Origin: Girardia tigrina
Taxonomy: Eukaryota
Length of the DNA stretch: 64,000 nucleotides
Assembly: GCA_001938485.1 (NCBI GenBank)
Contig: MQRK01231162.1
Coordinates: forward strand, 1 to 64,000
Reading direction: 5' to 3'
Below, piece after piece: positions 1 to 64,000 of the stretch. The notes below the pieces were generated by a model. The model saw only the letters and a list, made by a program, of their open reading frames with translations, ran no database searches and was not told the DNA's origin. The translations under genes were made by a program, and so were the position numbers. The number at the start of each line of letters is the position of its first letter. Position 1 is the stretch's first letter.

Positions 1-506
1 GAAATGAAATGCATTAACGGCTTGAGAGATTTTGTTGATGATAAAAACAATGTTCCCGAAACACTTCAACCATTTTTCAGGGCAATTTCAACATTGCCCT
101 GTTCAACAGCTGAATGTGAACGAGGTTTCAGCCTGATGAATGATATAATAACAAACTTGCGGACTTCTTTGCTAATATCAAATGTTTCGAACTTAATGTT
201 CATAAATTCAAATGGACCACCAATCGAAATGTTTCAGCCGNNNNNNNNNNNNNNNNNNNNNNNNNNNNNNNNNNNNNNNNNNNNNNNNNNNNNNNNNNNN
301 NNNNNNNNNNNNNNNNNNNNNNNNNNNNNNNNNNNNNNNNNNNNNNNNNNNNNNNNNNNNNNNNNNNNNNNNNNNNNNNNNTAATATTTTACGTCTTTTT
401 TTCAAATAAAAATATAATTAAAAATAACCTTGTTTATTTTTACCAAAAATTTATATTCTCAAGCGTATACCGTATACCCTATGCTAATTTTACGACTACA
501 GCACTG
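1..506 (+). mobile_element. hAT DNA transposon 3' end (C-terminal dimerisation domain of the transposase plus terminus)
   Basis: ORF 4-240 contains TLPCSTAECERGFSLMN...R..L, the hAT dimerisation motif. Element appears to end at ...ctacagcactg (CAGTG-type terminus) at 506. Gap 241-381. Confidence 0.75.
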
Positions 507-680
507 ATTACATTACATTCTTAGTTAATAACTTTTTATATTTTGATTTTTCACCCAGTGTTCATTTTCTCTGTTTTATATATAAAAATTCGAAAACCGG
601 TTTTAACCGGTTTTGTGTAAAAGTAAAACCAGAAACCAGTTTTTTCAAAAGTCGATTTTTGTATAAACCCTAGGCAACAT

Positions 681-1208
681 ATGTTATCTGAACTCAACGA
701 TCCAATATTTACGGACGATTCCCGAATTATGAATCACGCCATCAAATCCGTTTCTTCAAGTCTCAGCGAGCAGCACGATCCTTATTCGCGATTCGTGTCG
801 AATCTCGGCCGATTCATCGCGAGTATGGACACTTCGGATGTGCCAAATCAACCGTTGATGCTTGTCAAGTCTCTGTACGATATGTGTTCGCAATTCGCTG
901 CCACAACACCGATCGCATCGATCAATAAAGTCGACGGAGAATCAACAGTGTTGATGCAACAGGACGCCAACGATTGTTTGGCGGAAATCGTTCGAACGCT
1001 TCAAAAAACTCTCCGAATTCCATCGATACTCAATTCATCTCTGAATAAGGATTATCCGAAATCATTTGGTCGAAATCGAAATTTGAATTTTATCGATCAA
1101 TTTCTCACTCAATGATTGTCGGTCACGACGGCAAACACCGAGAACGAATCGGAAAGTGTGATAACGGAAGATCCGTTTCTCCAGTTAAGTTGTTATATCA
1201 ACAAAGAC
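681..1208 (+). pseudogene. USP14: USP14/Ubp6-like deubiquitinase fragment (internal catalytic-domain segment)
   Basis: QFA...MQQDANDC...LQK...FIDQF...[10 protein letters not shown] matches USP14 QFAE..LQQDANECW..LIDQFF..LQLSCFINQE. ORFs 681 and 1116 share a frame, separated by one TGA (1113-1115). No Cys box or His box. Confidence 0.8.
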
Positions 1209-1510
1209 GCGGGCACTCTCACGCTGATCGACACGGGAATCATTATGACGAAAGACGAGGTCATAAACAATCTTGGAACGATCGCCCAATCAGAAAGCAA
1301 GGCATTTATGGAGGCGCCGCAGGCCGTTGCAGATATCGCGATGATCGATCAATTCGGTGTCGGGTTCTATTCGTCGTATCTGGTTGCCGGCAAAGTCCAG
1401 ATGATCTCGACGGGCAACAACGACGAGCAGTATTTGTGGGAGTCGTCTGCGGGTGGATCGTTTACTGTGAAATCGGACAAAAGCGAACCGATCGGCCGAG
1501 GAACAAAAAA
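1197..1510 (+). pseudogene. HSP90: Cytosolic HSP90 N-terminal ATPase-domain fragment
   Basis: [73 protein letters not shown], unmistakable HSP90 signature with degenerate conserved glycines (GIG>GII, IGQF>IDQF). Confidence 0.95.
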
Positions 1511-1517
1511 TAAGCCC

Positions 1518-2733
1518 GGCACAAAAAATACAACAGAGGGTATTCACACGGATCCAGATAAAATTAAAGCAATTGAAGGATTCCAGAAACCAAACTGCAT
1601 GAAGAATTTGAGAAGTTTTCTGGGAATCAGTAACTAATACAGGCGATTCATAAATGGTTACTCCAGAAGGGTTATGTGGATCGAATAAAGATAAAATAGT
1701 ATGGACGGACTCATGTGAACAAGCTTTTACGATATGAAGAAATCCCTCATAACAGCCCCAATTTTAGCATTTCCAAACTCCAACAAAGAGTTTATTTTGG
1801 ATACGGATGCCAGTTTTGATTGCATAGGAGCAGTATTGTTACAAGTTGGCGAATTCGGAAGGAACATGTAACAGCTTATGGCTCGCATTCGATGGGAACT
1901 CATGAGAAAGGATATTGTATAACTAGGAAAGAACTTTTGGCCATTTATTATTTTTGTCAACATTTCAATCATTATTTATATGGGAAAAGATTTAAACTAA
2001 GGACAGATCATAAAGCCATCACTTTTATGTTACATACAAAAAATTACAATAACAGCCCAGTTCCAGACATGGATCAATTATCTCATTATTTTAGATATAG
2101 AGATGCTATACAGAAAAGGTGAATGACATGGAAATGCAGATATGCTGTCTCGAAGCAAATATGACACATGTACCCAGTGTAAAATGCAACATGAAGATGC
2201 AAAATCAGAAGACTTAAAACGAATTTTTTCAATCACAGAAGGTACAAGAATTAATGATAAAACAATGTATTCAATTAGTCTTCCCTAGTCCGTACCTTCA
2301 TAACACCAATGGTATGGTGGAAAGACAATTTCGAACGATACGAGAGTATATTCAAGCAAGTTTAAAAGAAAGAAAAGAGACGAGTTTGGCAGATATGCTC
2401 CCAGAGGTGGAATTCACATTAAATGCAACACACCAGAAATCAATTGGAAGAAGTCCGACTGAAGTTATTTTAAATAGAAAAATAGATAGGCTGAAGTGGT
2501 ATAGCAATAAAATGAACACGTCAGACGAAAACAACAAGTATCCAGGCGGAAAAAAACACAGCGAAATTTCAATATGGGAGAGATCAAGTGTGAGTAAAAA
2601 AATAGATCAGAAATAAAGATGATACACCATCATAGAAAAAATTCATGAGAGGAGTTATAACCTTGAGGATAAAGAGAAAAGACAAATAGTAAGAAATGTC
2701 GAAAAGTTCAAAAATTTTAAAGAAAAGGGGGAA
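1518..2733 (+). mobile_element. Ty3/gypsy pol remnant (RT C-terminus, RNase H, partial integrase) ending in polypurine tract
   Basis: [19 protein letters not shown]; ILDTDASFDCIGAVL; ELLAIYYFCQHF..RTDHKA; NGMVERQFRTI. Stops, frameshifts and an integrase deletion. PPT aaagaaaagggggaa at 2719-2733. Confidence 0.9.
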
Positions 2734-3207
2734 TGTTAGGAATTAAAAATGTTAGGAAAATTTTTGAAAGAAGTTTAAATTAAATATGTACAAATTAAAA
2801 TTTTTATATAATTAAATGTAACGTTTAAAAAAATAAATTACTAAAATAAATATCTAATTAAATTGTTAATAATTAAAAAAATTTTGAGTTTGAAATATAA
2901 AAATGAAAAAGCATAATTTTTATGTGTACCGATTTTTAAAAATTAATAAAATTAAACGTAACGATTAAATATTTTAAAATTTTATCGTAATTTAAAATTA
3001 ATTTATAAAATTAATATAAAAAAATCAAATATGAATATTTATAAGTATTTGTATTTATATCGGTTTAAGATTTATAAAACAAATTGTTTCTGAAAAAAAT
3101 TTGTTTAAATATTAGATTTAAACATTTTTTTGTGTCGTATAATGAAGTTTGGATGTCTGAAGTAAATCTTAATAATTATTCCGAGGATGTTCCAAGAACC
3201 TCTAATA
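2734..3207 (+). repeat. Probable 3' LTR of the gypsy remnant
   Basis: TGTTAG begins directly after the PPT; candidate end ctaata (decayed CTAACA) at 3202-3207. Right boundary uncertain. Confidence 0.5.
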
Positions 3208-5577
3208 ATGTCAACATTTGAGATGTTTTTATTTGTTATAATTTTGCTTTATTAAGATGATTTCTGTGGTTACATTTGTGATATGGAGTACAAGTTGAAA
3301 TAACACGTCCAGTGTAAAAGTAAACATCCATCATTTCAAATAATAAAAAGATAAGGTAGATGTGATCATCGTATTCACACAGCCTAGCCAAACGATCATT
3401 CAAATGATAAATGAAAACAAATAAGTCTATATAAAATATATCTTTATTTTTAAAAATGTCTACGTAAAACCATGAAGACAATTATACATCAAAATAAAAA
3501 TTAAACTACTATGCTCGCCGAAGTATGAATCCATTTAACAGACAAATATTCCAAAACCACATCTCTAATTCAATAACACTTCAAAAATCACTATAAATTT
3601 GAAGTAGAAAACTAAATCTTTAAATTCGAGCAGCCTTATCGATTTCAACATTTAAAAAACAACATTTAATGACAAATTACATTTATTTATTACATATAAT
3701 GTGAATTCATATCAAATAAAATGAAAAGCAGATAAAAGTTCTATATCATTAAAACAAACAATTTGAAAAATTTATAGTTATCTATAGACATTTCGTAGAA
3801 AACAATTACAAAGCATGTGTAACGCTGTATCACTGAAAATGGTAAAAATGAGTAACATCAAACTCAGATTTGAAAAAGTTATTTACAAAAGGGCTTTTTT
3901 TAAAACCGGGTTCAAATAATAATAATTAACGATAACAATAATAATAAGGATGTGTCCTAATAAAAAAGAAGTGAAACATTTTTCATTCGAATAAGCACTT
4001 GTTTAAAAGCTGTTCGGTCAACATTCCATATTGCACGCGATAAAATTATGAGATAGCAATCGAAAACATTCAAATAAACGATTCGTAAAACGCATATGAA
4101 AGCCAATTTTTTTTTAATGTCTTTTTCAATATTTTCTTTGAGACATCAATGTACAAATTTTAGCTGCTTTGAAAAAATAATGTAACAAATAATGAATGTG
4201 AAAAATGCCCTGACAAATAACAATGGGATTAAGGATGACGAATGGGACTAAAATGTGCGCCCAAATACAAAAATAAATTGTGCAAATACTCAATGATGAC
4301 ATGGCAAAGATACAATACACATTGTTTCCAACATTTTATCGGAAATTTTATCGTTTTACATATCATAGACACATATCTTTTGTTTTGTAGCAATCGTAAT
4401 AAATAATAATATTAATAACCGAATAAAAATGTAATTATGACACAAATGGTAAAAATGTTTGTTATCATTCGTCATTCATTACAGAAATAACTTTATGAAC
4501 AAAATGATATTTTCTGGAAAACTTAGATTCTCTCGGAAAACTTCAAGAACCAGCAAAATGTTTTCATTTCCATCTTTTGGCATTTCTAAATTTTATTTTC
4601 AATTTCTTGACTGAAAATAATATATTTTAAAAACCATGTCGATACTCATTTATATTATATCAATAAAATCTGAAAACGTAATATAATTAAATTAATTAAA
4701 GGGTCTAATTATACTTTAGTCAAACTAAACAAATTTGCAAAATCCTCTTTTAAAATCATTCCTTTAGATAGAAATAATAATTAACTTGAAATAAGAATAT
4801 TGTATTTCTTATCTATAAATAGATAAAAAGATAAAAGAAATCTAAGAGGAAATGAAAAATCCATAGCTCTTCTACAATTATAAGAATAAAGTACTCTACA
4901 TTACTTTTATCACAAATGAGAAAATAGTTGCTAAAATGTATCTTGCATCGCTTTGTGAGAAAATGAAGATTGTTTATATTTTAGAACATTATTAATTATT
5001 TATCTCTATAGTCATTAGTGTTACTTTCGAATTGTAATAAATTCAAGTCTTTAATAATTTAAATTTAATCATATGGATGTAGGAACAATGGGTATACTGA
5101 TCTTGGACTGGTTTTATTTTATGATTAGAATTTTATTTTTATTTTATTTCCTTTTTTAACCTTTATACATCATTTAACACCGGTATAGAATATATCATTA
5201 ATAAGTAAAATAAAATTTGATCATATTTAATTAATGTTGTATTTACTGAGGCTCGATAAAATTTGATCAACCGACATGCGTCTCTCATTGACGTCTCTCA
5301 AAGGGTCAAAATAATTAATTAAATCAACTTAACCCAGGGGCGGATCTAGACTATGATTCCACGGGGTTCTGATTTAAACGAAAATAGAAATCGAGAAAAA
5401 AAGCATACTTATACTTTGACATAATAGTTATTACGTGATTCCTTCACCAAAGGGGTTTGTAATTGATATATAATAACTAAAGAATGAATTCTAAAATTTA
5501 TTTTAAAAGAACAAATTCTCGATATTATTTTAAATGATTTAACTTTTTTATACCGAATTATAAATTTAAATTATTAA

Positions 5578-5729
5578 CACTTTGAGTGCAGTGATATTTT
5601 AGTAATTCATTAACATGGCGCGGGTAGCCACGGGAATCAAATAGGGTCATGACGCATATAACGCGTCACTTGGCGCCCTGCTGTAATACTCATATGACGC
5701 AGACGTCTGCGTCAGTCGTACTCAAAGTG
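5578..5729. mobile_element. piggyBac-type MITE (152 bp)
   Basis: TTAA on both sides (5574-5577, 5730-5733); TIR cactttgagt/actcaaagtg; internal palindromes. Confidence 0.75.
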
Positions 5730-8700
5730 TTAAATTCTGTTGTTAGATGTAATATAAAACAATTTAAAATAAAAGATGAGTCGTTAGGTTATCAGGTATT
5801 TGAAAACACATTCTAATACAAGTTTCATTACATCAAAATTTAACCTCACTTGACCACTGTGAGTTGAGTACGATGGTTGGTGATTACATTAAAATAATTC
5901 GTCACTTGGATATCAATGTTTGAGTTGCTCAAATAATTAAAAAGCAAATATTTTTTTGCAAAAGCGTTAATATACCTAATTTAATATCATTAATAAGGGA
6001 AATGATAAATCGTTATGCAAAAACAGGTGATGCGATGTATTTGTGAAAGGTTCAGGATCAGTTATAAGATTAACTAAACTATAAGAAAACAAAACTCAAA
6101 TTAAAAATGCAAATAAATTTTAAATATTAATATTTGATAACTATTATTAATATATCAAGTTTTGTAATCAATAATAATTCTTGCACCAATATTTTTAAAA
6201 TATAAATACAGTTATCTTTAATGAATATTATTACAATAATTCCTTGATGAAAATTTTAAATATATTTGATACATAAAGTCAATAAATTTGCTCTGGTGAT
6301 TTGCTCGATTGTTTATTAAAAAAATTAAGTATTGGAGAACAATTTTTCTACCTATCTATTTCTACTTAATTTTATTCTATTATTTAATTCAACCCCTGAA
6401 ATGGTCACGAATATATTACAAAATAAATACATATTGAATAAGAGGATTTTGAAGAATTTTTACAAAAAACGCTCTATAAATTGAATAAATTACTTTTAAT
6501 GGAAATACATGATCGATCTAAATACGAAAAATAAAAGAAGATTTTAAATACATTACATTAAAATAATATTTTTAAAATAAAAATTATTAATATTTCATAA
6601 CTTAATAATAACAGTTGTAAAATAGTTGTGTGATTTACTGAAAATCTGAAATAAAAGAAACGTACAATAATTAAATGTTTGATATCGACGCTTTATCTTG
6701 ATCTGCATTCTTTAATTCTAGTATTTATTTAGTATAGATGGATCAACGAAGCGTCAGACCGCTACACTACACATTGAACTTTATTTTTATACAGTATTAC
6801 TTATTATTTGATGACAATACAATTATATACTAATATGATTATGTTTATGAATCCAAATTATTAAGTTTACAATTAAAATATTTAAAATATATCAATTTTG
6901 ATAATCATTGTTTAAAAAAATAACTGGAAAATAATTCAAAAATAATTTTATCAGCTCTATTTAATGGAAACCTCATGAATTTATCATATAAAGCGGCTAT
7001 CAGTTTGAGATATCTTAAGACGTAGTTTAGAAAGATTTTTCTTTGTCATAAATTAATAATTGATTCAGTTTAGCAGATTTAAAAACTTTATTACCTTCAT
7101 TTATTTTGTCATAAATAGAAAATAGAACATTTAAGGAAGCAAACTTTTCAGAGTGCAGTCGGATGGTACTTATGTTAAGTCGGAAATAAAACCAAGATTT
7201 ACTTTATATTAAATTACACACTAAATTAAAATTTTAAAATCAATAAATCACTGAAGCCCACAAGTAATTTATGTGATGTAGATCACCGTTAATGTCACTA
7301 AATTGTACTGTACCTATGCAATCAATATACTGAAATCATTGAGACGTTTATGTTGCTGCCTGTATTAAAGTAAATCTATTTCAGGAAAAGAATGACAGAA
7401 AGAAATTATCGCCATCTTTGGTACAGTTACCATTTCGCCTAATATTTGTTATCTCTCTTAGTTGATAAAAGGGGATGCAATTTGTTTTTGCAAATTTGTA
7501 GGTTGATTTTCATTTCATATTTTTTTGGAGGCGCGTGTTTTCAATTATCGTAATACGATATTACAGTTTTAACTTATACTTTGAAATACTAAAATAATAT
7601 TTATTATAATTAGAGTTCAGCTTAAATTTAACTTGAAATTTAATTATTACAGAAATTATAAATTGACAGGCTTATATGAATAAAGTTTTCAACTTAGATT
7701 TAATTAGTCTAATGACTTAAGAATTTCATAACACATTTGTTAGAATGCCTGAACTTCGAAGTTTAACACAAAGTTCGAGTATACAAGTGACCATTTTTCA
7801 ATATAATCTAAATGCATGTCGTAAAATTTCTGGCATAATATTTCTTTTTTACAGAAAAAAATGCTTTAAATCTGAAAAAATAAAGTGTAGCAGTTAGATA
7901 ATATTTGTCAATTTTTAATGAGTGTGTTTTCAGCTCGATGACTTAAATGTGGTTATAAGATCAAACTTAAGTAATACTACTTGACTTAATTTATGCAATA
8001 ATTTGTTTCAATTCTTATTTAAATTTCTGACAATGAGTTAAAATAAGTAACGATGAGATCCAGCTTATATTTCAACAACTTTGGATAAAAATATTATTTG
8101 AACAAATATGGTAAAGCAAGATAATGTAATATAAATCTAATATAAATATAAGTGTATATTTCTTTTAAACAAAACAAAATATAATATAATCAAAACAAGT
8201 TTATTAAGATGAAAAATCTTCTGTGCAGTCCTAAAACAATATTATAATATATTGTAATATAATACTTAATGTAAAACTATAAGATTTATTGTCAACAAAA
8301 TGTTGTCTTAAACAAGGCACTTACGAGGACGTCGTAATTGTGGTGATAAGATAGTTTCATTAACAATATAGACATTGCAAATTATGCATATATGATCGCA
8401 AGAAAATTTATTAACTTTATAGAAAAAACAAATATGATTTCGCTAATTACTTTAATTTAATCACTTCTGAATATCATTGACTTATTTTTGGAAAATTATT
8501 TCATTATTTCCCCATCAATACGTCTAAATAACTTTGGAAATGTTTGGCTTCAATTCACAAATATTCCTGAAATATTTATTTTCAATTTCAACAGTTCTTA
8601 GACAAATCTCGATTCTATTCACACTGCATATTCCAGTAAAATTAGATTTGCTTATTCAAATCTCAAATGGCTGTTCGTGTAAGCATGATTTGTTTTTAAT

Positions 8701-9609
8701 TAACGATTTCACTGTTTTCACAATCAAATTACACTGAAACGTCTTCCGGGGATGCATTTGTCATTGCTGCTTTATACTGACATCTATACTTTAAATTTTT
8801 GAGTCAAGACAATCAGCTAAATCGACAAATTGCTGGTTTTATCATACTTAATAAAATACATTAATAAAATGCTTATTAGATTTCATGTTTGATATGTGTA
8901 TATTTCTTTTAAACAAAACGACTCAAATGTCTTTTAAATCCCTTAATTCGTATTTAAGCAGTTAAAGTGACAAACATATTTAATATTTTATTTCATTTTA
9001 TCACCTTTGAAATGAGAAAGTATTAGTAAATACGAATTTGACGAAGTCTTGATTATTCATTATTTTTAATACCGAATTTTTAATATTTAAACTCAGTTCC
9101 AATATTAGTTCTAAGAAGATTATTAGATTTTTCATTTATTTCAGAAGGACCTTCAAATACTTGCTATCAAAAACAGTAATAAAGAATTTAACATTGTGAC
9201 ACTAAATTCCCTGTTATCACAGAGCATTTGTCCAGAGTGTTTAAACAGTGGTATATCGAATGGCTCATCCGGGATTTATCCTCTGTATTTGTAGATTCTT
9301 TACTAAAGATTCTCGCCATTATTGAAACTAAAATTTAAGGGCAGTTTAAATAGCATCTAAAGGTAATTCTCAGTGAATACATATGAGTAAAATAAATTTC
9401 ACTGAAATATTTACAAGTGAACTTTAATTGAAAAGAGAAAAGTAGAAAAAAATGAAATTCATTTACAGGTAAAGTAAAAAAAAGAACCGAGATACTAATA
9501 TCATTACGAAAAAATGTTATGCTACATCTCATTTTGTACTTTTTCATTTGATTTCCATAATTTATTTTGTATGTTTTATGCATATTAATAATATGCATAA
9601 TAATATCTT

Positions 9610-10215
9610 TTATATTCTGCAGTAGCCGTTCTTTGAATGTGATTGATTCATTCGGATTACTTTCGCTAACTTCGAGAATATCACTTTCAACAATTTCTTT
9701 AGTGTCAATATTTTAATTTTTTGAAACTCATTTAAAATTTGAATAATTGTATTTATTATTTGTGTTTTGCTTGGTATCAATAAATAATCCGAATTAAACA
9801 GATATAATCCATCCAAAAAGTCCCGATTATTTAAAAAATGAAATACATCAGAATATTTTGTTCTCCGTTCCTCTAGCACTTTAATAATTTCATAATGTAA
9901 TTTTCTTGATAATTCATTATTCTTGTTTTTTATTTCATTTAACATACTTTCGATTGAAATATCAACACAAAACAAATCAGTTTCTCTTCTACAAAGGATT
10001 TCAACAGTATCTTTAAAAGGCCCAAGTAAATTTACTAATATCTTCAATAAATTAATCTCCTTAGAACTGTTATTTCCAAATTTGAGTCTATTAAACTTAT
10101 ACAATCTTAAATTATACATGCAAAACATTTTAAAATTTTTTCGGTAATTTACCGTTACCGAAAATCATTATACCGGTAATACCGTTGAAAAAATTTACCG
10201 GTAATTTTCGGTTAC
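9610..10215 (-). mobile_element. hAT-like transposase fragment with subterminal TTACCG repeats
   Basis: LLGPFKDTVEILCRRETDL...LEERRT resembles the hAT insertion domain; ttaccg/cggtaa cluster at 10142-10215. Confidence 0.55.
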
Positions 10216-12519
10216 ATATTATGTCGAACTAGATAAATAACTTACATTATGAACTAATTCCAAGTATAAATGTAAAACACAAATTGAGGATTCCTAGATT
10301 GCTGGGTTGTCTGAGAAGCCAGTGAGGTGTGAAGAGATTTAGAATTATTTTAAAGAACTAGCTCTTAAAAATTTAAACAACCTAAAATTATTATATTTAA
10401 CTTTTTAGTGAAAAAATACTAAACGCAGATTAATTATAATCCTTTAAACATTAATAGTGATCATATTTTTATAAAACAAAAAAAATGATTTAAAAATTAA
10501 ATACATTTTCATCCTTATTTTGATAAAATTGAGTGTTATAAAAGTGAAGGAGTAATTTTCATATTACGGGTAAAATTTCTTATTTTAACACTACATTTTC
10601 AAAAAAAATATTGGTCACTATTTTTTTTGCTTTTCTGAAAGTGAATATGAAAAGTTAGGAATAATAATTCTTTTTATTTCATGGTGATTTCAATTTTTTA
10701 TTTAATTAATTTTTGTTTTTGAGGAAAAAATATTTATTTTTTAAAAAAATTAAATTAAGGTTTGACATTTGTCTTTTTATGAAATTTTTTTCAGTTGTAT
10801 ATATTTTAACATAATTGGGATTTAAGACCATTTGTTGAAAATTATGTGATTTCCATAATTAACTTACAAAAAAATTAAATATTAAATTCAAATATTTTAG
10901 AATATTTTTATGTAAAAATAATATATTTGCTTAGTTATATTTTCAGAAATTTTTGAAATATAATAACTCGTATATAATTGAAATATTTCTTTCTATGTTT
11001 TCTCGAATAATTTATTTCAAGAAATTCCAAATTATTTATTCTTGATTGATTTGTAGCCTAATAAAGTTTGGTAAATTTAATTTTTGATAAAAGTATCCGA
11101 ATATTCCACAAATAATCACATGGGCTAGGATACCGAGGGTGCAAAACTGGGATATTAACCACTTTAAGAACGAAAAATCTGGAAAAATCGGGATAACTCG
11201 GAATTTCCAAGATAAACATTGTATTTAAGTTCATTCAAATTATTTTTGAAAAACTATACATTTAATTCTTTGTTCATGCTATAACATGGGTGTATCCCTT
11301 TATAATTTTATTTTCTTGGATGAAACTAGGATAAAATTTATTAAAAGTATTTGAAATTGAAATTGTTTTACTTTGTTAAAAGTAAAACTATCTAATTAAC
11401 AATGATTTCCAATTAACTCATTAAGTATCCTAGGCTCCAGATGGGGCTCAGCCATTTTTTATTAATTTTTCTGATATTGCATACGAGTTTACAGGAAGTT
11501 TAGTCATTATCTACTAGTAAGCATGTCACCCTATTGTATCACATGTTACCTTTCAACTCCGAGAATTAGATGAGATATTGAGTTATTAGTTTCAAAAAGT
11601 CTCATATGAAATAGTTGGGAAGAAAAAAATCTGGTATTTTATGGGTTAAACCTTTATATTGGATATAGAAAATTAGGGAATACCATGATAGTTGTTTGCA
11701 TTATAAGTAGAATGTGAATCACAATTAATGTGGATCAATATTAGACCAAGACTGTAGGTTATTTACTACTTTATAGTTAATTCGAAATTCGATTCTACAA
11801 TAACCAATTTTGTGCACAAATTTAATAGTCTAAAGTATCGAAACGCGTACATTGAAGAGGTAAACTGTCATCTCAAAAGACGGATTAGTAAACACTCACA
11901 GTCAAGTTAATCAAGTAAGGTGGTGGATCACTACAAATATTGGAAGTATAGAACATCATTCATGTCAAAAAAATGAGTTTTTTATTCTTCAAAACAACTT
12001 TGATTCACAATCAAAATTTTAATTGGCCATTATAATTAATTATTGCATAAAATACAAGACAGTCTCAATATTATATATTTTTATCATCTAATAATATAAT
12101 TTTCATATTTATTTATGAAAATAATTGATGATTGTTTGATTTGACAATAATTATTACGAATCTGTTACCAGTTGTAAAAAATATTTATTTATAAATTGAA
12201 TTAATTACATAACCAAGTTCTTACAGTAACTTCCTTGGTTGGAATAAAGTATTCATGATGAAGTAGAAATTTTACTTAAACAGAAGCAAAATTTCTCTTC
12301 TAATTTTTGTTCTTTAAACGGGTTTGAAATAATATGCATTGAACTTTAAAATGTGAACCATTCAAGTTTTGTATAGATATATTGGTGCTTCTCAGGAAAT
12401 AATAGTCGTGATCACTCATAGAAGAATTAACCCAAAAAACTTCAAATATAAAATATTCGACAAGAAATTGCTATATATAAAATGTAGTACCAATACTTTA
12501 TCAGTCACATCCAATACAC

Positions 12520-13208
12520 AAGGGGTGGGCACACTTAAACGTATGATTGACTAAAATTTTTATTACTTAACTGCGATCGACTAAAATTTTTAATATTTAA
12601 CTGCGATCGACTCTTTCAGAAATGAGAAAACACAGTATGTTTATTAATTTTATTATAAAATTACATAATTATTATACAAGATAAGTGTAATTAATTTTTG
12701 GATGTAGACCCTTGGCATTCCATTTCATCGGCAACAAAGTTGCAAATCTTTAATCGCATTAAGAATTTTGTTTTTATTTTTAAAGTTGTTAAATAATTTT
12801 TCACTGCTCTCAAGGAAAGTTTCCATCACGATAAGACTTTTCATGTTTTCCCAAAACTTAGGAGATCATGTAGAATGCTTCAGTGGCTAACTTAGATTGT
12901 TGCGAAGACTTTTGAAGTATAAAGTGTTGTGCGGTTAATTTTAATGAATCAACACCAAATTTTTGAATATTCAAACAAAATCCAATCATTCCATTTTAAT
13001 TACCATTAATTTAAACTTTAAATATATTTTAATTTAACGTTAAATTTTGAGTCTTAATTTAGAATCTTAATGAACATTTGTGTATTTATATTTTATTTTT
13101 ACGATTCTTTTTTACTCAAGTAAATATATTGTTAAATATTTTAAATTTATCTGAAACAACGTCTGTGATCTATCAAGCAGCTCGCAATCGACCGTTTGCC
13201 CACCACTG
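12520..13208 (-). mobile_element. Non-autonomous hAT (Charlie/Buster-like) element
   Basis: TIRs aaggggtgggca / tgcccaccactg; 8-bp TSD caatacac / caatacgc; internal remnant resembling the transposase C-terminus (..EMECQGS). Confidence 0.7.
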
Positions 13209-13601
13209 CAATACGCGCTTAATATATAAAATTAAAAGAATTCGCTTTCCATAATTATATTTAGACTATAATCTCTTATATAATTAAATGGGTTATAGTA
13301 ACACTATCATATTTATTCATGAATACACTGTTGAGTGATGACAAAATTGAATAAAATCAACAAAATTTCTGGTTTCCTTTTCTACAATTGTTTTCAGGGA
13401 TAGTGAACAAATGAACTTAAAAACGAAAAATAAGCGAGAATTTTGCAAAATTAATTTTTACATAATCTGCTATATTATCTTTTATAAACTCAAATAGGAT
13501 TAGTTTAAAAATTACGTTTTCAGAATCTTTACATATAATAATGATTATATCTATTGATTTTTACTTAGAATTATTAAAACTGTAATTACACTTCAAAAAA
13601 T

Positions 13602-13784
13602 TTACTTTGCTATGTCTTCTGGAATCGTGGCTAACGAAGTTGCAGCGGCTCCATACATATGAGATAGAGTGCGTTTACTAATAGTCCAAACAAGAGAATT
13701 ACGGCTGCATGGTTGTCGACAATAACTACTTTCATAGAGTTGTGCTATCAATTCAGCAGTGGTCATAACTACTTTTATATCAAT
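13602..13784 (-). CDS. CCNG: Cyclin G coding exon 5
   Basis: Follows a 45-nt intron that removes the in-frame TAA; ends LATIPEDIAK-stop. Confidence 0.88.
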   Translation of the reverse strand: MDIKVVMTTAELIAQLYESSYCRQPCSRNSLVWTISKRTLSHMYGAAATSLATIPEDIAK

Positions 13785-16779
13785 CTGAATTATCATTTAA
13801 ATTATGTTAATTACATCAATTTTATTTACTTTGCATGCAACTACCATAGCTTTAACAAAAGTCATGTTAAGATCCTCTTGAACCACTAACATGCAAGCTA
13901 AAGCTACCACAGATGGTCTTTGAAAACAAATTTTTAGAGACGTCTGGCTTAGTTCCAATAACGTTTCCAGTTTTAACCAACTACTTAATTTTTCATTGCC
14001 TCTAACTTTCCAAAAAAAAGCAAGAAAGTTATGAGCCGTAACTAATTGTAGATTATTATTTAGTTTCGTTAGGATAATATCCATCATTCGCTCGAGATCT
14101 TGTACTGTTCCTCCACATTTTGACAATAGGGTCAAACTTTCTAATGATGGACAAATTATCTGTAAAAAATTATATTTATTAATACATATATTTATTTAAT
14201 TTACAATCATAATAAAACAAATTTTATTACGCTATAGTTCTATACTATTCTTATTTAAAATTTTATTTATTGAAATTCTCAAAAACGATCTTATAATTTT
14301 GATAAAGTTGTAGTAAATTATTCTTCAGATTATTTGACATCACAAAATTTTGCGAACATCTTGGACTTTGTAAATTATTTCATAGATCAGTTTGCTTTAA
14401 CCAGGAGCGAGAGAAGAGTTTTTTATTAAGATTTTATTAAGGCGCCTAATTATAATATTGTTTTAAAAGAACAGAATTTTTTGACGTATTTTCTGAATTT
14501 AAACATTTTTTATTTTAGTCTTCCTGTGTTAGTCAAAATTGTCAATAAAAACATTAAATATTTTTTCATTTCTTTTATTCAATATTACCCTTTTCGGATT
14601 AATAGTGAAGTGATTAAAAAATTTGTCTTAAATACATCATTCATATTTAATATCTTATACATTTAATTAAAATTAAATTAAAATTTTTGTATGGAGTGAA
14701 TGATTTAATTTTTTTAAAAGAACGTACAACATTAAACATTAAAAATACTGTTCTAAACTTTTAAAAAATATTGTAAACCAAATTAATTTAATTTATCTAA
14801 CTTTAAATTTTACTTTATTTTAGACTAGATAAAATAATATTTCATTTTATACTTTATGTTCCTTACATTAATTATTCAATAACGTAAATTTTAATATAAA
14901 TTAAAAGAAGCAAAATGATTTTTTTTCGTTTAAAATTATCTTTTATATAATTTAAAAGCTGTTCTTTTACACTTTTAATATTCTATATTTATTTGAAGAT
15001 TATGTATACATATTTCGTCAATCGATATTTTCAACACAAATCGAGGACACGAAAACAAGGTCAAGCAAGGTTATTTTAACATCAACATTAATTGTAACAT
15101 AAGAACAAATATCCAGAGTAGTCGGATTGAACTTTTAGACACAAACGAAATTGAGAGACCAACACACATTCACGCACATAAATTATACACCAATTGACAA
15201 CCAATCAAAACACGAATTAAGTACATCATTGTGTGTATTCAAGTAACAAGCCACACTTTCTCATTAATTGACACAGTTTAAAAGTGTATGTGTGTCGATT
15301 ATGTAATTAGCCACACTTTTTCATTAATATGCAATTTTTAAACAAATACAAATTCGAAAATAATTTTTTCATTAATCTTACTTTCTCTGATTCCGCACTT
15401 TTTGCAGCAATATAAAAACTGGTTGCAGCAACACAAGTCATATATTTCGGTTTAACCTGAAGAACAAATAATTATTATTATTAATGTAACTTATAACAAT
15501 TGATAATATTTAAAAACTTTGAAAATTTCAATTAGTACTTTTCAAATTAGTTTTTTAACTACATCTTAAATTTTAAATAAATAAAATCCACTGAAATACA
15601 AATTTACTTTGTGAATTAAACTCAAAATTCGTACTTTCACTCGTCAAAAAATATTTTTTTCAAATATATTTTTTGAATATTTAAATTAATATTTCTGATA
15701 CAAGATTTGTATTAACTAAATTTTCAAAATGTAATTTGTGAATAAAACTCAAAATTCGAAAAACAAATCGATAGATTTCACGAAAATATCAATCGATAAT
15801 TTGAAAAATATTTTTTCATAAAGTCGAATTAAATCAAATACTTTCTAAAATAATTTTAATATTCAAAATTTTGTTTATACTTTTATGATTTTTATCCAAT
15901 TAATTTACTTATAAATAAATTAACTTAATATTAAAAATAAAAAAAATTTTTTGAAAATTTAAATTTAATATTTTTGAAATGAGATTTATTAACTAAAATT
16001 TCAAAATTTATATTTGTGAATAAAAGTCAAAATTCGTAATTTTATTCATCAAATAAATCCCCATTATTTCGTTTTTATTTTTTTACGATTTTTTACCTGA
16101 TAATTTTCTTTATTTTAAATATAAATAAAATATCAAATAACTTCATATTAAAAACAAACACTAAATAATTTGGATTTATATTTTTTAAATTAGATTTATT
16201 ATTAACTAAAACTAAAATAATTTCTTTTGTGAATAAAACTCAAAATTCATACTTTCACTCGAGAAATAAATCGATCGATTAACGACACTGATTTCACGAA
16301 AATATCAATCGGTAATTCGAAAAACACTTTATTCAAAATTTGCAAATTCTTAACGGTAAAATCTCGTAAATCGGCATTGACTTTCTCTTCGACAATCGGA
16401 TCAACGTAAAATAGAAACGAACAATCAATATATGAACGATTTTCCGTGTATAACATATTTGATATGTGACTGATCAATTTTTGCGGATCTTGTTTCTGAA
16501 ATTAACAACAACGATAGTAAATTGTCGTTTATTCTCGTGAAACAATAAGAATAATCAAAAAACACGAACCTCTCGATAAATCATTTGGAATGATTGCTCT
16601 GTTTTTTGGATTGGTTTCTGAAGCACCGGTAGAGATTGAGAATGTTGGTCATCGATCGCTGGTTTCGTTTTCTTTGTTTTTATTCCTCTTGGAAAGACAG
16701 ATTTAGGTAGTTCGGTTGATTCGATTAATTTCACTAAACTCTCCGAATTGACGATTGCCAACATTCTCTTTTTCGTCAT
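13602..16779 (-). CDS. CCNG: Cyclin G (5 coding exons, 346 aa)
   Basis: Exons 16779-16570, 16495-16253, 15456-15382, 14159-13830, 13784-13602, all with GT-AG phase-0 introns (74, 796, 1222, 45 nt) giving one open frame. Cyclin box SVSLIDRFISRVKVKPKYMTCVAATSFYIAAK, DLERM, RPSVVALAC and cyclin-G C-terminus LVWTISKRT...LATIPE. Start uncertain: an in-frame ATG also exists at 16989. Confidence 0.88.
13830..14159 (-). CDS. CCNG: Cyclin G coding exon 4
   Basis: tttttacag|ATA...AAA|gtaaat; contains DLERM and RPSVVALAC. Confidence 0.88.
15382..15456 (-). CDS. CCNG: Cyclin G coding exon 3 (absent from ORF track)
   Basis: ttcttcag|GTT...AAA|gtaaga; encodes VKPKYMTCVAATSFYIAAKSAESEK. Confidence 0.88.
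16253..16495 (-). CDS. CCNG: Cyclin G coding exon 2
   Basis: Acceptor tttcag|AAA, donor AAA|gtatga; encodes ..LRDFTVKNL..SVSLIDRFISRVK. Confidence 0.85.
16570..16779 (-). CDS. CCNG: Cyclin G coding exon 1
   Basis: ATG at 16779, donor GAG|gttcgt at 16569; poorly conserved N-terminus. Confidence 0.65.
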
Positions 16780-17638
16780 CGTTTTGTTGTTGATGGTTAA
16801 ATGCAAAAATTGTATTTTTCTACCGAGAACTATTTGAAAGTCATATGTAATAGAAATGCAATATATGCATAACCGAGTGACAAGTTTTTTTGAAACCGAC
16901 CAATCAAAATCGAGATTTACGTTATCAGCTGATAGAAAATGTTCTACCCCTGTTGGTAGTTCTTTGAGAGAGACTGGTTGAAATTGCATGCAATCTTATT
17001 GCCTCACCCGGTGTCTGACTCGCGCATACAATTGGTATTGTGTGTCGTGTTGGTGTGTTGTTGTTTTGTTCTTCGTTTGTATCGTTTGTTTGTAACCACA
17101 AATTTCTTACAGTTTTTATTATAAGCGTTTTTAATAAATCGATAATTTTATTATGTATGTATTTTTTTTAATAATTATGATTGAAATAGATTATGTATTA
17201 TTAGCAAATATAATTTTAATAATTAATAATATTTAAGTTTTTTTATGCTGAAAGAGAAAAATGATACATTCAATAATATTTTTTTAGGATTGGGATTTAT
17301 CTAGAGCAAAACTAAGAGAAAAAAATTGTTTTTGAATTTTTGAAATATTTAAATTTGAATTCTTAATTTTTTAAATAATTATTATTATTTTATTAAAGAT
17401 AAAGAAAAATTGTTTTTGATTGAATAATAATTTTTATTTATTTATTTTAAATAATTAAATTAATTTCTTTTTAATTGTATTATCTATTTGAATAATTGCT
17501 TGGGTCACAAAAAATTCAAATCTTATAATTACGATAGGGGAATCTTAATAAGTTCGAGCACCCTTGGGATAAAAATATTTGGCTCCCCAAATACAATAAA
17601 ATAATTTTTCACAATGTCATAATATTATAGAATTTGAT

Positions 17639-17646
<8 letters not shown>

Positions 17647-17690
<44 letters not shown>
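17647..17690. repeat. (TA)n microsatellite
   Basis: Perfect TA run. Confidence 0.95.
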
Positions 17691-17692
<2 letters not shown>

Positions 17693-17899
17693 ATAATACA
17701 ATAGTTCAAAAAATCATACTCTAGAAACAATACATGAAAACCAAAAATAAATGATTATTTTCAGATCTAACAGAATCTTACACGTTTATTTAGCAAAAGT
17801 TTCTCAGACAAAATAAAAAATTATGCCTACTACACAAGTATCTGGGATTTATTAAAATAATTAACAACAACAATATGACTTGAACATTTATTACTATTG

Positions 17900-18306
17900 A
17901 AAATAAAATTTTCATTACAAAAATTCTTCAAATTCCTTTCACTATATGACTTACTAAATATCTCTTGATTAATATTTTTCTGTGTATCATCCTAGTTTTT
18001 GAAAACAAATGGAAAATATTAATAAAATTAATTAATAATCAAAACTATCATTGGTTAAATCAATTCTAAACACTTTTTAAAAAAGTACCAATTAAATTAA
18101 TATATAAAAATTTTAAATTACATTAAAAATTAAATATTACATTTGAAAAATATTTTAAATATTTATATTTTAAAATTAAATAAAATTATTTTCAAATAGG
18201 AATCAAAGATAATACCAATCAGCCATCTGGGTAGGAGAGACACAATCCGAATCAACATACAACATGCTAATTATAAATCAAGAAACAAATCAGAACATTT
18301 CTCACA
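17900..18306 (-). repeat. LTR family A copy (TGTGAG start), decayed
   Basis: Reverse complement of the family core (ccatctgggtaggagagacaca...ctcaca). Left boundary approximate. Confidence 0.6.
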
Positions 18307-18529
18307 AATATAATGAATTGAAAAGAATGACAAAAATTATAGAAAAGTAATAATATGCTCGGAAAAAATTAGAATGCTTCGAAAAATGTTAATGAACAAA
18401 TGATTAAACTAATATACATTATTCAACAGAAAAATCGCCAATGAGTTCAAATACATTTTCACAATGATGAATATAGCCATGAACCTCTCGTTAAAGATTA
18501 AGGTCTGACGCGCATCAGAGAGGAAATCT

Positions 18530-19990
18530 TCAAGTGTTTCCAATTGTTTATTTTTTCAGTTTTATTTTGAGCATCTTGTTCAGCCAACATTCACAGCTGT
18601 TCGAATTTGCTGAACATTGTTACTGCCCTAGAAAGACTGTGTTGTGCTATGATAAATATATGGATGAGGTGTTATTGTCTCTAGATGATTTCACGCTGTC
18701 TTCATTTTATAAATGTCGTCCAAGAGTTGGTCTACTTTCGGATTCATTGTCATTTATTTTGTCTTTTCAGTATAAGTTTTCTCTGCTTGACATGTCGCAC
18801 ATGATCTTATTATCGTCTCTGTCAATTTATAAAAACTCTTTCATAACATATTCTTCTTCCATGAACGAGTAAGTTTTCTTTTTCCCGGTATGACAAAGGG
18901 CTTTATCAAAAAAATAACACACAATCCTTTCTGAATTCGTTCTGTATCCCGATCTTGTAATCCTTTATTCTTATATATCCTTCTTGTTGGTTAAATCTTA
19001 TTTTTTTTCTCTTCTCCCAGTGCTATAATTATTTCTATAATATCATTACTATTTTGTTTGCAACTGAACTGAAAAATTATCTTTATCCATTGTTATCATT
19101 TGCCTTTTGAATTTACCGTTTTAGCTTGCTCGTCTGTATAAGACATTGGAAACATACCATACAATTCTTTAGAGATAGGGGGTCCGCATTTTGTATAATT
19201 CCCTTTTCGATATTCTCATTTAATGTCCAGACTACTCGAGAAATTTATCCAGGTCTGAAATTGTAGTGTAATCAGCTTTTTCGTTGTCATTATGAACTCT
19301 ATTGCTTTGTTGTCTATTCTCAACTTGAGTTGAGCCCCATACAAGTTGTGTTTAAAATGTCGTGTGAAATGAAAGATTGCTAATAATTATTTCCTGGCGG
19401 TGCAGTATATCATATCGTGTTTTTTATTGACTTCGATTCACATGCAACCAACTGTTCTTCTCATTTGGAATTTTTCTGTGATAATGACATTGATATCGTG
19501 TCAAAAGACGTATCTGCGTCTAAAATAGATTTTTTTCAAAATCCAGATAGCACAATAACGGCGCCAATGATAATACCTCATTCAATTTCTGGAATGCTGT
19601 TCAATAAGCCTCCGACCAGTGTGTTAAGTTTTACGACCTCTCATACATTTCATCGAATATTTTGACAATTTCGAGTAATTTTGTATAAGTTTCCTTTAGT
19701 AATTACATATTTCTAGGAAACAACGCAATTTCTTTAAACACTTGAACTGTTCGAATTCCTTTATCAGTTCTTAATTTAATTCTTGATTCACTCTCTGTTC
19801 ATCGTATGACGAAAAATTGCAACTCTACAAAAAGAATTTTCATATTTCTGGATTTATTCTCAGTCCCGCCGCTTCTATGCGCTTAAATAGCTTAAAAACT
19901 TATCAAAGTGTACATTTTTTGTTTTAGACAATGGCTTTCTTTCACAAATTTTCTTTCTAAAGTTTTGGTCATACCATTCCGATGCTTTTT
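18530..19990 (-). mobile_element. Degenerate Ty3/gypsy pol (RT-RNase H-integrase), same family as 53205-57764
   Basis: Nucleotide similarity, e.g. ctggatttattctcagtcccgccgcttctat (about 19848) versus about 55215; FTRHFKHNLYGAQLKLRIDNKAIEFIMTTKK; many stops and frameshifts. Confidence 0.85.
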
Positions 19991-20046
19991 ATACCTTCTC
20001 TACTCCATTTTAGTTCTAAACTAATAACTCTTATTAATATTATTCC

Positions 20047-20400
20047 TGTGAGGAATATTTGAATGTTTGATGTTTTGTGTTTGAATGTGTATGTTGATTT
20101 GGAAATGTGTCTCTTCTACCCAGATGGATGATTAATATTTGAATTCTTATTATCTAAAAATATGTAATGTTTAAATTTATTTTTAATTTCAAATAATTTT
20201 ACAATTTTAAATAAGTTTATTATTTTTTATAATATTTAATAAATAAATCAAATTAATATTTTTTAAATAATTAATAATCATTTTAATTTATATCCAATAA
20301 GTTTTTAGTAAATATTTTATTAAAATATTTATTTCCCCATTTGCTAAAAAATAATAAGAATTAATTCAGTAATCAATTTAGTTTAGAATGCAATCGTACG
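20047..20400 (+). repeat. LTR family A copy
   Basis: tgtgaggaatatttgaatg...tctcttctacccagatgg; right end approximate. Confidence 0.7.
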
Positions 20401-22199
20401 AAAGCTTTGATAAAGATTGTCTTAAGGGCAATCAAAATTGTTGTTTAAATAAAAATATGACAAACCAAATTGGTGTTCTTAATAATTCCAAAAATAATTG
20501 CTGGAAACACTACTTGTACAACATAATATAACTGATTAACCCCTTTTTTCTCATAATAAGTATCCACTATATTCATCCCGCTACCATTTTCATATATTTT
20601 CGAACCTGTAACTGGAAACCAATTTTCAAGCCAATAACATTAATTCGGGTCCCTGTTATTCTTCGCTATGACAAACCTTATACATCACAACCGTTCACCT
20701 TTTTCATAAGAAAGGTGCACATGTTCTCAGCAACATTTCGGAAGACGATATAATACCATGAATAAACAATATTTAAAAATTATACAAATTAAAAATACAC
20801 AGTAAAAATAATTTAATTTTATTAAGACAGTATTGCAATAAATCATTTAAAAATTTAAAAATACGTCAAAATATGGCTAAGGTTCCTGTGAAAATTCAGA
20901 CATGGCAATTTGTATTTTATAAAAGAAACACGAAACCTTTTTTCAGCAATAAATTTTAATAAAGGTAGTTTTATAAGTCAGGGGTACTCTTTCAGTCCGG
21001 GATAATTTTTCTGATACACATATACACATTATTTTATTTATAGCAATAAAATGTCGGCTCTTCAATAATCTGCTGGTCTGTATAATATTTCAAAATATTT
21101 ACTTTTCTTTAGTCTCCCAAAATTAGCGCCTGAGCTATAGACCATTTTGTAAGATGAACAATAGAGGCCTGGATCTCAGTCGAGACTAAAATTAAAAAAT
21201 ATTTTAAATATTTCTAAAAGCAATATTAAATTTAGAAATTTCAATACTTAAAATAATATTAATTGTAAAATTTTTTTTGCAATAAAATAAATAATATAAC
21301 TATTTATTATTTATTTTATCTAACAACGTATAAAAATTGTATCTAAAATTTAGTTATAAATGAAGACTGACTAAGTTTAATATTTATATTTTGTCTATTA
21401 TTAATAGAGAAATTAAAAAAAATTCAATTTGAATTTTAAAGTTATTTATTATTTTGAATAAATTATAAAAATAAATAAATAATGTTTTCTTAAAAATATT
21501 ATTCAAATTCATTGTAATTAATTCGAAAATTCGACGGCACAAAAAAATCAGTAATTTGAATTAATTTATTATCAATTTTACAAAAACTTGGAAATTCGAA
21601 ATAATTTATCAAGAATAATTATTTATTCCGAAATTGTGTATTTTTTCAACAAATATAATTAGAAAAATATTTTCTTAATTTTTTTTCTTCAAATAAATAT
21701 ATATAAATATATTAAATTACGTAAAATAATTTGAATAAATGAAATAAAAAAATAGGAAATTATATCACTAAGTTTTATTTATTAAATTTTTTTTGGTTAA
21801 ATTATAATTATTCTGCTTAATTGAAATAGTTTGAAAATATTATTGTAACAAATTATATTTTATATATTTCTTTGTTTGCAGTTGCACGTATGACTCACGA
21901 TGCTCGGCTAATGCCAACCAATTGCACATGCATACCTGGTGGATGTCGTTGACGAGCAGCTTGAAGACAGTTTTCCTACCCCCAGTAATTATTAAAATAA
22001 TAATTACAAATCTTTATTCACAATTATAAATACATTTAATTTTACTATTCTGTTTCCATTCTAGAAACTTTGAACGATAATTGCTTAAGACATTAAAAAA
22101 AAGATAATACTTAAATTATATTCAATTGAGCTAGCGAGAATATTTATTCAAGATTTTCTGATGGTAAATTAATCTATTAAATATTTTTATTATGTCTTA

Positions 22200-22204
<5 letters not shown>

Positions 22205-22237
<33 letters not shown>
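22205..22237. repeat. (TA)n microsatellite
   Basis: TA run. Confidence 0.95.
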
Positions 22238-22244
<7 letters not shown>

Positions 22245-23477
22245 TTTTGAATTAAGTGTAACTATAAGAAATATATTTAATAAAACTATCTTTAACTAAT
22301 TATTATTATTTAAAAAATTAAAAATTTTAGTCCAAGAGTGTTTTTATGATAAAGTCAGAATAATAATCTATAAATATATACATTATGTAATTCGGGGGAT
22401 CACTAGGGTCGACTCCACCCCGGATCACTTAATTGTGAATTGTTCCGTCGGTCGGAAACCCTACTCGGCGATCTTGTCGGCTCCTTGGAGTCGTTTGGGT
22501 CCACCGTAATTTTAAACCTAGCGGATAAACTCTGTGAACCAGAAACTTCTCTAAGAATAATGCATTTTTCGACCGTAATGCCTTCCACATCTCACGTATG
22601 TATTGGTGTGTTGAGACACGTAAATCATTTAAAATGATTAGTAATTAATCAATTAGGGTTATTTAAATTTGGAGTTTAAAATGAAGCATAAAAATAAATA
22701 ATTGAAATAACTTAATAAATGATAATGACTTGTTACAATGATATTAATAATAACCCTCTTCCTTAGATTTTCTAATCACTACTTTAAATTTTTTTATTGA
22801 TAAACGTATTAGCTTGTTAAGTATGATATTTGTAAGCATGATAACAATAAATTAAAATGGTTATAATTTCACAATGACTGAACATTTTGTTGTTCAGGTT
22901 TTCTGTTTGATTGTTAATATTATATATTGTTATTATTTGTTTGATTTTTTCACGTTCACGAAAACACATCACCAAATCGCGAAAAAATACGAAAAAATAT
23001 TATGAAAATGAAAAATTGCTAAAAAATGACTGAATTGTAAAAAAAAAGAAATTCTTACTTAATTATCAAACAATAATTTTTATTTGATGAATATTAATAG
23101 TGTCCTACAACTTTATATATTAGATAAAAAAATAATTATATATAAATTATATTATATAAATTATATAATATTAATTCAATAAAGATTTAATAAAGATAAT
23201 CAATGACAATGGTTTTATGAAATGATGTTTAACAAATATATCAAACGAAATTGGATTTAGACATTATCTCTCTTTCCTTTGGTTTCTTTTGCGTATCTAG
23301 GAATCTCAAAATTGTTTAACTATGGATTTTAATTCATTTCTCGTTGTTCAATTGTGAGCCAATTTAACAACAACAATTCCTTATCCTAAGAAATTTGAAT
23401 TCGATCGACAATTAACAATTAAACCATTCGATCAATTAAATCGCACTAAACTTGTTGATCCAGAGCTCCGCTATTCC

Positions 23478-23483
<6 letters not shown>

Positions 23484-23517
<34 letters not shown>
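23484..23517. repeat. (TA)n microsatellite
   Basis: TA run. Confidence 0.95.
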
Positions 23518-23519
<2 letters not shown>

Positions 23520-23879
23520 GTTAGTTGCTATATTATTTTATTATATATTTGTATAAAAATGTATTTTTTATATTTTCATTCATTTATTTATTTCTATAAA
23601 AAAGTTAACTGAAACACGTTTCAGTTAACTCTTTTACAAATATTATTAAAAGTTAAATAAAAAGCATAATAAATTTTCAAATTTGCAAAATTAAACGAAA
23701 TGATCTTCCAATTAGACAAGTAAAAAAATTAATCCTTCAAATTACACAAGTAAATAAAATTATTTTTAAATTTCAAAGTAAATTAATTAATCCCTTAAAT
23801 TACATAAGTTCTCAAATTACATACAATTCTTAAATTACATAAGTTCTCCTTCTCAATTAATTCTTCCTCTACTTTGTTT

Positions 23880-24600
23880 ATTGCCTTTCCTTCAGTGAGC
23901 CGGATCTCTAGCTCCTTCCACTTGAGGAATACCTGGGCATGCGATGCACTAAGTTCGTGTTCATGAACTTTAGGATTTAATTTTCACCAGTTCTTTAACC
24001 TTCTTCAGCAGAAAAACTAGACAGCCCAACTGAAAACAGTCTGCAGTAAAAGCAGAACAGGGCTTCCTTTGAAGGAGAAAACACCGTCCATGTTCTCATA
24101 CTTTTCTCACCGTTCCGTAGATCACGAAAAACCAGCTTTGTAGTGTCACCTTTTGTGCTTGTTCCTGGTTGCGGTACTTCTTTGAATTCACAATGAAGGT
24201 ACTGCATAGAAGTTTATCCCTGACGAACAAGCATAGCGCGAATTTCATGGCTAATCTTAACAGATCAAAGACCAATGTCAGTAAAATCAGTTACAAAGTC
24301 TGTTTTCAGAGTGATTAATTGTTGCCTTTCTTGTGCTTCAATTTCACTCTCACAAACTTCTGCATCAATACCACCTTCGCCTTCCACAGTAACAGTACCG
24401 AATTCAATTGTCGCATGAGTAATATCAAATTTATCTCCAGTCTCTATTGGATTGTCGTTCTCCGTATACATCACTTTGTTCGTAGGCAATGAAGTCCTTT
24501 GGATGAATTTCAACAGTGCCCCTTCATTGTTTTTTGTATCCTCTTCCACTGCTTTTTTCTTCTTACGGAATGACGCCCCACTCTGTTTGACTCTTCCTTA
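23880..24600 (-). mobile_element. hAT (ZMYM1-like) transposase N-terminus with TTF-type zinc finger, decayed
   Basis: RTWTVFSPSKEALFCFYCRLF...LNPKVHEHELSASH...WKELE across frameshifts and stops. Confidence 0.75.
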
Positions 24601-26455
24601 CTGTTGTAGCCTCTAATTTCACAAGAAAACGTGGAGTTAGTTAGCTAAAAAATAATTATTTGACAAAAAATTAAAAATTAATGATTTTATTAAAACAATT
24701 TTGAATATGATTTATGTATTTTTTTCTTTTTTAATGCGGTAAAACAAATTTGTTGGTTTTTTTAAATTCTGTTTTTTATTGTTTAGTTAATAATTATTTT
24801 TTACCAAAATAATTTGTCGTTTTCTTGGGAAATTAGCGATCACAACAAAAATTTCGCATTAGCGAAAAAAACGAGTCCTTTTAAACGACGAATTGGTTTT
24901 ACCTTATTAAATAAGAATAAATACATATGCAATATCGAATTTTTTTTTAACAAAATCGACTTTTTTAATTTTCAATTTTTTTCAGCTTCATCAAAAAAGT
25001 CAAATTTGTTTGCTAAAAAATTACATTATAATCTTGTCCATTATTCTGTTAATTATTTTTTATTGATTAAGATCCTAAGAACAAGCCCCGAGTTAATTCG
25101 GTCTATGGTGAAGAATATGCTACCATTGAGTATGTTCACGCAATAATTCTGGGAAAATATATTATTAAATTTATCTCCAGTCTCTATTGGATTGTCGTCC
25201 TCGGTATACATCACTTTGTTCGTAGGCAATGAAGTCCTTTGGATGAATTTAAACAGTGCCCCTTCATTGTTTTATTAAATTGATACTAACTAAAGATGTC
25301 CACTTGACTCATCTTTTATCTTCAAATAAAGGTGGGTCCTAAAGTCATTTAAAAAATTTTAATTTTGTTATTTGCAAATTAATTTGTTTTTATTAATATC
25401 GTTTAGTAGCTTATGTAGCCTCAATGGCGATTCTCGCCCGTTTATGTGATGTCACTATGTTTATTTTAGAAAAAAAACTGAATATCTTAAAAATATAAAA
25501 TTTATAAAAATAATATTTTCAATTTCGAAAGTTATAAAAACCGAGAACTTTGATAATCACTCAAGATTTGGACCAAACTCGCCAGTTGTCTCAAACGGAA
25601 AACGATGAAAGGAGTATTCTGTTTCAAAGACAGAAATAGAAAACTTATGAAAAATAATTTAATATTTTCATTTTGATAAATACAAAAAAATAATAATATT
25701 AAAATGGATAAATAGTTGACAAATGTTGTCAAACTCTTGCTTTGGATCACAAAATCCGATCCAAAGTTTAGGAAACCGGTTTTTGTATGATAAATATGAA
25801 TCACAAATATTATAGTTGTGACAATTGTTTTGTTTAATTTATGATTAAAGATGAGTGAATCCAAAAATAATAAACAAATTCCAAATTAAAAAAAAATAAA
25901 AATAAGGAACCTCTCGTTGTCTAGAATCTCGAATGTCCAAGATTTTGGTTCTTTAACAATAATAGATAATTGTCAAATAATTAAAATTAAGACAATATTT
26001 TATATGAATAAAATGTGAAGGCAAATTAATTAAAAATATATTTTAATAAAAATCTAATTAACTTCATTACAATATGTAATTTAATGGTTTTTTTTCAAAA
26101 ATATAAATATGTTTTTTTCAAATTTATTTCTATATTTTTAAATCATATATTGAATATATTGAATAATTTGTTTGTAATATAACATGCAATGTTTTTATAG
26201 TTGTCATTGACTGTGTTAAAAGCATTGACACAATTATTATTAAAACATTTATCATCATTACAATTAGAGTAGTCTCCGCGACGACTCTGTGAAGATCCTT
26301 CATTATTTATCATAATTCTAATAATTGTTATATCTGGATATTTTTATTATGATTATTCGAACAAATTTCCTCATTTTTCAATAACATTTATTATATATGT
26401 AACTTTAAAATATTTAAATATTTGTTATAAAATTAATCAATTTTGCGTTTTTTAC

Positions 26456-28020
26456 AGGGGCATAGCTAGGAGTAATGAATAGCGCGGGCTGTCGGAATTT
26501 TTGCGGGTGCATTTTGTGACCATTTATTAAAACGTTACTCTGTTTAAAAAATGCTCGAATACAATGCTGATTAAGAATGATTGAAACAAAATTTACAATT
26601 TGATTTATTCAGTTTTTCTCATAATACAAGGTATGATCAGTATAATTGTAATTTCCGGTTTTTCCTTTAGTTAAATCTTTGGAGGAATTTTTCCATATGT
26701 TTTTTCAAACACAACTCGCTGTTCATATATTGCCTGGTCGGATAAACACATAACAAAAGATACGAATTGTGTCATAAGATACCATTAGAAGTATTTAAAA
26801 CGCAATTTCATCTGGAAAGCATCCAAACAAGCTTTATATATTTTTATATATAAAAATATAAAAAAATATAAATATATAAAAATATATATTTGCTATTTTT
26901 TTTCCAAATAGCTCTTAACTACTATGAATTGTTTCTTAGAGGGGGTGATTATTCAAAGGTTTCAATTTAAGGAAGTTCAGGTCATTTATTGATAGTATCG
27001 CCGTCAGTAGTTCATCATTATCAGGAAATCGTCGTTTAATATCACTGCAAACAATTTATATCGTCTCATAATATACTGCTTACAATGACTCACTAGTGTT
27101 TCCACTTTACTACCCTGTTGATTGGGTGATGATGTAATCTCTTAAACTTCAGTTAGTTGACGCTTTTCATTACCACTAAATTGCTCTTCATTTTCTGACA
27201 ACAGCGACTGAGATCATGTATCATTTGAAAATTTTCTGTTTACCTGAGGTTCAATATTGCAGGAAAGGTTGACTTTTTGATTTTCATGGCATCGGTAAGA
27301 CTAGTTTCTCGACTTTGAAGAATTTTGTCTGCGGGTTCAACTAATCCTAATATCCATTTCATCATGATTAAAACAAAACGGAAATTGATATCGCTCAAAA
27401 CCTTGATCAATCCCATAGTGAGAGCTACGTCATTTCCACCGACAATCGTTGAAGGTATTTTGTTTAATGTTCAAATGTCCTTACCATTGATGCTCCATTA
27501 ACCGTGGAACTTTATCACCTTCATAAAGTGTTGTACTTCTAGGATGTAAAAGGAATTCATGTAGCATTGCATATTGGTCGAAATACTGCTTCATAATATG
27601 AACACTGAAAGTAGTTTTTACTTTCACAAGATGAAGGCGGTGATTGAAACAGTGAACGTATGGTATTATTTTAAGTTTTGCCTGTATCTTTGCTTGGATG
27701 CCTCCCAATGATCCACTCATTACACTAGTGCCATTGTAGCATTTTAACAGTTTGTTTTCTTTTCGCGTTGTCTGTGTTAAAGCTGTCAGGGATGGCATCC
27801 AAATTTACAGTATTTTTGATCGAAAGTAAAGATTCCAATGCTTTCTCATCCTTAAAATATCGAATTCCAATCGCTATACTTTCTTGATTGCATGCGTTCT
27901 TTATCCCGTCTTCTAACAAAGTGTACCATGGAACATCAGCTGTGATTATGCCATTCACAATATCTTCTCTGACTAACTCAGCCATCAATCGGATTATATC
28001 ATTTTGTTTTCCGGTGCGTA
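26456..28020 (-). mobile_element. hAT (ZMYM1-like) transposase pseudogene with terminus
   Basis: WYTLLEDG..QESIAIGIRY; CYNGTSVMSGSLGGIQAKI..YVHCFNHRLHL; terminus caggggcatagctagg at 26456. Confidence 0.8.
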
Positions 28021-30824
28021 ATTAAAATCAAGCCTTGTCTAATTATACATGTCCAACGCAAGGTGAATGACGATATACACTTTAAAAAAATTAGATTTTT
28101 ACAAAAATTTCGGTTTTTGTAGTAAAAGATAATTTTTTATTTTACAGGGCATATGTATACGTCAAACGTACTGAACGAGAGCTTCGAATGAACGTGTATC
28201 CATGTCAAACGCATTTAAATAGTTTAAAAAATGAGGAAAAAAATTTATTTCACTAAGAAATTTTAACATTATGAGATACTAGAAAGATATTGGATACTTG
28301 AATCTAAAAACATTTTTTAGACAAATAAGATGAGGGAAATTACATTCCAAATTCTGAAAATGGTCTCACTGGCGCCTCCGGTAGAGATTATATTCAATAG
28401 TAAAAGGTTTAATTTAGGTATTATTAAACTATTTCAATTTCATTCAAGATCTTTTTTCTATATGTTTTTCATGATGAATTTTAAAGATTTATTTTAGGGT
28501 GGGCATAATGATTAAAAAATACAAATACGACAATTTTTTTGTGATTCTTCTTAAAATATTCATAATTATTTGTACATTAAATATACTATACGTATGATGC
28601 AGTAAATGATTTCAGTTACACAAAAGCGGCCAACGACCGCGTTAATCTCAATAAAAATCTTTTCAAAAATAAAAATCTTTTTCATTACAGCAATTTATGA
28701 CTTGTGACATAATAGTTGAACTTGTGAACTTCCAATGTTATTAGAATTATCTGATGAAAATCTTTAAATATTACGAAAATTACTGGCGGTTGCTAGTTGG
28801 ATTGCAGTTTTCAGGAACTTGGTTGTCTTACTTTAAGCGTCTTTTACTGTACATGAAACAACGAAAATATTTCCACCATGAAATATTAATGTGTTTTATT
28901 AGTTATTTTGTTATTAAAATTTATCCAAAGTGTTTCACATTAGTATAATTTTCCAAACTATTAGCATAATTTTTTAAATATTTAAAAAAAGAATATACTT
29001 TTTTTCATTTTAACTTGATAATTTTTCATTTTTATAAAATATAAAGTATTAAAATATAAAGACAAAGAATATTTATTATTATACCGCAACAATTAAACTA
29101 ATAAACATTTCAAAATATATTTTAATCGATATATCGTTATTCAGTCATCGCTCTTGTCATATTCCTCAATATCCGTATCATATAAATACTGCAATCTCCC
29201 TCCAAGAAAACCGTTATATGGTCTTTAAATTTGAAGGTAAGACATGAACGTAAGCAGTAGCAGTTGATTAAAATTAAGAAGCAAAAAATATTTACATTTA
29301 TAAAAAAGTAAATATAAATTTTATAGTAAACATTTTTATATTTTTATTTTAATATTTTNNNNNNNNNNNNNNNNNNNNNNNNNNNNNNNNNNNNNNNNNN
29401 NNNNNNNNNNNNNNNNNNNNNNNNNNNNNNNNNNNNNNNNNNNNNNNNNNNNNNNNNNNNNNNNNNNNNNNNNNNNNNNNNNNNNNNNNNNNNNNNNNNN
29501 NNNNNNNNNNNNNNNNNNNNNNNNNNNNNNNNNAAAATAAAAAATTCTCAAGTTAAAATGAAAAAAATATATTCTTTTTTAAATACTAAAAAAAATCTAA
29601 TGGTTTGGAAAATTATACTAATGACTTGTAAATAGAATAGTTACTCTGTTATTATATTTATCCAAAGTGTTTTTAACTTTGAGTTGTTCATCTTTACATT
29701 GTAATGAGTTGTATAAAAATAATATGTTTAAATGTTATAAATGCATGTATTCTCTTATGCATTTTTAATTTAAAACTACACTAAAAATTAGCAATTCTCA
29801 TCTATATCAATTACCAGAGCTTAAAGTAATCTAAGAAGGTAAAAATACAGTGGTACCAAAACTTTATCACTGTAAGACGAAATTTCGAAGGCTAATATTT
29901 TTATCGGGCAATATACACAAATAAATTAAAGGAACTGTTTATCCTATGTTCTTTGTAAAATCTTTACCAATTACTCTTTGATACTGTCGCATATCAGAAT
30001 ATTCTATTTTCAACATGGCATAGCACAGTACAGTACGGAAATACTTGAATGGATACGTAGCAAATAAATAAATAACAAGTGGATCACATTTTACTATTCT
30101 TGCTATATTGAACAATAAAATAAAAAATAATTACTTTAATTATAAATTAGATTACAATTAGTAAAATAGAAAAAAGGAAATCAGTGATACTTCATAATTA
30201 TTTTAGGTAGCCACTTTTTAAATTTTGATAATTTCATTGAAACTTTAATTATCAGCACAGTCCATTGGAATATTGCCACTTGCCGAATTCGGTCCACGGG
30301 CCAGACTCTGTAAGCCACTAAAATAATGCATCATTCATTTGTACGACACAGCAACTTACAAAGCAAGACTTAAAAAATGTGAAAATACGCAGTCTCAGGT
30401 GTCATTCTCGTTTGTTTCACTGGTTCAAGATTAATCAGTTCACAATGCTTCATTATTCAACAGATCTCAGCGATAGTCTCACATTAAACATATTAAAGCA
30501 CGCACGATAACTTTCTGTTTTGTTGAGTCAATAACATTCTGAAGATATTAAAGTTTAATTTTTTGCTCTGGAATATAGTTTCTCTTAACGAAACCATTTT
30601 TACTCATATAAAACAGGATGTTACTATTCTTTCTTTTATTTCTTCAACATTCAGAAGCGTCAATACAAAAATTCACAATAATACCTTTACAGTGAATAAT
30701 CTTTCTTAACTCAATAAAAAATTTTTATTTGCTTTTAAATACTGCAATAAGTATAATCATACCAAAAAATTTTTTGGTGTACAAGCTTTTATAATTTGTC
30801 ATATGTTTGCGGTTCTGTATCTAT

Positions 30825-31065
30825 TTCACCCACTTCCCACATTTTTTTGACTGAATTATCAAAGTCTACTAGGCGAAAACTCGCATTTAGATGTAGTAAA
30901 TTTCAAAGCCTACTACTCAGGAAAACATGAGAACGACACTTTAATTACTTTTTGCGGCCAAACTAAAGGCGGTATATGAGCAGTGACAGTGAAAAAGTGT
31001 ATTGTCCCCTAGAATACACCAGTCATGAAAGTTTCATGTCGCTAGGTGAACGGGAAGTGGGTGAA
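30825..31065. mobile_element. Candidate MITE
   Basis: 14-bp inverted repeat ttcacccacttccc / gggaagtgggtgaa; no clear TSD. Confidence 0.4.
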
Positions 31066-31619
31066 TTTTCGATCGCAAGATTTGATGCATCCAGACAGAC
31101 AAACAAATTAAACGTAATAAAAGTTTGTAAAAAGGGGAACAATCAATATTTTTCAAATAAATTACAGTCTCTATTTAGTTAATTGAAACATTTTTGATCA
31201 ATATTTTCTAAAATTTGAAAGAAAGCGAGAATCTATTAATAATTAAATATTATTTTAACATTAGAATTTTAAACCGAACCTTATTTAAGACAATGAATCC
31301 TAATGACTTGATTTTCAAGTCGATAGAAATTATTGTCTTAAAATGAACGCGCTTTAAAATTGCTTTTCAGTCAAAAAAGATCGCTCCGGTATTCTAGTGT
31401 TAAAAAATACTCATTTTAATCTCAAAAACGACAATTATCAAGTATTAAAAAAATTAATATCATCAATTTAGATTAAACACTGTAAATTTTTAAACTCGTA
31501 TATTGGAAAGATAAATCGTCATGCCATACTGGAATTGAAGATCCAGGTTCAAGCAAGTAGAAAAAAGTTAAATTTTGGTTTACATGGTGAAATGCGATGT
31601 ATAGGATAGATAATTATTC

Positions 31620-31751
31620 ATATGAAAGAATTGTCAATAATGTTTTATAATATTAACTTAAAGACAAATAATAATAATTAAAAGATCAATCAACCATCAG
31701 TAGGGGAGGTCCACTCTAAAACAACACACAACATTCAAAAGTATTACTCGC
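31620..31751 (-). repeat. LTR family A copy, decayed, head-to-head with the next copy
   Basis: ccatcagtaggggag...caacacacaacattc...tattactcgc is the reverse of the family start. Left boundary approximate. Confidence 0.55.
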
Positions 31752-32160
31752 TGTGAGGAATATTTGGAATGTTGATGTGTTTGAATGTTGTGTGTTGATT
31801 TGGCATTGTGCCTCTCCTACTCAGATGGCAGATTAATATATTTATTTATTTATTTTTAAGTTATTATGATTGTAAATTTTAAATGATTTTATTAATTTTA
31901 TTTTTAAATTTATAGATTTTTAAATCAAATTAATATTTCTAAATGATAAATAGTAATTTTAACTTCAACCAATTGCATTTGTAGTAAATATTTTTAAATG
32001 AATTTATAGGTTCAAGTTAGTTCAGATTTTGGGATGAAAATTATTAAACTTCGATCGATGGATATGAGTGAAAGCACTATTACGAATTCTCATAGACATG
32101 ATCCGAATTGTGATTGTAATAAATGTTGTACCAAATGTGTGAGTTCTCTTAACTCTCACA
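31752..32160 (+). repeat. Solo LTR, family A
   Basis: TGTGAG...CTCACA inverted termini, 409 bp, core ctcctactcagatgg, aataaa near the 3' end. Confidence 0.85.
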
Positions 32161-33074
32161 TCACTAATAAAATCAAATTTAAGAAACTATTTCTATATTA
32201 AATTGGAATTACCTAAATTTTACAATTCAAATTCTTAAAAATAGAATGATGCAAATCCAGGTGTTAGGTATATCTTGTTTAATTTTTAATTAAATTTATA
32301 AATAAATAAATGAAAGTTCTTATTTCATTTTCATTATCCGCTATATTTAGTAAATTATTATTATTATTATTATTTTTCGAAATTGTTTATAAATTCATTC
32401 TGAAGGCCGTTGGTGATTAATCGAGACACTTAATTCACAAATACTTACGTTTGTAAAGGGTGACTCAGTTGAAGAATACGTCGGAACCTTCATTCAAGTG
32501 TTCGTTTTGTGAAATTCACTTAACCACTTGTTTCAGTGTCTTTAAAGCTGAAATATTTTGTAAGTAGAATCTTGAAATATGAGCCTCATAAACGCTTCAC
32601 ATTCGCTGTTTACAAACCAAAGTTTAGTTTTACTAATTTAAATTTGTTTTGGAAAATATAAATAATGGATTTGGCTTTCGTTTTTTGTAAAGATTTTAGA
32701 CTTACATTTTGAATAAATAAACGAAAAACAGTAATAAAATTAAAGAAAAAACAACCATAGAAATTGATCTATCTCATTACCTTCTATGTGAGATCAAAAT
32801 TCTCTCTGGGGATCAACAGGTGATCAGCCGCACGTATTTGGACTTTCATAATCTTCACAAGCTTCTGATCATTCTTCTTATAGGGTTTTTGTTTTCTGTT
32901 TGGTTAATTGTGTTGGTTCAGATTAACTTATAAGATAGTTCGTGCCTGCACAATATATTGTACACTAGCTTAATATGATCATTTCTGTGTTAAAAACACG
33001 TACAAACACATTTCAGCATTATTAAAAAAAATTAATTTAAATTCATATTATACGTCTTTAATGTTTCATAAGTA

Positions 33075-33523
33075 TTAGCAACATCACAATTAGAGTGTAA
33101 ACATTTATTAACAGCACAAACATTTTCCGTAGCAATTTCTGTGGGAAGCGTCATTCTTGATCAATATGTTTTTTGTATCTATATTCAAATCTTAAAATTA
33201 AATAATGGGACAAAATTAATATTAACTTTTAATGTCTTCAAATTTTATTGGATAAAAATGCATTAAGTAATTTTTAAAAAATAAACATTAGCTTTTAAAA
33301 TATATGAATTTCAATAAGTTAAAATCGTTTACTAAAAATATTATTAAAATTTATAATTATAAAACTTTTAATTAATTATTATTTAAAAATTAATCTCATT
33401 AAATTAATTTAATTAGATTTAAATAATTAATCAATAACATATCAATCCCATCTGAGTAGGAGAGTCACAAATCTAAACAGCATACAAACAACAAACTTAC
33501 AACATTCCAAATTTTCCCTCATT
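33075..33523 (-). repeat. LTR family A copy
   Basis: ccatctgagtaggagag...aacattccaaattttccctca; boundaries approximate. Confidence 0.7.
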
Positions 33524-34614
33524 ATAAACATGATGATCCAGCGATTGACGACTTTTTAAGACATAACTGTTAAAAAAGACAATACTTTTGGTACAGCGGA
33601 AATAAGCGCACCAAAAGAAGAAGCACATCTGCGCTGATACGTATACAATACGTATTAAATTGTATGCGTATTATTTCACAAATTTATATATAAATCCAAT
33701 GTATGTCTTTCTATAAACACGTCAAGTTAGGTACAAGTTAATGCATTTAATATTTATTTATTTATATTAATTTATAATATCTGACATTTTAGGAAATTGC
33801 GAAGGTTCAAAAATTTTAATATAAAAGAAATAAATTTTATGAAATTAATTTTTTTGATATTTTTTTCTTTGGTTTTAAGTTAACCGACTACATAAATTGC
33901 TAAAATTTAGACTTCTTTTTATCAGCAAATGTCTGGCCTGCCTAGATAAATAACTTCTACGGAAAATATAACCGAAACTGTACTTTCAGAAAAGAGGATG
34001 TGTTGCGACATTTGTATCAAAACAAATTTCTTTTAATACTTTTAATTACAAAAAAATATAATACTAAATAGAATAAATATTTTCAATTTAATATAAATAA
34101 ATTATTATTACTTTTTTCAAATGCTTTATTAATATTTCTATTTACATAAATATTGCCTGAATTTACGAGTCTTCAACATAAATTTAAGGTATTTAAACTT
34201 GCAAAACAATCTTCTCTTTGATTGTCCTACTTAATATAATATAGACCCATGGGACTGTCAAAGGAAAGGTACAAACGCTAGTGATATCTCAACCGCTTAA
34301 TAGATTCCTAAAAGGGTATCCAAAAGAATAAGACTAGCAAAAAAAATTTTGATTGAAAAGAAGTATCAAATCTAAAAAATAACAAAATATAATTCTGTAA
34401 AATAATATTCAATGTATGGAAAGGTATTTATTATTCATTAAAATGTAAGTATTTAATATTTTAAAGTTTGAATTGTTTTCAGAGACTAATAATAAAAAAT
34501 AATAATCATGCACATATAATTTTGAAAAGACATATGGTGTCCGGCCTGTTCATACCAAGTCCATTCATACCCAGGCCCGTTCACACCAAATTCTTTTCTA
34601 AATGTTTGAATCCT

Positions 34615-34618
<4 letters not shown>

Positions 34619-34646
<28 letters not shown>

Positions 34647-34696
34647 NNNNNNNNNNNNNNNNNNNNNNNNNNNNNNNNNNNNNNNNNNNNNNNNNN

Positions 34697-34740
<44 letters not shown>
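34619..34740. repeat. (TA)n microsatellite spanning a gap
   Basis: TA runs on both sides of the N gap. Confidence 0.9.
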
Positions 34741-34744
<4 letters not shown>

Positions 34745-34949
34745 TTAACTTGGATGAATTATGACAGAGACTAATACTTTAATGGATTCATGTAAAATGA
34801 GTACAAACAACTTTCATGAATTTTTTTCTTTACCTGTTCCGGTAAATGATACGGTGGATAAATTATATGAGATGGCTAATCTTATGCCTGTAAAGTGTAC
34901 ATCCATTAATGAATGAGCTTGTTACTTACGTTGAACATATATATATATT

Positions 34950-35085
34950 CGTGTGCCCAGGCTTCCCAGTCGAGGAGAAAACTATCGTCCAGCATTTTTT
35001 TGCCAGTAACCTGGAATAAACGTGAAAATGCAATTCAATACATTGCAAGAACAAATAATATCTGCGAAGGATGGCAAAGTGCCAA
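34950..35085 (+). mobile_element. MULE-like transposase C-terminal fragment
   Basis: FLPVTWN....ARTNNICEGW matches the Mutator RTNN..EGW catalytic-Glu motif. Confidence 0.6.
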
Positions 35086-35091
35086 GCCTTT

Positions 35092-35882
35092 TCTCCACTC
35101 ACCATTGAGAAGCTGAATGCTGGCATTTTCGATGGCCCACAGATACGCTAGCTCATGAAGGACACAGAGTTCCAAAACTCTATAAACATGCTAGAGTGTG
35201 TCGCGTGGAAATCGTTTGTGCAGGGGTGATCAACTTCCTAGGGAACACGAAGGCAGTAAACCACGCCAGACTCATCAGCAGCATGATAGAGGGCTTCCAA
35301 AAACTCGGTTGTTTGATGAGTATAAAGATCCACTTCCTGTTCTCACACATTGAAAACTTTCCTGAAAACCTTGGAGCGATGAGCGACGAGCAGGGAGAAA
35401 TTTTCCATCAGGACATGCGCCAAATGGAGAAGAGGTATCAGGGAAGGTGGGACGCAGTCATGATGGCGCCTGAAGAGAGACAACTCTGCAGCTGCTCACA
35501 CATGGGAATCGAAGAAACTCCGATTTGCGCCTTGAATTCTGAACTTTTTTGTCACGTAACGTTCATTTTTATAAAAATATTATGTATAATTATGCTTATC
35601 AAATTTGATGGACTAAATAAAAACTGAATGAATTTGGATACGTGGACTTTTATCTCTTGAAGAAAACGGAAAAAATCGTCATGGGTTTCTCAACAATAAT
35701 CATCGCACCCGCAGTAAATGATTTTTTTAAGAAAAAGCGACTTTTTAAAAATTTCTGTTACAAAAAAATCTGACCTGATTGAGCAAAACTAAGGTCATTT
35801 TCGGACTCAAAGCATCAAAATTAGTCTGATTCAGCTGGAAAACCCTGGAAAATTTTCAAAAATTTTTTTTGTTAACCAAAGT
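35092..35882 (+). mobile_element. DNA transposon 3' half, probably Chapaev3-like (CMC)
   Basis: KLNAGIFDGPQIR..NFLGN..LGCLMSIKIHFLFSH..FPENLGAMSDEQGEIFHQDM..MEKRYQGRW; GC-richer than flanks. Superfamily recalled from motif memory. Confidence 0.65.
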
Positions 35883-36189
35883 AATTCATAATAATATTAA
35901 AAATAATATAATAATTTTTTAATAATAATATTAATAATAATATTAAAATATTAATATTAAAAAGTATTGAATTAATTTTCATACAAAAAGTTTTTGTTTT
36001 ATTTAGTTTTTGGAGGGCATAAAAATGTACTCCGCACCGGGTGGCATATACCCTAGTTACGCCGCCGACAAAAACAATCATAAATACTTTTTTTCTCTTT
36101 TCAAAAATTTTCAAATCATTTGGAAATAAAACGAAATCCGGATGAAAATCTTCTTTTAATAACCAAAGTCATCCATTTAAAAATATATT

Positions 36190-36237
36190 TTAAGACAATA
36201 TATTTCGACAGATCTACCGTCATCTTCAGGTCACTAA
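36190..36237 (-). ncRNA. Minimal type I hammerhead ribozyme motif (Penelope pLTR)
   Basis: GAC-CUGAAGA-U-GACGG-uagau-CUGUC-GAAA-UAUA-UU-GUC on the minus strand. Confidence 0.8.
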
Positions 36238-36761
36238 TTAATAATCAATTCACCTGTATATAAATACAAAAATGATGATTATGTAATCGATTGCATGAAA
36301 TCATGCTAATCAAAAATTCTCAATAAGCTGGTTGAGACTGCCGATTGAACATTGATTTTAGGGCAAAGTGACCTTATTAACAATGCTTCACACGACACTC
36401 TCTCCCAATAACTGTCAAAATGCTTACACAGAATTTTGAAATTATCAAAATTAACATCACATTTACATTTTTTCCTATGTTCTGCAATATTACTCTTACT
36501 TTCTTTTCGGCCATGTTCGTGAATTCGTTTACAGAGATGACGGGCAGTCTCTCCAATGTATGTGGCATCGCACCCATTACATTTATATTCATAAACAATA
36601 TCAGAACAAAGTGTTAAAGGTGTAATAGATTTATTACTGAACATATTTTTAATTTTATGAGATCGTGATATAATTTTTAAATTTAATTCATTGTTAGTTG
36701 CTTTTAACAATGCATTTTTAAAGTTTTTAAATCCTTCAGAATAAGGTACAATTAAACAATA

Positions 36762-38066
36762 CAGGGTGTCCCAAAAATATGTATACACATTAAAAATTTA
36801 ATTTTATTGATTAAAAAAGTAAATATAAGTACGAGTAATATTTATTTATATTGGTCACAGTTTGTTCTCAAACTGATGTCCATCTTGATCCAGACACTTC
36901 TGACAACGCGAAGCAATGGAATCGCACACATCAACAAACATTTCCCTTNNNNNNNNNNNNNNNNNNNNNNNNNNNNNNNNNNNNNNNNNNNNNNNNNNNN
37001 NNNNNNNNNNNNNNNNNNNNNNNNNNNTTTAAGTATCCCCATAAGAAAAAATCTAGTGGTGTTAGGTCTGGTGAACGGGGAGGATATTCAACAAAACCTC
37101 TTCGTCCAATCCACCTGTTTGGCAAGAGCTCATCCAGAAAGGAACGAATATTGCGATGGTAATGTGGGGGTGCCCCATCTTGTTGAAAAAAAACTCTTCA
37201 TCTTCAAAGTCAATTCTAATGCTTGGAATAACAAACTGTTGCAGCAAGTTCAAATAAATTGGACCGGTTACTGTAGCGTCAAAAAAGAACGGTCCAATTA
37301 ATNNNNNNNNNNNNNNNNNNNNNNNNNNNNNNNNNNNNNNNNNNNNNNNNNNNNNNNNNNNNNNNNNNNNNNNNNNNNNNNNNNNNNNNNNNNNNNNNNN
37401 NNNNNNNNNNNNNNNNNNNNNNNNNNNNNNNNNNNNNNNNNNNNNNNNNNNNNNNNNNNNNNNNNNNNNNNNNNNNNNNNNNNNNNNNNNNNNNNNNNNN
37501 NNNNNNNNNNNNNNNNNNNNNNNNNNNNNNNNNNNNNNNNNNNNNNNNNNNNNNNNNNNNNNNNNNNNNNNNNNNNNNNNNNNNNNNNNNNNNNNNNNNN
37601 NNNNNNNNNNNNNNNNNNNNNNNNNNNNNNNNNNNNNNNNNNNNNNNNNNNNNNNNNNNNNNNNNNNNNNNNNNNNNNNNNNNNNNNNNNNNNNNNNNNN
37701 NNNNNNNNNNNNNNNNNNNNNNNNNNNNNNNNNNNNNNNNNNNNNNNNNNNNNNNNNNNNNNNNNNNNNNNNNNNNNNNNNNNNNNNNNNNNNNNNNNNN
37801 NNNNNNNNNNNNNNNNNNNNNNNNNNNNNNNNNNNNNNNNNNNNNNNNNNNNNNNNNNNNNNNNNNNNNNNNNNNNNNNNNNNNNNNNNNNNNNNNNNNN
37901 NNNNNNNNNNNNNNNNNNNNNNNNNNNNNNNNNNNNNNNNNNNNNNNNNNNNNNGTTAAAAAAAACTATTTATATTAAATATAATGAAAGTTAAACATAA
38001 ATAAAATTCAATAAAATTCAATAAAATTAAATTTTTAATGTGTATACATATTTTTGGGACACCCTG
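36762..38066 (-). mobile_element. Tc1/mariner DD41D transposon inserted in the Penelope ORF
   Basis: TIR cagggtgtcccaaaaatatgtatacacattaaaaatt at both ends, TA TSD; QQDGAPPH...[17 protein letters not shown] with 41 residues between the two Asp. Confidence 0.92.
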
Positions 38067-38539
38067 TATTTAGGCATATTATTCATATCTAATGATCCTT
38101 CGATTTCTTTCTTAGATCCATCAGGAGAAGCCAAACTCTGATTTTTCGAAAAATCTTTTAAAAGTATTTTATCTACTGTTTCTTTTATTAATTTTTCTAG
38201 AAAAGATTTAGAATAACCATTCTTATTTAACAACGAACTTAGTTTATTAACACTTTCTACAGATTTAACAAATTTAACAATTTTCTCATGTTAAGAACAT
38301 AGGAAAAAATGTAAATGTGATGTTAATTTTGATAATTTCAAAATTCTGTGTAAGCATTTTGACAGTTATTGGGAGATAGTGTCGTGTGAAGCATTGTTAA
38401 TTAGGTCACGTTGCCCTAAAATCAATGTTCAATCGGCAGTCTCAACCAGTTTATTGAGAATTTTTGATTAGCATGATTTCATGCAATCGATTACATAATC
38501 ATCCTTTTTGTATTTATATACAGGTGAATTGATTATTAA

Positions 38540-38587
38540 TTAGTGACCTGAAGATGACGGTAGATCCGTCGAAATATATTGTCATAA
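38540..38587 (+). ncRNA. Minimal type I hammerhead ribozyme motif (inverted pLTR copy)
   Basis: GAC-CUGAAGA-U-GACGG-uagau-CCGUC-GAAA-UAUA-UU-GUC. Confidence 0.82.
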
Positions 38588-39859
38588 AATATATTTTTAA
38601 ATGATGACTTTGGTTATTTGGAAATAACAATGGTTTTTTTATTATTAATTGATACGACTTAAAATATAATCTTGTATTGTTTTTACTGAGTTGCAAAATT
38701 TGTACGTTAGAACACGAAGAAACATTTAACCAAGACGAGCTGCTACAAAAAGCACCAAACTAATACAAGTCAACTTCAACCATCAAACAGTCACAAAATT
38801 ACGCGAGATAGAAGTTGAGTACCCCTTGAAAGCCTTGTATATTTTAATGACAGAAAATCAATTAACATTTGTATTTTTTAAACTTTTCATTCTTAATCTT
38901 AAAATTAAATATTTTCTTTTTTTTCCGTATATTGTTCTTTTGTAAAAAAGAAAAGAAAATTTCTGCATGAATGACTTTTCTCTGCATAAGTAATTATTAT
39001 TTCTCGGAACAAGTACATCCCTGTTTCTACCTAATACGATACAAAAGGTTATCTGGGGAAAAGGTTTGTGACTGACAAAGGAAAGCAGAATAATTAAAGA
39101 TAAAAAACAGAATGATGGGCGTGATTCTGTGCCCTCATGATACATCATTACCTGGCTTGGTATAAATGTCGAGCTTACATCATAATACCCATTGGTATTC
39201 GGAAATGTATTACTTTTAGGAATTTTCAATTGCTTAGGAAGACATATTTTGCATTCCACTCGAACGTCAATTTAGAAAATCTTCATCAAAAGTAACATTA
39301 TGTTCTGTGTTTAGTGTCCGTCCTTCATACAACATGTAATGCAGTATGTTTAAATGACACTGAACAGAAAACTAAGACAAGAAATATTTTTTTAATGAAT
39401 TTTATTTATTAAATTTATGTTTACTAATACTTATTTGATCTGCAAATAAATATATTTAATGTTTTTTTTATTTCCACTTTATTAAAAACCGATACATATT
39501 AGTATCGTTCTTTGGCGACACGTAGACAGTATTGTTGGGTCACAGAGCCTTTTAAATATTTACGTTTATTAAAAATATGTTTTAAAATTCGTATTCGAAT
39601 ACGATATTTTCTACTTTATTTTCTCAGAAGTATAGACCTAAAAAGGAATAATAATTTTGAATTAATTCTCTTAAATTAAAACTTTAAACTGATGATATTA
39701 TGTTGGAACGAAAGTTTTCTCAGTTATGTAAAAAACTGTAAATGAATTTTTTAATTTAATTTTGACTTAATTGGTTATTATATATTATATATTCTTCGTT
39801 GAATTTTGATAAATTCTTCGAATTGTAGTCTTTTCTATAAAAAGTTATTGATTTTAAGA

Positions 39860-40490
39860 TTGAGAGAAAATATCAAAAAACGAATTCAAACTGGGTGTTA
39901 CTGGAGCGGAAGCGTCTAAAGTCATTCGCTCTATTTTTTCCGGGCGCCAAAAAACCGACCCAAACAACGCACGAACTGGCGCTGAATTCCAATACAACTA
40001 TTATTCAGGACCTTCGAAAAATGAACAAGCAAAATAAACGTGGTCAAGAGGTCCCGCATGAACTCAACTAAATAAAAAAAATCAGTGAATTAACTACTGT
40101 TCTTGGCTATTGCACAAATTCAGCCGGTCCGTGGTGGATTGCATTAGTTTTTGACGTGCAATGAGAACAGGGTGGTTTAACGTAACCGGAAACACAAAAC
40201 AAAGGAATAAGTGCATGTCAACCGGGAAAACGGCCCCTCTAAGTGATTTTGCGTATTTGGTGGATATCATAGGGACATGTTCAATGGGAACTCCTTCAGC
40301 GCGGTCAATTCATCTCCTTTGAAGTTTACTGCACCCAATGAGGCCGTGATTCGGCCGTTTTGTGTGCACATGGTATCAACACGGCTAGGTTTTTAAGAAG
40401 ACAACACCAGACCTCATGTTTCATGCCGTAAGCATAAAAACTTGAAAAATTTGGTTGGGATGTTTTGTTCTGGTCACTAGAATATTTCCT
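39860..40490 (+). mobile_element. Highly decayed mariner transposase remnant
   Basis: EFKLGVTGAEASKVI (HTH start) and later WELL...VYC.Q-like fragments in mixed frames. Confidence 0.5.
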
Positions 40491-41113
40491 TCGCGGATGC
40501 CGCTGCATCGACCGGAAAACACCAGAGTTTCCCACATCGGAATTGTCATGTTTCAGCCTTGTTAGAATGTAATAATCAAATGTAAAGGCGATTACAGTAA
40601 TGAAAACTACTCATTGTTATTGCCAAAATTTGACTTTTTATAAAATGTTAATTTACTGAAAAAAGAAATTATCAGAAATAGTTTAATATTTTCGATGTAA
40701 ATCTCTCAAAAGATTTGTTTACATGATGGGTGTATATTTTCGGATATCGGCAATTTTCGTTATTGATAAATTAATTTCTATAAAACTTTTTTTTGATAAA
40801 ATGAGCGACGAATACGACTGACCACAAAAAAATTAATAAATCTAATAGTAGAGATCGATTGAAATAAATCCAAATAAAATCAATTACAACTTATTGTTCC
40901 TCTAAAAATTGATTTAACCACCAAAATTTTGCCATTATTTCAGTTAGAAATCTTTTAAAATTTATAAATGAACATAAATTAATATTCAATGTTTTGAATA
41001 GCGTTTCACAACTGTAGTTTATGTGACATTATAGATAATACAAATGTAAATGATAAGAAAATCCAGTAATAATAATTTTATTTTCAAAATAACACCACTT
41101 TTTAATATTAGTA

Positions 41114-41684
41114 CGAGGGGCTTTCCGAAAGTAAGTGGAAAAAAGGGAGATGACACCACAAGAAAGCATTTATTGAAGGAATACAATGTCATTCATCATC
41201 CTCATCACTATCAAACTTGGTAAGGCAGCGATTTGCATTGATGGTCTCCGACACTTTTTCCACATATTCTACCGTGATCGTCGTTGCTGGACGTCCACTC
41301 CTGTCCTCGTCGTCCAAGGATTCACGTCCATTTTCGAATTGATGCACCCAATTGTAGAAGGCAAACTTTTGCAGAGCTCTTCCTTGAAACACATTTGATA
41401 AGCGGGGCACAATGTCAGACACTGGAGTATCCTCTTTCCAAAGGAAAAAGATGATGGCACACTGAGAACGTACTGCGTCTTCCATGTGTTAAACAAAAAT
41501 GAAAACACTGCATATGACAGCTTCCTCTATGCTGCTCACATATTGCATGGACAAATGCCACTTCTGCTCGATTTCTATTGGCTGGTAAGTACATCACGCC
41601 ACCACGCCATCTGTCCCTCTGTAAGATGCACACACACACATACCCGCATATAAGTATTTCCACTTACTTTCGGAACGCCCCTCG
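41114..41684 (-). mobile_element. Internally deleted mariner element (HTH region only)
   Basis: TIRs cgaggggc.ttccgaaagtaagtggaaa at both ends with TA TSD; ORF 41189-41485 WVHQFENGRESLDDEDRSGRP. Confidence 0.92.
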
Positions 41685-42815
41685 TAAAACAATTTATATT
41701 TTCATATCTCACATGCTTCCTTTCTATATGTTCTCACTGGCACCTAATTGAAATATTTCCTCTGGTCGATCTTCTGGAAAACGTCTAACATCTGCTTCTT
41801 GTTTGTTATTTCCGATTTTCACGGATTTTCGACAAATAATAGTTCTTTTTACTAAAAGCACTGATATCACTGGTAGCTCAAAGCGCAAATCAGACGCTAC
41901 CAATTTTCAGTGCATGTATCAACAGTAAGAAGGTACAGGCCCTGATGATACCGACAGTACTGTTTAACCGAAAGAATAATGTGTAATGATAAGATGAAGG
42001 AAAAAGAAACATGAATTAATGAAGTAGGCGAGTTCAAATAATAGTTATCTTAGTAACAAGAATGAAATAGTTAATGGGATTGATGAGATTTTCGAATGGA
42101 TATAATGAAAAACCTTGTGGTCTTGAAATTAATGGTAATGATGATGTGGTAGGGAAACCATTAAGACAAAATGAAAGGACCAATTGTCATGTTGTAAATG
42201 AAAGTATTGTTGACTGCAAAATGATTGACTATGTCAACTTTATGGCGAGTTTTGATTACAGTCGATGAGTAGTGAGATTGAAATTGAAGGATATTGAATC
42301 TACGTTAAGTAACAGTGTTGCTCAATATCGAATGTGTGAGGTGGACAAGGAAAATATTTTTATCAACTTAATAGATGGATCAATAAATGATGGGTGGTAC
42401 CAGTAGAGAAAAGTGAAGAAGAAATTATTTCTCTCATGCGACTGAAACAAGAATCGAAAGGAAAGGAGATACTCTTTTTTGGATTTAGAGACATAAATAA
42501 GTATATTCATTTTAACACGATAAACACAGCAGCTTATAGTCATACGCTCTAGAAGTGTAGAAAAATGTCTTGAAATTGTAGGATCATGAAAAAGATTTGT
42601 GGAAATGTCATAGAAGATGGAAACTGATTTAGAAAAAAAAGATGATATAAGTCACATACGTGTAGAAGAATTAGAAGCGGGATAAAAGGACTAAATACGA
42701 TTTTTAAATGGGACGTGAAGGAGTTCGCTATGATAACGGGTTCAAAATTAGTGTTTGGGTAGTTGAACTCGTTCATTAAAAGGAACAAATAAAAAAAGTG
42801 AGTGGAAATAATAAA

Positions 42816-43306
42816 TGTGAGGAATATTTTAAATTGTTTGAATGTGTAAATGTTGTGGTGCTGTATGTTGATTTAAGTATGTTGAATTTAGAATGGTGAT
42901 TCTCCCACCCAGATGGAAATTGATATTTTTATTAAATTTAAATGATTGACTATTCGAACATAATTAAAATAATCATTTTATAAGTTCATATTTTTTTATA
43001 ATTTAACAATTAAAATAAAGTTTAATATTTTTTAGTAAAATTTAAATTAAATGGATTTTTAATAATTTGATGACATTTTTATTATTTTGGGATTTATTGA
43101 GAAATGGTAAAAATTATTATTTTTTAATTTTTAGAAGTTAAATATTTTAAAAAATGACTTACAAAATTGTTCGAATAATCATGATTAAAAGTAGAAATAA
43201 GAAAACCAATTAGAATGATGACAAACGATGAAAGACTTTCTGAGAGTCATAATGACTCTAAATGTGATTGTAATAAAAATTCAAACGAGACTTGTCTAAA
43301 TGTTCT
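42816..43306 (+). repeat. LTR family A copy inside the old gypsy pol
   Basis: Colinear with the solo LTR 50033-52201 once its insertions are removed; last few bases missing. Confidence 0.85.
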
Positions 43307-44180
43307 TTTTGGTTAAAGGTTGTTTACAAATGGTTTAAAGCATAACAGTTGAATTTGGCATTCGGTGTAAATGTAAAAAAATAAGTTCAGCTAAAGATCT
43401 TGCAAATAGAATGACTAGGGTTTAGCGAGTTTAGTTGAACAAGACAAAGCTAAATATAGCAATGACAATGGAGGAGTGTGAATTTTCAGTTTCTGTAAAT
43501 AGATAAGGTCATAATTTACTTTATATGGGAGTAGAAAAGACGAAATCTACATGACAGGAGTGGTATATCAGCATAATCGAAATAAGTTAAAGGTGTGATA
43601 AAAGAGCGTGATAAATGTAACAGCATAGACATCTCATCGATAAGAGTAACCACGATTCATTGAGTGTTACAAGTAACTGGAAACGTATAGCGATTGACCA
43701 CACACATTAAATAGATATTAATTAAGTATAAATGATTGATTACGGGCTAAGCAGATTCACAGTGTGAAAACACGTGGATTCGTATTCTGAATATAATCTA
43801 ATTGAATAATGCCAGATTGTATTCTCAGAAAGAAGACCTACTCGAGAAGTGAGAGTGGATAATGGAACTGCATTTAAATCGTTAGAGTTTAAAACTTTTT
43901 GTTCGATGTGGGTGGTCAAAGTTGTTTACAGGTATTCATACATATCATCAACGAATGGAATTGTGATGAGATGTCAGAGAACTGTGAATCAAATTACTAG
44001 AAGATCGGATTATCCAATGTGGTAAGCAGTATTTTGGTATAATGTTTCGCTGCATGGATAAAGTTCCAATAAATTTGTCCCGTTACAGTTCATAATGTTT
44101 TATTACCAGTGATGAGGAATGAAGTTCTAAAATCTGGTAACAGAAAATAGAAAGTTTGGGATATGTTGTTCGTGAAACCT

Positions 44181-45848
44181 TGTCAACATTATGAGGGGTT
44201 AATTTAAATTTTCATCTCACCAAAATAATTTATTATTTTTTAATTTAAAAGGTAAAATATTTTAATGTTAATATGCTTTTTAAATATTTTAAAAAATGAT
44301 ATAATAAAAGAAAATCATAAAAAAATTAAATATCTATTTAAAAATAAAAAAATATCTTTTTAATGTATCTGTAAAAGTAATGAATTTGATTAATTGACTG
44401 ATATACGATAAATTCGTTACTTTTACTAATAAAAAATAAATCAACAAATAAATACAAATTTCGTTAATAATTAACTTTTTAATTTGTACAACAAATACTT
44501 ACAGATTTATAAATCTTGCATACTGGTAATATAAAACTGGAATGAATCTTTAGTGTCTTTCACAGTCGTATTATAAAAAACTCGACCTAGTTTCGTCAAA
44601 TGTTATGTAATTACTAAAGTAGTCAATTGTCGTTGAATAGTAAATTCGTTGATGGACTAATTTGGATCTTTGTACAGACGATATATGAGATGGATAAACG
44701 AATATTTTTAATAATTTCAGTCTCTAATAAGCCTGATTGAAATTATTGCTTCGCCGGAAATATCTGGTTGATCTGATATTCTTTTATTTTATATTGTCGT
44801 TAAGTATTTCTGTATTGTTTTCGATTTTTTTTATTTTTAATATATTCCAATCAATATCATTTTTAATAATTATTTTACGAATTAAATATTTTAATACTTG
44901 ACGATATAATGGTGATCTTTAAATTTTTGATATTTTTAAATGTTCGATATTTTTAAAAAAATCATATTTATATTTTAAATAAATCAAAAATAATATTCAA
45001 TTAATTAAAATGAAATAATTCTCTAAATAAAAATCTTTTTAAATTCTTAAAAAGTTAATTCCATAAATAATTGATAAAATATAGATATATAAATATATTA
45101 AAAATTTTAAAAATTTGAAAATAATTAATTGTTATAAATAATCTCTAAAATAAATATTTAAAACCAAAAGTTTTAAAACAGTTAAAAAAATATATATCTT
45201 AATTAATTTTAAAAAGTTAATTCCATAAATAATTAATAAAACATAGATATATAAATATATTAAAAATTTTATAATTAAAATCTGTATTAAATAAAGTTTG
45301 CAAAATTATGAATTCTGATTTCAATCACGAACCTAATAATGATATAACATAATTACATAATTTCTTTATTTCTTCTTTCTTAATTGATATTTTTTCATAA
45401 TCGTCTTCTTCTTCTTCCCCCGGAATTGAGAATAAAATAATAAGAATAAAAATATGAACAAAAATTGTCAATCTCATAACCAAAATAAAAATACGTTTAC
45501 ATGAGATAAAAATTAAATAAACATACGCACAGTATTTGTGAGTTTTTACAGTATCTATTAAATATCTTAAAATTAAAAATGATAAGAAAACCATTATATA
45601 TTAAATATTTATTTATAGTCATATTTATTTTACAGTCATAACAATTTATATATTTTAATATAAGTTATGAAACGATTTTAAAATACATTTTTAGTTTTAA
45701 TGTGAAATGTATTTAATAAATTTGCAAGATTTTAAAAATTGAATCGAAAAGAATTTAATAGATTAATTTGTGGCGAGATAATTAAATTAGCAGAAAAATT
45801 TGTTTAAATATGTGAATTGTTGTTATATTAATAAATTTTGATGTTGCA
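44181..45848. mobile_element. Unclassified 1.67-kb TG...CA insertion (possible long solo LTR)
   Basis: Interrupts the integrase C-terminus; termini tgtcaaca / tgttgca; internal repeat of about 58 bp at 45051 and 45212. Confidence 0.5.
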
Positions 45849-47698
45849 ACCACTTCTCACAAACATGTAAGATGTACTTAGGCAGAGTTACGAGGAGTTG
45901 TAACCAGAGTGGTAAGCGACAAATGCATTGATATCAACAGGTTGTCGAGACACTTTCAGGATCTAAGACACAAACCAAACAACAGACTGGTGGATGTTGG
46001 AAATCATGGACGAAACGAAAAACAATGTCAGATGAGCATCAGCAGCAGTAGTAACGAGGGCGAATGTATCGAAGCAGACGAGGAAGAAACTAGTGTACGA
46101 AAGTCAAATAGAATACGGAAGGGACCCCACTGATTGAATGACTATGTAAACTAGAGTTCAAGTGGGGATGCGAATTAAAATTACTGAAAATTAACTAATT
46201 TATTTATGGAAACTGAAATCATTGTTTGAATATTCGGATCTGTCGTGGAAGTGGCGTGGTTGTTTTGAATGTTAATAAATTGTTTGATCAAGAGCGTTTG
46301 TTTTTTTCTTCTAATTGAGTTAGGAAATTTGTTCGAAACTATAAGGTTTAATAAAAATAAAAAAAATGGAAGATCTTTTCTATATTTTATAATATTTGAT
46401 ATTTTTTAAGTTAACATATTAATAGTTTTTGCTAAATTTGGAGTAAATAACTCTAAAAAATATTAAAAAAATGAAAAATTTAATGAATAAATCTTCATCA
46501 TAAGTATTAGTTAACATATCTTTGCTTATTAAACAGGAATTTGACTTCTTGTTAGAAGGATAAAGAATCTTCACATTAAATAAAGAATAGAGTAATTTAA
46601 TCTTTCTATTTCACTCTCAACAAAAGACAAAATAAATAACATCAGAAGGATGTTCTGTACTTCAATGAAGAAACGTATCTTCTTCGTGATAATAAAAGTT
46701 TCCTCTTTGATGACAAAAAAAGTTAAAGTAAATCTCTGTTTGTTAAAGTATTAAAAGTGTTTTTTAAGTATGTAAAATTCAATTGAAAAATAACACTTAG
46801 AAAATTTTAGTTTCGTGTTTTACTTTTTATTTCACAATTTTCAATTTGTTTTGAAAAATATAATATTTTTGTACTTATTATTATTATTATTATTATTTTT
46901 ATTACAAGACCCGTTTAAAAACAGTACTAGAAATTTAAAGAATTTTAATATTTTATTGAAATATTTTTTTTAATTAAATTAAATTAATTAATGTAATTTG
47001 ATTCTTTAAAAACAATTAATGTAAAAAAAATAAAATTTAATAAAAAAAATCACAAATTAAAAAAAATAATATTTCGAAAAATTAATTATATTTATTTATT
47101 TAATATAATTATGTAAACATAATTATCAAGTATGTTTTTAATTAATTAAGTTTATTTAATATCAATTATTTAAGAAATATTGAATAGTTTGAAATTATTT
47201 CAAATAACTTAAATTAATTTTAATTAAAACTAGAAAGAAAAATTATTTTAAGTTAATTAATGTATCATGGCTTTTAAAATTTTTATTTACTTATGACATA
47301 TATTTTTCAGGTGCTCTTTCATGTTTCATATTTTTTCTTTAACTTAAATTTGGCACTTTTGTCACTGAAAGGTTGTTGACCTTGACTTTAAACTGCATAA
47401 ACTATTGCTGAGTGGAATAAATTGCCAAAATTGACTAGTACCGGATTCCTCCGAAAATAAGATCAGTCGCAAATAAGACCATGAGCGTATTTTAAGTGTC
47501 CATTTTCCCGAAAAAAATACGATTTTCTGAAAGATGTCCCAGGGATTATTGATGGAAATATCCGGTACTTGTTATACTCTGAAGAAGGGATATTGAAGTT
47601 CCATTAATATTACCGATTTCGAACCCATTCTACAGTTTCATTTTTACTAAAAACAGTTGTTTAATAAAAATAAATTTTACTTAAAATGTTTCCATTAA

Positions 47699-48135
47699 CA
47701 CTAGAACTCCGCAGAAAAATTTATACCTTTAACTCCCAAGTGCGGTCAAAATGACCGAATTCATAAAATCGTGTAATGCAACATCTGGAAAAATATTAAC
47801 GCATAAAATTTAATTTAGAAGTCCGAGTCTCATCGGCTGACACAATATTCTCTCACAAACCGGTCATTCGCAAAAGTTTGTACATTTGTAGTATTTTCGA
47901 ATGTGGATCCCACAGCGTGGCTTCACACAAACCAATCAAGAAGAACTTGTTTTGTTGCAGCATTAGTGAACACTGCATGGGGTTTGTGGTGCTTCTTCTT
48001 TCATTTTTTGTTCGGAGGTTGTTTGTTAGCCGATTTGAAGAATGAATTATTTTCGAGTAGTATAGGCATCTGGAACTGAATCATTGTAAATTATCCAAGC
48101 GTTGAGCGCTACCTTGTCGAAAATATCGAAAAAAA
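47699..48135 (-). mobile_element. piggyBac 3' remnant
   Basis: TTAA|cactagaac terminus; FFDIFDKVALNAWIIYND and Cys-rich CSVH.CCNKTSS..LVCVKPRCGIH tail. Confidence 0.75.
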
Positions 48136-50071
48136 TTTCATTGATACTGTAAAGAACGTAAACTAGATAACAAAATTTATTATATAAAATATTGATCGGG
48201 GTTTGCTAACCAATTAAACTGGAAAATCCTCCTCTTTTATATTAAGGCTATATTATATAATATTATATATGCCCCGGGGTCAGTTTATTCAATTGAAATT
48301 GACCTTTCAATTGCATATTTCGGTGACCTCATGACATATGAAATCACCGGAATTTGAACTCTTGTGATGTCATAAGATGTGACATCACTGAAGTTCAATA
48401 TTATTGAATGTTGGGAGGAATGACATCACCACAGATACAATAATGATAAAATAAATTTCAATGAAAATAGCGAATAACAAAGAGGTTATTTTTAAAATTT
48501 CTTTCAATTTTTGTTTCGTTCTATGTAGCTCAGTGTGATGTTGTTTTGTCATTTGACTATTTAATAATTATATTTTTTCTGATTTTGACTTTTCTCCAAC
48601 CTTGCACAGACACAACTAAAAATGATAAAACTCATAAAATAAATACATAAACATGTACATAATCAGGCATGACATAAAAAAATAAAAATAAATAAAATAA
48701 TGACTGTCAGCAAAATAAAATAAATAAGTAGATAAATAAAGATTAATAAATTACAATAATTAGATATATAAGAATAAGAATAAGACGATGCGTTTTGAGA
48801 TAAAAATCTAATTATATGGTTAATCCCCACTATGCATAAAACTAACACATAATAAAACTTCAAAATAATTAAAAAAACATTTTACCAATAAGTCATTGGA
48901 TAAAAATAAATTTATTCCATGTTTTTTTTAAATTAAGTTAAATTACACGACAAGTGATAGATTTGACTCACAAACCAACCATTGTTAGCAATCAATTGCT
49001 GTTTGAGAAAACGACATGTTTACTTTATCGTTCTGTACTTTAATGAGTAACGGAGACATGTGATAAAGATAACAATTAACAGCCAACCAATAATTAATTA
49101 GAACTCCAAAGATCAAAACCAGGAGTTGCATATGAGGTAAATGTTTCTTTTTAAATCTCGAATAAAAGTTTGTAGATATGAAGTTTTTGTCATTGTATAT
49201 CATTTTAATATTTAAAATATCAGATAAAAGGTAAATTAAAAATTTTCTCTTGTCTTACAGTTAGTACAAGCTGGTCATTTGATACATTCCTATATGAAGT
49301 AAGGGTCAATTTATTTTAGTGTCTCGTACATGCTGTTGAACAAGTTCTTAATGTAAATAAAAATAAATAAGTTCGGGTAGTACACTTTCTATGTTATAAA
49401 TATTTATTTCATTCAATTCAAAGCATCAAAGGTTCATCTTTAAAACACAGCTTTATAATTATAATCTTTTGACATTTGATTATTGGAGGTCAAACTAAAG
49501 TTTTCATATATCTTGTAAAAGTAAAATTCTGCCGTTTGAATACTAAAAAAGCATATTTTTATGTGTACTTACATGTATATAGTCGGTTTCATTGAATAGA
49601 TTAAGAGATTTATTCAAAATTATTTATAAAAATATAAAATATAAAAAAGCGAACAAACCCCAAACCATTATCGTAAGACTGAAATGATATATCTGAAATT
49701 CGTTTAGCGCGGAAATATCGGTTTTGACATCGCGCTTTTGTCGTGCCCGTAATTGTCGGGATACCAAAAATACCTTGGGTTAAGTAAAGATGAAGAAAAT
49801 TTTCAATTTCCAAAAAGATTATCTCATTTAAAAATTAACAAAAAAAGAAAACGGATCTTTTTATACTTTAGAAAATGGTGAGTTGAACAGGAACTGTTTG
49901 ATCATGTTATTTTTATATGACAACTGGCCTAGTTCACATTTTGTGAGTTCGATACCTCTTCATTATTATCTTTCTGTTAATAATTCAAAAATATATTATG
50001 ATTATAGTTTTTATAATTTATATATTCATTAATGTGAGGAATATTTTAAATTGTATGAATCTGTGAATGTA

Positions 50072-51563
50072 TACTACTGAACAAAATATTTGCAATTACA
50101 TTTTGGTGCATTTTTAAAAGTTTTAGGTAAACTAATTCTTTTTTAAACTAAAGTCAACCTATTGATGTATCATAATATATATTGACACATTTGTTTGTTT
50201 TAATAGTTCAATAAATAATAATGAATTTGCGTATTTTTGTAATGTTTTTTTGGCCACATTTTTGCATTACTATATTTTAATGTTTTGTAATTAATTATTN
50301 AATGTTATTTTGATAGATATATTATTTTTAGATATTTAGAATGACGCTAAGCGTTGAAAAAATTGATATAATTAAAAATTATTTATTGAAAGGAACCTCC
50401 AAAAAGGTCATAGCTGAGAGCCTAAATGTTAGCCTGAGGACGATTTATAGTGTCTCAAGTGGTGCAAGAAGTTTTAATCCTCCAAGGAATTCAACCTCGA
50501 AGAAATATAAAATAAACAATGAAATTAAAAAAGCTATAGTGTCTTTAGAAAAGGGTCATAAAAAAGTGACATCAGTGGCAATTGGCAATATATTGTCCAN
50601 NNNNNNNNNNNNNNNNNNNNNNNNNNNNNNNNNNNNNNNNNNNNNNNNNNNNNNNNNNNNNNNNNNNNNNNNNNNNNNNNNNNNNNNNNNNNNNNNNGCC
50701 AAAAGAGTAGAAATAGTGCGGTCATGGATTATTGAAAATGTCGATTTTGACAAAGTTGTTTTTTCTGATGAGTGCCGCTTTTCTCTCGACGGCAACGATA
50801 ACTTTATGTCATGGAGCGAAGATAATAACACACAGCGTGCAAGATGACCGTTTGGTGGTGGCTCAATAATGATTTGGGGTTGCATTAGCCGTGATGGACC
50901 ATTGCTTGTTAGAAGAGTTGAAGGCACCATTAATTCTAATTCCTATTGTGATATGTTGAAGGACGATATATTTCCGTTGCTAAAGAATGAAATAGATTCA
51001 TTTTTATTCCAACAAGACAACGCGCGTGCGCACACAAGCAAGAAAACCATTGAGATGCTTACTGCTGAAAAAGTAGACATATTACCCTGGCCAGCTCATA
51101 GCCGTGACTTATCTCCTATAGAGAAAGTCTGGAGTATTAATAAGCAGAGATTATATAATGGTCCACAATTTGATGGCAAAGAGTCACTATGGTCTGGAAT
51201 TTGTCATGAAGTCGATAAAATCAATGATGAAGAGTTTGGTATTTTATCAAACTTATATAGACATTGTAAAGAAAATGTGTGTCTATTATTAAAGAATGAT
51301 GGTGCATTATTGCGATAATAAATGTTACTTAGTTTTATTTTTATTACTAATAAAAAAATTAAATGAGTGCAAAAATGCGGCCAAAAAAAACATTACAAAA
51401 ATACCCAAATTCATTATTATCTAATAAACTATTAAAACAAACAAATGTGTCAATGTATATTATAATACATCAATAGGTTGACTTTAGTTTAAAAAAGAAC
51501 TAATTTACCTAAAACTTTTAAAAATGCACGAAAATGTAATTGCAAATATTTTGTCCAGTAGTA
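50072..51563 (+). mobile_element. Tc1-like DD34E transposon with TIRs of about 195 bp
   Basis: Long TIRs 50072-50267 / 51367-51563, TA TSD. Confidence 0.95.
50341..51318 (+). pseudogene. Tc1 transposase with one visible in-frame stop
   Basis: VVFSDECRF, FQQDNARAH, DLSPIEKVW (34-residue spacing); TGA at 50845-50847 between two in-frame ORFs. Confidence 0.92.
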
Positions 51564-51652
51564 TATTAATGTTGTATGTTGATTTTGAGTATGCTGAACT
51601 TAGAATGGGGATTCTCCCACCCAGATGGAAATTGCTATTTTTTTTGTATTTA

Positions 51653-51860
51653 CACTCATACCTCGCTATACGGCCGCTCTTTATACGGCTTTTCGCTATA
51701 ACGGCCTACTTTAATTATGGCACTTTTTCGATTTACGGCCTAGAATTTTTCGTTATACGGCAAAAAAAAATTTTGAAAAAAGTGTGAAAAAAACATTAAT
51801 ATACATATTTTCTAGGCCGTATCTAGGAACGTATCTAGGCCGTATATCGAGGTATGAGTG
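51653..51860. mobile_element. pogo/Tigger-like MITE
   Basis: TIR cactcatacctcg.tatacggcc / ggccgtata.cgaggtatgagtg, TA TSD, internal tacggc repeats. Confidence 0.85.
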
Positions 51861-52860
51861 TACAGTGATTGACTATTCAAACATAATTAAAATAAAATTA
51901 TAAGTTAAGCTTAATATTTAAAAAAAAGAAAACATTTAATTAGATTTAAATTAAATTCATTTCTAACAATTTTATAAAATTTTCATTTTTTGAGTATTTA
52001 TGAAGAAATAATTAAAATTATTATTTTTAATTAATATTTTTAGAAATTAAATATTTTAAAAAAAATTAGAAAAATTGTTCGAATAATCACGATTAAAAAT
52101 AGAAATAAAAGAAACAATTAGAGCGATGTCAAACGGTGACGATGACTCTGAATGTGATTGTAATAAAAATTCAAATGAAAATTGTCTCAATGTTCTTAAC
52201 AATTAATATGTAAGTACGCAGTAAATATACTTCAACGCAGAAACGTTATTTCAATTGTTTCCCTTTGACAAGTTCCTTTTGTTTTACATTTATATCCATA
52301 TATTAATCCTGTTGAGTACCATTAGTCCACTCGGGGTCCCTTTTGGTTTTTTGTATTTGAAACGCGTTATTTTGGATTGGAATTTTTCATTTACTTGTTT
52401 AGTGCTACGTGTTCACATGTGTACTCTTTTTATAAATATGTTTTGCATAGGCTACCAAATCTTTCAGTTCCAGAGGACATCAGAAATTGAAACGGACTGG
52501 ACTGATGAGATAAATTTTTATTTTTAACCTAGAATAAAAAAAACTTTTTCTGGTGAAAAATAGTTGGTCCCTTAGGGGTGACCAGCAAAATGACGCATAA
52601 CTCGTTAGCGTTGTTTACATATTTTTATCAGTACATTATATATAATTATTCCTTACCATTACTCGTCTTCGTTGGGATTTTTATGTTTTTTTTGCGAATA
52701 GATATTATTCTATTAAAATTATTAAAAACCAAAAAATATTAAAATTTAATTTTATCATACACATCATATTACCTGACATAATTGCTGAATATTTTTCAGG
52801 TGTAAAGGTTTATAGTTTATAGGATTAAAGCTTATCAATAAAAATGTTTATCAAAAAAAA

Positions 52861-53199
52861 GGTCCTTTCCACGTGGTGTCCCTGGGAAACTAGAGCATGT
52901 TCTAGGCTAAAGTGTCCGAAGCTTGCCTTGTTGGGGTGCTGACCAACATAATACGGGGGTCTGGACTTGCAATCCACCCCTTTAAAAGGCATGCTATCCG
53001 AGCGGGATCGTGGAAACGTCTTTTGGCGGGGCCAATGATCAGTTGAGGGGTGAAACCCAATGACACAACCGACTCGGCTCCTTATAGGCTCTACGAGTCA
53101 TTAGCGCGGGTTGCCGCGTTGAGGAGGCCTACAAAGGTCCTTACCTTTAAAGATTCATGTGAGTATCACCACATATGGTCGAAAGGCTAGATCCCAAAT
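52861..53199 (+). mobile_element. GC-rich 5' UTR-like fragment of a non-LTR retroelement (RTE-like or SINE)
   Basis: Sharp GC island with several hairpins directly downstream of the ribozyme core; no ORF follows. Confidence 0.45.
52864..52917 (+). ncRNA. HDV-like ribozyme core (5'-truncated)
   Basis: L3 UCCACGU, GGU, P1 3' strand GUCCCU, GG for P1.1, GAAA, P4 CUAGAG/UUCUAG, J4/2 GCUAA; same order as R2/RTE HDV-like ribozymes. P1/P2 5' strands not found and P3 is weak. Confidence 0.6.
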
Positions 53200-53418
53200 A
53201 TGAATGTAAGAGGATTCCATAATAATTAACAAAACAGAAAATATATATTTGTGATTTTAAAAATTACACGAGTTGTTAATATTATTTAAACAAATTCAAG
53301 AGATTAATTTGAATATTTTGGANNNNNNNNNNNNNNNNNNNNNNNNNNNNNNNNNNNNNNNNNNNNNNNNNNNNNNNNNNNNNNNNNNNNNNNNNNNNNN
53401 NNNNNNNNNNNNNNNNNN

Positions 53419-56400
53419 CTAATGATTTCATAAGGTCCCTCATAACGATCCGAACCTTTCTGCCGATTTTCTATTTTCACTAATACCCAGTCTCCAATCC
53501 GAAAATTCCGTTTTGTGGTAGTAGTCACTGGTTTTCCGATCTCTATTTTTTTATTTCATCAATGATCTTCTTGTTATCAAACTCGTAATGTCGAGAACCA
53601 TCAAGAGTCAATCGTTTCCCTAAAATTACTTCCGCCGGACTGTATCCAATCGTACTTTGTACTGATGCGTTCATACTGAACTCTATTTCTGGTAGTAATT
53701 NNNNNNNNNNNNNNNNNNNNNNNNNNNNNNNNNNNNNNNNNNNNNNNNNNNNNNNNNNNNNNNNNNNNNNNNNNNNNNNNNNNNNNNNNNNNNNNNNNNN
53801 NNNNNNNNNNNNNNNNNNNNNNNNNNNNNNNNNNNNNNNNNNNNNNTTCGAATAACCGAGATTCGAATACTTTTCCATGGTCCACGTGAATGCACGCTGG
53901 AGCTCCAAACCGAAATATCCATTTCTGTTGTAACGTCTCTATTGTTGTTGTCTCATCTTGATTATTTACTGCCGCAAGGCTAACATATCTACTGAACCTG
54001 TCTATTATTCCGAGAACATACTTTTTCCCATTAATGATTGGCATCGGTCCACAAAAATCCATGTAAATGTCGTCCAATGGGCGATATGTTATCAGATTCA
54101 TTGTTTGTTCTTTTGTCTTTCCGGTGTAAGTTTTTGCTGTTTGACATGCTGTACATGAACGTATTATTGTCTCTGCTATTTTCTTAAATTCTTCCATATC
54201 ATACTCCTCNNNNNNNNNNNNNNNNNNNNNNNNNNNNNNNNNNNNNNNNNNNNNNNNNNNNNNNNNNNNNNNNNNNNNNNNNNNNNNNNNNNNNNNNNNN
54301 NNNNNNNNNNNNNNNNNNNNNNNNNNNNNNNNNNNNNNNNNNNNNNNNNNNNNNNNNTTCCTTTCTCTTATTGCTTTCATAATTTCTCTAATTTCCTTAC
54401 TATCTTGTTGCCACGGGATTGAAAGAGTATCTTCATTTATTGCTAACAGTCGCGTCTTCAATTTGCCAGTTTTAGCTTGCTTGTGCTGTATAAGACATTG
54501 CGAACATACCAGGCAATCCTTTCTAGATAGTGCGTCCGCATTTTGGTGTAATTCCCCTTTTCGGTATTCTAATTTCATGTCCAGACTACTAAAAAAATTC
54601 ATCCAATTCTGAAATTGTGGGGTAATGGGCTTTTTCGTCGTCATCATAAACTCGATCGCCTTATGGTCTGTCCGTAACTTGAATCGGGCCCCATACAAGT
54701 AATGCTTAAAATGTTGCGTAAAATNNNNNNNNNNNNNNNNNNNNNNNNNNNNNNNNNNNNNNNNNNNNNNNNNNNNNNNNATTGATTTCGATCCATATGC
54801 AATCACCTGTTCTTCTCCTTTCTCATTTTTCTGCGACAGTACTGCTCCTATTGTGTCAAAAGACGCATCGGTGTCTAAAATAAATTCTTTTTCAAAATCT
54901 GGATGACACAATATCGGCGAAGATGTTAATGCTTCCTTCAATTTATGAAAAGCTGCCGAATGGGCTTCTGACCAATGCATAACATCTTTTGAGCTTCCAC
55001 ACATTTCTTCTAATATTTTTGCCAATTTNNNNNNNNNNNNNNNNNNNNNNNNNNNNNNNNNNNNNNNNNNNNNNNNNNNNNNNNNNNNNNNNNNNNNNNN
55101 NNNNNNNNNNNNNNNNNNNNNNNNNNNNNNNNNNNNNNNNNNNNGTCTTGATTCCATCTCTGTTCACTATATGACCTAAAAATCTCAACTCTTCCTGAAA
55201 GAATTTACATTTCTCTGGATTTATTCTCAGTCCTGCCGCTTCTATCCGTGTAAATAGTTTTTCCAATATATCTATGTGTTCTGCTTCAGTTTTCGAAAAT
55301 ATCAGGATGTCGTCCAAATATGCCATGGCTTCTTTCCACAACATTTCTTTCAAAACGTCCGTCATCAGTTTCTGAAACGTCGCCGGGGCTGCTGCAATAC
55401 CAAATGGCATTCTCGTGAAACAATATTGTCCCGTTTTAGTTGAGAATGNNNNNNNNNNNNNNNNNNNNNNNNNNNNNNNNNNNNNNNNNNNNNNNNNNNN
55501 NNNNNNNNNNNNNNNNNNNNNNNNNNNNNNNNNNNNNNNNNNNNNNNNNNNNNNNNNNNNNNNNNNNNNNNNNNNNNNNNNNNNNNNNNNNNNNNNNNNN
55601 NNNNNNNNNNNNNNNNNNNNNNNNNNNNNNNNNNNNNNNNNNNNNNNNNNNNNNNNNNNNNNNTGTATTCCATGGTGAAGAGCATTTCTCTATTATCCCA
55701 TGTCTTTCAAGATTACTAATCGCATCATCTATGTGTCGTTCCAGGTGGTTTGGCTGCCTCCGCGGTTTTTGTAGAATTGGTTGTTCTGATGTGTCAATTC
55801 TGTGTTTAACCAGCGTCGTCTTCCCTATATCCCATCTTCCAGCCATAAAAATATTTTTAAACTTGTTGATACATTTATATAATTTATTTCCTTCCCTTAA
55901 ATTTAACTTTTCTTTCGCATTCAGAAATCGCATTTTATCGGTATATTCCAACTTATTTATATAAGGATTTAAGGCGCAAATTTATCCATTAGTTTTAGTC
56001 ATATAATTCTGATCCTTCATTGTACTCTCTCTGCTCCATCTCAGTTCTAAACCAATCGCTCTGATCAATGTTATTCCGAAAATAATTGCTGGGAATACCG
56101 CTTTTGCCACATAAAATAACTGGTTAACTCTCTTATTTTTCCATACAACTATATCCATTCCACTACCGTTCGCACATATTACCGATGATATTGTCTTCTT
56201 ATTTATTCTAATCTGCAACTTTTGTGCGATTTCCAAGTCAATAACATTGATTCGGGCACCAGTGTCTAATAAACAGTTATTCTCCATTCCTTCTATCCTT
56301 GCCTTAATACTGGGTCTATCGTTAAATTCACTATAGTCTAATTTCTCATTCGGTGCAATCTCACATTTCACTATCTTATACTCTTGAACTGAACTATATA

Positions 56401-56608
56401 TAAATTTTTTTGTTGTTATTACAGGTTTATTATAATCGTTAAAACTACATACATTATAATTATTATATAATACATTATGATATGCATTACTATAATTAAA
56501 ATTACAATTACAATCATTGATATTACAAATAACAGGATCCAAAACATTCTTACTTTTTAATTTATGGCTCCTATCATCTCTTGACCTGATAGGGCCTCCG
56601 CATTTCCC
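53419..56608 (-). pseudogene. pol: Pol (protease, RT, RNase H, integrase), disrupted
   Basis: LLDTGA, MPFGIAAAPATFQ, YLDD, LDTDAS, RTDHKA, IYMDFCGP, IHVDHG, YEGPY. Stop and frame change at about 55982; other apparent shifts coincide with N gaps. Confidence 0.92.
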
Positions 56609-57525
56609 GATATGTCTCGGTCACATCCGTCTATCTCCTCTATTTCGTCGATTCCGGCAACATTCGATTTATACCGGTTCGATTTCCAACTGATCGGATC
56701 TCGATTCATCTGCTGGCCTTCTTGTTTGAAACATTGGTACCATAAATGTCCTTGTCCCTTACAATTTGCGCATTTCAGATATGGGCACTCTCTCCGAATA
56801 TGTCTTTTGGCACGGCATCCGTAACACCGTTTGACGTTTTCGGGACATTCCCGTCTCATATGACCAATTTTTCTACAAATAAAACATTCAATCACCTTAC
56901 TCGCCGACGTCTGGTATCTCTGTTGCTTTCTTTGATCATAATTTTCATTTCGTTTTATTAATTCCGGTCTGGGTTCCCTTGTTTGTTGGAAACGAATTGG
57001 CTTCCCGAAATTTGATTTTTCCCGCAACACATTTGCAAAAGTCTTTTTCTGTTGCAATAGCGCAATCTCGTTGGACTGTACTTCAGCCTTGATGTGCTCC
57101 ATTTTTTCGATCACCGTTTTAANNNNNNNNNNNNNNNNNNNNNNNNNNNNNNNNNNNNNNNNNNNNNNNNNNNNNNNNNNNNNNNNNNNNNNNNNNNNNN
57201 NNNNNNNNNNNNNNTGTTTGTTCCACTTGTGTAACAGTACTCTGTCCACCATTTTTTCAATTTTGTTGAAAAATACTGTCGCTGAGTCGGTTCCCTTCCT
57301 GTAAGTCATCAATTCGTTGAGATCCTGGATTAGGGATGATGGTCGTTTGAAAGCCTTTCTCAATCGATCCTTGAAATCCGTAATTTTGCTATCCCCTGTT
57401 TCATACGTGGCTAACATATCTCGGTCCACGAACGCTTTAACGATTGTCGCTTGAATAGCCTCGTTGATCTGAGCAACTTCAAAGAATCGCTGGCAATCGG
57501 CTATAAATTCTTCTATGTCCTGTGA
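56557..57525 (-). CDS. gag: Gag with three CCHC zinc knuckles
   Basis: CFICRKIGHMRREC, CYGCRAKRHIRREC, CANCKGQGHLWYQC; frame is open upstream into the gap (SQDIEEFIADCQRFF). Confidence 0.9.
   Translation of the reverse strand, partial: SQDIEEFIADCQRFFEVAQINEAIQATIVKAFVDRDMLATYETGDSKITDFKDRLRKAFKRPSSLIQDLNELMTYRKGTDSATVFFNKIEKMVDRVLLHKWNKXXXXXXXXXXXXXXXXXXXXXXXXXXXXXXXXKTVIEKMEHIKAEVQSNEIALLQQKKTFANVLREKSNFGKPIRFQQTREPRPELIKRNENYDQRKQQRYQTSASKVIECFICRKIGHMRRECPENVKRCYGCRAKRHIRRECPYLKCANCKGQGHLWYQCFKQEGQQMNRDPISWKSNRYKSNVAGIDEIEEIDGCDRDISGNAEALSGQEMIGAIN
56566..56608 (-). promoter_or_regulatory. Programmed -1 ribosomal frameshift signal (gag-pol)
   Basis: G_GGA_AAU heptamer in gag frame (56608-56602), 5-nt spacer, stem GGC-CCUAUCA / UGAUAGG-a-GCC; the -1 frame is open into the protease ORF. 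Confidence 0.85.
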
Positions 57526-59757
57526 CNNNNNNNNNNNNNNNNNNNNNNNNNNNNNNNNNNNNNNNNNNNNNNNNNNNNNNNNNNNNNNNNNNNNNNNNNN
57601 NNNNNNNNNNNNNNNNNNNNNNNNNNNNNNNNNNNNNNNNNNNNGAGTTGTTAATATTATTTAAACAAATTCAAGAGATTAATTTGAATATTTTGGATCC
57701 ATTATTGTAATATATTTAGTATAATAAAGATAATATAAATATCATATAATTATTTATCCTTACAATGAATTTTTAACTTCCTAATTTATGGATATATTAT
57801 CGAAATTTTGTGTAACATTATCAGTGCCTGGTAATATAATCTTAAAGCAGTTACAAAATATTAAAAAAATAATTAACCCAAAAAACAGTCATTTGACTGA
57901 TTGTATAATTTGTCACTGTCAGAATAATTATCAACGTTTATTAATGTTATTAATTTCGATTTCTAATTAACTCGAAAATTATATTATTATTTTATTCTCA
58001 TTTTAATAAAAAAATAAAAAATTTTATTCAAAATTAATTATGATAAAAATTACTGATATAAATATTTTTATAATGAAATTTACACAAAAATATTTATTGA
58101 AAAAAATAATTATTTATTAATCAAACAAAATTATTAGAAATAGAATTAAAATCTGAAAATTTAATCAAATAATCTAATTTTAATAAAATATTATTATTAA
58201 AAAAATCATTTCTTTTGATAATTAACTTTTCTATTTTTCTATTTTTGAATTTTAATTAATTTTTGTTTTTTTGTTATTTAATCTATTTTAATGACGAATA
58301 AAATTTAAAAGTTTAAATGAAATGATTTAATGGAAATATATTTTTGTTTCAGACAAGAAATTAAAAAAAATAAATTAATAAAAGGAAAAATTATCGACGA
58401 GACAAATTGTCTATAATGTTTTATTTATTTATTTAATTGTGATTATTGATGAATCACTTGTTATTTATTCTATTAAATAATAAATAGAAATGATTAATTT
58501 AGTAATTTGAAACTTTATTTCATGAGAATATTTTCACAAATATTTATTTTTCATAATGCAATATTTCCTTTTTTATTTATTTCGTTTTGGTTTTGTAATA
58601 TAACACTGAATGTAACGTGAAGAATGAATCATTTTTCTAACATTCCAGTGCCAAATAGACTAGATTTATTATTTGTATTTTTTAATATTTATTTTCAATA
58701 TCTCAATCTAAAATGGACTGATATTTTAAAACTAATGTTAGTAGCTTTGTTGAGTTCATTAAATTTTTGAATTTAAAATCTAATCAATTTAATAATTACA
58801 TTTCGATAAGTAGATTCATAGATTATGTTAAAATAAAATTTTCATAAAATAGCGCAAAAAATTTATTTATATAATACTAATTTTTAATATTTAATACGAA
58901 ATCAATAAACTGATTTATTAATAAAGTAAATTTTAATTCTATATGAAACGTAAAATTTAATATTTGAAAAATAATAAATAAATTAAAAAATTATTTTTAA
59001 CTTTTATTTAAATATAAAACAAATCAAAAATCATATGAATTAATAAATTTTAAATTAAAATATAATTGTTTTGAGATAAAAGGAAAATATAACTTTCATT
59101 AAAAAAAGGATTAAATGAAAACAACTGAAAATATAATTTTCAATTTTTAAGAACATATAAATTTATTTTTATTTTTAATAAGTGTAATTTTATCGAAATG
59201 GAAAGGTAATTTAAAAAATGTTTAATTGAACTAAAATTGATTTATATAATATTAATTGGAGATGCAGAATGTTTCTACTACACGCTAGTGTCAACGTGTC
59301 AAATAAAATTAAAATTTGTGATTTTAATTTTATTTAAAACGTTATTTTATCAAAATCTTAATGTAATTTTAAAACGATTATGAAAACGAAAGGAAAATGT
59401 GATTTTAATTTTATTTTGTTGAAAATGTGATTTTATCGAAATCTAAATATAATTTTAAAACGATTACATTGAAGTTGGAAATTTGAACTCATTAAATTAG
59501 CCATTATTTAAGATTTCAAATTTTCGCAATTATTTCCGATAATTTTTATTTATTCTCATCAAAAAAGACCAATTCACCGACTAATATTAATTCAAATTTA
59601 ATTTACTAAATATCAACGAAATCAAATTTACAATTCATAATTATAATTAAATTTATTGCCTTAAACAAATCAACCTTTCAAAATTTCCATTTCACAATAA
59701 TAAATTTTTTTACAATAAAATTTACAATAATAATTTAAATCAAAATTCGAAAGCCAA

Positions 59758-59818
59758 TTGAAAATATTCATTAATTTCAACGGTTTAACCGTTATCGTCA
59801 GAACAAATGATTTTTCAA
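59758..59818 (-). ncRNA. Hammerhead motif, probably inactive copy
   Basis: CUGACGA-U-AACGG-uuaaa-CCGUU-GAAA-UUAA-UG; G at the cleavage position. Confidence 0.6.
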
Positions 59819-60638
59819 ACGAAATTTATTTATATAGTGCAGTTAATGAGATCCGAACACAATCCCAATGGCGTTGGAGATTTATTGCCGAACATGCTTT
59901 CAATTTTCTGGGTACGGGATATTACTTTTAAACTTTTGATGTTGTCAGTTTATTTACAAACGTTCCATTGAAAGAGACTATTGATTTCAAAATCAATAGT
60001 GGAGAAATTAACAAAGGAAACTATTGATAAATTAATTGAAAAAAAAAGTAATACTAAAATTTTAGATGTTCAAGATCAAGAGCATTCTTGCAACACTAAT
60101 GATAAAGGTTTGGGAATTGGTTATGTGTTAACTGTGCCATATTCAGAGGGGTTTAAAATATTTAAAAATTCTATTTTGAAAGCGTTAGATAATGCAATAA
60201 GTTTNNNNNNNNNNNNNNNNNNNNNNNNNNNNNNNNNNNNNNNNNNNNNNNNNNNNNNNNNNNNNNNNNNNNNNNNNNNNNNNNNNNNNNNNNNNNNNNN
60301 NNNNNNNNNNNNNNNTAACGCCACATACATTGGAGAGACTTCACGTCATCTCTGTAAGAGAATCCAGGAACACAGTCGCAATGAAGGTGGAAGTAACATT
60401 GCAGGACATAGAAGACATTGTAAAGGATATATAACTTCACAAAACTTTAAAATTCTGTGCACTCAATTTAAAAATTATTGGGAGAGAGTGACAGGTGAAG
60501 CGTTATCTATAAGATCTTTGGATCCTAAAATTAACGTTCAAACTGCACTCTCTACAACTTTGTTGAGAGTTTTTAAATGATGTACTGATTACGTGTTGAT
60601 TATATAATCATTAACTGCACTATATAAATAAATTTCGT

Positions 60639-60699
60639 TTGAAAAATCATTTGTTCTGACGATGACGGTTAAACCGTCGAAATTAATAAATATTTTCAA
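60639..60699 (+). ncRNA. Minimal type I hammerhead ribozyme motif (Penelope pLTR)
   Basis: UGUU-CUGACGA-U-GACGG-uuaaa-CCGUC-GAAA-UUAA-UA-AAUA. Confidence 0.8.
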
Positions 60700-61850
60700 T
60701 TGGCTTTCGAATTTTGATTTTAATCATTTGCCAATTTTATTTCAATTTATTCACAATAATTTAAATGTTTAAATAAAATGTTTTTTTGTTCGAATTATAT
60801 TTAATACTTTCTATCCATTCCGGTTAATTAATACGTCAACCACGTACATAATTCATTTAATCATTTTAATTTATAACTTTTAATTAAACTTTTTTATTGA
60901 AAGAAGCGCAATATTTCTGTCTTTTTTTATAAATTTAGGTCTTATAACTATTTGAATTACGTTTAAGTTACGATAACATTTCCAAGGAGGACGTTAATGT
61001 AATAACGATAAATATTTATTATTTTTATTAAAATTATTTTAAAGCTTTATTTCATAATACGTTAAAAAAATATTAACAAACCAATATTTTATAAGGTTTT
61101 TTTCCAGTTTCATCAGCGGGGTCGTTTATCGACAAACCGAAATTTATACAGATTAATCTATAAGTTTTATATTATTGAAAAAATTATTATTATTATTGGT
61201 TAAAATATATAAATAGTTTTTATAAAAATTAATTTATCGATTTTCAATGAACTTTTTCACGAAACAATTTCAGATTGAAGGGCAAATTCCTTCCGAAAGA
61301 CTCAATTTAATTTTTAATCCACATGGATGAATAAGAGGAGTCGTTCTGCTTTGTATTCTTTCTATTGCCACAGTTGCTCTTCTTCTGCTAAAATGTTACG
61401 GTGACTCAGAGAGATATTACGTAACGCGCAATTGTCTCTTCATTTTCCATTGAATTTACAGAAATGTCTACAATGAACTCGGTTGACTCCCATAAAATGG
61501 AAAGGTGATGTTGACATTGCAAGGCAATTTTAGCAACAAGCTGAGTAAATAAATAATATCAAGGCAATATTTGAATAATGCATTGTTCAAATATCGTGTT
61601 GCGAAATTTATAATCATTTTAATTGATAATTCATGCACTTTTAGATGTCCTCTTTATTTATATTATTTATTTATCTTTGATATTTATCATTTTTATAGTA
61701 TTTCTTTTTACTATTATTATTCAATATGATATTACTTCTTTATGATTGTACAATCTATACATCAAAATTTCCTAACTGTTCCAATCTCTCAAGTCCCCTC
61801 GGGAGACATTGGAATGTTGATGACACATTATATTAATAATATGTTTTAAA

Positions 61851-61852
<2 letters not shown>

Positions 61853-61892
<40 letters not shown>
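61853..61892. repeat. (TA)n microsatellite
   Basis: TA run. Confidence 0.95.
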
Positions 61893-61895
<3 letters not shown>

Positions 61896-62019
61896 AGTTG
61901 CTATAATGAATATCGGATTCACAAGAAAATAAAATAATAATTTGAATATTAGACCATATAAATCGCTAATAAAATTATCATCATCGTGGTTGTGTTTATT
62001 TTTGACCAACTATTTTCTA

Positions 62020-63100
62020 CGTGGTGCGCCCCATAAGTCATGAAACTAATATAAAAAGACTTAAAATATAAAGTCTAGGCTTTGTATTTAGAACAAGTAT
62101 GGTATATAGATATCATTTCTCAAAATAATTTTATTGTGCACTGACAATTTACCCAGCGAACAACGAGATTTTTGAAGGCGCTTTTGAAGGATTCAGGAGG
62201 TTTTTCTCTCTGGAAACTTTTCACGGCGACCCTCAAATCATGTTTGTTGGCAAACACCTGGCCCCGTAGATGCTTCTTAAGATGGTAAAATAGGAAATAT
62301 AAGGAATCCAATCAGGGGTGTATGGTGAATGGAGAAGCAAATTGAGCCCACATTGCTCACTTGTGGCCATTGAAACGTTATTTGTGTGGGTGGGAGCATT
62401 ATCGTATAAAAAGTAGAGATCTCTTCGTATCTTCGTTGCTTGCTGAACAATGTTTGAGTAGTAAGAACTATTAATCTTCTTGCCGGATTCAGTAAAGTCA
62501 GGCAGAATAATGCCATTGACGTCTAAAAAACACCGTCAGCATGAGACCCTTTCGGTGGCAAGTTGAGGACCACATTTTCAGTTAGTTACTTTCTCCTAAC
62601 AGTTTCCATTTTTGTAACTCTCTTTTAAATTCGGGGATATAAACGGACAATGATGCCTCGTCCACAGTGATGATATTATCAATGAAACTGTTTCCAAAAT
62701 GAGTCCTGATCTGCAGATTCTCCAAATAGCATTTCCACCGTAAGAAGCGTGGCACTAAACTGGAACATAGTTTTCGAATACCACTGTCAGCTAGGAGAGT
62801 ATGCAGAGTGCCTTGCTCCAAGTTTGGACTGGTTGTGGGCTCTATCGTCATTATTCTTCTCTGGTTTTTCACGATTATCTGGAGCTTTGGCGTTATATTT
62901 TCATCAATTTCCAAGGATCTTCCAGATCTTTCTTTGTCCACCAACAATAAATTGTTGATGTGAATGGGCACTATTGTTGGTAAACAGCTTTCAGTTCAGA
63001 AAGAATCTCTTCTCTATTTTTTTCTTTCCAGAAAGAGAAAGCGAATAATGCTACTGTATTGAATAGTTTCCAGTGGAATTTTTCAAATATTCTCAAAAAT
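62020..63100 (-). mobile_element. Decayed mariner transposon
   Basis: ERSGRS, RKLCSSLVPRFL (WVP motif), NIITVDE, YFLFYHLKKHLRG; TA|cgtggtgcg terminus at 62020; other end not found. Confidence 0.8.
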
Positions 63101-63876
63101 TGACTGAAAAAATAATGCATTAATGAAATAAATACATTTTCTTCACCTATATATTGAAGTTTAAATGTGTCTGTATCATTTTTTCTATTATTTTTATTAA
63201 CTTACTTTCTATATATATATAAAGTAAGTTAATAAAAATAATAGAAAAAATTGATTTTCTTCAAACTTTGCACATTTACTCATCCTCGATGACAATAAAT
63301 GATTATGCAAAACTTTGATCGAAAAAAACTTTTTAAGATCCCAAAATGGGAACAAAACGGAAAATTCGGAATTCCCGAACAATATTAATTGCAAGATATC
63401 TACTTATAAATTATAAGTAGTTTATATTAATTTTTATTGTTTTCTTAATTAAAATTTTTTAAATTTTAAAAACTTTGTTTGCAAACTAGAGTTCTGTCTG
63501 CATAAAGAATGGATATAAAAATTTAATTTTTTGATTTACTAGTTACTATTATTATTTCTATATTGGTCTCACAACTTATTGGATGCACCATGTGCTTGGT
63601 TTATTTGACATCTTACGTTCCTAAAAATTGCACTTTTCTATCCTGCCCTAAAGTATTTATAACATTGATAGTGAACAACCATCTCTACTATGCTACTAGC
63701 GGAAGTTCTGCAAAACATTTGATCACAGATTCAGACCTCTCCAACTAAGTTAATCAAATCAACTATCTAATATACAAATCGATTCCGCTACAATTCATAC
63801 ATTTAATATAATTTAATCCAGTTGATCAGACTTAAGTGACACTTCATATCACTCTGAACGATTACTTCATGGTGAT

Positions 63877-64000
63877 TGTGAGGAATATTTGGAATGTTGA
63901 TATTTTGTGTGTTGTTTGAATGTTGTGTGTTGATTTTGGAACGTGTCTCTCCGAATAAGATGGGTGATAAATATTTTAATTCCTATCATCTGAAACTAAT
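63877..64000 (+). repeat. LTR family A copy, runs off the window
   Basis: tgtgaggaatatttggaatgttgat...gtgtctctcc..agatgg. Confidence 0.8.

Follow-up and report, generated by a model that had tools for sequence, protein, structure and literature searches.

What kind of element leaves behind only the downstream half of a self-cleaving ribozyme, and how did it come to lie where it does? The question is raised by a 64,000-nucleotide stretch of Girardia tigrina DNA (contig MQRK01231162.1, positions 1 to 64,000), here called the window, in which a preliminary description recognized an orphan HDV-like ribozyme core at the head of a hairpin-rich island. We consider it probable that the window holds a 5'-truncated, ORF-less repeat, the full copies of which are headed by a predicted ribozyme and owe their mobility to related LINEs acting in trans, single-ORF APE-RT (RTE-like) elements with a preference for one site in 28S rDNA and for sites resembling it.

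We found the ribozyme parts at the places first assigned to them: L3 TCCACGT (52868-52874), P3' GGT (52875-52877), P1' GTCCCT (52878-52883), GGG (52884-52886), P4 (52890-52905), J4/2 GCTAAA (52906-52911), which includes the putative catalytic C at 52907, and P2' GTGTCCGA (52912-52919). The 5' strands of P1 and P2 are absent, as had been noted, and so is that of P3; a descriptor search of the window yielded no complete fold. Completion of the ribozyme by the upstream flank was rejected, since the descriptor gives no complete fold there, and an Rfam search with the window copy (E up to 10) gave no match to an HDV-type model. That the motif reflects more than chance follows from full copies elsewhere, which complete the fold, and from the pairing kept in a sister family.

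Table 1. Features of the window copy and its immediate surroundings.
Feature	Position	Strand
5' target-site duplication copy, 10 bp, AAAGGTCCTT	52858..52867	+
Family A element copy (short subfamily), 5'-truncated, without its first 47 nt	52868..53131	+
3' portion of HDV-like ribozyme (L3, P3', P1', P1.1', P4, J4/2, P2')	52868..52919	+
Non-coding body with several hairpins	52920..53122	+
Conserved 3' end, GGAGGCC-TA	53123..53131	+
3' target-site duplication copy	53133..53142	+
Ty3/gypsy-type LTR retrotransposon, unrelated neighbour, own 5-bp duplication	53205..57764	-

The boundaries of the element had to be redrawn (Table 1): the span of 52861-53199 initially proposed shrinks to 52868-53131, bounded by a 10-bp duplication, and because the copy begins at L3 its first 47 nt are absent. 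At most target sites a TA stands before the duplication, and the final TA of the element coincides with it; ORFs in its body reach at most 41 aa, and its nearest copy is 97% identical. The bases at 53143-53199 matched no other fetched locus. The gypsy element, thought to have inserted right at the 3' edge, starts 62 nt beyond the duplication and thus does not abut the element. A link between the two was rejected. The gypsy is a separate element with a duplication of its own; it matches RNase H, integrase and CCHC domains, and its LTRs are identical over the visible shared 53 nt. The three hairpins singled out in the island (53047, 53071/53094 and 53105) are present, but the island as a whole barely folds better than shuffled sequence (z -1.5, with 10 of 100 shuffles equally good) and is not distinctive on either strand (z -1.5 and -1.9). 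The site into which this copy inserted scores below zero on the target matrix described below. With the 5' strands of P1, P2 and P3 missing, the window copy is predicted to be inactive, an ordinary dead fragment of a known kind of element. Elsewhere in the window we observed a DNA transposon relic (50070-51565) with 182-nt inverted repeats (95%) and matches to DDE_3 and HTH, and a small MITE-like element (51651-51862) with 25-nt inverted ends and internal short repeats.

The search for further copies advocated in the preliminary description uncovered a dispersed repeat family, which we call family A. Among 975 first-look candidates, 40 were scored; in each the main match starts within 2 nt of 52868, and none extends past 53136. 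The genome contains 183 exact occurrences of a 22-mer from the ribozyme core (control 0) and 199 of a 13-mer from the 3' end (control 5). Family A is ORF-less, has about 200 exact-motif copies, and measures about 310 or 355 nt at full length. Target duplications, mostly of 9-12 bp, were found in 24 of 30 fetched loci, and in 13 of these 24 the copy opens with GGGGAC, or with a variant differing by one base, exactly 47 nt before L3. Of 40 further copies selected through the 3' end, 39 also had the family body upstream of it. The longest ATG-initiated ORF in family A copies runs to 23-64 aa. Family A therefore displays the traits of a non-LTR retroposon, namely dispersed copies, a fixed 3' end, variable 5' truncation, target duplications and no ORF. 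The idea of a non-autonomous, ribozyme-led retroelement family is thus supported by the full copies, the 9-12 bp duplications and the absent ORF. The companion suggestion, that copies lead into an RT ORF, was not borne out by any copy examined; instead, related ribozyme-headed APE-RT LINEs share the target. The extra length of two 2.1-kb 'long' copies comes from an unrelated insert, with inverted ends and no RT, that interrupts the family A sequence. We also rejected a classical SINE with a tRNA, 7SL or 5S head: Rfam revealed no small-RNA head in the full copies, and a Pol III A box is absent from both full copies inspected, one of which contains a B-box-like word.

Full copies supply what the window copy lacks. 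As anticipated, they carry GGGGAC, ACC and TCGGACAT, so that the family A fold comprises P1 GGGGAC/GTCCCT, P2 TCGGACAT/GTGTCCGA, P3 ACC/GGT and P1.1 CC/GG, and the nested double pseudoknot of P1, P1.1, P2, P3 and P4 is present. J4/2, GC(T/C)AAA, contains the catalytic C and a conserved A, and L3 TCCACGT falls within the 7-8 nt rule. In loci L001-L139 the descriptor gave 14 distinct parses of the whole fold; 884,776 reversed bases yielded none. We then aligned four family A heads with five heads of a sister family, family B, leaving P1 out because its 5' strands share no columns: 96.7% of 153 alignment cells pair, with two-sided changes in P2, P3 and P1.1, against 17-50% in slid controls; the aligned heads are related to each other, and shuffle counts are for that reason not probabilities. 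The sequence of P1 varies across families while its pairing is kept. Among 27 distinct junctions that follow a 10-mer of 28S rDNA (see below), the descriptor accepted 10, each with its P1 beginning at the junction (P2 is doubtful in 2 of these), as compared to 20 of 540 shuffled junctions, only 1 of which reached a score of 35; the other 17 gave no fit under the set limits, several of them parsing by eye and some being truncated. An Rfam search of four loci with fuller copies (E up to 1) matched no HDV family. From these comparisons, we predict that full family A copies begin with an HDV-like self-cleaving ribozyme.

It seems unlikely that the fold is instead a relic, with family A having spread from an internal Pol III or Pol II promoter and cleavage being unneeded. 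Such a reading would account for the odd register of the cleavage site, with either a spare G after a 6-bp P1 or a pyrimidine at +1 in a 7-bp P1, and for the changes at J4/2 in some family A copies. P1 stems of 6 or 7 bp are, however, normal in R2 ribozymes according to PMC3774820; in addition, compensatory changes keep the pairing, 5' ends fall exactly at the start of P1, and promoter elements amount to the single B-box-like word in two copies, without an A box. In family B the spare G after P1' pairs with a C at the first position. This sister family (L233:104-203, L121, L132) starts CAGGGAT or CGGGGAT, which pairs at 7 of 7 positions with its P1'; CAGGGAT also forms the final heptamer of the 28S duplication and would place a C at the cleavage position. 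The HDV-like ribozymes of LINE-a and of related 5' ends (L091:3569-3810 and L225:116-270) have a 46-47 nt stem-loop inside L3 as well as long J1/2 or P4 segments.

Upstream of the duplications we found a loose motif, RGTGT-N2-AAAA-N2-TTA|C. Beyond one copy, in L022, the sequence is 28S rDNA (it matches the Rfam LSU model from position 2825, E 6e-46), and the 28S site reads GGTGTCAGAAAAGTTA|CCACAGGGAT; the 28S sequence here closely resembles a planarian one printed in S6 Fig of PMC4640811. Nineteen insertion sites (a set that excludes the window copy, the 28S copy, two duplicates and one mis-registered site) match the 28S site at 8.3 of 14 positions, compared to 3.65 for random flanks, with 0 of 100,000 resamples reaching the observed match. 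Similarly, in a second set, formed by the 12 of 40 copies with a callable duplication, the match was 6.4 versus 3.5, three pairs among these being duplicates. We built a matrix from 17 sites, none of them in 28S or Penelope; on it, the 28S site scores 19.3 bits, more than 16 of the 17 training sites, and 0 of 122,866 window positions reach that value. In the best 30 matches to the downstream 28S sequence that were fetched, 17 had an element joined exactly at the 10-mer, and the upstream part of 28S was present in 1. An uninterrupted 28S site was found in none of 22 distinct contexts, and the assembly, in which rDNA is under-represented, consequently gives neither occupancy nor a rate of rDNA insertion.

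Several further arrangements were seen around this site. Two types of 28S sequence, with GGCCACC and GGCGGCC variants, lie downstream of it in L061-L090, and both carry insertions; some planarians have two rDNA types. An AT-rich tandem repeat of about 215 bp (L240, L241, L246, L251, L252, L254, L259) holds the 28S upstream motif and the 10-mer, and stops exactly at the end of the 10-mer, which is how an amplified 5' insertion junction would look. Another short family, ending CCGGATTC, occurs at the same 28S base in L062, L071, L080, L085, L086 and L088. In L220 and L074, 5'-truncated elements are joined to 28S near the R2 site, and the 28S sequence from there to the target is missing.

Which protein could move an element without an ORF? 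Family A shares its exact 28S position with sister short elements and with LINEs of no fewer than three deeply diverged families, up to five elements being stacked in one gene. In the L091 array the order is LINE, short element, LINE, short element and then 28S, with the 10-mer between each, and in L233:80-6400 (G000:C255124) five elements of four kinds lie between the two halves of one 28S gene, separated from one another by the same 10-bp duplication. The LINEs at the site are about 3.9 kb long and encode, in a single ORF, an APE domain, an RT and C-terminal C2H2 fingers; where their 5' ends were seen, these adopt an HDV-like fold. One LINE copy has an unbroken frame of 1241 codons with matches to Exo_endo_phos, RVT_1 and C2H2, and no match to RNase H. 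A single ORF, with APE preceding RT and RNase H lacking, is the RTE-type layout. The LINE families are 32-47% identical in protein sequence, and a quick tree of 67 RT regions, which contained no references for named clades, united three of them with five database proteins in one clade (SH-aLRT 98). Neither the LINE homologues nor the cluster look-ups included a clade-labelled reference, and searches of solved structures and the ESM Atlas returned only generic RT or APE-RT matches. From their motifs, we infer that these LINEs are RTE-like, with Vingi or a separate clade as the alternatives. LINE-a, together with some dispersed copies, shows the same upstream motif and duplication length as the short elements.

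Among the LINEs fetched, none carries family A's own 5' and 3' sequences beyond short core words; what they have in common with family A is core words of 11-30 nt and the terminal GGAGGC(C), and the parent may lie among LINEs that were not sampled. The family A 3' end is closest in wording to that of the LINE-c type, with which it also shares use of a site in Penelope elements, there being no extended homology. A very abundant LINE family (L302-L331), with 2,680 exact tail matches and mostly dispersed, has about 104 nt of 3' end in common with LINE-c.

Mobilisation by an element with a restriction-like endonuclease, either of the planarian LIN9 type or R2, appears very unlikely. The idea draws on LIN9_SM, which inserts at AGAAAA|GTTACC in the same 28S stretch, 4 nt away (PMC4640811), and on L220, in which we recognized by eye an apparent ORF fragment of this type upstream of the R2 site (Pfam zf-RVT only, E 0.014). 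LIN9_SM, however, lies antisense, and S6 Fig of PMC4640811 shows no duplication for it, whereas family A lies in the sense orientation, has 9-12 bp duplications and uses the same junction base as the APE-RT LINEs with which it alternates. The candidate partner LINEs carry APE rather than the restriction-like endonuclease of R2 and NeSL. We thus retain the 28S-site APE-RT LINEs as the likely source of the machinery.

How strictly do these elements keep to the 28S site? Only 4 of 199 family A 3' ends lie at the 28S 10-mer. For LINE-a, it directly follows no fewer than 8 of the 49 exact 3' ends, and LINE-c-type 3' ends were found at 28S in 0 of 30 sampled (of 2,680). Strict rDNA specificity of the R1, R2 or R4 type, with most copies at one position, is not what we observed: 28S targeting is a relaxed preference. 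An Rfam search around 20 metagenomic relatives detected no rRNA. A second hot spot lies in the YIG codons of the Penelope endonuclease, which hold 3 of 30 and 7 of 40 family A copies (8 including one identified by eye) and 4 of 30 LINE-c-type ends; about a fifth of short-element 3' ends lie in this look-alike, which has 11 of 16 upstream bases in common with the 28S site.

These counts bear on two other readings of the target. It is possible, if somewhat doubtful, that the elements and mechanism are as we propose and the LINE endonuclease is merely loose, 28S and Penelope being abundant chance matches rather than evolved targets. About 98% of family A 3' ends lie outside the 28S 10-mer, and the abundant LINE-c-type tail is missing from 28S in the 30 ends sampled; similarly, none of 80 distant metagenome relatives (best-segment identity of 41% or less) has 28S motifs, and the matrix allows us to estimate a chance of a few percent for a 19-bit match somewhere in the rRNA genes. 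Such looseness would nevertheless leave unexplained why all but one of the 17 training sites score below the 28S site and why families only 32-47% identical all use the same base. It also fits poorly with the 5' heptamer of family B: this is identical to the final 7 nt of the 28S duplication and pairs with P1' over its whole length, as would be expected from long residence in 28S co-transcripts under a model in PMC3774820.

Alternatively, the evolved target could be the YIG motif of Penelope endonuclease genes, with 28S secondary. The insertions counted there speak for this, and yet we think it improbable: despite the shared bases the Penelope site scores only 10.2 bits, a value reached at 11 of 122,866 window positions, and 0 of 30 LINE-a 3' flanks lie in it on inspection, several being at 28S. 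Because at least 908 exact empty Penelope sites exist, abundance multiplied by a moderate match may explain the hot spot. A 28S preference extending to look-alike sites remains the reading that we favor.

We propose the following route for family A. The family structure, the duplications, the fold in full copies and the junction base common with the APE-RT LINEs are observed. Since no promoter of its own was found, the RNA would arise from the 28S precursor or from another read-through transcript, and the ribozyme is predicted to cut at or next to the first G of GGGGAC, freeing it. The LINE protein would bind the 3' hairpin ending GGAGGCC and nick the RGTGT-N2-AAAA-N2-TTA|C target; the nick would prime reverse transcription, probably aided by TA microhomology at the RNA end. 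A second cut 9-12 bp downstream would leave the duplication, seen as a footprint, that restores the 3' half of the site. The restored half-site could then be used again, with elements stacking head to tail into arrays. The window copy, whose site no longer fits the motif, may have resulted from incomplete reverse transcription or from 5' joining and would be a dead end.

Ribozyme-headed non-autonomous elements have been described before, among them the R2 and R2/R1 SIDEs (PMC3414825), NARTc/SIDER (PMC4035085) and RTE derivatives (PMC5786205). Like the Drosophila R2 SIDEs and R2/R1 hybrids of PMC3414825, it is short and non-autonomous, has a 5' HDV-like ribozyme and is found in 28S; the hybrids, moreover, borrow the machinery of an APE element and leave duplications. 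Family A differs in its 28S site, in its proposed partner, a single-ORF RTE-like LINE rather than R1 or R2, in the dispersal of most copies at look-alike sites, and in that no LINE among those found was recognized as one from which it would derive by internal deletion. The bipartite RTE derivatives of PMC5786205, which lists RTE among the clades with 5' ribozymes and with non-autonomous derivatives, are similarly ORF-less partners of an RTE-type LINE. The relevant section of that paper names R1, R2 and R4, not RTE, as target-specific, whereas the preference for a 28S site seen here belongs to RTE-like LINEs and their partners. NARTc, RIME and SIDER, which accompany L1Tc/ingi, are likewise short and dispersed with an HDV-like ribozyme related to that of the LINE (PMC4035085). 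Those elements belong to the trypanosomatid Ingi clade and have the Pr77 head in common; here, in contrast, LINE and short-element heads share the catalytic core only, and the LINE has no RNase H match.

At the 28S site itself the closest parallel is LIN9_SM of the planarian Schmidtea, which uses the same 28S stretch, 4 nt from our junction, and differs in being NeSL-related, with a restriction-like endonuclease, an antisense orientation and no duplication in the figure that shows it (PMC4640811, S6 Fig). This is likely a convergence on one site, by analogy with Keno and Utopia on U2 in the same source. In the relevant section of PMC4640811, the APE elements with target specificity are those of the R1 and Tx1 clades, which resemble the 28S-site LINEs in having an APE endonuclease that prefers a multicopy gene. 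The LINEs found here differ from them in their single ORF of about 3.9 kb, their C-terminal C2H2 fingers and their site. R1 and Tx1 elements have two ORFs.

In the openly accessible papers searched, no RTE-type element was described at this 28S site, and none of them was matched by the 28S target 13-mer. LIN9_SM was found in a supplement and on the opposite strand, and text searches with the 13-mer accordingly miss supplements. The families described here may already be named in Repbase, in subscription literature or in bioRxiv supplements. As far as we have checked, a relaxed 28S preference common to several RTE-like LINEs and their ribozyme-headed passengers is new. More tentatively, and as a step that we would not yet favor, a hitherto undescribed RTE-like lineage may have evolved recognition of a conserved 28S site, becoming a third APE group to target rDNA besides R1 and Tx1; it would support ribozyme-headed parasites in arrays and spill onto look-alikes such as Penelope; the ribozymes involved would depart from HDV rules by their +1 C, derived from the 28S target, and their long stem-loop in L3.

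RTE-based gene-writing tools integrate at random (PMC13708176). A single-ORF RTE-like protein with a natural 28S bias, together with a natural 310-nt passenger that exposes the minimal cis signals, makes it possible to test how target choice is acquired or lost in APE elements, including the question whether it is the C2H2 fingers that recognize the upstream motif. The same elements supply natural variants of the HDV-like ribozyme with unusual features at +1 and in L3.
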